DNA of 32,000 nucleotides, taken from NCBI RefSeq assembly GCF_000698785.1, contig NZ_CP007536.1, positions 2,430,001 through 2,462,000 of the forward strand, written 5' to 3'. Both the position numbers and the translations under genes were made by a program. Below, in pieces: positions 1 to 32,000 of the stretch; the first letter of the stretch is position 1, and every line of letters begins with the position of its first letter. This DNA is from Nitrososphaera viennensis EN76. GTDB lineage: Archaea > Thermoproteota > Nitrososphaeria > Nitrososphaerales > Nitrososphaeraceae. The notes beneath the pieces were generated by a model. That model was given only the letters and a program-made list of their open reading frames with translations, ran no database searches and was not told the origin of the DNA.

Positions 1-228
1 GATTGCGGATGGTGCGGTGAGCGCCTCCACGAGGGTCACCGCTTTAGCGTATACTGTGAATATGACGAAAGCATGAAAGATTTTCACGCTAAACTCATTC
101 AGGCGAAAGACATACCAGTCGAGGCCGGCCTCGGCTTGCCCCGGGAAACTAAACTGATTGTTTTTAATTTTCACGGCCGCTGTGCAAACACAATGTACGG
201 CAGGCAGGTTGCGGCGTCTGAGAAGTAA
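1..228 (+). CDS. 3' end of a gene truncated by the window edge; Cys/His-rich C-terminal fragment, no family recognised
   Basis: Frame 1 is open from base 1 to TAA at 226-228 (75 codons). It is absent from the ORF track because no start lies in the window. It translates DCGWCGERLHEGHRFSVYCEY..., which has a zinc-ribbon-like C/H spacing. It converges on the 255-893 ORF. Confidence 0.3.
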   Translation, partial: DCGWCGERLHEGHRFSVYCEYDESMKDFHAKLIQAKDIPVEAGLGLPRETKLIVFNFHGRCANTMYGRQVAASEK

Positions 229-254
229 ACTCGTTTCGTTTAGTTTCAGTGCCT

Positions 255-893
255 CTAGTAAAACCACCGCGAAATAATATCGTCATCAGCACGTTGCCGT
301 CTATTTCCGCTGCTGTGACGGGCGTACGGGTCAAAATTCGATAAGTAGCTGGCGTACGGATTCTCGAAAACGACAGAATCAGGTTCCGGTTCTGCACCGC
401 GTTGCACTCGGTCGTATTGGACATCTGACTCGTAGCGCCTGCCAGTCGGCCTGCCGCTCCAGTCTAGACGAAAAGCAGGAGGGCTGAAGGCGGCAGCGAA
501 ATTTGCAATATTTTGCTGTTCGTAATAATCCGCGAAGTCTGACTCTGTTTCGGGAAGTTTAAACCGTTGCCGTCTCTCACGCCGTGACGATCTCCTGCCG
601 CCGCTCGTGTAATAATCGCCGGCCTCTTGGATTTCTTCTCTGACAGTGCTAGCTACCTCATATGCTGCCTCTTTTGCGCGCACAACCCTTTCACTTGGCT
701 CGTATCTTGCCGCCTTTTGAATCGCGCCTCGTACGCGCTCGCCGGCGTCGGCTAGTTTTTCCCGGCTCAAACTGCCTCTGACGGAGCCCTTGATTTTATC
801 AACATCAAAGCGGGTCTTTTTCTCGTTCAAGAACTTTCGTCGCCTCTCTTCGTCTCCAGTTCTTTCACGCTTTATGAAGTCGTCCTTCCTCAA
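255..893 (-). CDS. Hypothetical highly charged protein; probably the C-terminal continuation of the upstream 942-aa frame
   Basis: 212 codons with no ATG anywhere. The only candidate start is a TTG one codon after the upstream TAG, in the same frame. The sequence is Arg/Glu-rich and looks disordered. Confidence 0.5.
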   Translation of the reverse strand: MRKDDFIKRERTGDEERRRKFLNEKKTRFDVDKIKGSVRGSLSREKLADAGERVRGAIQKAARYEPSERVVRAKEAAYEVASTVREEIQEAGDYYTSGGRRSSRRERRQRFKLPETESDFADYYEQQNIANFAAAFSPPAFRLDWSGRPTGRRYESDVQYDRVQRGAEPEPDSVVFENPYASYLSNFDPYARHSSGNRRQRADDDIISRWFY

Positions 894-896
894 GTC

Positions 897-3695
897 CTAG
901 GATCGCCTCTTGCTCCTGCCCTTCTTAGCACCCGGCAAGAAAGCACGCACAAAGTCCCCGTAATCGTCGCGCCCGAATCCGGGCAACTTCTTTGCAGCCT
1001 TTTTGCCATATGCCAGTGTGAGCACGTCAGGTATCTGCCATTCCCGCTCGAAATAATCCGTCCGGTCCATTCTGGAACGTTGCGCATACTTGCCGGGTGT
1101 CTCGACAGTGGGCCAAAATGTAAAGTCCGGCGGTCTGACTATCCTCTCCGGTGTAGGTCTGTTTGGCACATCGAAACGTGGCACAAGCTGTTGCTGAAAT
1201 CTAAAGAGCGGTGTCTGCAATGTAGTTTGGAGATCTTGCTGCCTAATCAAAGTGCCCGTATCTCTACTCACGCCAAAGTTGAACGACTGCTTCAGAAATT
1301 TCTCTGAGACTTCTGTCGGCGTGCGGAGCTGGCCTAAACCTTGTTGGCTGATAATCAGCTCCAGGGTATTCTTGCGCAGGGCCCTATCGAGATCGCTTTC
1401 GCCAGTGAGAGCAATATTACCTATCAAAACTTGCACTGCGCGTTGCCGCTCCCTACCTTTCGTGTTTTGTACGGCAGTCAGCGCGTCAAGCATCCTTTCT
1501 GACGCTTTTCTAGCCTCTCCTCCCACTTGCCCCGGCCTCTCAACGAGTTTTGCAAGTGAATCTTGTACGCGGTTGTTGAAAATCTGATCCATGGTTGGCG
1601 GGCCCCGGCCTCCTGCTTCAGGTCTGACATCGAACGTCAGGCCAAACTGCTGCTCTGTTGCTGTTTCAGCGGCAGCATAGCCAAAACCGCCAAAGGTGTT
1701 AGAAGCTGCCATTGCAGCGCCTCCAAGGAATGTGCCGGCGCTTTTTGCTGCTTGCTTTTCGCGGTCTATGATCTTACGTACAGAGTCAAGCGTCTTTGTA
1801 GCTGTTGGGCCTGCTCCTCCACCTACACCTCCGGATGCGCCGGGCCTAAAGCCAACTTGCTCACCGGTTCCAAGAAATTCTTTGATTCCCTTTTCGGTGG
1901 AAAGCGCCTCTTGAATCTCTTTTACAGTCCAGCCCTCACTTGAGGAAACTCCCTTTTCTACCACCTGGACCTTTACATTCACATCTCCGCGCCCGGGAAT
2001 TGCCTCAAATCTTTCGTAGTACTCGCCGCCAAACTCTTGAATCGGTGAATCAGCAGGTAATTTTTTGGGCAGCTTGCTGACATCGATCACCTGTTCACTG
2101 CCGCGCTCTCCGATTGTGACGGCTGGTCGGGTATACACTGTTAGCCTTGAGGGAGGCTGGAGCAGTTCCTTTTGTGATGTCACAAGCTGACGCGTGAAAA
2201 ACGATACTCCCGGCTGACCTTCGACCTTTGCATAGCGCCCGACAGCGTACCTGTATGGATCGCTCTCGGTACCGATGTTCACCAAGTCTTTTTCGACTTT
2301 TACAATGTTCCCCAACGGTGATAGAGATTTTTGCACGTCTGCAGCAGTCTTGGCCGCCTGAACCGCTCTCGCTCCCTTCGTCGCCACTCCCGGCCCGAAA
2401 AACGTCAGAGCCTCAAAGCCAATGTTTCCTAGTCCGTACCAGGGGTTTTTGAGTATGTTCTCGCCGACTTTTTGCAGCTCTCCTGCTTGTACGTCTGTTT
2501 TTCCGGTCGTTGCGAGCTGAAACGCTGCCGTCATGCCAAGCCCGGACAGGTCGCTCCCGATGCCCGCCTGCAACTGTGGCGGCCTTGGTAAGTTCGAGGA
2601 GATCTCGCGTCCTTCTGAATCGAGCGTTCTACGTGGCACTTTTCTCTCAGACAAGATTGCACCCACGCCGGTCAGGCCGTAGCTCAAGTTGGCGACAAGG
2701 TTTTCTGCTTCTGCTCTGGCGCCCTTTGCAGCATCTATCGCCGGCCCAAAAAAGCCGGGAGTCGGATTGTCAACGTCTCTCACAAGCGACTGCCGCGCCG
2801 TCAGGTCGTCGAGGTCGCGCTTTTGCACCTTGAAGGGATTGGTCGGATCTGGCCTGACGTACTCGTACTGGTGCTGGCCGGCGATAGGCACGTACTCGGC
2901 CTGATTCAGCAACCTGCCGTCGGACGACCTTGACCATTTGACTGAATAGCCAAGTTCCCTGGCCTCTCCTTCCATCCTGCGCTTGTCTGCAGCGTACGCT
3001 GCGATCCCCTGTCTGCGCGCGGCCTCGTTTGCTGACTGCTGTTTAGCAATGAAGTCGAAAGGATTCATCACCCGCTCGCCCGTCACGGGGTTGACGTAGA
3101 TTTGTCTAGGGTTGCGCGCAGCATAGTCTGCAAACTGTTCACGCGCTTCTCTCGCTGACAGCGAGCCGAATTTTTGTAGTTCATCTTGTGGATTCCTACC
3201 TGCCTTCAAATTGACAGGTCTTCCAGTTGCAAGGGCTTGCTGTTGTGCCGCGAGGTTCGCTTGCTGGAAGACCGAGTATGCATCTGCCACGCGCTGTCTT
3301 TCCGTAGCCGCTTTTTCCGCCTGAGCCGCAGTCTCTCGTGCCGCCCTCTGTTGTACCCTGCGCTGCTCCTCCTGAGCGCTCTGCTGAGCCTGCTTGGACT
3401 GCACTTCATCTGCGAGCTTACTCAGTGGATTGTTGTTTGCACCACTACTGCTACCACCACCTGAGCCGCCTCCTCCTCTGCCTATGCTTCCAATTGGAGG
3501 AGGGGTGGAACCGGCAGGAGGAGCAGCGGGCGCTCCTGTCGGAGAAGAACTAAAAGAGACGTTGCCAGATACATCCTTGCTGGAAGTAAGCTGCTGTTGC
3601 TGTCCCGTCTGAATGGCCTGCTGCTGGGCCGCGAGGTTAGCCTGTTGGAATTGCGCATAACGTTCCGCGAGGGTAGACATTAACTGACTTGTCAT
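897..3695 (-). CDS. Large low-complexity (Q/A/G-rich) hypothetical protein of the integrated element, possibly structural
   Basis: An ORF of 2.8 kb. The track start at 3725 is TTG; ATG codons lie at 3695 and 3680. It has a poly-Gly/Ser tract, a duplicated FQQANLAAQQQA motif and a coiled-coil-like Q/E/R segment. No catalytic motif was recognised. Confidence 0.7.
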   Translation of the reverse strand: MTSQLMSTLAERYAQFQQANLAAQQQAIQTGQQQQLTSSKDVSGNVSFSSSPTGAPAAPPAGSTPPPIGSIGRGGGGSGGGSSSGANNNPLSKLADEVQSKQAQQSAQEEQRRVQQRAARETAAQAEKAATERQRVADAYSVFQQANLAAQQQALATGRPVNLKAGRNPQDELQKFGSLSAREAREQFADYAARNPRQIYVNPVTGERVMNPFDFIAKQQSANEAARRQGIAAYAADKRRMEGEARELGYSVKWSRSSDGRLLNQAEYVPIAGQHQYEYVRPDPTNPFKVQKRDLDDLTARQSLVRDVDNPTPGFFGPAIDAAKGARAEAENLVANLSYGLTGVGAILSERKVPRRTLDSEGREISSNLPRPPQLQAGIGSDLSGLGMTAAFQLATTGKTDVQAGELQKVGENILKNPWYGLGNIGFEALTFFGPGVATKGARAVQAAKTAADVQKSLSPLGNIVKVEKDLVNIGTESDPYRYAVGRYAKVEGQPGVSFFTRQLVTSQKELLQPPSRLTVYTRPAVTIGERGSEQVIDVSKLPKKLPADSPIQEFGGEYYERFEAIPGRGDVNVKVQVVEKGVSSSEGWTVKEIQEALSTEKGIKEFLGTGEQVGFRPGASGGVGGGAGPTATKTLDSVRKIIDREKQAAKSAGTFLGGAAMAASNTFGGFGYAAAETATEQQFGLTFDVRPEAGGRGPPTMDQIFNNRVQDSLAKLVERPGQVGGEARKASERMLDALTAVQNTKGRERQRAVQVLIGNIALTGESDLDRALRKNTLELIISQQGLGQLRTPTEVSEKFLKQSFNFGVSRDTGTLIRQQDLQTTLQTPLFRFQQQLVPRFDVPNRPTPERIVRPPDFTFWPTVETPGKYAQRSRMDRTDYFEREWQIPDVLTLAYGKKAAKKLPGFGRDDYGDFVRAFLPGAKKGRSKRRS

Positions 3696-3708
3696 AAGTG
3701 ATAGATTG

Positions 3709-3716
3709 CTATAAAG
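3709..3716 (-). promoter_or_regulatory. TATA-like box (CTTTATAG on the minus strand) upstream of the large ORF
   Basis: The minus strand reads ...ATCTTTATAGCAATCTATCACTTATG. The spacing implies a leaderless or very short-leader transcript starting near ATG 3695 or 3680. Confidence 0.3.
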
Positions 3717-4055
3717 ATGATGCAAGCACTTCTTTATCCAAGGAGGGGTTTAACCGCCGCCCTTTAGGCGCGGAGAGTGTGCGCCTGTTGCGCTTTTTCT
3801 TCTTCAAAATATATTAATATATGTACATTATTAAGGGCCGGAAATTTGTGCTCAAAGATGCCCGTCTTCGACAAAATCAAGAAATTCGATGTACTTTAAA
3901 CAATAGAGAATCTACAACTTTTCTCTTATAGCCTAACAGATTACGCAAAACAAAAAACCTAAAGATGTGCGTTGTATGGCGTACAGCTTGTTTGTCCAAC
4001 AACCTGTACGGAAATTCCCCACACAAGTCCTGAAGGGGCGTTTATGGGAGGTCGA

Positions 4056-4072
4056 GGTACCCTAGGGGTACC
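4056..4072. repeat. Perfect inverted repeat GGTACCC-TAG-GGGTACC
   Basis: Read directly from the sequence: 7-bp arms with a 3-nt spacer, 12 bp upstream of ATG 4084. It is a possible operator or hairpin. Confidence 0.5.
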
Positions 4073-4083
4073 CACTGACGTAT

Positions 4084-4551
4084 ATGCCCTCTGTACCAGA
4101 TCTGCAGAGTCTGACAAAGGCTATTAGTGATCGTGCAGATGTCATTGAATCATGGGCTATTATGGAGGGTTGGGAGATGTCTTTTCAAGCGAGTACCCTA
4201 TCCGCAGGAAAAAGTGCAGGAGTTGCGGCCATGCTCATGGCAAAGAAAAATGCCAAGTTTGTGGATGCGAAAACACCAAATAGGAAAGTAGATTCCAGTC
4301 AGGGTCTCTGGCCACCCGGCAGGATCACCAACTTTCAAGCTGAAAATGAGAACAAGGCATGTTTAACTATAAGATTTCTCCATGCACCATATCCGTATGC
4401 TGTGGTACGAGTTTCTGATTCAAGCAAAGAAAGACATGCAGAGGGCGCGCTCCTTGCATCGGGAAGAAGATTATGGGTTCGCTGCCTACTCTTGTCAGCA
4501 AGGACTGGAGAAGTACCTGAAAGCCTTTCTACTAAAGAACTCCGCCATTGA
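4084..4551 (+). CDS. Hypothetical ORF upstream of and overlapping the HEPN gene; coding status uncertain
   Basis: ATG start, 155 codons. The last ~170 nt overlap the HEPN frame. No motif was recognised, and in particular no GSxxxxD/DxD nucleotidyltransferase signature. Confidence 0.3.
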   Translation: MPSVPDLQSLTKAISDRADVIESWAIMEGWEMSFQASTLSAGKSAGVAAMLMAKKNAKFVDAKTPNRKVDSSQGLWPPGRITNFQAENENKACLTIRFLHAPYPYAVVRVSDSSKERHAEGALLASGRRLWVRCLLLSARTGEVPESLSTKELRH

Positions 4552-5344
4552 CAGGCCTGCCGATATAAGCCATGCAGATATGATTAAGCTGTTCAATATT
4601 ATCAATAAGAAAACCAAAGCCTTCGTGGATAGTCATGGATCAGCCCAGATCGTTCCCGACGCTGATTTGCAGGATGCCAAGAAGAATCTAAATGATCTAT
4701 TGGAGACCGTGCAGCCGAACCCAAGGATTAGCGAGACGGACAGGTTGATGACCAAAACCCAGCTTTGGAAGTTTTCTCTGCAATTACCCGTTGACAAGGC
4801 ATACGAGTCGCGATTTGAGCTTAGGAAAGAATTGTTGAGAGAGAGCCTCAAGCCTGTCGGTGAAGGATTCCGGAAATACTATGAGAAGGAAATCGTCCCA
4901 ATGCTAGCCAAGATTCCAATCGATCAAAAACGGCTAGCTGCACAGAAATATGCTTCTGAAGGTGGTCATTTTAGTGACTTCATGGCACAAGTGACAGAGG
5001 GCGATATTCCCACATTGAATGTCGGCGATTTTAATCTGTGCATGATTGCGCTTCTGACATACATGGGGGAAGCACTGAGGAGAAACAATTACCACAGGTC
5101 AGCGGATCTCTGGCTGGAAAGAAAGAAAATCTTTCTGCTAGTGTATCCGTACAACTTTTACACATCAATTATGAAAACCTATCCGCATGAAGATTTTGGT
5201 CGTTATCCTACTATGATAGATGGAAGGAGTTCTTTGGACTTGTACCCTCTATACGCTGAAAATCTATCAAAGCTTATCAGCGAAGTTGAGAATGATTGTG
5301 CCAAGGTTGAAAATGCCATTTATGGCAAATGGGACAAGGCTTGA
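4382..5344 (+). CDS. HEPN-domain protein with a large insertion or extension
   Basis: The N-terminus AKKDMQRARSLHREEDYGFAAYSCQQGLEKYLKAFLLKN matches the first two helices of classical HEPN domains. It also has RPADISH (R-x5-H) and a C-terminal GRYP...LY...L helix resembling the terminal HEPN helix. An in-frame TAA lies directly upstream of ATG 4382. Confidence 0.6.
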   Translation: MHHIRMLWYEFLIQAKKDMQRARSLHREEDYGFAAYSCQQGLEKYLKAFLLKNSAIDRPADISHADMIKLFNIINKKTKAFVDSHGSAQIVPDADLQDAKKNLNDLLETVQPNPRISETDRLMTKTQLWKFSLQLPVDKAYESRFELRKELLRESLKPVGEGFRKYYEKEIVPMLAKIPIDQKRLAAQKYASEGGHFSDFMAQVTEGDIPTLNVGDFNLCMIALLTYMGEALRRNNYHRSADLWLERKKIFLLVYPYNFYTSIMKTYPHEDFGRYPTMIDGRSSLDLYPLYAENLSKLISEVENDCAKVENAIYGKWDKA

Positions 5345-5402
5345 AACCAGCCAAAGAAAAGGATCTTCTATCAATTACTGAACTAACCAAATCGTATCAC
5401 AG

Positions 5403-6020
5403 CTAAAATGGCAATTTTGTTTGGGTTCTATCTTTCCAGCTAGCCTCTTTTAGATTAAGCATCCTGAGAGTGTCGGCAGCCGTTCCCGGCCCAAAGCCTG
5501 CATAGTGATTATTAGCAGGAACGATGGCGAGTGGTACGTCTGTTTTCTTGAGAATCTCAGTCCAGTATTTTATCTCGTTTAGCCTGTTGCGCTGAATCCT
5601 GCCAAAGTCTTTCTCATCGATGCTCCTGTCACCAATAAAGCGGATGCAAACAAAGTCAGTGGTAACTACAGGTGGCGCCTGTATAACATCAAGCTGATTC
5701 CAGAATTTGGATGATCTTGAATACCAGTGTACTCATTGCACTGGTGTTGGGTGCATCACCAGCCTAATAAACTCTGATAGCTATCCCATAAGCGAGCATG
5801 AGAAGCTCGATGACAAGAAATTCAAAACTCAAAATTTTGGTAGTGTGCATTATCTGGACTTGCTTGGCGGCCTTATTCTACTCTGGTACAATTGAGTTGA
5901 ACCTTGTGGGTCATGTTGAGATGTCTTTGATAATATCTTTTGCGATTCTGTTGCTTTCCTTGCACTTGTTTTCCCTCCTGAAAACTGCCACACTGCGTCA
6001 TCTCCAATTGTGATCTTACA
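5403..6020 (-). pseudogene. Decayed DUF72-family gene (frameshifts and stops); only the C-terminal third is intact
   Basis: My manual minus-strand translation of 5732-5403 gives ...DFVCIRFIGDRSIDEKDFGRIQRNRLNEIKYWTEILKKTDVPLAIVPANNHYAGFGPGTAADTLRMLNL*. This looks like a DUF72 C-terminus (RxxG, NNHyaGf). The fragment has no start codon. Upstream frames (ITIGDDAVWQF..., 6015-5850) are interrupted by TAA/TGA/TAG. Confidence 0.45.
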
Positions 6021-6078
6021 GTGAGATACATTTGGAAACATCTCTCGTAGTAGTTGAAGGTTTTTGAAATATCGCAGC

Positions 6079-6267
6079 CTACTTCTCATCAGGTTCAAAG
6101 CATTTTTTGCAGTGTGGGCAGCTAAACGTCTTGCTTTGCTTTTCCTGTCGTGGAAGAATGGGAGGCCCGAATAGCGATTCCACATCCTGAGCGTATGACG
6201 AGGCAGGCGCTTCCAGCGCTTCTTGCACTCTTGCAAAGACTTCCATTGCACTCTCATCTTTTATCAT
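6079..6267 (-). CDS. Possible small acidic protein with a C-terminal CPHCKKC motif
   Basis: An internal ATG of the 120-aa track ORF gives MIKDESAMEVFARVQEALE...FSCPHCKKCFEPDEK. It is divergent from the ParB-like gene. No family was recognised. Confidence 0.25.
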   Translation of the reverse strand: MIKDESAMEVFARVQEALEAPASSYAQDVESLFGPPILPRQEKQSKTFSCPHCKKCFEPDEK

Positions 6268-6381
6268 CCTCGTACTTGAGGTCGGAGACAAATGCAGCGA
6301 TAGCTGCGACGAACTGGAATAAATACATGCTTCACTTATGACAAGTCTTAATACCGCGCTCTGCCTATCTTCTTTAGATTG

Positions 6382-7599
6382 ATGCATCAACAGAACGAGC
6401 ATCAAGGTCAGGTGTTGTATGTCTCTGTAGATTCTATTCAAGCGCCATCCTTTGAGCTACGTACGGAGCCTGAGCACGCAGATGATCCTGACTTTGAACA
6501 CCTGCGCAATTCCATACGAGAAACAGGTGTGATCGAGCCTCTTGTTGTCAGACCGGCTGAAAATGGCAAGTACGAGCTCATCGCCGGTGGTCGCCGTCTA
6601 AGAGCGGCCATGCTTGCCGGCCTGAAAGAGGTTCCTGCCATTATCAAGCCTGCCCTAAGCGACATTGACGCCAAGGTCCTTGCAATTGCAGAAAATTTGC
6701 ATCGAAAAGATCTAAGCCCTATCGAAAAGAGCCGGGCCCTGATTGCTTTATACGAATCGGCAGGCTATTCTTCAGAATTGGCTGCAAAGTACCTCATGAG
6801 ACTGGATGAAGATAACCACCGCGGCGAGGCGAAAAGGTCAGACGCGATGGTTGTGCCGGAGCACTTCAAAGGAATCGCAAAAAAGTTGGGTCTGGCTGCT
6901 AACCGGCAGTGGCAACTTCTCAAATACCGACATCTTGATGAAGGGGTACTAAACTATGCTCACGAAAAGGGCCTAAATGGCAATAAAATATTGCTGCTCA
7001 CCCAGAAGGGCATAGCCGAGCGAGGAGTTGCCACCCACAAACGCATAATTGATCGAATTTCAGACATGAGCGAATGGGAAGCGCGAGAATACATACACAC
7101 GTGCACTGTATACGCTAACAGCATGAGAGAGCGTTGGGCGAAAGAGAAAGAGCGAAAAGAAGAGGCTAGCGGAGGGCCTGCTTCGACGACTGCCAATATT
7201 GAGGAATATGTCGAAGTTGGGCCTGATACTGTTGTCGATAGGTCGATGGAGAGCGCCATGGAGCAAGATGAGCAGGAAGAAGAGAGTGCAAAGCTTTCGC
7301 GTTCTGAAAAACGCTATGCGAGGCTCGTTCGCGACAAAGATTCAAGGAAGCCACAAGAATCCCTTGCGTACCTTTCTGTGAATGAACTGTGTCTGCCTGT
7401 TGCGTACCTGCGTCGATTACAAAAGCAAGCGAAAGCGCAAAATATCGAACTTGGCGCGTACCTGACGTACATCTTGTTTTATAAAGTTGAAAGAAGTGGT
7501 CTAACGACTCTTGTGCTCTCTCGCAATGAGAAAGCGTGGTTCATGTCAAAGAACAAGGGCTGCGCGACTGTCAAAACAGAAAAAGAGAAAGAAGGCTAG
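6382..7599 (+). CDS. ParB/Srx-fold N-terminal domain protein (ParB-like, GGRR arginine patch) with a long acidic/helical C-terminal region
   Basis: The segment VIEPLVVRP..GKYELIAGGRRLRAAMLAGLKEVPAIIK...AIAENLHRKDLSPIEKSRAL matches ParB box I/II. ATG lies at 6382; the track start 6379 is TTG. Confidence 0.85.
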   Translation: MHQQNEHQGQVLYVSVDSIQAPSFELRTEPEHADDPDFEHLRNSIRETGVIEPLVVRPAENGKYELIAGGRRLRAAMLAGLKEVPAIIKPALSDIDAKVLAIAENLHRKDLSPIEKSRALIALYESAGYSSELAAKYLMRLDEDNHRGEAKRSDAMVVPEHFKGIAKKLGLAANRQWQLLKYRHLDEGVLNYAHEKGLNGNKILLLTQKGIAERGVATHKRIIDRISDMSEWEAREYIHTCTVYANSMRERWAKEKERKEEASGGPASTTANIEEYVEVGPDTVVDRSMESAMEQDEQEEESAKLSRSEKRYARLVRDKDSRKPQESLAYLSVNELCLPVAYLRRLQKQAKAQNIELGAYLTYILFYKVERSGLTTLVLSRNEKAWFMSKNKGCATVKTEKEKEG

Positions 7600-9006
7600 C
7601 TAGCTCACTGTCTTTCTTGCTTCTGCTCCCGTCACTGTCGATTGACAAGGTGTCAGCAGCGGCATCTTGCCAATGAGCAGCTCTTTACCTTTGACAGGTG
7701 CGACGTACTGTACCCACATCTGCATGAATGTGGCGAGCATCTCTTGATTGTTCTTCGTGACAGTCTCCTTAAGCTGTGCCACCTCCTCTTTCAGGTTGTT
7801 CTCTTCTGCCATCTGCTCTTCAAGCGCCTGTCTAGTCAGTGCATATCCGCACTTCTGGCATTGCCTGAACTCAAGCGCGTTTACAGTCTCGCACCGTGGA
7901 CATGGGCGATTGAGGGGAGCAGGCTCATCTTCTTCTGTAATAATGCCATCGTGGACAAGGATTGCTTTCTCTACCTCTTCGCTCAGCGTCATTGCCATAT
8001 AGCGGCCTGCCTGCTTGCTATTTGGAACCCATCTGACCTTTTGAGTAAGAGCGTACGAGGGCAGGTATGTGGCGTCATGACGGATTGCTGAATGACGGAA
8101 ACAATACGGATTCCACCTTTTCGTTTTCAAGAGAAGTTCAAGCTTTTGGACTTCTTTTTCATCCTTAATCTTGCCTGCGGCGAGCATGGCCTTGATGCTC
8201 TTTCTCAAGTTGTTGGTGATTTTCCAGAGATAGTCCGGGTCAAGAGGGTCTCCAAGTGTCCCACCGCGCTTCATGTTGCAGAGAAGCGGCGCGTTAGGGT
8301 CATCCTTGAATGGGTGCTCATTCTTCCATGCGAGGAGGTAGGGGAACGACATTCTAAGAAGTACGGGCCCGCCTCCCGTCTTGGTGTTGCTTGGGATCTC
8401 TGCTCGTGCATGTTTCTGAAAGTACTGGACGTGCTTGTTCATCATTTTGCAGAGCTCGTGGTTCCTACCGTCCATATCCCAGAGCATAGCGATGGCCGCT
8501 TTGTTGCGTGCTAAAGGTTCGTACGGTAGAATTACCAACACTTCTTCTCTTTTCCAAGTTTCGTTTATGGCGTATGTGCTTTTGCGCTTTGTACGCATCT
8601 TCTTTATCTTGCAAAACTCGGGTGTTTTCCAGTCTTCGATTGGCACCTCATCGGGTCGCTTGCCGGGTATCTTGACGTTGTGCAGCCAGCGGAAGAAGTG
8701 CTTTAACCTGTTCAAATAGTCGTTGTACGTCGTTTTCCATGCCTCTTCATCTGGCGAGCCCCTGTACTGCTTCAGGAAGTTCAAGATATCCTCCTGATCT
8801 TTGATGCTAAGGAGCGTCTTGCTCTTGCTTGTCTTGGACAGCCAAGCTGTAAAATACGTCACTGCCTTCAGGTTGTTTTTCCGGTAACTCTCTGAAGCGA
8901 GATTGTGGTCCATGAAGGCATCGAAATCGTGGATCAGCTTTGCATTTGTCCTATTCCTGACCGCGGTGTCAACCTTGGCTTGGACTGTCTTGAGAGTCAC
9001 CGGCAT
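7600..9006 (-). CDS. Tyrosine recombinase (integrase) with a C-terminal zinc-ribbon/coiled-coil extension
   Basis: 468 aa with an ATG start. It has an N-terminal SAM-like core-binding region and the C-terminal catalytic signature ...NPYCFRHSAIRHDATY...KQAGRYMAM. It lies next to and in the same orientation as tRNA-Lys. Confidence 0.85.
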   Translation of the reverse strand: MPVTLKTVQAKVDTAVRNRTNAKLIHDFDAFMDHNLASESYRKNNLKAVTYFTAWLSKTSKSKTLLSIKDQEDILNFLKQYRGSPDEEAWKTTYNDYLNRLKHFFRWLHNVKIPGKRPDEVPIEDWKTPEFCKIKKMRTKRKSTYAINETWKREEVLVILPYEPLARNKAAIAMLWDMDGRNHELCKMMNKHVQYFQKHARAEIPSNTKTGGGPVLLRMSFPYLLAWKNEHPFKDDPNAPLLCNMKRGGTLGDPLDPDYLWKITNNLRKSIKAMLAAGKIKDEKEVQKLELLLKTKRWNPYCFRHSAIRHDATYLPSYALTQKVRWVPNSKQAGRYMAMTLSEEVEKAILVHDGIITEEDEPAPLNRPCPRCETVNALEFRQCQKCGYALTRQALEEQMAEENNLKEEVAQLKETVTKNNQEMLATFMQMWVQYVAPVKGKELLIGKMPLLTPCQSTVTGAEARKTVS

Positions 9007-9099
9007 CGGGTGGGTCTACCTCCGCGAGTGCTTCTTGCACTATTTAGGATTCGCCGCTGCTTCTTCTCGTTCGGCAACTGGCTAACAGTAGAACCAGAC

Positions 9100-9104
9100 A
9101 AAAA
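9100..9104 (-). terminator. T5 run immediately after the tRNA-Lys 3' end
   Basis: The minus strand reads ...CGGGCCC-G-CTTTTTG. Oligo-T tracts act as archaeal termination signals. Confidence 0.35.
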
Positions 9105-9105
9105 G

Positions 9106-9199
9106 CGGGCCCGTCGGGATTCGAACCCGAGACAACCGGATTTCTTTCTTTTGTAGAAAGTTAAAAGTCCGGTACTCTACCTGGCTGAGCTACGGGCCC
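9106..9199 (-). tRNA. tRNA-Lys (anticodon UUU) with a ~20-nt intron at the canonical 37/38 position; CCA not encoded
   Basis: Hand fold: acceptor GGGCCCG/CGGGCCC, D arm GCTC..GAGT, anticodon stem CCGGA/TCCGG, loop CTTTTAA, intron CTTTCTACAAAAGAAAGAAA, T arm TCGGG-TTCGAAT-CCCGA, discriminator G. Confidence 0.9.
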
Positions 9200-9291
9200 A
9201 CACCCGCACGTAACGCTTGCGCTGGGCTTAATTTAATGGTATTTCAACAAGGACCAGCACCTTTAATTGTGACGCTCCTGATACACCTATA

Positions 9292-10257
9292 ATGGTAGAC
9301 CTAGTCTACGGCAGGGGCATTACTGACCTTGCCCGCGAGATGCCCTTTTACATCAGCATTTTCAAAAAGATCATCGCTTATCGCCTCTTCAAGAGCAAGC
9401 AGCCGATGTACGGCTCTGTAGACGTCAACAACATCTGCAATTTGCACTGCACGCACTGCTACTGGTGGCTCAACCGCAAGGAGGGCGAGGACCTCACCGC
9501 TGAGGACTGGCGCAAGATAATCAAGGAAAAGATAAACAAGAACCACCTCTTTGTCGTGACCCTTGTCGGGGGCGAGCCTACCATGCGCCCCGACGTCATC
9601 CAGACCTTCTGCGAAGAGATGCCGCACCGCGTCTGCGTTGTGACAAACGCCACCTTCCCGCTAAAGCGCTTTGAGAACCTCTATTTCTACTGGGTCTCGA
9701 TGGACGGGACGGAAAAGATCCACGACATGATACGCGGCAAGGGCTCGTACGCCAAGACGAGGCAGAACATCCTCGACTACGTAGCCGGGCCAGACAGGCG
9801 GGGCAAGCCGGCGTGGAAGGACATCTGGATCACCATGACGATAAACTCGCAGAACTACATGACCGTGGAAGACCTGACGGAGGAGTGGCGCGGAAAGGTG
9901 AACAAGATAGGGTTCCAGTTCCACACGCCGTTTGCAAAGGGCGACCCTCTGTTCATGCCCTTTGGAGAAAAGCGCAGCGAAGTGGTGGACAAGATAATCG
10001 CGCTCAAGAAAAAGTACCCCGACTTTGTGATAAACTCGCCAAAGCAGATCTCTCTCATGAAGGGCAACTGGGGCGGCATCGGGACGACCCCCGTGGACTG
10101 CCCGTCGTGGGCCATCATGTCGTTTGACCACATGGGGCGCATAAAGATGCCCTGCTGCATCGGAAGCGCGGATCCAAAGGCGCAAAAGCCGCTCTGCGAA
10201 GAGTGTGGCCTCGGCTGCTATTCCATCCTTGTCGCGCAGGGTATAGTCGGCAACTAG
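9292..10257 (+). CDS. Radical SAM protein with a Cys-rich (SPASM-like) C-terminus
   Basis: Has a CNLHCTHCYW (CxxxCxxC) cluster motif, a GGEPTMRP glycine-rich motif and the C-terminal segment CPSW...PCCIGS...CEECGLGC. Confidence 0.85.
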   Translation: MVDLVYGRGITDLAREMPFYISIFKKIIAYRLFKSKQPMYGSVDVNNICNLHCTHCYWWLNRKEGEDLTAEDWRKIIKEKINKNHLFVVTLVGGEPTMRPDVIQTFCEEMPHRVCVVTNATFPLKRFENLYFYWVSMDGTEKIHDMIRGKGSYAKTRQNILDYVAGPDRRGKPAWKDIWITMTINSQNYMTVEDLTEEWRGKVNKIGFQFHTPFAKGDPLFMPFGEKRSEVVDKIIALKKKYPDFVINSPKQISLMKGNWGGIGTTPVDCPSWAIMSFDHMGRIKMPCCIGSADPKAQKPLCEECGLGCYSILVAQGIVGN

Positions 10258-10892
10258 GGAAGGAGGAGCGCAAGCGCCCTCACGGGCGAGCCCGATGCGC
10301 CCGCCAGCTTTAACGGCGCTACAACCAGCGTGAACCTCTTCTTTTTTCCTATCTTGTCAAGGTTGCAGAGGTTCTCGACGGCAAGCACGCCTGCCTGCAG
10401 GAGGATGTTGTGCGCCGTGAATTTTCCGTCAAAGCCGGCGTCGATGCTCGGGCCGTCTATTGCCACCGCATTAACTTTGTTCTTTGCAAGGTACGCCGCA
10501 GCCTTGCCTGACAGGCCCGGGTTTTTCGTCATGTAATGGCTGTTTTTGTATTGCCGCTCCCAGCCTGTGGCAAACACCACCGTGTCACCCTGCCTGACCT
10601 CCTCTGAGATGTCGGCGATCTCGATGAGCTGGTCTGCCTTTTTTGGCACTTTTATCAACACCGCTTGCGAAACCAGCCTTGACGCGGAAATGCCGTCTAT
10701 CGCCTGCTTGCCGGGCGCAAAATGCGAGGGCGCGTCCATGTGCGTGCCGGTGTGGGTGCTCATGTGCACCACCTCCGAATCATAGCCGTGCACGTCAAAC
10801 CTGGACCATGCGACAAACGTCGGCTGCGGCGAGCCGGGAAACACCTTGGTTACCGGTGACACCCTCATCGTGAGGTCAATTACCTCCATCAT
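10254..10892 (-). CDS. Cyclase-family protein (kynurenine formamidase-like)
   Basis: The motif HMSTHTGTHMDAPSHF matches HxGTHxDxPxH. ATG lies at 10892 or 10889; the track start 10937 is TTG. It overlaps the convergent radical SAM gene by 4 nt. Confidence 0.8.
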   Translation of the reverse strand: MMEVIDLTMRVSPVTKVFPGSPQPTFVAWSRFDVHGYDSEVVHMSTHTGTHMDAPSHFAPGKQAIDGISASRLVSQAVLIKVPKKADQLIEIADISEEVRQGDTVVFATGWERQYKNSHYMTKNPGLSGKAAAYLAKNKVNAVAIDGPSIDAGFDGKFTAHNILLQAGVLAVENLCNLDKIGKKKRFTLVVAPLKLAGASGSPVRALALLLP

Positions 10893-10995
10893 CTTCACTA
10901 CGCCTTTTCCTCGCAAGCCCTGGTTAATAAGCAGCAAAGAACCCTTCTCATGCTGCCCGCGGTTTGTTTAATAACTTGGGACACGCAAGGAATGC

Positions 10996-11247
10996 ATGCC
11001 AACAGCATACGTCCTTATCAACTGCGACCTTGGTTCTGAAGAAGACATCATAAGGGACCTGAAAAAGCTGCCGGAAGCAGTGGAGGTGAGCGGCGTGTAT
11101 GGCGTGTATGACATCATCGCCAAGATACGCTCTGATAGCATGGACAAGCTGCGTGAAACCATCACTTGGCACGTCCGAAAGATAGACAAGGTGCGCTCCA
11201 CCCTGACCATGATAGTGATAGAGGGCCAGGGCGAGAAGAAAAAGTAA
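10996..11247 (+). CDS. Stand-alone Lrp/AsnC-type ligand-binding (RAM) domain protein
   Basis: 83 aa, AYVLINCDLGSEEDIIRDLKKLPEAVEVSGVYGVYDIIAKI...STLTMIV, with the typical RAM beta-alpha-beta-beta-alpha-beta pattern. It is a paralogue of 16732-16962. Confidence 0.75.
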   Translation: MPTAYVLINCDLGSEEDIIRDLKKLPEAVEVSGVYGVYDIIAKIRSDSMDKLRETITWHVRKIDKVRSTLTMIVIEGQGEKKK

Positions 11248-11250
11248 TAG

Positions 11251-12432
11251 CTACTGCAACAGCAGCGCCTTTATCTGGGCCGCAATTGTTGCGGCCTGGG
11301 CCTCTGTGTTGAAAAAGTGGGGCGCGGCCCTGATTATCTTTCTTCCACCTGCAACCTCGCGCTCGGCAAGCACCGTTCCGCTTTCTTCTTCCAGCTTCCT
11401 CACTATCATCGAAGGGTCCTTTGGCACCGAAAACGTGACTATGGACGTGCGCTTGCTCACGTCTTGCGGCCCGTGCAGCGTGACGCCCTCGATCCTGCCG
11501 AGCTCTTGCCGCAGGGCCTCTGCAACCTTCATGTTCGCAGAGCGTATGTTGTCGATGCCGACGCGAAGGATGTAGCGCAGAGCTGCTTCAAGGCCAGCCG
11601 CGCCAGGATAGTTTCTAAAACCTGTCTGCAGCCGGTGAGGCATACCCCTGATGGCGATAATGCTGCTGTTGTTGCCTGAAACCATGGCCGACTCGCCTCC
11701 AATCGAGGGCGGCTCTAGCATCTCTGCGGCCTTTTTGCTGCAATACAATATTCCCATGCCCATCGGCCCGCAGAGCCACTTGAAGCCGGGAAACGCCATA
11801 AAGTGGCAGCCGATCTTTTTGACGTCTATCCTGATTGTGCCGGCAGTCTGCGCAGCGTCCACGCAAAACAGGGCGTTGTTTTCCTCTGTTATCCTGCCGA
11901 CCTCTTCAAGTGGCATAATCGCGCCCGTGTTGTACAGCGCGTGGCTCATCGTGACAAGCCTGCTTTTCCTGGCGGCTTTTTCCAGTTCATCCAGATCGAA
12001 AAAGCCGTTTTCGTCTATCGCAAGCTCTTTCAATACCATGCCTCTTTGTTGCGACAGGCGCAGCCAGGGCAAATAGTTGGCAGGGTGCTCGTGCTTGCCT
12101 CCCCTTGCGATTATCGTGTCGCCTTTTTGCCACGAAATCCCGTTTGCGACGATGTTGATGCCCTCCGTTGTGCTCTGGGTAAGGACCACTTCTTCCGGCT
12201 CGCAGTTTATCAGGTGCGCCACCCGCGTCCTCAATTCTTTCAGCAGCAAAGTGATATAGTCGGAAGTCGCCTGCGCGTCCGGTCCCTCGTCGGCGCACTT
12301 TACCATAAAGTCCGTCGTGGCCTTGACCACGGCAAGCGGTGTCGGTGCCACTGCTCCGTTGTTCATGTATATCATCTTCTTTGTTATCGGAAAGTCCGTC
12401 CTCAAGTCGGGCGCGTCCGGGGCCACTGTCAT
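11251..12432 (-). CDS. Class V aminotransferase-fold PLP enzyme (cysteine desulfurase/selenocysteine lyase-like)
   Basis: The start MTVAPDAPDLRTDFPITKKMIYMNNGAVAPTP is typical for the family. The PLP-lysine context is AFPGFKWLCGPMGMGILY. ATG lies at 12432; the longer track ORF adds an implausible N-terminus. Confidence 0.85.
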   Translation of the reverse strand: MTVAPDAPDLRTDFPITKKMIYMNNGAVAPTPLAVVKATTDFMVKCADEGPDAQATSDYITLLLKELRTRVAHLINCEPEEVVLTQSTTEGINIVANGISWQKGDTIIARGGKHEHPANYLPWLRLSQQRGMVLKELAIDENGFFDLDELEKAARKSRLVTMSHALYNTGAIMPLEEVGRITEENNALFCVDAAQTAGTIRIDVKKIGCHFMAFPGFKWLCGPMGMGILYCSKKAAEMLEPPSIGGESAMVSGNNSSIIAIRGMPHRLQTGFRNYPGAAGLEAALRYILRVGIDNIRSANMKVAEALRQELGRIEGVTLHGPQDVSKRTSIVTFSVPKDPSMIVRKLEEESGTVLAEREVAGGRKIIRAAPHFFNTEAQAATIAAQIKALLLQ

Positions 12433-12490
12433 TGTTATATTCTCCTTCCTCGATAGGTTTTTGCAATTGGGCGCATATAATCTTGCCCGC

Positions 12491-13108
12491 ATGTTGAGCA
12501 AAAAGGGCCTCAACACACTCCTTTTCAGCGACCCGTACGCCAAGCTGTGCTGCACCTCGATGCTCGCCGGGCAGGGAAACAACGTGGTCTATTTCGACCT
12601 TGATACCACGTTTTCCGCGTACCTGAAGGCCGGCATCGTAAAGGCGCAGGGCGTAGACGTCTACCTGCCTTCAGAGGGCAGGTTCATCGGGATGCTAAAG
12701 GATGTCCTGGCAAAGATGGAAGAAGATGAAAAAAAGAAGAAGTGCTCCCTTGTCATCTTTGACTCGATAAACAGCTTTTACACGATGTACTACGGCAGCT
12801 ACTACAGGAGCCATAGCAGCGAAAGAGGGGCGGGCGGCAACATCAACCACCTACTGTCGGTACTCCTGATGCTGCTCGTGAGGCAGGGAGTGTCGCTTGG
12901 CGTGCCAGTGCTTGCGACCAGCATGCTCCGCTTCCGCAAGGAAGGCGGGTGGAAGCAGTCGCCGGCAAGCCGGCGCCTGTTGCAGAAAAAGAGCGCGTCA
13001 CGCCTGCAAGTCAACCGCGTCGAAAACGAGATAATCGTACAAGTGCTGGAGCATGAAAAGATTCCTGAAGGGACGTCGCTTTCCTTTGAAATTACAGCTT
13101 TACGTTGA
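12491..13108 (+). CDS. RecA/KaiC-superfamily-like protein with a degenerate Walker A
   Basis: From ATG 12491 the protein reads LLFSDPYAKLCCTSMLAGQGNNVVYFDLDTTF...SLVIFDSINSFY. The layout is RadB/KaiC-like with a Walker-B-like hhhhDS, but SDPYAKL replaces GxxGxGKT. Confidence 0.5.
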   Translation: MLSKKGLNTLLFSDPYAKLCCTSMLAGQGNNVVYFDLDTTFSAYLKAGIVKAQGVDVYLPSEGRFIGMLKDVLAKMEEDEKKKKCSLVIFDSINSFYTMYYGSYYRSHSSERGAGGNINHLLSVLLMLLVRQGVSLGVPVLATSMLRFRKEGGWKQSPASRRLLQKKSASRLQVNRVENEIIVQVLEHEKIPEGTSLSFEITALR

Positions 13109-13424
13109 CTAGCAGGTAGCCTATCATCAGCGCCACTGCGACGATGCCAAGGCCGCCAGCAAGCATGACCTTTTGCGCCCTTGCCCCTGCAGACTTGCCC
13201 GCCCTGTGGAGCATAAACATGCCTGCAAGCCCTATCACAAGTATCAGGGTTATTGCGGCAGTTTCGCCCGGCGTCTGAATCGACCTTGACGGCACGATAA
13301 ACGCCGCCACTCTCGAGCCCTCCGTCACGGCGTTTACCACGCCTGACGAGAGCACAAAGAACGCGATGATGTATCCGGCCGCCACAATTGCGGCAACCTT
13401 TGAAGCGCCGGCAAACAGAGACAT
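13092..13424 (-). CDS. Small integral membrane protein (about 3 TM helices)
   Basis: An internal ATG at 13424 gives MSLFAGASKVAAIVAAGYIIAFFVL...ITLILVIGLAGMFML...LAGGLGIVAVALMIGYLLV. The upstream part of the track ORF is non-hydrophobic and Arg/Pro-rich, so it is probably not coding. Confidence 0.5.
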   Translation of the reverse strand: MSLFAGASKVAAIVAAGYIIAFFVLSSGVVNAVTEGSRVAAFIVPSRSIQTPGETAAITLILVIGLAGMFMLHRAGKSAGARAQKVMLAGGLGIVAVALMIGYLLVNVKL

Positions 13425-13468
13425 ATCTATTGCAACCCTTAAAGTCGGGTCGATAAATAAACTTTGCA

Positions 13469-13702
13469 ATGAAAAAGTGCGCCGCCTGCGCAAGGGAGTC
13501 TGGCGACGGCAGAAAATACTGCAGGTACCATGCAAAGGCTCTTGAGCAACTGAAGAGCCACTATGATTCTTGGGTGGAGGCATACGGCGGCATTTCGTGG
13601 CAGGACTATTTGCAAAGACTGCAAAAGATGGAAGAAGAAACAACAGGGCAGTGGGTCAGAGAAGTCATTGAAGCGGAAATGAAAAAGAAAGAAGAAGTGT
13701 AG
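13469..13702 (+). CDS. Small zinc-finger-like protein (CxxC...CxxH)
   Basis: 77 aa, MKKCAACARESGDGRKYCRYHAKAL..., with an ATG start in an intergenic position between convergent and divergent neighbours. Confidence 0.45.
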   Translation: MKKCAACARESGDGRKYCRYHAKALEQLKSHYDSWVEAYGGISWQDYLQRLQKMEEETTGQWVREVIEAEMKKKEEV

Positions 13703-13728
13703 TAGTAGTGGGGTGGGGCCGGACACTA

Positions 13729-15393
13729 TTACATGTCCATGCCCATTCCGCCCATGCCGCCACCCATGCCTCCTCCCGGCGGCATAGCCGGCGCGCCTCC
13801 CGACTTGCTTGAGGCGATCACGTCATCGATCCTGAGGATCATAGACGCGGCCTCTGTCGCAGACTTGATTATCTGCTCCTTGACAGCAAGCGGCTCGACG
13901 ACATCGAGTTTTGACATGTCAGCGACCTTGGCGTTCCTTGCATCTACGCCGGTCCACTTGCTTCCCTTGCTCTGCTTGGCGCGAAGTTCAGTCAGCGTGT
14001 CAATCGGGTCCATGCCGGCGTTCTCGGCAAGCGCAAGCGGTATTACTTCAAGCGCCTCCGCAAATTTCTCTGCGGCAAGCTGCTCCCTGCCAGAGAGCGT
14101 GCTGGCCCACTCGCGAAGCCTTGCTGCTGCATAGGCCTCTGGAGCGCCTCCGCCTGCCACGATGGCCGGCTTTTCAAGGACGTCCTTGGCAACCATGAGC
14201 GCGTCGTGGACCGACCTGTCGGCCTCGTCTACAACGCGTTGCGAGCCTCCGCGGATGAGGATCGTCACGGACTTGGGGTGCTTGCACCCTTCGATGAACA
14301 CCCACTTGTCCGTCTCTACCTTGCGCTCCTCCACAAGCTCGGCAGAGCCAAGGTCCTTTGACGTCAGGTCGTCAAGGTTGTTGACGATCCTTGCGCCTGT
14401 CGCGCGGGACATTTTCGTCATGTCGCTTTCCTTCACGCGCCTTACAGTGAGGACGCCTGCCTTTGCAAGGTAGTGCTGGGCGATGTCGTCGATTCCCTTC
14501 TGGCAGACAACCACGTTTGCGCCTGCCTTGACCACCTTGTCGACCATGTCCTTGAGCATCTTGTTTTCCTCCTCAAGGAACATCTTCATCTGGTCTGGCG
14601 AGCTGATGTTTATCTTGGCGTCAAACTCGGTCTTTTCAATCTCCAGCGCGGCGTTTATCAGCGCAATCTTGGCCTTCTCGACGCGCTTTGGCATGCCGCC
14701 ATGCACTACTTCCTTGTCAAGCACGATGCCTTTTATCATCTTGGTGTCGCGGATGGAGCCTCCCGCCTTCTTTTCCACCTTGATGTCGTCAACGTCCATC
14801 CTGAATCCGCCGTCGGTCTTTTCCGCCACGGAGAGCGCCGCGTTTACCACTATTGCGGCAAGGTCGTCAGCCTCCCTCGACACTATCTTGGTCTGCATCG
14901 ATGTCCTTGCAATCCTGGCAAGCTCGTCCTTCTCGTTGCCCTCGATCTTTTGCGCGATGCTGTTGAGGACTTCGATGGTCTTGGCCGCGCTCTTGCGGTA
15001 GCCATCTACGATTATTGTCGGGTGGACGTCCTTGTTGATGAGCTCTTCTGCCTTTTCAATGAGGGCGCCTGCAAGCACGACCACCGAGGTTGTGCCGTCG
15101 CCGACCTCGTTGTCTGTAGCCTTGCTTATCTCGACCATCATCTTTGCCGCCGGGTGCTGCACGTCGATCTCCTTCAAGATGGTGGCGCCGTCGTTGGTGA
15201 TGGTGACGTCTCCGAGGCTGTCCACTAGCATCTTGTCCATGCCGCGTGGGCCAAGCGAGGTCCTGACTACCTCCGCGATGAGTTTTGCCGCCGTGATGTT
15301 ATTCTTCTGGGCGTCGCGACCCTTCGTCTGGGACGCTCCCTCTTTCAAAATCAGTACTGGCATTCCGCCTGCTGAAGCTTGTTGTATTGACAT
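13729..15393 (-). CDS. ths: Thermosome subunit (group II chaperonin)
   Basis: Carries LGPRGMDKML, ITNDGATIL, VGDGTTS and a C-terminal GGMGGGMGGMGMDM tail, over 554 aa. Confidence 0.97.
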   Translation of the reverse strand: MSIQQASAGGMPVLILKEGASQTKGRDAQKNNITAAKLIAEVVRTSLGPRGMDKMLVDSLGDVTITNDGATILKEIDVQHPAAKMMVEISKATDNEVGDGTTSVVVLAGALIEKAEELINKDVHPTIIVDGYRKSAAKTIEVLNSIAQKIEGNEKDELARIARTSMQTKIVSREADDLAAIVVNAALSVAEKTDGGFRMDVDDIKVEKKAGGSIRDTKMIKGIVLDKEVVHGGMPKRVEKAKIALINAALEIEKTEFDAKINISSPDQMKMFLEEENKMLKDMVDKVVKAGANVVVCQKGIDDIAQHYLAKAGVLTVRRVKESDMTKMSRATGARIVNNLDDLTSKDLGSAELVEERKVETDKWVFIEGCKHPKSVTILIRGGSQRVVDEADRSVHDALMVAKDVLEKPAIVAGGGAPEAYAAARLREWASTLSGREQLAAEKFAEALEVIPLALAENAGMDPIDTLTELRAKQSKGSKWTGVDARNAKVADMSKLDVVEPLAVKEQIIKSATEAASMILRIDDVIASSKSGGAPAMPPGGGMGGGMGGMGMDM

Positions 15394-15468
15394 TTTTCAT
15401 ATTCCTCCTAAAATAGGCAAAATAATTTCACCTTTGGCGGATATTTTAGCCTTGCGACGATATTCGGA

Positions 15469-16485
15469 TCATGATGGTATCTTGGCAAGCCTTATCCTGG
15501 CAATGCCGTTGAGGTACTGTACGGACTCGACGGTTGCGCCGGCCGCCGTGTCCGGGAGTTTTGCGGCCATCTCGTACCTGCGCGACCCGTTTGCAGTGAT
15601 CCGAACAAGCTTTGACTCTTGCTCGTACGTGGCGTGGATTGCAGAGGCGTCGGCGACGCCCTTTATCTCTGCGATTATCTCGTAATAGCCGGGGCCCTCT
15701 ATGACCTCGGGCGGCGTCTCGCTCACGACGTCCTCTATCTTGGGGCGCACTTTTTTCACCGGCGGCTTGTACGTGGTGCCCTTGCCGGCAAGGCTTGCTA
15801 GCTTGGGCAGGATAAAGTTCCTTCCAAAAACGCCAGTCACCGCGCCGGCGATAAAGCCGCCGACGTGCGCAAGGTACGCGACGCCCGAGTCGCCAAACGG
15901 TCCAAACTGGCCAATGACTCCAAATATCAGCTGCAGCGCAAACCAGAACGGTATGTAGACCAGCACGGGTATGCGCACCGTGTAGATGAAAAATGCCGTG
16001 ATTATGGTGTAGATCCTTGCCCTGGGGAACATGACCATGTACGCGCCAAGCACTCCTGATATTGCGCCTGACGCCCCTACTGCCGGTATCGCCCCGTCGC
16101 CCGTGGACACGGCGGCTGCGCTGTGCAAGAGCGCGGCCGCAAAGCCCCAGCCGATGTAGAGCAGGATGTATTTTACGCGCCCGAACTTGTCCTCTATGTT
16201 GTCGCCAAATACCCACAGGAACACCATGTTGCCGATGATGTGGGCGATGCCTCCGTGCATGAACATCGAAGTCACGACTGTAAAGGCGCTTCCCGGCCAT
16301 TCCGAGAACAGCCTGTCCGGCACGGTTCCGTACATCAAAAACATCTCTGTCAAGGCCCGCTCGTCGGTGAAAAAGCTTGTCACCGACGCCTGCCAGATGA
16401 ATACTGCAATGTTGATCCCCATCAGGGTGTAGTTGAGCCACGGTCTGCCATGTATCCTCTCGGCGTCATCATGGATTGGAAACAT
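15469..16485 (-). CDS. Rhomboid-family intramembrane serine protease with a C-terminal Hsp20/alpha-crystallin-like domain
   Basis: Has the motifs FMHGGIAHIIGNMVFLW and GASGAISGVLGAY (GxSG) plus multiple TM helices. The C-terminal 85 aa read YYEIIAEIKGVADASAIHATYE..LVRITA...YLNGIARIRLAK. Confidence 0.85.
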   Translation of the reverse strand: MFPIHDDAERIHGRPWLNYTLMGINIAVFIWQASVTSFFTDERALTEMFLMYGTVPDRLFSEWPGSAFTVVTSMFMHGGIAHIIGNMVFLWVFGDNIEDKFGRVKYILLYIGWGFAAALLHSAAAVSTGDGAIPAVGASGAISGVLGAYMVMFPRARIYTIITAFFIYTVRIPVLVYIPFWFALQLIFGVIGQFGPFGDSGVAYLAHVGGFIAGAVTGVFGRNFILPKLASLAGKGTTYKPPVKKVRPKIEDVVSETPPEVIEGPGYYEIIAEIKGVADASAIHATYEQESKLVRITANGSRRYEMAAKLPDTAAGATVESVQYLNGIARIRLAKIPS

Positions 16486-16534
16486 ATTCTAGCGCGTTAC
16501 CTTTACCACAAACCTACGGGAATTAAGTCTTTAG

Positions 16535-16735
16535 CTAGCTGAATCCAAACGGGTTCATGTTTGGCATGTCCCCGCCGCCTTTTTCGCTGTGCGCTTTTTT
16601 CATGTGGCGCTTCATGCGCTCCTTGTCGTCAAACTTCATGTCGCAGTACTGGCACTTGAAAGTTCCGCCAGCCTGTTCTTCTTTTTTCTTGCCAAAAAGT
16701 CCCAAACTGCCTCTCGCACCCCGCCAGTTTTTCAC
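16535..16735 (-). CDS. Small C2H2 zinc-finger protein
   Basis: FKCQYCDMKFDDKERMKRHMKKAH fits Cx2Cx12Hx4H. A likely GTG start overlaps the upstream gene's TGA (GTGA). The alternative ATG at 16792 would overlap the upstream gene by 61 nt. Confidence 0.6.
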   Translation of the reverse strand: MKNWRGARGSLGLFGKKKEEQAGGTFKCQYCDMKFDDKERMKRHMKKAHSEKGGGDMPNMNPFGFS

Positions 16736-16962
16736 TCCATGACTATCATGGTAAGCGTCGACTTTACTCCGTTGAGCTTGCGCAGCTTCCATGTTATGGT
16801 CTCTTTCACTTTCTCCATTGCGTCGGCCTCGACTTGGGCCACGATGTCATAAACGCCGTACACCTGATAGACCTCCTTGACGCCTTCCATCTTTTTCAGC
16901 TCGCTTACCAGTGAGTCCTCGCTTCCGAGCTCGGCGTTCATGAGAACGAAGGCTTTTGGCAT
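16732..16962 (-). CDS. Stand-alone Lrp/AsnC-type ligand-binding (RAM) domain protein, second paralogue
   Basis: 76 aa, MPKAFVLMNAELGSEDSLVSELKKMEGVKEVYQVYGVYDIVAQV...STLTMIVME. My manual gap-free alignment with 10996-11247 gives 42/76 identities. Confidence 0.75.
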   Translation of the reverse strand: MPKAFVLMNAELGSEDSLVSELKKMEGVKEVYQVYGVYDIVAQVEADAMEKVKETITWKLRKLNGVKSTLTMIVME

Positions 16963-17032
16963 AAGCAGTCTTTGGTTCCGGTGTATAAAAACTTGTACTT
17001 GATTTTCTGCTTGCCGTGCAGGCGCACACTTT

Positions 17033-17848
17033 TTACACTTCGTGCTTTAATTTTCCCTCGTCAAACGCGTCGGCGCTGCTCCACTGGTGGTTGAAAAAGT
17101 CGTTGCACCATTCCAGGAATTCCGCGCTTTCTCCATAGAACATGACGTTCAGATCCGGCTCGCCCTTTTGGTTCGGGAACATGACGCACCCCTGCTTTTC
17201 GTTGAATATGGTCATCACCTTGACGTCGGGGAGCATCCTGCGCTCGACCAAGCCCTTGTTGATAAAGTTGCGCCAGCCGACCTTCTGGAGAAGCTGCGTT
17301 CTGCCCTTTGGCACCACGGCGTTTGAAGCAAATATGTACGAGAATTTCACACCCTCGTCGACCCTTGCGCTTATCGTCTCGATGAGGTCCAGCGGCACCT
17401 GAGCCATTATCTCCTTGATAAAAGTGTCAGAGCTGCTGTACAGCGTCTTCCAGCGCTGGAGTATCGCCATCACGCCGTGCACCATCTCGCAGCCGCGAAA
17501 CGAGCCGAGGCGCTGGACGAACTTGGGCGGCAAGTCGCCGAGGCTGTGGTCTGCAAAAAAGTCGCGGTGCCTGTAGAGAAAATCGTAGCTTGGCACCAGT
17601 GAAACCACGGTCCTGCCGTACGCGGTGAGCACGAGTTCGCCCTCCCTGCCCTTTGACACGAGCCCGGACTCTATCAGCCGCGTCATGTTCCTGTGGGCCT
17701 CCTGCATGGTAGCATCAAGCTCTGACGCAAGCTGCGACAGCCGATAGTCTTTTTCGCTCAGCCTTGACAGCATGGAGAGGCGTAAGTCGCCTGCGAGCTC
17801 GAAGAAAAGCGAACCTACGCCTTCGGTGGGCTGCCGCTCCGCTGCCAT
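17033..17848 (-). CDS. ArsR-type winged-helix transcriptional regulator with a C-terminal DUF1724-like domain
   Basis: From ATG 17848: LFFELAGDLRLSMLSRLSEKDYRLSQLASELDATMQEAHRNMTRLIESGLVSK (wHTH), followed by a ~180-aa C-terminal domain. Confidence 0.7.
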   Translation of the reverse strand: MAAERQPTEGVGSLFFELAGDLRLSMLSRLSEKDYRLSQLASELDATMQEAHRNMTRLIESGLVSKGREGELVLTAYGRTVVSLVPSYDFLYRHRDFFADHSLGDLPPKFVQRLGSFRGCEMVHGVMAILQRWKTLYSSSDTFIKEIMAQVPLDLIETISARVDEGVKFSYIFASNAVVPKGRTQLLQKVGWRNFINKGLVERRMLPDVKVMTIFNEKQGCVMFPNQKGEPDLNVMFYGESAEFLEWCNDFFNHQWSSADAFDEGKLKHEV

Positions 17849-17920
17849 ATGATCGCCACTTTTTACAATGCACGGGTTTAAAAATCTGTCAAAAAGGCGC
17901 ACGAGAGGGCAACAGGAACG

Positions 17921-17930
17921 ATTATAATTT
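17921..17930 (+). promoter_or_regulatory. TATA-like box ATTATAATTT upstream of the uL11 gene
   Basis: It sits ~35-40 nt upstream of ATG 17963 in the divergent intergenic region. A second T/A box (GTTTAAAAA, ~17876-17884) faces the ArsR-like gene. Confidence 0.35.
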
Positions 17931-17962
17931 GGGTAAACACACCCGCATGCGTAGAGAGTAGT

Positions 17963-18445
17963 ATGGGCGATAAAAAGTCTATTTCCGCGCTCGTCAGCGG
18001 CGGAGAGGCCAACGCAGGCCCGCCACTTGGCCCGGCACTGGGGCCGATGGGCGTAAACGTCCTGCAGGTGGTCAATACCATTAACGAAAAGACCAAGGAT
18101 TTCCCCGGCATGAAGGTGCCCGTAAAGGTCGAAGTGGATGCCGAGACGAAAAAGTTCACGGTCGAAGTAGGCATCCCTCCCACAGCCGCTCTTGTGGCCA
18201 AGGAAGCCGGCATACCAAAGGGCTCCGGCACGGCAGGCAAGGATTATGCAGGCGACCTCTCGATGGCGTCAGCGGCGAAAATCGCCAAGATGAAGATCGA
18301 AGGCTCGTACGCCAAGGACATCAAGGGCGCCGCCAAGGAAGTGATCGGCTCGTGCGTCAGCATGGGCGTCAAGGTGGAAGGCAAGCCGGCAAAAGAAGTC
18401 TACCCTGACATCAACGTCGGCAAGTACGACGACCTGTTGAAATAA
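17963..18445 (+). CDS. rpl11: 50S ribosomal protein L11 (uL11)
   Basis: GGEANAGPPLGPALGPMGVNV...VEVGIPPTAALV is the canonical uL11 sequence. Confidence 0.95.
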   Translation: MGDKKSISALVSGGEANAGPPLGPALGPMGVNVLQVVNTINEKTKDFPGMKVPVKVEVDAETKKFTVEVGIPPTAALVAKEAGIPKGSGTAGKDYAGDLSMASAAKIAKMKIEGSYAKDIKGAAKEVIGSCVSMGVKVEGKPAKEVYPDINVGKYDDLLK

Positions 18446-18517
18446 TTTTTTAAACTCTTTACCTTTTTGAGTCGAAATCGTAATAACCAAGAAGGTCGTT
18501 CTCGTACATCATAATAT

Positions 18518-21500
18518 TTGATCCGTCTAACAGCGTTTCTGCTTCTTGCCATTGTAGCATCGGCTTTTGTCGCGCCTGCGTACTCGCTTACGCCAAGCAG
18601 GGATCAGGTTCTCTCAGGAGGGGTATCAGAGTCCCGGCCCCTGACCTCGCTTCCGGCGCAGGCGCCTGCTGCCGCTGCTGCGGACACTGCAAACATCTTT
18701 GGCCACCGCGTGCCAAAAAGCGCGATAAGGTCTGATTTTGGCTCGATAAACCTTGGCAGCCTGCAGTACAACGGCGATGTCGGCAGGACGCTCGTGCTTG
18801 GCCCCGGCGACTCGCGGGCGCTTGCCGCCGCGCACGTGGTGGGGATGGGCGGAAGCCCGGTACAGGGGCCGTTCCTTGGCGTGGCTTTTTCCAAGAGCCC
18901 GCTTGCGCAAGGCGGCTTTACCTACGCAACCGACATGCCTCTTGCATTTGACTCACTGTCTGCCGACGACAACAACAGCAACAACCCTGCGGGCAACGGC
19001 GCTTCCGGCCGGCTCTCTGGCGCGTCGATAATCGGCGCCGACCGCGCCGCGTCGCTGTACAACGCAACAGGCAAGGGAGTCAAGGTCGCCATAGTTGACA
19101 CTGGCTCGGACTTTTCCAACCCTGACATGCGGGACGCGGTTGCAAGGGACGCAAAGGGGATCCCGATAATGCTTGACGCTGACGGGCAGGGCCTCGTTCT
19201 CACAAAGGCGAAATACGTTGCCAACATCGACCAAAAGACCGGCGTGATAATGAACTACACCACCACCGGCAAAAACGGCAAGGTGCAACTGCCGGAGAAC
19301 GTGACTTCGTACACTTATGTCAACGACACAGGCGTCTACCTGAAAACGTCGGAGGGCGAGATACCTGTCTACAACATGCTGTTCCCTACCTTTGGCGCGC
19401 CGGTGCTCAGCGGCACTGCAAACGTCGACTGGAAGATAGGCAAGAGCTCGACCGACTATATCCGCTCGATGAGCGGGGTCTACCACTTTGGCGTCGTGTA
19501 CCAGGCTACCATGAAGCTTGGCACGATATCGCTCGTGCTCATACCTGTGCTCGTGGTGGACAGCACGGAGCCGGGCGTGTACGACACCATAGTCGCAGAC
19601 ATGTCGTACGGCTGGTACTACTTTACGCTAGGCATTGCCGGCGCGTTTCCGCAGACCAACTACCTGATGCCGGCCCAGCCCACCTTTGACTTTACGGACG
19701 AAAAGCCGTTCAAGCTTGGAGACGGAAACGAGTTTCTGACATACGACTACAACAGCGACGGCGCCCCCGACTATTCCGCCGGCGTTGCCGGAGCAAGGGT
19801 GCTTGACATCTGGCGCGTGACTGACAACAAGACGCAGGTTGTGGTGGCGGACAAGGCGGGCGTTTCGGGCGTGATCTCGGCAAAACTGCTGGAGCCGATG
19901 GACCCCGAGGGGAACTATTTCGGCCTGATGTTCGACTTTGCCGGCCATGGGACGGGCACAGCGGCGACGGTCGCTTCAAGGGGGCATACACAATATGACA
20001 TTTACAACAACTCTACCCGCTACACACTTGCAGGCATGGCGCCGGGTGCCACGATAATACCTGTAAAGTCTCTGTGGATGGGCGACGCGCTCTATGGCTG
20101 GCTGTGGGCCTCCGGCTTTGACCTGAAAGACGACGGGAGGTGGGCCTACACCGGCGACCACAAGGCCGACATCATGAGCAACAGCTGGGGCATCTCCAAC
20201 TTTCCGTTGCTCAAATACGGCCCCGGCTACGACATACTGAGCGTCTTTTCGTCGCTCCTCATGGTGCCCCACGCGCTTGCCAAGGACTACCCCGGGACCC
20301 TTGTCGTGGACAGCGTGGGCAACAACGGGCTGGGCTACGGGAGCGTGGGCGCGCCAAACACTTCCCCGCTTGCCATCTCTGTGGGGGCGACTACGAACAA
20401 CGTGCACCTGCAGTACGGGCCGTTTGCCAACATCACCCGCTTTGGCCCGTCCACTGCAAGCTATGACGACGTCGCCGAGTTTTCAAGCAGGGGCCCAAGC
20501 CTGCTTGGGGACCCCAAGCCGGAGCTGCTGGCAGTCGGCTCGTACGGCTTTACGCCGACCGACGTGACACTGAAGAACCTTGACTCGAAACAGGGCGACC
20601 CCAACGACGACGGAGCCTTTGCGCTCTTTGGCGGAACCAGCATGGCAGCCCCGATGGTCGCCGGCGCCGCCGCGCTTGTTGTGCAGGAGATGAAGGAGAC
20701 GGGCAAGGCGCCGGACCCGTTTGCCGTCAAGAGCATCCTGATGTCGACTGCAAAGGACCTGAAGAACGACCCGTTCGTGCAGGGGTCCGGCAGGGTCGAC
20801 GCGCTTGCCGCAGTCCGGCTTGCCCGGGGCGATTCTGGATTATTCTCTGTCTACACGGACGACACCGCCAAGACGATAATCGACTCGCTCAGGCCGTCGA
20901 TCTTGACGTACGCGCCGACACTTGGCATAATCAACAACGGCTATCCCGTCCAGATTCCCGGAACGATTCCTGAAATAGGCGGGGCCCGAGAGACGCGCTG
21001 GTTTGCCGGCCCTGTAGAGCAAGGGAAAAAGGCGTCAACGGAAATCGTTATTGAAAACCCGTCAAAGAAAGAAGAGCTGAAGGTCGAGCTTTCAAGCACG
21101 ATTGAAAAGCTGGTGGCGCGCTATGAAGTCAAGAACGCGACAAAGCTGTTCAAGATGGACCCGACACACAGCAACAAAACATTCGGCTACGAGCCCAACT
21201 ACTATGACCTTGAAAAACTGGCAGGAGGCAAAAAGCTCCCTGATTCTGACCTGATGGTTGCCCGGGTCAACTTTCCGTTTTCCAGCTTTATGAACCAGAC
21301 GGAACGGTTTGCAGACAACCTGCGCATCGCCTCCGTCTACGGCTATGACTGGCATGACGCCAACGGGGACGGCAAAGTCTCCTACAGCGAGATAGAGATG
21401 ATAAACAGGGGGGGCGCGTGGGGCACCACCCAGGAGATGCGCATAGGCGACCCGAAGGACAAGTTCACCGGGACGCCTGTCGTGGGTGTCTACCCTGTGC

Positions 21501-23239
21501 CCACGGTATTCTCGTTCTGGAGCGGCGACAGGCTCATCAACACGACTTCGATGAACTACACGCTTACGGTGGAACTGTACAAGCGCATGCCAAACCCTGA
21601 CATACAGCTTGGCAAGAGCCTTGTCACTGTCCCGCCGGAAGGAACTGCCAAGGTGAACGCCACTATAGCCGTGCGCAACGATACTCTGTCCGGCGTATAC
21701 TATGGCGAGATAATGGCAAAAGGGTCCGGTCATAACGTGGTCATGCCTGTAAGCTATATCGTCGCCACAAAGCCCGTGCCAAAGGATGTGCCCGTGGTGA
21801 TGTCGCCGCCTGGCCCCGTACAGAAGCAAGGAGCAAATGAGATCGAGGGGTCTCTTGGCCTTAGGCCAAACGGCTACGTGGGCGGCCTCTCGGATATGGT
21901 GTCGCGCTATGCCGCCGGCGACTGGCGCTCGTACTACTTCACCGTCACCGACCCGACTGTGACGGCAATGACCCTGAAGGTGTCCTGGCCGCACAACTCG
22001 ACAAGCATAAACGCCATGGCGTACGGCCCTGACGGCCGCATGGTGGCTTCAAGCGTGCCGGCAGGCGTGTTCCAAGAGTTTGCCAACTGGCCGAGCAACG
22101 ACTGGCTTGGGACCTCTGCCGTCAGCGAGGGCGGCGCGTTCTTTTTCAGCCAGAACGCCGGCGAGCGTTCGACCGTGCTGCACGTGCCGGTGAACGCAAC
22201 CGGCACCTATTCGCTCCTTGTGCACAACACGCTGTTCCACGGCGAGAGCCTCTACGAGCCGCTTTCGGTGGAGGCGAAATTCTCAACCCTCCTCCCGGAC
22301 ACTACGCCTCCAAAACTGACTGCCAAGGTGCCTGAATTTGTCACCGGCACGACGGTAATGGTCCCGATAACAATAGACGACAGCAACCCCGCAGGGCTGT
22401 CATATTCTGTGGACGGCAGGCCCGGGCCTTCTTCCGGCGGCAGTCAGGTGAGGATTGAAGGGGGTACGCTTGCCGAGGGCCCGCACCTTCTGACGGTCGA
22501 GTCCAAAGACACTGTGGGCAACTCAGCGTCAAGCTCTTGGCAGTTCACGGTGGACAGGACGCCCCCTGCCGCAGAGCTTTTCGTGCGCAATGATGGCAGC
22601 AACAGCAACAATGGCAACAGTACCGAAGCAATAGCCGCCGACAAGCTAGTGATAGTATCAAAGCAGGCAACCCTTGCCTGGAACGTCACCGACGCAAACG
22701 GCGTGGCGGGCAAAGTCACTGTGAGGATGCCAGACGCCAAGCCTGCCGTCTATGATCCCCACTCGTCAATGGCGTTCAACTCGACTGCGCTTGCCGACGG
22801 CCGATACAACTTTACAATTTCCTCAAAGGACGTGCCGGGCAACAAGGCGACAAGGACGTGGGACCTGGTGGTGGACAACACGCCGCCAAAGGCGTCCGTG
22901 GGAGTGAGCGGAGGCGACATTCGGGGCACCACAAAGGTCGCGCTAGGGGTGCAGGACGAAAACTTGAAGTCTGCAATGCTGTCCGTGGGCGACAGAATGC
23001 AAGTCAACGTCACCGGCCTTGTCGAGTACGAGCTTGACACGACCGGCCTTCCAGATGGCAAATACGAGGTAAAGCTTGCCGCACTGGATATGGCAGGAAA
23101 CGAAGGCACTGCAAGCACTGTGCTGACTGTCGCAAATGTCAAGCCCGTGATTGAAACTGTGGCAATCCTTGGCTTGGCAGGCGGGCTTTCGGGAGGGGCC
23201 GCCATAGCATGGGTCATTGCGTCAAGGCGGCGCAAGTAG
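18518..23239 (+). CDS. Giant secreted, membrane-anchored S8 (subtilisin/pyrolysin-like) serine protease with C-terminal Ig-like repeats
   Basis: TTG start followed by a signal peptide (LLLAIVASAFVAPAYS). The catalytic residues are D in VAIVDTGSD, H in GHGTGTAATVAS, N in SNSWG and S in GGTSMAAPMVAG. There are three D-x-TPP-delimited modules. The C-terminus is a TM helix plus RRRK. Confidence 0.9.
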   Translation: MIRLTAFLLLAIVASAFVAPAYSLTPSRDQVLSGGVSESRPLTSLPAQAPAAAAADTANIFGHRVPKSAIRSDFGSINLGSLQYNGDVGRTLVLGPGDSRALAAAHVVGMGGSPVQGPFLGVAFSKSPLAQGGFTYATDMPLAFDSLSADDNNSNNPAGNGASGRLSGASIIGADRAASLYNATGKGVKVAIVDTGSDFSNPDMRDAVARDAKGIPIMLDADGQGLVLTKAKYVANIDQKTGVIMNYTTTGKNGKVQLPENVTSYTYVNDTGVYLKTSEGEIPVYNMLFPTFGAPVLSGTANVDWKIGKSSTDYIRSMSGVYHFGVVYQATMKLGTISLVLIPVLVVDSTEPGVYDTIVADMSYGWYYFTLGIAGAFPQTNYLMPAQPTFDFTDEKPFKLGDGNEFLTYDYNSDGAPDYSAGVAGARVLDIWRVTDNKTQVVVADKAGVSGVISAKLLEPMDPEGNYFGLMFDFAGHGTGTAATVASRGHTQYDIYNNSTRYTLAGMAPGATIIPVKSLWMGDALYGWLWASGFDLKDDGRWAYTGDHKADIMSNSWGISNFPLLKYGPGYDILSVFSSLLMVPHALAKDYPGTLVVDSVGNNGLGYGSVGAPNTSPLAISVGATTNNVHLQYGPFANITRFGPSTASYDDVAEFSSRGPSLLGDPKPELLAVGSYGFTPTDVTLKNLDSKQGDPNDDGAFALFGGTSMAAPMVAGAAALVVQEMKETGKAPDPFAVKSILMSTAKDLKNDPFVQGSGRVDALAAVRLARGDSGLFSVYTDDTAKTIIDSLRPSILTYAPTLGIINNGYPVQIPGTIPEIGGARETRWFAGPVEQGKKASTEIVIENPSKKEELKVELSSTIEKLVARYEVKNATKLFKMDPTHSNKTFGYEPNYYDLEKLAGGKKLPDSDLMVARVNFPFSSFMNQTERFADNLRIASVYGYDWHDANGDGKVSYSEIEMINRGGAWGTTQEMRIGDPKDKFTGTPVVGVYPVPTVFSFWSGDRLINTTSMNYTLTVELYKRMPNPDIQLGKSLVTVPPEGTAKVNATIAVRNDTLSGVYYGEIMAKGSGHNVVMPVSYIVATKPVPKDVPVVMSPPGPVQKQGANEIEGSLGLRPNGYVGGLSDMVSRYAAGDWRSYYFTVTDPTVTAMTLKVSWPHNSTSINAMAYGPDGRMVASSVPAGVFQEFANWPSNDWLGTSAVSEGGAFFFSQNAGERSTVLHVPVNATGTYSLLVHNTLFHGESLYEPLSVEAKFSTLLPDTTPPKLTAKVPEFVTGTTVMVPITIDDSNPAGLSYSVDGRPGPSSGGSQVRIEGGTLAEGPHLLTVESKDTVGNSASSSWQFTVDRTPPAAELFVRNDGSNSNNGNSTEAIAADKLVIVSKQATLAWNVTDANGVAGKVTVRMPDAKPAVYDPHSSMAFNSTALADGRYNFTISSKDVPGNKATRTWDLVVDNTPPKASVGVSGGDIRGTTKVALGVQDENLKSAMLSVGDRMQVNVTGLVEYELDTTGLPDGKYEVKLAALDMAGNEGTASTVLTVANVKPVIETVAILGLAGGLSGGAAIAWVIASRRRK

Positions 23240-23286
23240 TAACCATCAAGAAATCTTAAATAACGAGCATGGGAAATTTCCCTTAG

Positions 23287-23628
23287 ATGAGCGAAAAGCA
23301 CGCCTCAAACGTGAACCTTCTAGAGCTTGCGGAAAAGAACTTTGAAGAGACCATAAACGGCAGCAAGCCTGTCCTCGTGGACTTTTGGGCTACATGGTGC
23401 GGCCCATGCCAGTTCATGCTGCCGATATTTGACAAGCTGGCCAAAAAGTACGGCGACAAGGTCACCTTTGGCAGGCTGAACGTCGACGATAACCAGGGCG
23501 TGGCCATGAGATACGATGTCTATGCTATCCCGACGTTCATCGTCTTCATGAACGGCAAGGCCATCGACAGGGCTGTCGGCGCCGTGGGCGAAAAGGGGCT
23601 CGAAGGGCTGCTCCAGAAATACCAATAA
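23287..23628 (+). CDS. trxA: Thioredoxin
   Basis: WATWCGPCQ active site; 113 aa. Confidence 0.93.
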   Translation: MSEKHASNVNLLELAEKNFEETINGSKPVLVDFWATWCGPCQFMLPIFDKLAKKYGDKVTFGRLNVDDNQGVAMRYDVYAIPTFIVFMNGKAIDRAVGAVGEKGLEGLLQKYQ

Positions 23629-23638
23629 TAAAGTGAGG

Positions 23639-25429
23639 TCAAAGGTACCCGAACGCCGGGTCCTCTTTTCTCTTTAGCGCAACTATCAGATTGAATACTT
23701 CCTTTTCCTGATCGTTGAGCCTGTGGTTAAAGCGTTCTGCCAGCTGCTTGGCGTTGTGGCTGTTGATGTCCGTGTAGAAAACGTCTCCTTCATTAATCTG
23801 CCTGCCTATGGTGGGCTCTTTAAGCGAAACTGCCACCTGCATTCCGGTCGTGGCTTCCTCCATCGATTTTCCGCTGTCCTGGATCTGGTGCACGGTCCCC
23901 ACCTTCCTCCCCTCGACGTTTATCACCTGCACCTTCTGCCTGAGCTTGCCCACCTGGATCTCGGCGCCAAACACCGCCGGGTCGTTTCTGCGGAACACAA
24001 AGCCCTTCATGAACTGGAACCTGCAGATGGGCGGGATCTCGTTGAACAGTATCGACTCTTCGTGCTCCTTCTGGTACGTGACCCAGTCGACGTAGCTCCG
24101 GACGAGGTTGTAGATTATGCGCTCGTTGAATATCTTGACGCTCCTGTCCTGAGCCTCGCGTTCTGCGTCATCAAGGACCTTGACGTTAAAGCCGAGCACG
24201 ACTCCGTGGTAGCGGTCGCTCTCCCTGACGGCAGATGCTTCTATTATGTCGCGCCTTGTGATGCTGCCAATGTCGGCTGTCCTTATTGGGATGCTCTCTT
24301 TTTTCAGGAGGTCGATTATCGCCTCAAGGGAGCCTATTGTGTCGCACTTTAGTATGACGCCCGAAGTCTCGGTGCTGACGATCGCGTTCTTGATCTCGCC
24401 TTCCACGATTGACCTTAGCCGTTCCAGCTCGTCCTCGCCCTTGGCCTTGTCAAACACGTAGAGCGGGCTTCCGGCAAGCACGCCTTCGAGGTCCGGCGAC
24501 GTGACCTTTAATCCTGCTGCCGCTGTCACCTCGCTGACCGGCTTGAACTTGTCACGCGGGTCGCGCATCTCGTCAAGAGGCTTGGGCAGCAGCAGCGCCT
24601 TTACGCGCGTCTGCACCGCGCTGTCCCTCTTGGCGACTATTATGCTGTCGCCCTGCTTGAGCGTGCCGTCAAGAAGTATGATGTTTGCAGAAGGCCCAAG
24701 GCCGGGCTCCTCGTTTATCTCAAGCACGAGTCCCCGCGCCGCGCCTTCGTGGCGCTCTAGCCTCTTGCCCATGAACTGCTGCGTGAGGCCAACAAGGACA
24801 GCCAGGAGCTCGGGTATGCCGACCCCCGTCCTTGCGCTCACCGGGACTATGGCTATTTCCTTGGTAAAGTCCTTGACGCGCCAGAACGCCTCTGAGGGGA
24901 ACCCGAGCCTCGACAGCGAGCCGACAACGGTGTAGATCTTTTCGTCAAGCATCGTCTGGACGTCAGCGCTCTGCTTTTTTGCCTCCTCGGAAATGAACCT
25001 TGAGAAGGGGCGCCAGCCGGTCACCCTGTCCACCTTGTTTAGAGCGACTACAAAGGGCACCCTGCGCTTTTTGAGGATCTCGATGCTCTCTATCGTCTGC
25101 GCCTCAAAGCCCTTGTTCACGTCCGCGACAACGATTGCAATGTCTGCCGCCGACCCTCCCCTCATGCGCAGGTTTGCAAAAACCTCGTGACCCGGCGTGT
25201 CTATCACAAGCAGGCCTGGTATCGGGGTTTCTGACTTGGCAAGCCTGTCGTAAAGGGGGCCTGTGACTTCTTTTATGGTGTCAATAGGAAAAAAGCTTGC
25301 GCCGATGTGCTGGGTAATGCCTCCGACCTCGCGGGCCTGGACGGCTGTCCCGCGTATCTTGTCCAGTAGGGACGTCTTGCCCGAGTCTGCATGGCCTAGA
25401 ACTACTACTACTGGCTGCCTAAGTTCCAA
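23639..25429 (-). CDS. infB: Translation initiation factor aIF5B (IF2 homologue)
   Basis: Has the G-domain motifs VVVLGHADSGKTSLLDKIR, DTPGHE and NKVD. The apparent start is TTG, 6 nt after the ndk stop. Confidence 0.95.
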   Translation of the reverse strand: MELRQPVVVVLGHADSGKTSLLDKIRGTAVQAREVGGITQHIGASFFPIDTIKEVTGPLYDRLAKSETPIPGLLVIDTPGHEVFANLRMRGGSAADIAIVVADVNKGFEAQTIESIEILKKRRVPFVVALNKVDRVTGWRPFSRFISEEAKKQSADVQTMLDEKIYTVVGSLSRLGFPSEAFWRVKDFTKEIAIVPVSARTGVGIPELLAVLVGLTQQFMGKRLERHEGAARGLVLEINEEPGLGPSANIILLDGTLKQGDSIIVAKRDSAVQTRVKALLLPKPLDEMRDPRDKFKPVSEVTAAAGLKVTSPDLEGVLAGSPLYVFDKAKGEDELERLRSIVEGEIKNAIVSTETSGVILKCDTIGSLEAIIDLLKKESIPIRTADIGSITRRDIIEASAVRESDRYHGVVLGFNVKVLDDAEREAQDRSVKIFNERIIYNLVRSYVDWVTYQKEHEESILFNEIPPICRFQFMKGFVFRRNDPAVFGAEIQVGKLRQKVQVINVEGRKVGTVHQIQDSGKSMEEATTGMQVAVSLKEPTIGRQINEGDVFYTDINSHNAKQLAERFNHRLNDQEKEVFNLIVALKRKEDPAFGYL

Positions 25430-25435
25430 GGGTCG

Positions 25436-25840
25436 CTAGCCGAAAATGACTCGCGACTCTTTTATGAAGCTTTCAGGCGAGTCGGAAGCGTGGATGATGT
25501 TGTCGGTAAAGCCGAGGCCAAAGTCGCCCCTGATAGTCCCGGGCGCCGCCTCAAACGACTTGGTCGCCCCTATCATTATCCTTGTCGTGGCGACCGCGTT
25601 GTTGCCTTCAAGAATGCAGGCGACCACCGGGCCGGAGGATATGAACGACACGAGGTCGCCAAAGAACGGCTTGTCCTTGTGGACAGAGTAAAACTCTTGC
25701 GCCTTTTCCTTTGTAAAGTTGTAGTATTTCAGGTTCTTTATCACAAAGCCCTTTTCCTCAAAGCGGGCCAGGACCTTGCCGGTCAGGCTGCGCCTAAAGC
25801 CGTCTGGCTTGACAACTATGAGTGTCTGCTCGACTGCCAT
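25436..25840 (-). CDS. ndk: Nucleoside diphosphate kinase
   Basis: Carries [27 protein letters not shown] and NIIHASDS, which holds the active-site His. Confidence 0.95.
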
Positions 25841-25849
25841 CTAAAAATC

Positions 25850-26062
25850 TCACTTCTTTGTGCGCAGGCCGCCCTTGACGTACTTGCTGGTCCACTTTAG
25901 CCTTCTCGGATCGCGCTTTAGCAGGCGCAGGTTCTTCTTGCACTTGCTGGAGCACGTCCACTGCACCTGGCCGTCGTTTCTGACCAGCATGATGCCGTGA
26001 CCTGCCGTTATGTGGCGACCGCAGAAGAAGCAGTTGCGAAGAGATGTTGCTTGCTTGCTCAT
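25850..26062 (-). CDS. rpl24e: 50S ribosomal protein L24e (eL24)
   Basis: CFFCGRHITAGHGIMLVRNDGQVQWTCSSKCKKN is the L24e zinc-ribbon sequence. Confidence 0.93.
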   Translation of the reverse strand: MSKQATSLRNCFFCGRHITAGHGIMLVRNDGQVQWTCSSKCKKNLRLLKRDPRRLKWTSKYVKGGLRTKK

Positions 26063-26072
26063 TTCTATATTA

Positions 26073-26291
26073 TCACCTTATTTTGCGAGCCTCGCGCTCG
26101 GTTTCCCTCAGCATGAGGATGTCCTTCATCCTGACTGCGCCCTTGACGTTTCTTGTCAGGATGCGGCCCCTGTCCTTGCCCTCGAGAACCTTGACTCTTA
26201 CCTGTATGACCTCGCCTGCAATGCCCGTCCTGCCGACGATCTGGATGACCTCGGCGGGGACGACCTTTTCTTCAGCTGCCTTGCTGCTCAT
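26073..26291 (-). CDS. rps28e: 30S ribosomal protein S28e (eS28)
   Basis: [39 protein letters not shown] is typical of S28e. Confidence 0.93.
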
Positions 26292-26321
26292 AATTTATCT
26301 GGCACCTGCCTCTCGCCGTTT

Positions 26322-26702
26322 CTACTCCTTCTTTGCCTTCAAACCTGCGATGGAGTTGACTACCTGCTCGACGATGTGCTGGGCCTCGCCTGCCTCTACG
26401 ATTGTGGCGGCGGCGGATCCGACGTCGATGCCAAGCGACATGCCAAGCTGCTGCTTGCTTGGGACAAATATGTAGGAAGCGTTCCTCTCTTCGCAGAGTA
26501 TCGGCAGGTGCGCCACCACCTCTGGCGGCTCGACGTCCTCGGCAATGACTACGAGCTTGGAAATTCCGCGCTCGATTGCCTTGGTCGTCTCGTTCGTGCC
26601 CTTGCGGACCTTGCCGCTCTGCTTTGCCACGCGCACAGCCTCGTAGGCCGCGTTGGCCAGGTCTTTTGAAACTTCAAATTTTACGAAATATGGTTTGCTC
26701 AT
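26322..26702 (-). CDS. rpl7ae: 50S ribosomal protein L7Ae (K-turn-binding protein)
   Basis: VRKGTNETTKAIERG..KLVVIAEDVEPPEVVAHLPILCEE is typical of L7Ae. Confidence 0.95.
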   Translation of the reverse strand: MSKPYFVKFEVSKDLANAAYEAVRVAKQSGKVRKGTNETTKAIERGISKLVVIAEDVEPPEVVAHLPILCEERNASYIFVPSKQQLGMSLGIDVGSAAATIVEAGEAQHIVEQVVNSIAGLKAKKE

Positions 26703-26726
26703 GATATCACCCTATGGGATCATCCG
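26703..26726 (-). promoter_or_regulatory. Hairpin with tandem G.A/A.G plus U.U pairs (K-turn/K-loop-like) in the L7Ae 5' leader, abutting the start codon
   Basis: The mRNA sense reads GGAUGAUCCC-AUA-GGGUGAUAUC-AUG. The pairs are CCC/GGG, U.U, A.G, G.A and GAU/AUC, with one bulged U. A T/A-rich box (about 26753-26761) lies ~27 nt upstream. Confidence 0.3.
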
Positions 26727-26775
26727 ATTGCTTTCTAGTTGATTCAAAGGCGTATTAAAAACGTTGTCAATACGC

Positions 26776-28146
26776 TCATTGTGCCATTTTCGACCTCACG
26801 ATCCTCGAATATTCGTCTACCTTGGAGTCAAGGAGCGCCCTGTCTGTCGACTCGGCGTACATGCGTATCAAAGGCTCCGTGCCACTTGGCCTCACCATAA
26901 GCCACGTCTCGTCGTCGATCCATATCTTGACCCCGTCCATAGTCTCTATCCTCTTTGGGCTTCCGTGCTCCATGCACGCTTGTACCACCTTCTCGACAAC
27001 CTCGCGGGAGCTGCACACGAACTTTGTCTTTAGCTGGAACGTCCTTGGAAGCTTTTCCACGAGCTGCGAAAACGACTCGCCGGCAGCTGCAAGCATGTCA
27101 AGCACGAGCGCCGCCGTCATGGCGCCGTCCCTCACCTCGTTTATCGGCCCGTACATGAAACCGCCGTTTTCCTCAAGGCCCATCGGCGCCTTGCGCCTTA
27201 CCATCTCCCTTGACACCTCGACGCTCCCGACCTTGGTGTGCACGACCTTCAGCCCCGCCTCTTCTGCGACCTTTGAGAGCACCATCGACGTGTTTACCGG
27301 GCAGACTATCTCGGCGCCTTTGTGCCTCTGCGCAAGCAGGTTCTTTGCCAAGAGCGAGCCGGTCTTGTCGCCCCAGTAGATGCTTCCCCTATCGTCGCAA
27401 AAGATGCTCCTGTCGCCGTCGCCGTCAAACGCGACGCCAAAGTCCGCCCTGCCGTTTCTGACGGCCTCTGCTAGCACGCCCAGGTTGTCCGGCGTGGGCT
27501 CTGATCCCCTGCCGGGAAAGTCGCCGTCGATGTCTCCGTTGATGACTAGTACTTTGCAGCCAAGCTTTTTTGCGATTATCGGGGCGACGACAGCCTGCGC
27601 GCCGTTTCCTGTGTCCATTGCCACTGTAAAGTTCCTGGCGCGAATCCTGTCGGCGTCGACAAGTGACAGCACCTTTTCCATGTATGCGGGAATGACGCTG
27701 TCGTCCACGTACTGGCGGCCGTGCCCTGCCGTCGTCGCAAACTTTTTCGAATGATAAATGTCCTCGACTGCCAGCTCGTCTTCCCGCGATATCTCCACGC
27801 CGTCTGATGCCGCAGGCTTGATGCCGTTGTACTCTGGCGGGTTGTGCGACGCCGTAATCATGATGCCTCCGTTGTAGCCGAGCCTCTTTGCGGCATGCTG
27901 CAGGCACGGAGTCGGGACCAGCCCCGCGTCGGCAACGTCAAGGCCTGCCGAGTTGAGCGTCGCGCGCACCAGCCTTGAAACCGCCGGGCTGGACCTGCGT
28001 CCGTCGTACCCGACCACTATGGGGCCCTTTTTGTAATACGTGGCAATAGCGTACGTCAGATCAATGACAAGGTCGCTTGTGAAATCCTTGCCCCAAACGC
28101 CTCGCACCCCGTTTGTACCAAATAGTCTTGCTCTTTGCTGATGCAT
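26776..28146 (-). CDS. Phosphohexomutase (phosphoglucosamine/phosphomannomutase family)
   Basis: Starts MHQQRARLFGTNGVRGV. It has the active-site loop TASHNPPEYNGIK, the metal loop DGDGDR and GTEPLIR. The start is set to ATG 28146 because the longer track ORF overlaps tRNA-Leu. Confidence 0.9.
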   Translation of the reverse strand: MHQQRARLFGTNGVRGVWGKDFTSDLVIDLTYAIATYYKKGPIVVGYDGRRSSPAVSRLVRATLNSAGLDVADAGLVPTPCLQHAAKRLGYNGGIMITASHNPPEYNGIKPAASDGVEISREDELAVEDIYHSKKFATTAGHGRQYVDDSVIPAYMEKVLSLVDADRIRARNFTVAMDTGNGAQAVVAPIIAKKLGCKVLVINGDIDGDFPGRGSEPTPDNLGVLAEAVRNGRADFGVAFDGDGDRSIFCDDRGSIYWGDKTGSLLAKNLLAQRHKGAEIVCPVNTSMVLSKVAEEAGLKVVHTKVGSVEVSREMVRRKAPMGLEENGGFMYGPINEVRDGAMTAALVLDMLAAAGESFSQLVEKLPRTFQLKTKFVCSSREVVEKVVQACMEHGSPKRIETMDGVKIWIDDETWLMVRPSGTEPLIRMYAESTDRALLDSKVDEYSRIVRSKMAQ

Positions 28147-28171
28147 CCGCAGAGGATGCAATGTGACAATA

Positions 28172-28180
28172 GATAAATTT
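28172..28180. promoter_or_regulatory. Near-symmetric T/A box GATAAATTT placed to serve both tRNA-Leu (+) and the phosphohexomutase gene (-)
   Basis: It is centred ~27-34 nt from the tRNA 5' end (28210) and ~27-30 nt from ATG 28146 on the other strand. It is the only T/A-rich element in the 63-bp spacer. Confidence 0.3.
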
Positions 28181-28209
28181 GGCTGCTGCCCGCTTGTGCA
28201 GGTGCGCGC

Positions 28210-28320
28210 GCGGGGGTCGCCAAGCCCGGTCAACGGCGCAGGGCTTAGAATGGGTATGCATTAGCCCCTACAACCCTGTTCCTTAGGGATTCGTGGGTTC
28301 AAATCCCACCCCCCGCACCA
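28210..28320 (+). tRNA. tRNA-Leu (anticodon UAG), type II with long variable arm, ~23-nt intron at 37/38, CCA encoded
   Basis: Hand fold: acceptor GCGGGGG/CCCCCGC, 3-bp D stem GCC/GGC, anticodon stem CAGGG/CCCTG, loop CTTAGAA, intron TGGGTATGCATTAGCCCCTACAA, variable arm TCC-TTAG-GGA, T arm GTGGG-TTCAAAT-CCCAC, discriminator A, CCA. Confidence 0.9.
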
Positions 28321-28371
28321 CTTCTCTTTTATACTCGCATGTGTGCGCGTTTCCAGTGGACTACAAATACA

Positions 28372-28379
28372 AGCGTAGT
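28372..28379 (+). repeat. Left copy of the 8-bp target-site duplication AGCGTAGT
   Basis: Identical to 31610-31617 and directly abutting the left terminal inverted repeat. Confidence 0.8.
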
Positions 28380-28429
28380 GGTTCTGTTGAATCTTCGGGT
28401 GTTGGAATTGGGTGTTGAATTTTGGGTGG
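28380..28429 (+). repeat. Left terminal inverted repeat (50 bp)
   Basis: GGTTCTGTTGAATCTTCGGGTGTTGGAATTGGGTGTTGAATTTTGGGTGG is the exact reverse complement of 31560-31609. Imperfect similarity continues ~9 bp inward. Confidence 0.9.
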
Positions 28430-28528
28430 CAGGCAACCCCCTCTCCCAAGAGCTCGCTGTTAAATAGCACCTCATAGAAACCCGCATTGTTGAAAAGAAG
28501 ATTCTATACGGCCATAAGTGGTTTAGAT

Positions 28529-29464
28529 ATGAAAATTGACAGATTACAAGTAGGCAACGTAACTTTCGTTAGATCGCATTCACAAATACCTGAAGACACT
28601 CTAGCTCAGAAAGCCTTTAGTAAACTAATGGCAACAACTCCCGATGATCTAAATTTATTCGAATGTATGCTAAAAGACAAATTTACAAAATGTGCGATAG
28701 CTGTTATCGATGTTGAAGCTGATGACGAAAAGACAGCTGAAGAAGTCTCCGAGGATGAGATTGAGAAAGCACTGAATGTTCTGAGATTCTATCTAGCAGG
28801 GTTATCTGAGAACGATCCTTTCTTTTACAAGATGTTCATTGGAATTGAAGGCATAACCAATACTGGACTCACTGCGACCGTAATTATTGATGATGATAAT
28901 CAAAAATTCTTCTTTTCTTCGAGCAGAAAAGGAGCTCATAGAGGGTACGAGCTTGATTCGACCAAGTATCAGAAAATGCTTGACTTTCACTTTGAAAGAG
29001 TGAGTGCGATTCTGGCAACACCTGAAGATTCTAGAAGCCAGATGGAAAATAGCATATTGACATCGATAATATTTTTTGGTTCAGGGATGAATGAGCGTTT
29101 GCTCCGCAATACTTTTGTCAGTTTTGTTATTGCATTAGAATCTTGTCTATTGAGAAGATGTGAGAAAGACAAGTCGGGAAACATTGCCAATGGAATGTGC
29201 GCAATGTTACAGATTAAGCCTGAATATAGGCGAGCTATCCACGAAAAGGTTGAATCGTATTATGATATACGATCAGACATAGTTCATGAAGGTGTAGATA
29301 ATGTTGTAGAAGGAATGGTGTTCGAAATTTGCTATTTGACCTTCAATACAATAATGCGTCTAGTTGCCCATAGTAAGGAAATCAAGGATAAGGATGAATT
29401 GAGAAAGAAGATACGTGAGGAATTAAAAGAAATAAATAGAAAAACCAAGGCCCAATGCACCTAG
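28529..29464 (+). CDS. HEPN-type (RxxxxH) protein with an unknown N-terminal domain; Apea-like/Abi-like putative RNase
   Basis: ATG lies at 28529; the track start 28487 is TTG. The C-terminal helical region is FVSFVIALESCLL...VESYYDIRSDIVHEGV (R-x4-H followed by E-G). The N-terminal ~190 aa are beta-rich with no motif recognised. Confidence 0.6.
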   Translation: MKIDRLQVGNVTFVRSHSQIPEDTLAQKAFSKLMATTPDDLNLFECMLKDKFTKCAIAVIDVEADDEKTAEEVSEDEIEKALNVLRFYLAGLSENDPFFYKMFIGIEGITNTGLTATVIIDDDNQKFFFSSSRKGAHRGYELDSTKYQKMLDFHFERVSAILATPEDSRSQMENSILTSIIFFGSGMNERLLRNTFVSFVIALESCLLRRCEKDKSGNIANGMCAMLQIKPEYRRAIHEKVESYYDIRSDIVHEGVDNVVEGMVFEICYLTFNTIMRLVAHSKEIKDKDELRKKIREELKEINRKTKAQCT

Positions 29465-29481
29465 ATTTCGTCTCCTTTACA

Positions 29482-30639
29482 TCATAAACCGTTTGAACCT
29501 CTCACGGCTCTTCCCAACAGTTCTTTCCATCCATTGACATCTAGACCCGCGACCTGTCCCGGCGTTTTTCCGTCTAGTGCTATATGTGGCTTTACGAAAT
29601 TGTACTGTATTCTCTGCCCGTCAATAATCGGCGTTTCAACCGTCTTTAGGCCACGCAGTACCTTTGTCCTTTCCCGTACAGTGCCATTCATCCTTTCAAT
29701 CCTGTTATTGTTGGCAGTCTTTTTCCGTATGCCGCTCTGTACGCGCTCTGCGTTTGGAAACACCTTCACGCCTGAATGATAGTGCCTTAGCGCGTCAGTA
29801 TGCACCTTCTCAGGCGTTATGCCGTGAGCGTTCTTGGCAGCTTCTTTGAAGGCATCTATTGCAGCAACCACATCTCTTTTCTCGGTCAGCTTTGACGCTA
29901 TCAAAAAGCGCGTTTCCCTGTCCATGATGTTCCAGAGAAAGCCCATGCTGTACCCGTGCTGCATAACATTTCCGTCTCTTGTCCTTATGAAAACCTCGTC
30001 AGCGTGCCATGTCGTTGATAATTGAGGCGCTAGGCTGTTTACGTACTCTGTTATTATCGGGATGTACTTCTGAATCCAAGTGTAGATTGTGGAATAGTTT
30101 ATGTCGATTCTAAAGTGGTCAGACAGGTTGCGTGCAATCTTTCTTAGTGATAGCCCCGAAAAGTACAAGTCCAGAGTCAGGGTTACTAGCTCTGGACTGA
30201 ATTTCGCTTTCTTGAGCAATGATGGCTCGGTGAATTTGTGTTGGCAGTCCTTGCACTTGAAAACCTGTTTGCCGCTTGACTGGCCGTACCTGATTGTACG
30301 GATGGAACCGCAGCGATCGCATGGAATAGCATCTTCCGCAAACACTTTCGGCTTTGGTTCGTCGCGCAGGTACGTCTTTGTGGCTATCATCATGCGTACA
30401 GCGAAAATATGTTTGCAGGCTTCCACCTGTCGGTATTCAAAATCGGGGCAGGTACAGACCCAGCTTTGGCCTATGAGCCTGACTTCATAGCTCATGGAGC
30501 CCATCTGAGAAGGCACCTGAAAGCTCCCGTCTTGGTTTTCGACTATATTCTTGCTATTGCTTTCAAGCAGCTCCAGCCCTCTCTTCATCCGTGCTTGCGA
30601 ATCGTATGCGGATTTTTGTGGTTGCATTAGTATGGTCAT
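29482..30639 (-). CDS. DDE transposase, IS6-family-like, with an N-terminal SWIM zinc finger and zinc ribbon
   Basis: The SWIM finger is WVCTCPDFEYRQVEACKHIF and the ribbon is CDRCGS...FKCKDCQHKF. The DDE region reads WHADEVFIRT...FLWNIMDRETRF...VHTDALRHY...NNRIERMNGTVRERTKVLRGLKT. The start is ambiguous (ATG at 30684, 30639 or 30627). Confidence 0.85.
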   Translation of the reverse strand: MTILMQPQKSAYDSQARMKRGLELLESNSKNIVENQDGSFQVPSQMGSMSYEVRLIGQSWVCTCPDFEYRQVEACKHIFAVRMMIATKTYLRDEPKPKVFAEDAIPCDRCGSIRTIRYGQSSGKQVFKCKDCQHKFTEPSLLKKAKFSPELVTLTLDLYFSGLSLRKIARNLSDHFRIDINYSTIYTWIQKYIPIITEYVNSLAPQLSTTWHADEVFIRTRDGNVMQHGYSMGFLWNIMDRETRFLIASKLTEKRDVVAAIDAFKEAAKNAHGITPEKVHTDALRHYHSGVKVFPNAERVQSGIRKKTANNNRIERMNGTVRERTKVLRGLKTVETPIIDGQRIQYNFVKPHIALDGKTPGQVAGLDVNGWKELLGRAVRGSNGL

Positions 30640-30655
30640 TAGTATTATCATACTA
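30640..30655. repeat. Palindrome TAGTAT-TATC-ATACTA abutting transposase ATG 30639; operator candidate
   Basis: Read directly. The same hexamer recurs at 30628-30633 (TAGTAT) and 30706-30711 (ATACTA) in the region between the divergent transposase and AbrB-like starts. Confidence 0.45.
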
Positions 30656-30721
30656 TGATTAATATAAAGATTATGTTGTATCATAATACATATATTATAG
30701 TCTGCATACTAAGTGCTGTAT

Positions 30722-30925
30722 ATGCCAGTGAAATATACCGTGACTGTTACCTCAGTGGGTAGCAGTTCTGTCATAGTGGTTCCAAAGCCAGTACTGGAAG
30801 GATTTGGCTTGAAAAAGGGCGACAAGGTTGATCTGATTGTACGCGATGACGGCATCTACATTCCGATTGCTCCACAAGACAAGGGCATCGTTGAGCCAAC
30901 AATAAAAGAGGACGAGGTTTCTTGA
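30722..30925 (+). CDS. SpoVT/AbrB-type (MazE-like) DNA-binding protein
   Basis: MPVKYTVTVTSVGSSSVIVVPKPVLEGFGLKKGDKVDLIVRDDGIYI shows the swapped-hairpin AbrB pattern. ATG lies at 30722; the track start 30713 is GTG. Confidence 0.7.
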   Translation: MPVKYTVTVTSVGSSSVIVVPKPVLEGFGLKKGDKVDLIVRDDGIYIPIAPQDKGIVEPTIKEDEVS

Positions 30926-31398
30926 CCGAGGCCAAGCGTGAATATAGAAAGGCTGTCAATTTCGCTACAGTTTACGCAGACGGAGCTATCGTTCATTTCG
31001 GGCTGGATACATGCAGGATCATATTCTATACAGAAGAGATCGAGATCGAGGAAGATGGTTCGGGCATCGCAAATAACAAGAGCGTTGCCTTACTGAAGTA
31101 TGAGGTCGTTTTGCCTAGGAGTATTCTCAAACACATGGCTACAGAAACGTACAAGCTCGGCCAATTAGAACACTATGCGATTAAAATCGAAAGGTCAAAG
31201 CACGACACCGACGAGAGGGTTACGCAAGCATACTGGGAATTTGACAAGGAACTAGGCTCCATCTATTTTGACACCTACAAGGACTTGGCTAATCAGCAGA
31301 TTCGCGGACTAGCTGACAAGTTTAACGATTTGACGGCTATCGCGGGTCTCAGAAAAGAGGATTTAGAATCAGAGGGGAACGCTGATGAAAATGAATGA
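30922..31398 (+). CDS. Hypothetical 158-aa protein translationally coupled to the AbrB-like gene
   Basis: A TTG start overlaps the AbrB-like stop (TTGA). There is no in-frame ATG until residue ~72. No toxin motif (PIN, MazF, RelE, Doc) was recognised. The C-terminus is acidic. Confidence 0.55.
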   Translation: MTEAKREYRKAVNFATVYADGAIVHFGLDTCRIIFYTEEIEIEEDGSGIANNKSVALLKYEVVLPRSILKHMATETYKLGQLEHYAIKIERSKHDTDERVTQAYWEFDKELGSIYFDTYKDLANQQIRGLADKFNDLTAIAGLRKEDLESEGNADENE

Positions 31399-31696
31399 AA
31401 ATAATATCGTACGATGTTCAAGCTGCAACGCGCCTTTAATCTACGAGGAATTGAAAGATCATATCTGTTTTACAAAGAAGCTAGTCGAGGCGCGATTTGA
31501 TACCAATGACAACAAGGTTTACGCATTTGATGGAAAAAGATGGTATCGCTGGTTCCCGCCCACCCAAAATTCAACACCCAATTCCAACACCCGAAGATTC
31601 AACAGAACCAGCGTAGTTGTAGATTCTGCTGCTGTTAGTTCTTTTATTGTGGCAGGTTTACGCATGTTCATGCATAAAGTCGGCTTCTCTTCATGA
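31385..31696 (+). CDS. Small CxxC...HxC protein whose reading frame runs through the right TIR and out of the transposon
   Basis: ATG 31385 overlaps the upstream gene by 14 nt. The N-terminal ~58 aa (RCSSCNAPLIYEELKDHICF...GKRWYRW) look genuine. From ~31555 the frame is encoded by TIR and flank DNA. Confidence 0.4.
   Translation: MKMNENNIVRCSSCNAPLIYEELKDHICFTKKLVEARFDTNDNKVYAFDGKRWYRWFPPTQNSTPNSNTRRFNRTSVVVDSAAVSSFIVAGLRMFMHKVGFSS
31560..31609 (-). repeat. Right terminal inverted repeat (50 bp)
   Basis: The plus strand reads CCACCCAAAATTCAACACCCAATTCCAACACCCGAAGATTCAACAGAACC, the exact reverse complement of 28380-28429. Confidence 0.9.
31610..31617 (+). repeat. Right copy of the 8-bp target-site duplication AGCGTAGT
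   Basis: Identical to 28372-28379 and directly abutting the right TIR. Confidence 0.8.
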
Positions 31697-31714
31697 TGAA
31701 ATAAATATCAGAAA

Positions 31715-31948
31715 ATGAGCTTGCGTCCTGTCGTGAAAGTAGAACTAGAAATGTACATCGACGAAGAAGACGAATCGATCGTCCTGAAGAACGTTTCAGA
31801 AATAACGAAGCACGCAAAAGAATTGGGGTTCAAGCTGGGCGAACTTGAATTCAAAAACAGGGAATACGACAAGCGCGAAAAGAAAGAAGAAGAAAAAGGG
31901 AACAAGGAAAACAAGAAACGCCATCATGGCCATCATCACGGCAGGTAA
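31715..31948 (+). CDS. Hypothetical small protein with a Lys/Glu-rich region and His-rich tail (HHGHHHGR)
   Basis: ATG start, 77 codons, AT-rich DNA outside the transposon. No family was recognised. Confidence 0.35.
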   Translation: MSLRPVVKVELEMYIDEEDESIVLKNVSEITKHAKELGFKLGELEFKNREYDKREKKEEEKGNKENKKRHHGHHHGR

Positions 31949-32000
31949 CAGAAAAAGGCATGACGATGGTCGCAAGGCAGACGTACTGCACAAATTGCAA

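Follow-up and report, generated by a model that had tools for sequence, protein, structure and literature searches.

A 32,000-nucleotide stretch of the Nitrososphaera viennensis EN76 genome (the window) contains a transposase gene and four further open reading frames (ORFs) between two inverted repeats, which the initial annotation took for an IS6-type transposon mobilising its cargo as one piece. The host is N. viennensis, to one of whose proteins the transposase is 100% identical. IS6 elements are typically 0.7–0.9 kb long with a single transposase ORF, and are 1.76 kb at most (PMC7986276). The question raised by this locus is whether a unit of 3,230 bp with five ORFs is one transposon, to which family it belongs and what part the additional genes play in it. 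We consider it very probable that 28380–31609 is an intact unit transposon of a divergent archaeal IS6 branch, with its passengers lying within its own ends; its mechanism and the roles of the passengers are what we infer.

Limits and contents of the element

Positions 28380–28429 are the exact reverse complement of 31560–31609, matching at 50 of 50 positions both on reading the sequence and with a repeat finder, which confirms the perfect terminal repeats reported by the initial annotation. The finder stretches the inverted repeat to 60 nt at 95% identity, the left repeat being perfect for 50 bp and then imperfect as far as 28438. The octamer AGCGTAGT stands on both sides of the element, at 28372–28379 and 31610–31617, and the target-site duplication claimed earlier is therefore exact. 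A T/A just outside the inverted repeat also pairs, giving a small ambiguity in the limits; of the possible readings, though, only an 8-bp duplication agrees with what the relatives show. Scanning the 32-kb window with a 26-nt terminal probe gave exactly two occurrences, against 0 expected from shuffles, and no inner set of ends adjoining the transposase. The features are as follows.

28210–28317, plus strand: tRNA-Leu(UAG) with intron, outside the element and given for context only (Rfam RF00005, 42.9 bits)
28372–28379, no strand: left target-site duplication AGCGTAGT (sequence; 26 related elements likewise have perfect 8-bp duplications)
28380–28429, plus strand: terminal inverted repeat, transposase-distal end, with GG tip and CTGTT (family consensus GGTTCTGTTcc.TcttcgGgtg.tt)
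28384–28427, plus strand: two direct 18–20-bp sub-repeat copies inside the left end (CTGTTGAATCTTCGGGTG at 28384–28401, TGTTGAATTTTGGGTG at 28412–28427)
28529–29464, plus strand: HEPN passenger, 311 aa, alpha/beta N-terminal domain of no named family and C-terminal HEPN domain (motif, NCBI name, AF2/Foldseek)
29482–30627, minus strand: transposase, 381 aa (Pfam PF13610, NCBIfam IS6, homologue alignment)
30628–30721, no strand: AT-rich spacer between the divergently transcribed transposase gene and AbrB operon (sequence)
30722–30925, plus strand: AbrB/MazE-fold DNA-binding protein, 67 aa, first operon gene (PF04014, TIGR01439)
30922–31398, plus strand: p158, 158 aa, no assigned function (phmmer family, AF2 model)
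31385–31696, plus strand: p103, small CxxC...HxC zinc-ribbon protein (ORF list; conserved family)
31560–31609, minus strand: terminal inverted repeat, transposase-proximal (accessory-operon) end (sequence, repeat finder, probe)
31610–31617, no strand: right target-site duplication AGCGTAGT (sequence)

Four ORFs other than the transposase gene thus lie between the element ends and inside the target duplication, and the same arrangement is found in relatives with perfect duplications. The GC content is 38–50% within the element and 55–60% outside it. The neighbouring tRNA-Leu had been pointed out before, and the element indeed begins 62 bp past it, not within it. An ARAGORN run missed the tRNA at 28210–28317; its loop reads CU-UAG-AA, after which come an intron and a long variable arm, and loop and arm together identify it as tRNA-Leu(UAG).

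Family of the transposase and of its ends

The motifs WHADEVF, HTDALRHY and NNNRIERMNGTVRER, correctly recognised earlier as IS6-type DDE motifs, all fall within the minus-strand ORF 29482–30684; the NCBI gene call for the transposase is 368 aa with a start at 30588. The domain order is a SWIM-like CxCx(n)CxH module, a four-cysteine zinc ribbon, an HTH and an IS6/IS240-type DDE domain. The SWIM and zinc-ribbon matches in Pfam are weak, and in an alignment of 22 homologues the Cys/His columns and those of D210, D278 and E311 are invariant or nearly so. The search for homologues gave 856 proteins of about 365–390 aa. DDE_Tnp_IS240 (PF13610) scores 48.3 bits in Pfam against a cut-off of 27 (E 1.5e-12), and the best NCBIfam model is IS6 (NF033587), at 107.2 bits under an equivalog cut-off of 125, compared with 57 bits for IS1. 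In a plasmid tblastn search the top-ranked of the matches listed were almost exclusively annotated IS6 family transposases, with E values down to 9e-22 and, among those listed, 25–32% identity over residues 138–365. The HMM check therefore agrees with the IS6 label of the initial annotation, with the reservation that this is a long form lying under the NCBI equivalog cut-off.

A similar reservation applies to the ends. The IS6 family is described as having an 8-bp duplication, ends of 15–20 bp, a GG tip and the motifs cTGTt and caaa (PMC7986276). A recount of the tip GGTTCTGTTGAATC against the IS26 repeat GGCACTGTTGCAAA, as given in the initial annotation, agrees with the 9 of 14 identical positions stated there, including the GG. 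The GG tip and CTGTT are present and caaa is absent, with GAATC in its place; the ends are thus IS6-like in their tip, but they are 50 bp long and bipartite, with two internal sub-repeats, compared with IS6 ends of 14–20 bp. The left-end sub-repeats are mirrored in the right end at 31588–31605 and 31562–31577, and the two-site layout recurs in the 32 delimited elements, even where the sequence differs (e.g. loci L024, L036, L028 and L072). We take these sub-repeats to be paired sites at which the transposase would bind.

It could be proposed that the element founds an archaeal transposon family of its own, apart from IS6, sharing its IS6 features through common DDE ancestry. The equivalog score, the low identity to annotated IS6 transposases over residues 138–365 among the matches listed, and the length and bipartite form of the ends (50–60 bp) would fit such an origin, as would the SWIM-like and zinc-ribbon N-terminal modules, which are common to the IS1, IS1595 and IS256 models of NCBIfam, and, among the relatives described below, the obligatory extra genes and the abutting of neighbouring elements with an exact 8-bp spacer. 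However, the Pfam IS240 match clears its cut-off and IS6 leads the NCBIfam models by a wide margin, the 8-bp duplication and GG...CTGTT tip are exactly the IS6 hallmarks in PMC7986276, and the same review already places clades h and i, which have long transposases with a zinc finger, in IS6. We regard a separate family as improbable, and the comparisons at the sequence level support a divergent archaeal branch of IS6 with an IS6/IS240-type transposase that has extra N-terminal zinc modules.

The element would then share with IS6/IS26 the IS240-type DDE core and HTH, the 8-bp duplication and the GG tip with CTGTT, and with clades h and i the N-terminal zinc-finger extension (PMC7986276). It differs in its length (3.2 kb here and 2.1–4.8 kb in the archaeal clade), in having five genes instead of one, in the two internal direct sub-repeats of each end, in the additional SWIM-like module and in scoring under the NCBIfam cut-off; the hosts of the clade are Nitrososphaerota and other archaea, which are absent from the review. 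The branch is apparently large and uncatalogued. The points that sit less easily with our reading are the IS6 equivalog score (107 bits for 125), the 50-bp bipartite ends in place of 14–20 bp, and a length four times that usual for IS6.

Archaeal relatives and the movement of whole units

The end motif GGTTCTGTT...GGGTGTT is common to 79 related archaeal loci. Repeat pairs in these relatives were picked on repeat identity alone, ignoring any duplication, and a perfect 8/8 duplication flanks the pair in 26 of the 67 loci that have candidate ends, while control 8-mers taken 10 bp further out reach 6/8 at none of 66 loci. In the relatives, too, a transposase of this kind lies between ends that have the motif, with perfect 8-bp duplications outside them, which bears out the link between the 50-bp repeat and the transposase. 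The units are 2.09–4.80 kb long, and at least about 0.85 kb always separates one end from the intact transposase gene. The cargo-free versions envisaged by the initial annotation did not appear, as no transposase-only member occurs among the 39 delimited elements.

The relatives follow a shared plan. After one element end comes a variable module, transcribed away from the transposase and headed by a small gene for a DNA-binding protein; the transposase follows, then an optional passenger and the other end. Modules of the relatives include restriction-modification, ParB-DUF488 and protease-like genes, and in locus L102, where the transposase is 89% identical as protein and 84% as DNA, the module is RHH + 164 aa + 92 aa. 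Judged by these comparisons, extra genes are the rule for the clade, in the form of regulators and toxin-like, restriction-modification or other defence-type modules. The cargo that had seemed unusual is so beside typical single-ORF IS6 elements, but not within this clade. Comparison across the family also supports the movement of whole multi-gene units as one piece.

These relatives bear on whether the unit could be an accident, in which a short IS6-like element came to lie beside unrelated host genes and the repeats and octamer derive from a second partial copy or from chance. Only one locus was found in N. viennensis, and a search for the empty site of this element found none, which speaks for such an accident. 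Against this, the repeats match at 50/50 and the duplication at 8/8, no inner ends adjoin the transposase, the multi-gene layout and perfect duplications are shared by 26 relatives compared with 0/66 controls, and a full sister copy, operon included, stands at an unrelated site. An accident is effectively refuted already, and we assign it a negligible probability. No second copy, circle junction or cointegrate of the N. viennensis element was found either, and its mobility consequently rests on structure and relatives.

Among known IS6 elements, the only passenger carrier ("tIS") listed in PMC7986276 is ISDsp3 from Dehalococcoides, with one hypothetical gene. It is likewise an IS6-type element with a non-transposase gene within its ends, but it is a single bacterial case, while here a whole archaeal clade has passengers, a conserved slot layout and a regulator gene.

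Additional genes and their possible roles

The gene opposite the transposase encodes an AbrB protein scoring above the curated cut-offs of PF04014 (38.7 against 24.7 bits) and TIGR01439 (32.3 against 28.3). The intervening region 30628–30721 is presumably a shared promoter/operator, a regulatory role that its position suggests; 35 of 39 elements have a small ORF on the opposite strand that begins no more than about 330 bp from the transposase, and the AbrB slot is filled in relatives by AbrB, RHH, HxlR-type wHTH or zinc-ribbon proteins. The p158 start overlaps the AbrB stop codon by 4 nt, and p158 and p103 overlap by 14 nt. A full phmmer search gave 40 cluster representatives of p158 homologues. 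Its AF2 model (pLDDT 89) is a three-strand beta meander with four helices, for which no match was found in the PDB; p158 had no match in Pfam, NCBIfam or PADLOC, and across these and PDB folds no similarity to known toxins in sequence or fold. The p103 gene is missing from the reference gene calls and likewise had no Pfam, NCBIfam or PADLOC match. Its residues 1–58 are element-specific; the inverted repeat supplies the codons for 59–75 and the host flank those for the last 28. A family with the motif DGKxWYRW occupies the same position in L059, L046, L004, L045, L105 and L107.

The AbrB/p158/zinc-ribbon set adjoins the transposase in L059, L105 and L107/L108, an AbrB/MazE gene is also present in the four complete p158 cassettes, and all small p158 homologues with examined context adjoin the same transposase type. 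At an unrelated site, L107 has the operon in a complete copy of 2,700 bp flanked by the perfect duplication AAATTTTT; compared with N. viennensis, identity is 54% for the transposase and 24% for p158. A p158-family ORF upstream of the transposase in L018 is a partial trace. As far as gene content and divergence can tell, operon and transposase have been inherited together in no fewer than four diverged relatives with complete sets, as well as in the L018 trace. The idea of cargo mobilised as one piece therefore holds for multi-gene units in the relatives, but the AbrB operon is not incidental cargo, since it accompanies the transposase even where p158 identity has fallen to 24%.

The gene order is that of type II toxin-antitoxin systems, a small DNA-binding gene first and an overlapping downstream partner, while p158 and p103 matched no recognised toxin family in Pfam, NCBIfam or PADLOC, and p158 no fold in the PDB. 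A third gene is atypical of type II pairs. Tn3-family transposons have toxin-antitoxin pairs embedded in the transposition module (PMC7157771); they too are replicative DDE transposons with a small antitoxin-fold gene and partner beside the transposase or promoter region, and their module types are interchangeable among close relatives. They differ in transposase family and ends, in a 5-bp duplication, in having a resolvase and res site, and in toxins of recognisable families, whereas neither p158 nor p103 can be assigned to a known family or fold.

A direct part of the operon in transposition would also account for its long co-divergence with the transposase. The three genes might be transposition machinery instead of an addiction or toxin-like module, AbrB repressing the transposase and p158 and the zinc-ribbon protein acting as cofactors that help to bind the ends, choose the target or control copy number, for which Tn3 TnpR, IS21 IstB and IS1 InsA are comparators. 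Besides the co-divergence, the restriction of small p158 homologues with examined context to this element type, the third operon gene always running into the terminal repeat, and the small DNA-binding gene divergent from the transposase in 35/39 elements speak for such a role. However, the close relative L102 swaps the whole operon for unrelated genes, and in others the same slot holds restriction-modification, ParB-DUF488 or protease-like genes; p158 and p103 are therefore dispensable for transposition by this transposase family. We think a machinery role unlikely, though deserving of some weight.

The HEPN gene, with a GC content of 38–40% and an alternative TTG start at 28487, is of a different kind. 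NCBI names its product a HEPN domain-containing protein, and the R-x4-H motif (RSDIVHEG) has R248 and H253 invariant in 10 homologues. The AF2 model has a pLDDT of 84, and the highest-probability Foldseek match is HEPN 2hsb (prob 0.80, TMt 0.61), but with an E value of 1.6; Csm6 chains are also listed. Neither Pfam, including its HEPN families, nor PADLOC gave a match. The gene is absent from all delimited relatives, and a decayed sister, L092, retains an end, the HEPN gene and a 3' fragment of the transposase at 75% nucleotide identity. On this distribution the HEPN gene is a truly variable passenger of the N. viennensis element.

In the reading that we favour, of an intact IS6-branch unit transposon, the transposase would bind the two sub-repeats of each end, pair the ends and cut the target with an 8-bp stagger. 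Copy-in replicon fusion as in IS6/IS26 is most likely, a replicative pathway extrapolated from bacterial IS26-type elements, after which host recombination would leave a simple insertion; all DNA between the ends would travel with the element. AbrB most likely controls the shared divergent promoter, and the three operon products together most likely make up a toxin-antitoxin-like module for self-maintenance, which this lineage has kept beside its transposase. The HEPN gene would have joined later as an exchangeable passenger, and its product is probably a toxin of RNase type or a defence effector.

More widely, and with rather more doubt than conviction, the clade may represent an undescribed class of archaeal dedicated-carrier transposons. 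Its members would combine a long transposase of IS6-like type with paired binding sites in each end, a regulator whose fold can be exchanged, and one or two slots that are always occupied by addiction- or defence-type modules. The operon could then represent a three-part system of a new kind, for toxin-antitoxin function or transposition control, with a protein fold that is also new, and the elements may home to the ends of resident copies to give end-8 bp-end arrays. Relatives repeatedly lie in this way right next to another member of the family, exactly 8 bp apart, an arrangement not seen for the copy in the 32-kb window. According to Harmer et al. 2014 (cited in PMC7986276), the IS26 "translocatable unit" inserts preferentially beside another IS26. 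The archaeal elements resemble it in repeatedly adjoining a family member, but the archaeal pairs keep the 8-bp duplication between them, whereas IS26 units share a copy.

Ends, neighbouring tRNA and gene content

The two arms of the element (28380–28429 and 31560–31609) are perfect reverse complements over 50 bp, both on direct reading of the sequence and by a repeat finder, in which the match reaches 60 nt (95%). The octamer AGCGTAGT abuts both arms from outside (28372–28379 and 31610–31617), exactly as the initial annotation had described repeats and octamer. A 26-nt probe for the tip occurs twice in the window, both times at the element ends, while shuffled sequences give an expectation of 0. 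Between the repeats lie five ORFs, which are listed below with the adjacent tRNA gene.

Genes of the element and the neighbouring tRNA gene
28210–28317, intron-containing tRNA-Leu(UAG) with a long variable arm (Rfam 42.9 bits and direct reading)
28529–29464, 311-aa HEPN-type protein, downstream of and convergent with the transposase
29482–30627, minus strand, transposase (Pfam DDE_Tnp_IS240 above cut-off)
30722–30925, divergent from the transposase, 67-aa AbrB/MazE protein (above Pfam and TIGRFAM cut-offs)
30922–31398, p158, 158 aa, overlapping the AbrB stop codon by 4 nt
31385–31696, p103, 103-aa CxxC...HxC zinc-ribbon protein, overlapping p158 by 14 nt

The tRNA-Leu that had been proposed as a neighbour is real and is missed by ARAGORN. 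The tRNA was considered as the integration target and rejected; its proximity looks incidental, because it is intact, the element starts 62 bp beyond it and relatives are inserted at unrelated sites. Elsewhere in the window, ARAGORN labels 9106–9199 (minus strand) as “tRNA-Stop (tta)” with an Rfam tRNA score of 59.4 bits. Since the anticodon loop reads CU-UUU-AA and an intron comes after it, the gene most likely encodes tRNA-Lys(UUU) and is no suppressor.

The suggested IS6 affiliation of the transposase stands in that the Pfam domain exceeds its cut-off and IS6 ranks first in NCBIfam (107 bits vs 57 for IS1), a score that nonetheless falls short of the 125-bit equivalog cut-off. Among the matches listed from plasmids, residues 138–365 are 25–32% identical to annotated IS6 family transposases (E down to 9e-22), and the N-terminal third gives weak Pfam matches to SWIM and zinc-ribbon domains. 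The protein encoded at 28529–29464 has an invariant R-x4-H motif and is named “HEPN domain-containing protein” by NCBI; its model (pLDDT 84) has as highest-probability structural match the HEPN protein 2hsb (prob 0.80, TMt 0.61), with a poor E-value. The p158 model (pLDDT 89) comprises a three-strand meander and four helices and gave no PDB match, and PADLOC returned nothing for the four window passengers. The p103 frame, which is absent from the reference gene calls, crosses the terminal repeat and continues through 28 codons of host DNA. At least six relatives have a conserved p103, in each case with a C-terminal tail made of the terminal repeat and a few host codons; because this tail is read from the repeat into adjoining host DNA, the end of the protein differs with each insertion site.

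The GC content is 38–50% in the element interior and 55–60% in the flanking host genes. It is lowest in the HEPN gene (38–40%, 28400–29400), consistent with a separate origin of this passenger, and reaches 46–50% in the transposase (29500–30600). A Nitrososphaera viennensis protein encoded on a 2.53-Mb contig matches the transposase at 100% identity, and exact-protein look-ups with several start codons returned a single genomic place and no second copy. Contigs encoding the identical neighbouring phosphoglucomutase contained no empty site (reconstructed as ...CTACAAATACA-AGCGTAGT-TGTAGATTCTG...); all of them either carry the element or break off at one of three points, the tRNA, the element boundary or the element interior.

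A family of archaeal unit elements

The transposase has 856 homologues of ~365–390 aa. Across 22 of them that were aligned there is no or almost no variation in the SWIM and zinc-ribbon Cys/His columns and at D210, D278 and E311. A family scan using one genome per species gave 79 loci, to which the census is confined. Most are from Nitrososphaerales, with others from Bathyarchaeia, Thermoplasmatota, Methanobacteriota, Micrarchaeota and Woesearchaeota, and both sides of the transposase in these loci carry the terminal motif GGTTCTGTT...GGGTGTT. To avoid circularity, the repeat pair at each locus was picked by repeat identity alone and the flanks were inspected afterwards. A perfect 8/8 flanking duplication was found at 26 of 67 loci, enclosing units of 2,093–4,797 bp, and none of 66 control 8-mers taken 10 bp further out reached 6/8. 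A chance or composite origin of the unit was also considered and rejected.

The 39 delimited members occur in ammonia-oxidising archaea, Bathyarchaeia, Thermoplasmatota and methanogen-related lineages, and none is a transposase-only element. From one end to the intact transposase gene there is always at least ~0.85 kb, and on the other side 37 bp–2.3 kb, some boundaries in relatives being approximate and the ORF calls mechanical. Each end consists of the GGTTCTGTT tip and two direct copies of an 18–20-bp motif, a plan that is kept despite sequence differences; in the window element the copies are CTGTTGAATCTTCGGGTG and TGTTGAATTTTGGGTG. In 35 of the 39 elements a small ORF (45–140 aa) on the opposite strand starts within ~330 bp of the transposase. 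Where its family can be recognised it encodes a DNA-binding protein, although the fold varies between AbrB/MazE, ribbon-helix-helix (related locus L102, RHH_10 above cut-off), HxlR-type winged helix (locus L035, above cut-off) and zinc ribbon. A variable module lies behind this regulator gene, with, in some cases, another variable region after the transposase.

Passengers and the three-gene operon

No delimited relative contains a homologue of the HEPN gene. At locus L092, P0123, a protein 76% identical to the HEPN-type protein, lies beside a family-type end and a 3′ fragment of a transposase (residues 299–379), with 75% DNA identity to window 28451–29665. From these remains, L092 is a decayed sister element that once had the same HEPN gene at the same position. 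Many cargo proteins in the relatives belong to no family; those with recognisable content are as follows.

Cargo in related loci
L068, 957-aa fused N6-methylase/specificity/HsdR-N protein
L070, N6_N4 methylase fused to Mrr_cat
L066, ParB_N and DUF488, matching PADLOC candidate systems
L027, L033, L009 and L022, proteasome-like and ClpP/SDH-type protease homologues
L072, weak, sub-threshold DUF4145 match

In these protease-bearing loci (L027 4904–5737, L033 4761–5762, L009 4766–5710 and L022 516–1505) the upstream slot pairs an AbrB/MazE-type small gene with the proteasome-subunit-like or ClpP/SDH-type homologue, a regulator-plus-protease pairing that is unusual within a transposon.

A word-index search with p158 recovered p158 itself only; a full phmmer search gave 40 cluster representatives. 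Every small member with examined context adjoins a DDE_Tnp_IS240 gene. The window element and loci L059, L105 and L107/L108 share an AbrB/MazE gene and a p103-type zinc-ribbon gene with a DGKxWYRW motif, and at L018 a p158-family ORF, the sole feature checked there, lies upstream of the transposase. The L107 element is complete (2,700 bp, with the perfect duplication AAATTTTT), lies near phosphate-transport genes and is without the HEPN gene; relative to the window element its transposase is 54% and its p158 24% identical. One larger candidate, P0143 (L106 1–3012, a 1,003-aa Ig-repeat protein), lies in an unrelated surface-protein context and was set aside as a case of beta-repeat resemblance. 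Its matches to the p158 beta-meander region fall in nine separate stretches (E 1e-10) and reflect either a shared small beta module or compositional resemblance.

On these comparisons the three-gene operon is inherited together with the transposase. It is replaceable all the same. The L102 transposase is 89% identical to that of the window in protein and 84% in DNA, yet from the end to the transposase start L102 has unrelated ribbon-helix-helix, 164-aa and 92-aa genes. L019 and L020, from one genome, are 90% identical in DNA over the transposase yet are flanked by unrelated modules, and L066 and L068, likewise from a single genome, have ends that are 94% identical and unrelated cargo. The operon proteins could act as transposition cofactors, which would fit their co-divergence with the transposase and their element-specific distribution, but the wholesale replacement in L102 weakens this explanation. 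In our preferred reading the operon would serve self-maintenance in the manner of a toxin-antitoxin module, and AbrB would additionally regulate the divergent promoter. In favour of this are the way the genes are ordered and overlap, antitoxin-type folds that are interchangeable, fast divergence, and the occupation of the same slot elsewhere by restriction-modification and other addictive or defensive modules. A parallel is offered by the toxin-antitoxin pairs of the Tn3 family, which are embedded in transposition modules (PMC7157771).

Relation to IS6 and possible insertion at resident ends

IS6/IS26 elements are textbook minimal insertion sequences, which move other genes only by paired flanking copies. 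Members are typically 0.7–0.9 kb and at most 1.76 kb, with one ORF and terminal repeats of 15–20 bp; the sole passenger-carrying member listed is ISDsp3, long zinc-finger forms are restricted to clades h and i, and Thaumarchaeota are unmentioned (PMC7986276). A survey of thaumarchaeal mobile elements describes insertion sequences with one or two genes (PMC6563490). The clade resembles the IS6 family in chemistry and hallmarks but is set apart by its size, the structure of its ends, its obligatory passengers and its host range, and the searchable literature, with ISfinder outside it, yielded no description of the clade or its architecture.

What is observed directly is the DDE class of the transposase, the ends with their duplication, and a unit structure that recurs. 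By analogy with IS6/IS26 (PMC7986276), the transposase would pair the ends, cut the target with an 8-bp stagger and join by a copy-in reaction, and host recombination would then convert the fused product into a simple insertion. A synaptic complex larger than that of IS26 is suggested by the paired sub-repeats of each end together with the additional zinc modules.

This widespread archaeal branch reverses the IS6/IS26 habit, carrying inside its ends a regulator and variable modules, among them restriction-modification, ParB-DUF488, protease-like and HEPN genes. To our knowledge, vehicles for the exchange of defence and toxin genes are poorly known in archaea, and the branch provides a concrete and delimitable one, with perfect 8-bp duplications that give exact boundaries for mining new conflict systems. 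p158 and p103 also represent a family of small proteins tied to a transposase, without recognised fold or function.

Six related loci hold two abutting family elements (L103 4628/4637, L003 7573/7582, L005 4501/4510, L014 8053/8062, L068 7466/7475 and L027 4814/4824). Five of the spacers coincide exactly with the 8-bp duplication, giving the order end, 8 bp, end, and the remaining one is 9 bp; a stricter automated scan, which recovers three of the six, found no other spacer length among 1–30 bp. At L103 the first element has the identical 8-mer CTAATCAC on its far side as well. Abutment at an 8-bp spacer suggests that insertion is aimed at the ends of resident copies. At L068 (7475–7540) the tip of the abutting element, GGCACTGTT, equals bases 1–9 of the IS26 repeat and its internal sub-repeats, TTCGGTTCATGAG and GTCGGGTCATGAA, resemble those of the window element's clade, so that this element may link the ends of the clade with IS26-type ends.

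What the first reader, a model, noticed from the sequence alone, without database searches (positions are those of the whole stretch)
30713..31696. Transposon passenger cassette: AbrB/MazE-like gene plus two overlapping ORFans, a candidate novel toxin-antitoxin or defence operon
Three same-strand ORFs overlap start-to-stop: TTGA at 30922-30925, and a 14-nt overlap at 31385-31398. The first encodes a clear SpoVT/AbrB swapped-hairpin DNA binder, the classic antitoxin/repressor fold of MazE, VapB and PrlF. The 158-aa partner shows none of the toxin signatures I can recognise (no PIN acidic quartet, MazF, RelE, Doc or HEPN motif). It is followed by a small CxxC/HxC protein. This is an antitoxin-like regulator with unknown effectors on a mobile element.
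Basis: partly seen in the sequence, partly recalled or inferred. Interest (0 to 1): 0.62.

Follow-up and report, generated by a model that had tools for sequence, protein, structure and literature searches.

The report
Accessory three-gene operon of archaeal transposon
The three overlapping genes are real and sit on a freshly inserted IS6-like transposon of a soil ammonia-oxidising archaeon, but they are not random orphan cargo: they are one version of an exchangeable three-gene operon that this transposon family almost always carries next to its transposase, probably a toxin-antitoxin-like maintenance and regulatory module built from uncharacterised proteins.

Summary
Observation confirmed, with corrections. 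A is a SpoVT/AbrB protein (30722-30925). B runs 30922-31398 and C from 31391.

They lie in a 3,230-bp IS6-like transposon (28380-31609) with ~59-nt inverted repeats (IRs), an 8-bp target duplication (AGCGTAGT) and four empty-site paralogues in the genome.

B is not an ORFan. It has 39 further hits among 50%-identity cluster representatives, dN/dS of 0.07-0.12, and a confident AF2 model with no match in PDB or BFVD.

C is a conserved CCHC zinc protein. Its frame has no stop inside the element: 75 codons are transposon-encoded (the last ~20 by the right IR) and 28 come from flanking DNA.

In 11 distinct B loci, gene 1 is always a small putative DNA binder (AbrB-type in 6, Zn-ribbon in 5) and C follows in 10. 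The transposase lies divergently adjacent in 5 of 8 loci with enough flank.

Related transposases carry analogous RHH- or AbrB-led cassettes at the same position. These cassettes are shuffled against the transposase tree: an 88%-identical transposase has an unrelated cassette.

Best reading (0.42): a toxin-antitoxin-like maintenance and regulatory module. A represses the divergent promoters through ATTAGTAT operators and binds B through its tail. No toxin signature was found and nothing was tested at the bench.

The same scan also flagged this transposon separately. No look-alike was found on other DNA.

The parts
28372..28379 (.). Left copy of the 8-bp target-site duplication AGCGTAGT
   Evidence: Read directly from the junctions. 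Uninterrupted target paralogues lie at genome 744807-744873, 1373157-1373223, about 2025592 and about 2018785.
28380..28438 (+). Left terminal inverted repeat (GGTTCTGTTGAATC...) with GGGTGTT sub-repeats
   Evidence: the repeat finder pair I1 is 60 nt and 95% complementary. The GG tip and cTGTt motif match the IS6 family as described in PMC7986276.
28487..29464 (+). 325-aa cargo gene downstream of tnp, with a C-terminal YYDIRSDIVHEG (R-x4-H, HEPN-like) motif. This is the true variable cargo position.
   Evidence: ORF. No family lies above threshold. Relatives have nothing here (L003, L020) or other genes (L001). The HEPN reading rests on the motif only and was not tested.
29482..30627 (-). IS6-like DDE transposase, about 381 aa from MQPQKS, with SWIM, Zn-ribbon, HTH and DDE_Tnp_IS240 regions
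   Evidence: Pfam PF13610 scores 48.3 bits against a cut-off of 27. NCBIfam transpos_IS6 scores 107 bits, below its cut-off of 125. There are 905 homologues, many in Nitrososphaera.
30626..30721 (.). Divergent promoter and operator region. ATTAGTAT sits at 30626-30633 and 30638-30645 (12-nt spacing, the first overlapping the tnp start codon). Palindromes and AT-rich TATA-like boxes are also present.
   Evidence: These are the only two ATTAGTAT matches in the 32-kb window. The same octamer clusters upstream of AbrB-type gene 1 in L020 (4 copies) and L017 (3 copies). Repeats are listed.
30722..30925 (+). Gene A: 67-aa SpoVT/AbrB swapped-hairpin DNA-binding protein (70 aa if the GTG at 30713 is used) with the C-terminal tail IVEPTIKEDEVS
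   Evidence: Homologues at 58-66% identity occur in L017 and L019, with dN/dS of 0.12-0.14.
30922..31398 (+). Gene B: 158-aa member of a conserved ~150-aa family (motifs YADG, RLIFYQ, LKFEVRIP; invariant D20 and E61). It has a beta-meander followed by four helices. It starts at TTG, overlapping the stop of A.
   Evidence: 39 further homologues, alignment A1. AF2 pLDDT 80; no fold match; dN/dS 0.07-0.12.
31391..31696 (+). Gene C: CCHC zinc-finger protein (C11, C14, H26, C28 in the numbering from 31385). The frame has no stop inside the element and runs through the right IR (from 31551) into flanking DNA (31610-31696).
31551..31609 (-). Right terminal inverted repeat, open in all three frames on the + strand
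   Evidence: Frames were read directly from the sequence.
31610..31617 (.). Right copy of the target-site duplication AGCGTAGT

Best explanation
A-B-C is the conserved, exchangeable accessory operon of a thaumarchaeal IS6-like transposon family. It most likely works as a three-component toxin-antitoxin-like maintenance and regulatory module.

**Proposed mechanism.**
- A (AbrB fold) binds the ATTAGTAT repeats in the ~95-bp divergent promoter region. This represses both its own operon and the transposase gene. This step is inferred from conserved operator clusters.
- A's short C-terminal tail docks onto the beta-domain of B and holds it inactive. This step is inferred from a tail motif that follows B-type partners whatever the fold of gene 1.
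- B, together with the zinc-finger protein C, is the effector. When A decays or the element is lost, B and C would harm or arrest the cell, or block transposition. That would stabilise the element through its replicative, cointegrate-forming transposition. This step is pure inference.

**Shown here.**
- The transposon and its boundaries.
- The coding status and conservation of A, B and C.
- Their fixed order and their linkage to the transposase and the right IR.
- Cassette shuffling against the transposase tree.
- Persistence of the cassette beside broken transposases.

The confidence of 0.42 refers to the TA-like mechanism. The underlying claim, that this is an integral accessory operon of the transposon family and not random cargo, I put at about 0.8.
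For: **Transposon.** There is a 60-nt IR pair, an 8-bp TSD and four empty-site paralogues.

**Gene A.** It matches PF04014 above the cut-off.

**Gene B.**
- It belongs to a real family under purifying selection.
- All 11 distinct B loci have a small putative DNA binder as gene 1. C follows in 10 of 11, with 4-8-nt overlaps.

**Tail motif.** The motif [KR][IVL][KR]xx[KR][IVL] occurs in 8 of 14 gene-1 proteins that partner B or B2, across the AbrB, Zn-ribbon and RHH folds. It occurs in 0 of 11 gene-1 proteins with other partners (sequences). B2 shares the B beta-domain (hhalign probability 89%, E 2e-6).

**Operator.**
- ATTAGTAT occurs only twice in the 32-kb window, both between tnp and A.
- The same octamer clusters upstream of AbrB-type A in L020 and L017.
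- A different palindrome, GTGTACAC, occurs only in the Zn-ribbon-type loci L012 and L015.

**Cassette exchange.** The window transposase is 88% identical to that of L004, which carries an unrelated RHH cassette. L031 and L032 have near-identical transposases but different genes 2 and 3. B-C also occurs in the other deep transposase clade.

**Persistence without a working transposase.**
- A-B-C is intact in L018, a 1.4-kb deletion derivative with only a tnp remnant.
- It is intact in L019/L020, where tnp is frameshifted.
- A plus B occur alone in L008.

**Distribution and precedent.** B is patchy, found in 7 of 401 genomes of the class. As precedent, diverse TA pairs sit at a fixed position as an integral part of Tn3-family transposition modules (PMC7157771).
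Against: - Neither B nor C resembles any known toxin, nuclease, NTase, kinase or defence protein in sequence or fold.
- There are three genes, not two. The helical C-terminal half of B looks more like an adaptor than an enzyme.
- The tail motif overlaps the ribosome-binding region of gene B (GAGG or GGAG codons). Part of its conservation could therefore be at the nucleotide level. The loci are also phylogenetically related, so the 8/14 versus 0/11 contrast overstates independence.
- A cassette is almost always present at one fixed position, with its last gene reading through the IR. That fits a transposition-linked role equally well.
Confidence: 0.42

Rival explanations
1. Transposition-control or cofactor operon. 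A is the transposase repressor. B and C act directly in transposition, for example in end or target binding, immunity, or as an inhibitor of the transposase. Transcription and translation of C across the right IR would occlude that end while the operon is on.
For: - A cassette headed by a DNA binder sits divergently next to tnp in most family members: 13 of 15 close-clade loci with readable flank, and other copies in the same genome.
- Operator-like repeats overlap the tnp start.
- In 18 of 23 loci the terminal octamer ACAGAACC lies inside the gene-3 frame, with the stop 12-138 nt outside the element. This holds for non-homologous gene-3 families.
- C is a zinc finger and could bind the GGGTGTT sub-repeats of the IR.
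Against: - Cassettes are swapped between nearly identical transposases, and the same B-C pair serves transposases only ~35% identical. That is hard to reconcile with specific protein contacts to the transposase.
- A-B-C, or A-B alone, persists intact where tnp is truncated, frameshifted or absent.
- Canonical IS6 elements transpose with the transposase alone (PMC7986276).
Confidence: 0.3
2. Defence or counter-defence cargo. B and C form a novel anti-virus or anti-MGE effector pair regulated by A, carried by the transposon as a benefit to host or element, alongside the HEPN-like 325-aa gene.
For: - The cassettes have variable, shuffled gene content at a fixed hotspot, and B has a patchy distribution.
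- The same element carries an R-x4-H (HEPN-like) protein.
- In L007 the cassette abuts a HEPN_AbiV gene.
Against: - There are no PADLOC hits for A, B or C.
- The HEPN_AbiV gene in L007 lies outside the element.
- No relative was found in viral contigs.
- The cassette is tied to the transposase and the IR rather than to defence islands.
Confidence: 0.12
3. Chance or decaying ORFs without function.
For: The C-terminal 28 residues of the 103-aa ORF are fortuitous translation of flanking DNA. A decayed B-C copy exists in L014.
Against: - dN/dS is well below 1 for all three genes.
- B has invariant motifs across 32 sequences and C has an invariant CCHC.
- B gives a confident AF2 model.
- Gene order is conserved in 11 distinct loci.
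Confidence: 0.02

Closest known systems
Type II toxin-antitoxin modules embedded in Tn3-family transposons (Lima-Mendez et al. 2020, PMC7157771)
   Same: - The operon is small, overlapping and headed by an AbrB- or RHH-type DNA binder.
- It sits at one fixed position next to the transposition gene or genes and their promoters.
- Different module types are exchanged between closely related transposons.
- It is interpreted as part of the transposition module rather than as cargo.
   Different: - The host element is an IS6-like archaeal transposon, not Tn3.
- There are three genes.
- B and C belong to no recognised toxin family.
- The last gene has no stop codon inside the element.
- Toxicity is unproven.
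MazE/VapB/PrlF-type SpoVT-AbrB antitoxins and AbrB transition-state regulators
   Same: A carries the swapped-hairpin domain (PF04014 above threshold). It is encoded first in the operon and has a short C-terminal tail.
   Different: The partner is neither MazF, PIN nor YhaV-like. In 5 of 11 loci the AbrB domain is replaced by a Zn-ribbon, and in B2 cassettes by an RHH.
IS6/IS26 family insertion sequences (Varani et al. 2021, PMC7986276)
   Same: - The transposase has the DDE_Tnp_IS240 catalytic domain.
- The target duplication is 8 bp.
- The IR has GG tips and the cTGTt motif.
   Different: - The element is 3.2 kb (2.1-4.4 kb in relatives) against 0.7-0.9 kb.
- The IRs are ~50-60 nt with sub-repeats against 15-20 nt.
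- The transposase is ~380 aa with an added SWIM and Zn-ribbon N-terminus.
- There are three to seven extra genes. The review lists only one IS6 member with a passenger gene.
- The NCBIfam IS6 score is below its cut-off.
Tripartite toxin-antitoxin-chaperone (TAC) and omega-epsilon-zeta systems
   Same: These are three-gene addiction operons in which a small regulator or antitoxin carries a partner-specific C-terminal segment.
   Different: The B model finds no SecB-like or other chaperone fold (no SecB or other chaperone among the 50 best PDB matches listed, all E >= 0.4). There is no zeta, HigB, MqsR or HicA homologue.

Membership tests
SpoVT/AbrB (PF04014, MazE_antitoxin) - gene A | Match to the swapped-hairpin domain profile above the curated threshold | tested here: met
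   PF04014 scores 38.7 bits against a cut-off of 24.7, covering residues 13-56. TIGR01439 scores 32.3 against 28.3.
Type II toxin-antitoxin system | Adjacent, co-oriented, translationally coupled small genes with the DNA-binding antitoxin first | tested here: met
   There is a TTGA overlap between A and B and an 8-14-nt overlap between B and C. The order is conserved in 11 loci.
Type II toxin-antitoxin system | Toxin belongs to a recognised toxin superfamily or carries a catalytic signature | tested here: not met
   B and C gave no hit in Pfam, NCBIfam, PADLOC or PHROGs, in the PDB profile search, or in Foldseek against PDB and BFVD.
Type II toxin-antitoxin system | Antitoxin has a partner-specific neutralising segment and binds the toxin | tested here: inconclusive
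   A basic tail motif tracks B and B2 partners across three gene-1 folds (8/14 against 0/11). It overlaps the ribosome-binding site of gene B. No complex model could be run.
Type II toxin-antitoxin system | Toxicity of the toxin and rescue by the antitoxin | not testable with these tools
   This needs expression assays.
Type II toxin-antitoxin system | Autoregulation through an operator in the promoter | tested here: inconclusive
   ATTAGTAT clusters are conserved upstream of AbrB-type gene 1 in three elements, and the octamer occurs nowhere else in the window. Binding was not shown.
IS6 family transposon | DDE transposase of the IS240/IS6 type | tested here: met
   PF13610 scores 48.3 bits against a cut-off of 27.
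IS6 family transposon | NCBIfam IS6 equivalog score above the cut-off | tested here: not met
   NF033587 scores 107.2 bits against a cut-off of 125.
IS6 family transposon | 8-bp direct target repeats, and IRs with GG tips and the cTGTt motif | tested here: met
   AGCGTAGT flanks both ends. The IR begins GGTTCTGTTG. The criteria are from PMC7986276.
IS6 family transposon | Simple organisation: about 0.7-0.9 kb, a single transposase ORF and 15-20-bp IRs | tested here: not met
   The element is 3,230 bp with five genes and ~59-nt IRs.
Known anti-phage defence systems (PADLOC-DB) | Match of any component to a defence-system profile | tested here: not met
   A, B and C gave no hit.
SecB-like chaperone / DUF3467 (for B) | Profile or fold match | tested here: not met
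   Only 1 of 32 family members hits DUF3467, at E 0.01. PF11950 does not hit B in the genome. No SecB structure appears among the 50 best Foldseek matches listed.

The most novel reading that the evidence does not exclude
Nitrososphaeria harbour a distinct class of IS6-derived transposons that are not one-gene insertion sequences.

- Each carries an obligatory, combinatorially shuffled three-gene operon: a swappable DNA binder, a middle protein and a third protein.
- The last gene of that operon never has its own stop codon. It is translated across the terminal inverted repeat into host DNA.
- B and C would be founding members of new toxin or effector families.
- Read-out across the IR would couple operon expression to the accessibility of the transposon end, which would be a new mode of transposon self-control.
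Probability: 0.25. Interest if true: 0.75.

Novelty: new variant of a known kind. Interest (0 to 1): 0.6.

Why it matters
Published surveys describe thaumarchaeal IS elements as one- or two-gene units (PMC6563490). The IS6 family is described as ~0.8-kb single-gene elements with one known passenger-carrying member (PMC7986276).

Here a whole lineage of IS6-like elements in soil ammonia oxidisers carries a modular three-gene operon at a fixed position. Its protein families are uncharacterised. B has a confident predicted fold with no match in PDB or BFVD.

- If the module is an addiction system, it supplies new toxin and antitoxin families for archaea, where few are characterised. It would also extend the idea that TA is part of the transposition module from Tn3 to IS6-type elements.
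- If instead it acts in transposition, it would be the first accessory-protein set for an IS6-type transposase.

Either way, the stop-less last gene reading through the inverted repeat is an unexplained, family-wide trait that can be tested directly.

Tried and rejected
- **Word-indexed search with B** found only the protein itself. This 'ORFan' impression was overturned by the exhaustive HMMER search.
- **Single-sequence AF2 of B** was poor, with pLDDT 46. It was redone with an 11-sequence alignment and reached pLDDT 80.
- **Foldseek against PDB and BFVD** gave nothing below E 0.02 and no coherent fold class.
- **The SecB/DUF3467 idea for B** was rejected.
- **The 1003-aa hit P0133** is a spurious match to an Ig/PKD repeat protein.
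- **The search for related loci** had little yield:
  - With the broad alignment it failed, because no stretch was conserved enough.
  - A narrower alignment gave only 4 metagenome loci.
  - The viral-contig scan found no relative.
- **Profile searches with C** against PDB and Pfam gave only sub-threshold zinc-finger similarities: reverse gyrase N-terminal finger at E 0.16 and DUF7479 at 1.6e-3 in 6 of 14 members.
- **A conserved IR-encoded tail peptide** was considered as a functional tag and rejected, because all three frames of the IR are used in different lineages.
- **The terminator scan** found no intrinsic-terminator-like site between C and the window end.
Full report
**1. What is there**

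The window is bases 2,430,001-2,462,000 of a single-contig 2.53-Mb genome with 52.7% GC. By inference it is a Nitrososphaera-like soil ammonia-oxidising archaeon. The closest transposase relatives are labelled Nitrososphaera, and an intron-containing tRNA-Leu(UAG) sits at 28210-28320.

The three ORFs exist as described.
- A stops at TGA 30923-30925.
- B starts at TTG 30922.
- B stops at 31396-31398.
- C has ATGs at 31385 and 31391.

A is a bona fide SpoVT/AbrB domain protein, matching PF04014 at 38.7 bits against a cut-off of 24.7. Homologues begin MP[VI]KYTV, so the ATG at 30722 is the likely start. Homologues of C begin M.N.N[IL]..C, so 31391 is its likely start.

**2. The element**

A 60-nt pair of inverted repeats, 95% complementary, lies at 28379-28438 and 31551-31610. 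It brackets the following:
- a 325-aa gene;
- an IS6-like DDE transposase on the minus strand (PF13610; SWIM and Zn-ribbon N-terminus);
- A, B and C.

The junctions show an 8-bp duplication, AGCGTAGT. Four other copies of the target sequence in the genome are uninterrupted and read straight across. The element is therefore 28380-31609 (3,230 bp), single-copy and recently inserted.

The 8-bp duplication, the GG tips and the cTGTt motif are IS6-family traits (PMC7986276). The size, the long IRs with sub-repeats, the large transposase and the extra genes are not.

**3. B and C are conserved families**

The word-indexed search found only B itself. Exhaustive HMMER against 1.84e9 cluster representatives found 40 proteins at E<=1e-3, 39 besides B itself, and 12 at E<=1e-10. 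Nearly all are ~145-170 aa. One 1003-aa hit is a spurious Ig-repeat match.

The alignment shows the motifs YADG, RLIFYQ and LKFEVRIP, with invariant D20 and E61.

AF2 with an 11-sequence alignment gives pLDDT 80. The model has three long beta strands (residues 21-65) followed by four helices. Foldseek against PDB and BFVD returns nothing below E 0.02. No Pfam, NCBIfam, PADLOC or PHROGs family fits.

C has an invariant C-x2-C-x11-H-x-C signature and no significant family or PDB match.

Pairwise dN/dS is 0.07-0.12 for B, 0.12-0.18 for A and 0.22-0.41 for C. dS is partly saturated, and the C comparisons include flank-encoded tails.

**4. Context of B homologues**

There are eleven distinct loci: the window, L005/6/11, L007, L008, L009, L012, L013, L015, L017, L018 and L019/20.

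- Gene 1 is always a small putative DNA-binding protein that overlaps B. It is AbrB-type in six loci and a Zn-ribbon (KC.RCGH.W...C.KCKSPYW) in five.
- C follows B in ten of the eleven loci and is absent in L008.
- Where at least 0.4 kb of flank exists, an IS6-like transposase lies divergently next to gene 1 in five of eight loci.
  - It is intact in the window, L012 and L015.
  - It is frameshifted in L019/20.
  - It is reduced to a 3' remnant in L018, a 1.4-kb deletion derivative that keeps both IRs.
- L005, L008 and L017 have no transposase within ~0.9 kb.
- B is rare and patchy. It was found in 7 of 401 genomes of the class and in 1 of 23 genomes of the window's genus.

**5. The cassette position is a family trait and its content is shuffled**

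The transposase family occurs in 43 of 101 genomes of the host's family.

I read 26 loci from those genomes, four metagenome relatives and the other copies in this genome. Most close-clade elements (13 of 15 with readable flank) carry a three-gene cassette divergent from tnp.
- **Gene 1** is RHH, AbrB or Zn-ribbon.
- **Gene 2** is one of several families. One of them, 'B2' (L022, L032, L039), shares the B beta-domain (hhalign probability 89%, E 2e-6).
- **Gene 3** is C-type CCHC, a helical 'H3' type, or a CPFC...CYxCGF type.

A maximum-likelihood transposase tree shows the following.
- The window transposase (AbrB-B-C) is sister to L004 (RHH-x164-H3) at 88% identity.
- L031 and L032 have near-identical transposases but different genes 2 and 3.
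- B-C cassettes also occur in the other deep clade.

Cassettes are therefore autonomous modules exchanged between element lineages.

**6. Regulatory signals**

ATTAGTAT occurs only twice in the 32-kb window, at 30626-30633 and 30638-30645. The two copies are 12 nt apart, and the first overlaps the tnp start codon.

The same octamer is clustered just upstream of AbrB-type gene 1 in L020 (4 copies, also 12-nt spaced) and in L017 (3 copies). Both clusters are far above shuffled expectation. Zn-ribbon-type loci L012 and L015 instead share GTGTACAC. This supports gene 1 acting as the operator-binding regulator of the divergent promoters, but it remains an inference.

**7. Tail-partner link**

Gene-1 proteins that precede B or B2 end in [KR][IVL][KR]xx[KR][IVL]-like tails in 8 of 14 cases. 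This holds across the AbrB, Zn-ribbon and RHH folds. None of the 11 gene-1 proteins with other partners has such a tail (sequences). The window's tail, TIKEDEVS, is a degenerate version.

This mirrors antitoxin architecture, in which the DNA-binding domain is exchangeable and the neutralising tail is partner-specific. Two caveats apply.
- The tail codons overlap the Shine-Dalgarno region of B.
- The loci are not independent.

**8. The stop-less last gene**

In 18 of 23 loci the terminal octamer ACAGAACC (one mismatch allowed) lies inside the gene-3 frame, and the stop falls 12-138 nt outside the element. All three frames are used, and the pattern holds for non-homologous gene-3 families.

In the window, 75 codons of C are element-encoded, residues 56-75 by the IR. 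The remaining 28 codons are flank. No terminator-like site follows.

The A/C-rich IR strand explains why the IR itself lacks stop codons. It does not explain why gene 3 never terminates before reaching the IR. This remains unexplained.

**9. Interpretation**

Firm (about 0.8): A-B-C is an integral, conserved accessory operon of an atypical IS6-like transposon family. It is neither accidental cargo nor a set of ORFans.

The mechanism is less certain. I favour a TA-like maintenance and regulatory module (0.42) for these reasons:
- the antitoxin-like gene-1 architecture;
- the partner-specific tail;
- module exchange between near-identical transposases;
- persistence next to dead transposases;
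- the Tn3 precedent (PMC7157771).

The main rival is a direct role in transposition control (0.30). It is favoured by the fixed position, the operators over the tnp start and the read-out through the IR. It is disfavoured by cassette swapping between near-identical transposases and by the use of the same B-C pair with ~35%-identical transposases.

Defence cargo (0.12) has no positive profile evidence.

**10. Comparison with the literature**

Krupovic et al. describe thaumarchaeal IS as typically one- or two-gene elements (PMC6563490). The IS6 review lists one passenger-carrying member and lengths of 700-890 bp (PMC7986276). I found no description of this cassette architecture in the papers searched.

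**11. Limits**

- The survey of cassette types was read by eye from ORF lists.
- The host species name is inferred, not shown.

Noticed in passing
window 31385-31696; loci L001-L039 (gene 3 of each cassette): The last gene of the cassette has no stop codon inside the transposon. In 18 of 23 loci it reads through the terminal inverted repeat to the last base and stops 12-138 nt into host DNA. All three frames are used, and the pattern holds for non-homologous gene-3 families.
   Followed up: partly
window 28487-29464: The 325-aa gene between the left IR and the 3' end of tnp ends in YYDIRSDIVHEG, an R-x4-H (HEPN-like) motif. It has no family hit. This position is empty or differently filled in relatives, so it is the true variable cargo slot.
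   Followed up: no
window 28340-28379 and 31610-31650; genome 744807-744873, 1373157-1373223, ~2025592-2025650, ~2018741-2018785: The insertion target is itself a ~60-nt repeat present in five copies in the genome (GCGCGTTTCCAGTGGACTACAAATACAAGCGTAGTTGTAGA...GTTAGTTCTTTTAT). Two copies lie just downstream of intron-containing tRNA genes. Its nature is unknown; it could be a terminator, an sRNA, an att remnant or a preferred target.
   Followed up: partly
window 28000-32000 and genome to ~2463500: GC drops from ~0.57 to ~0.44 directly after tRNA-Leu. The low-GC stretch extends ~2 kb beyond the right end of the transposon and includes a 77-aa K/E-rich, His-tailed ORF at 31715-31948. The transposon may sit inside a small older island integrated next to the tRNA.
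   Followed up: no
window 28397-28429 and 31560-31592: The inner part of each IR carries three phased GGGTGTT / AACACCC sub-repeats about 13 nt apart. The same design is seen in the IRs of relative L001. They could be multiple binding sites for the transposase or for an accessory protein.
   Followed up: partly
genome 864262-866384, 2088807-2090183, 1802983-1804345: Other, ~35%-identical IS6-like copies in the same genome carry their own divergent cassettes. One has AbrB plus a 137-aa protein plus an H3-type gene 3 ending ...DDKYTEP at the element tip. Two have an AbrB-like gene only.
   Followed up: partly
L014 (G278:C69) 1131-1611: This is a decayed B-C cassette. B fragments lie in two frames, and the C fragment has lost its H-x-C half. 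It shows that the module can erode as a unit.
   Followed up: partly
window 9105-9199: ARAGORN calls a 95-nt 'tRNA-Stop' with anticodon TTA on the minus strand. A second such call lies at genome 2025443-2025576, with an intron. These are probably intron-containing tRNAs that were mis-parsed. This was not checked.
   Followed up: no
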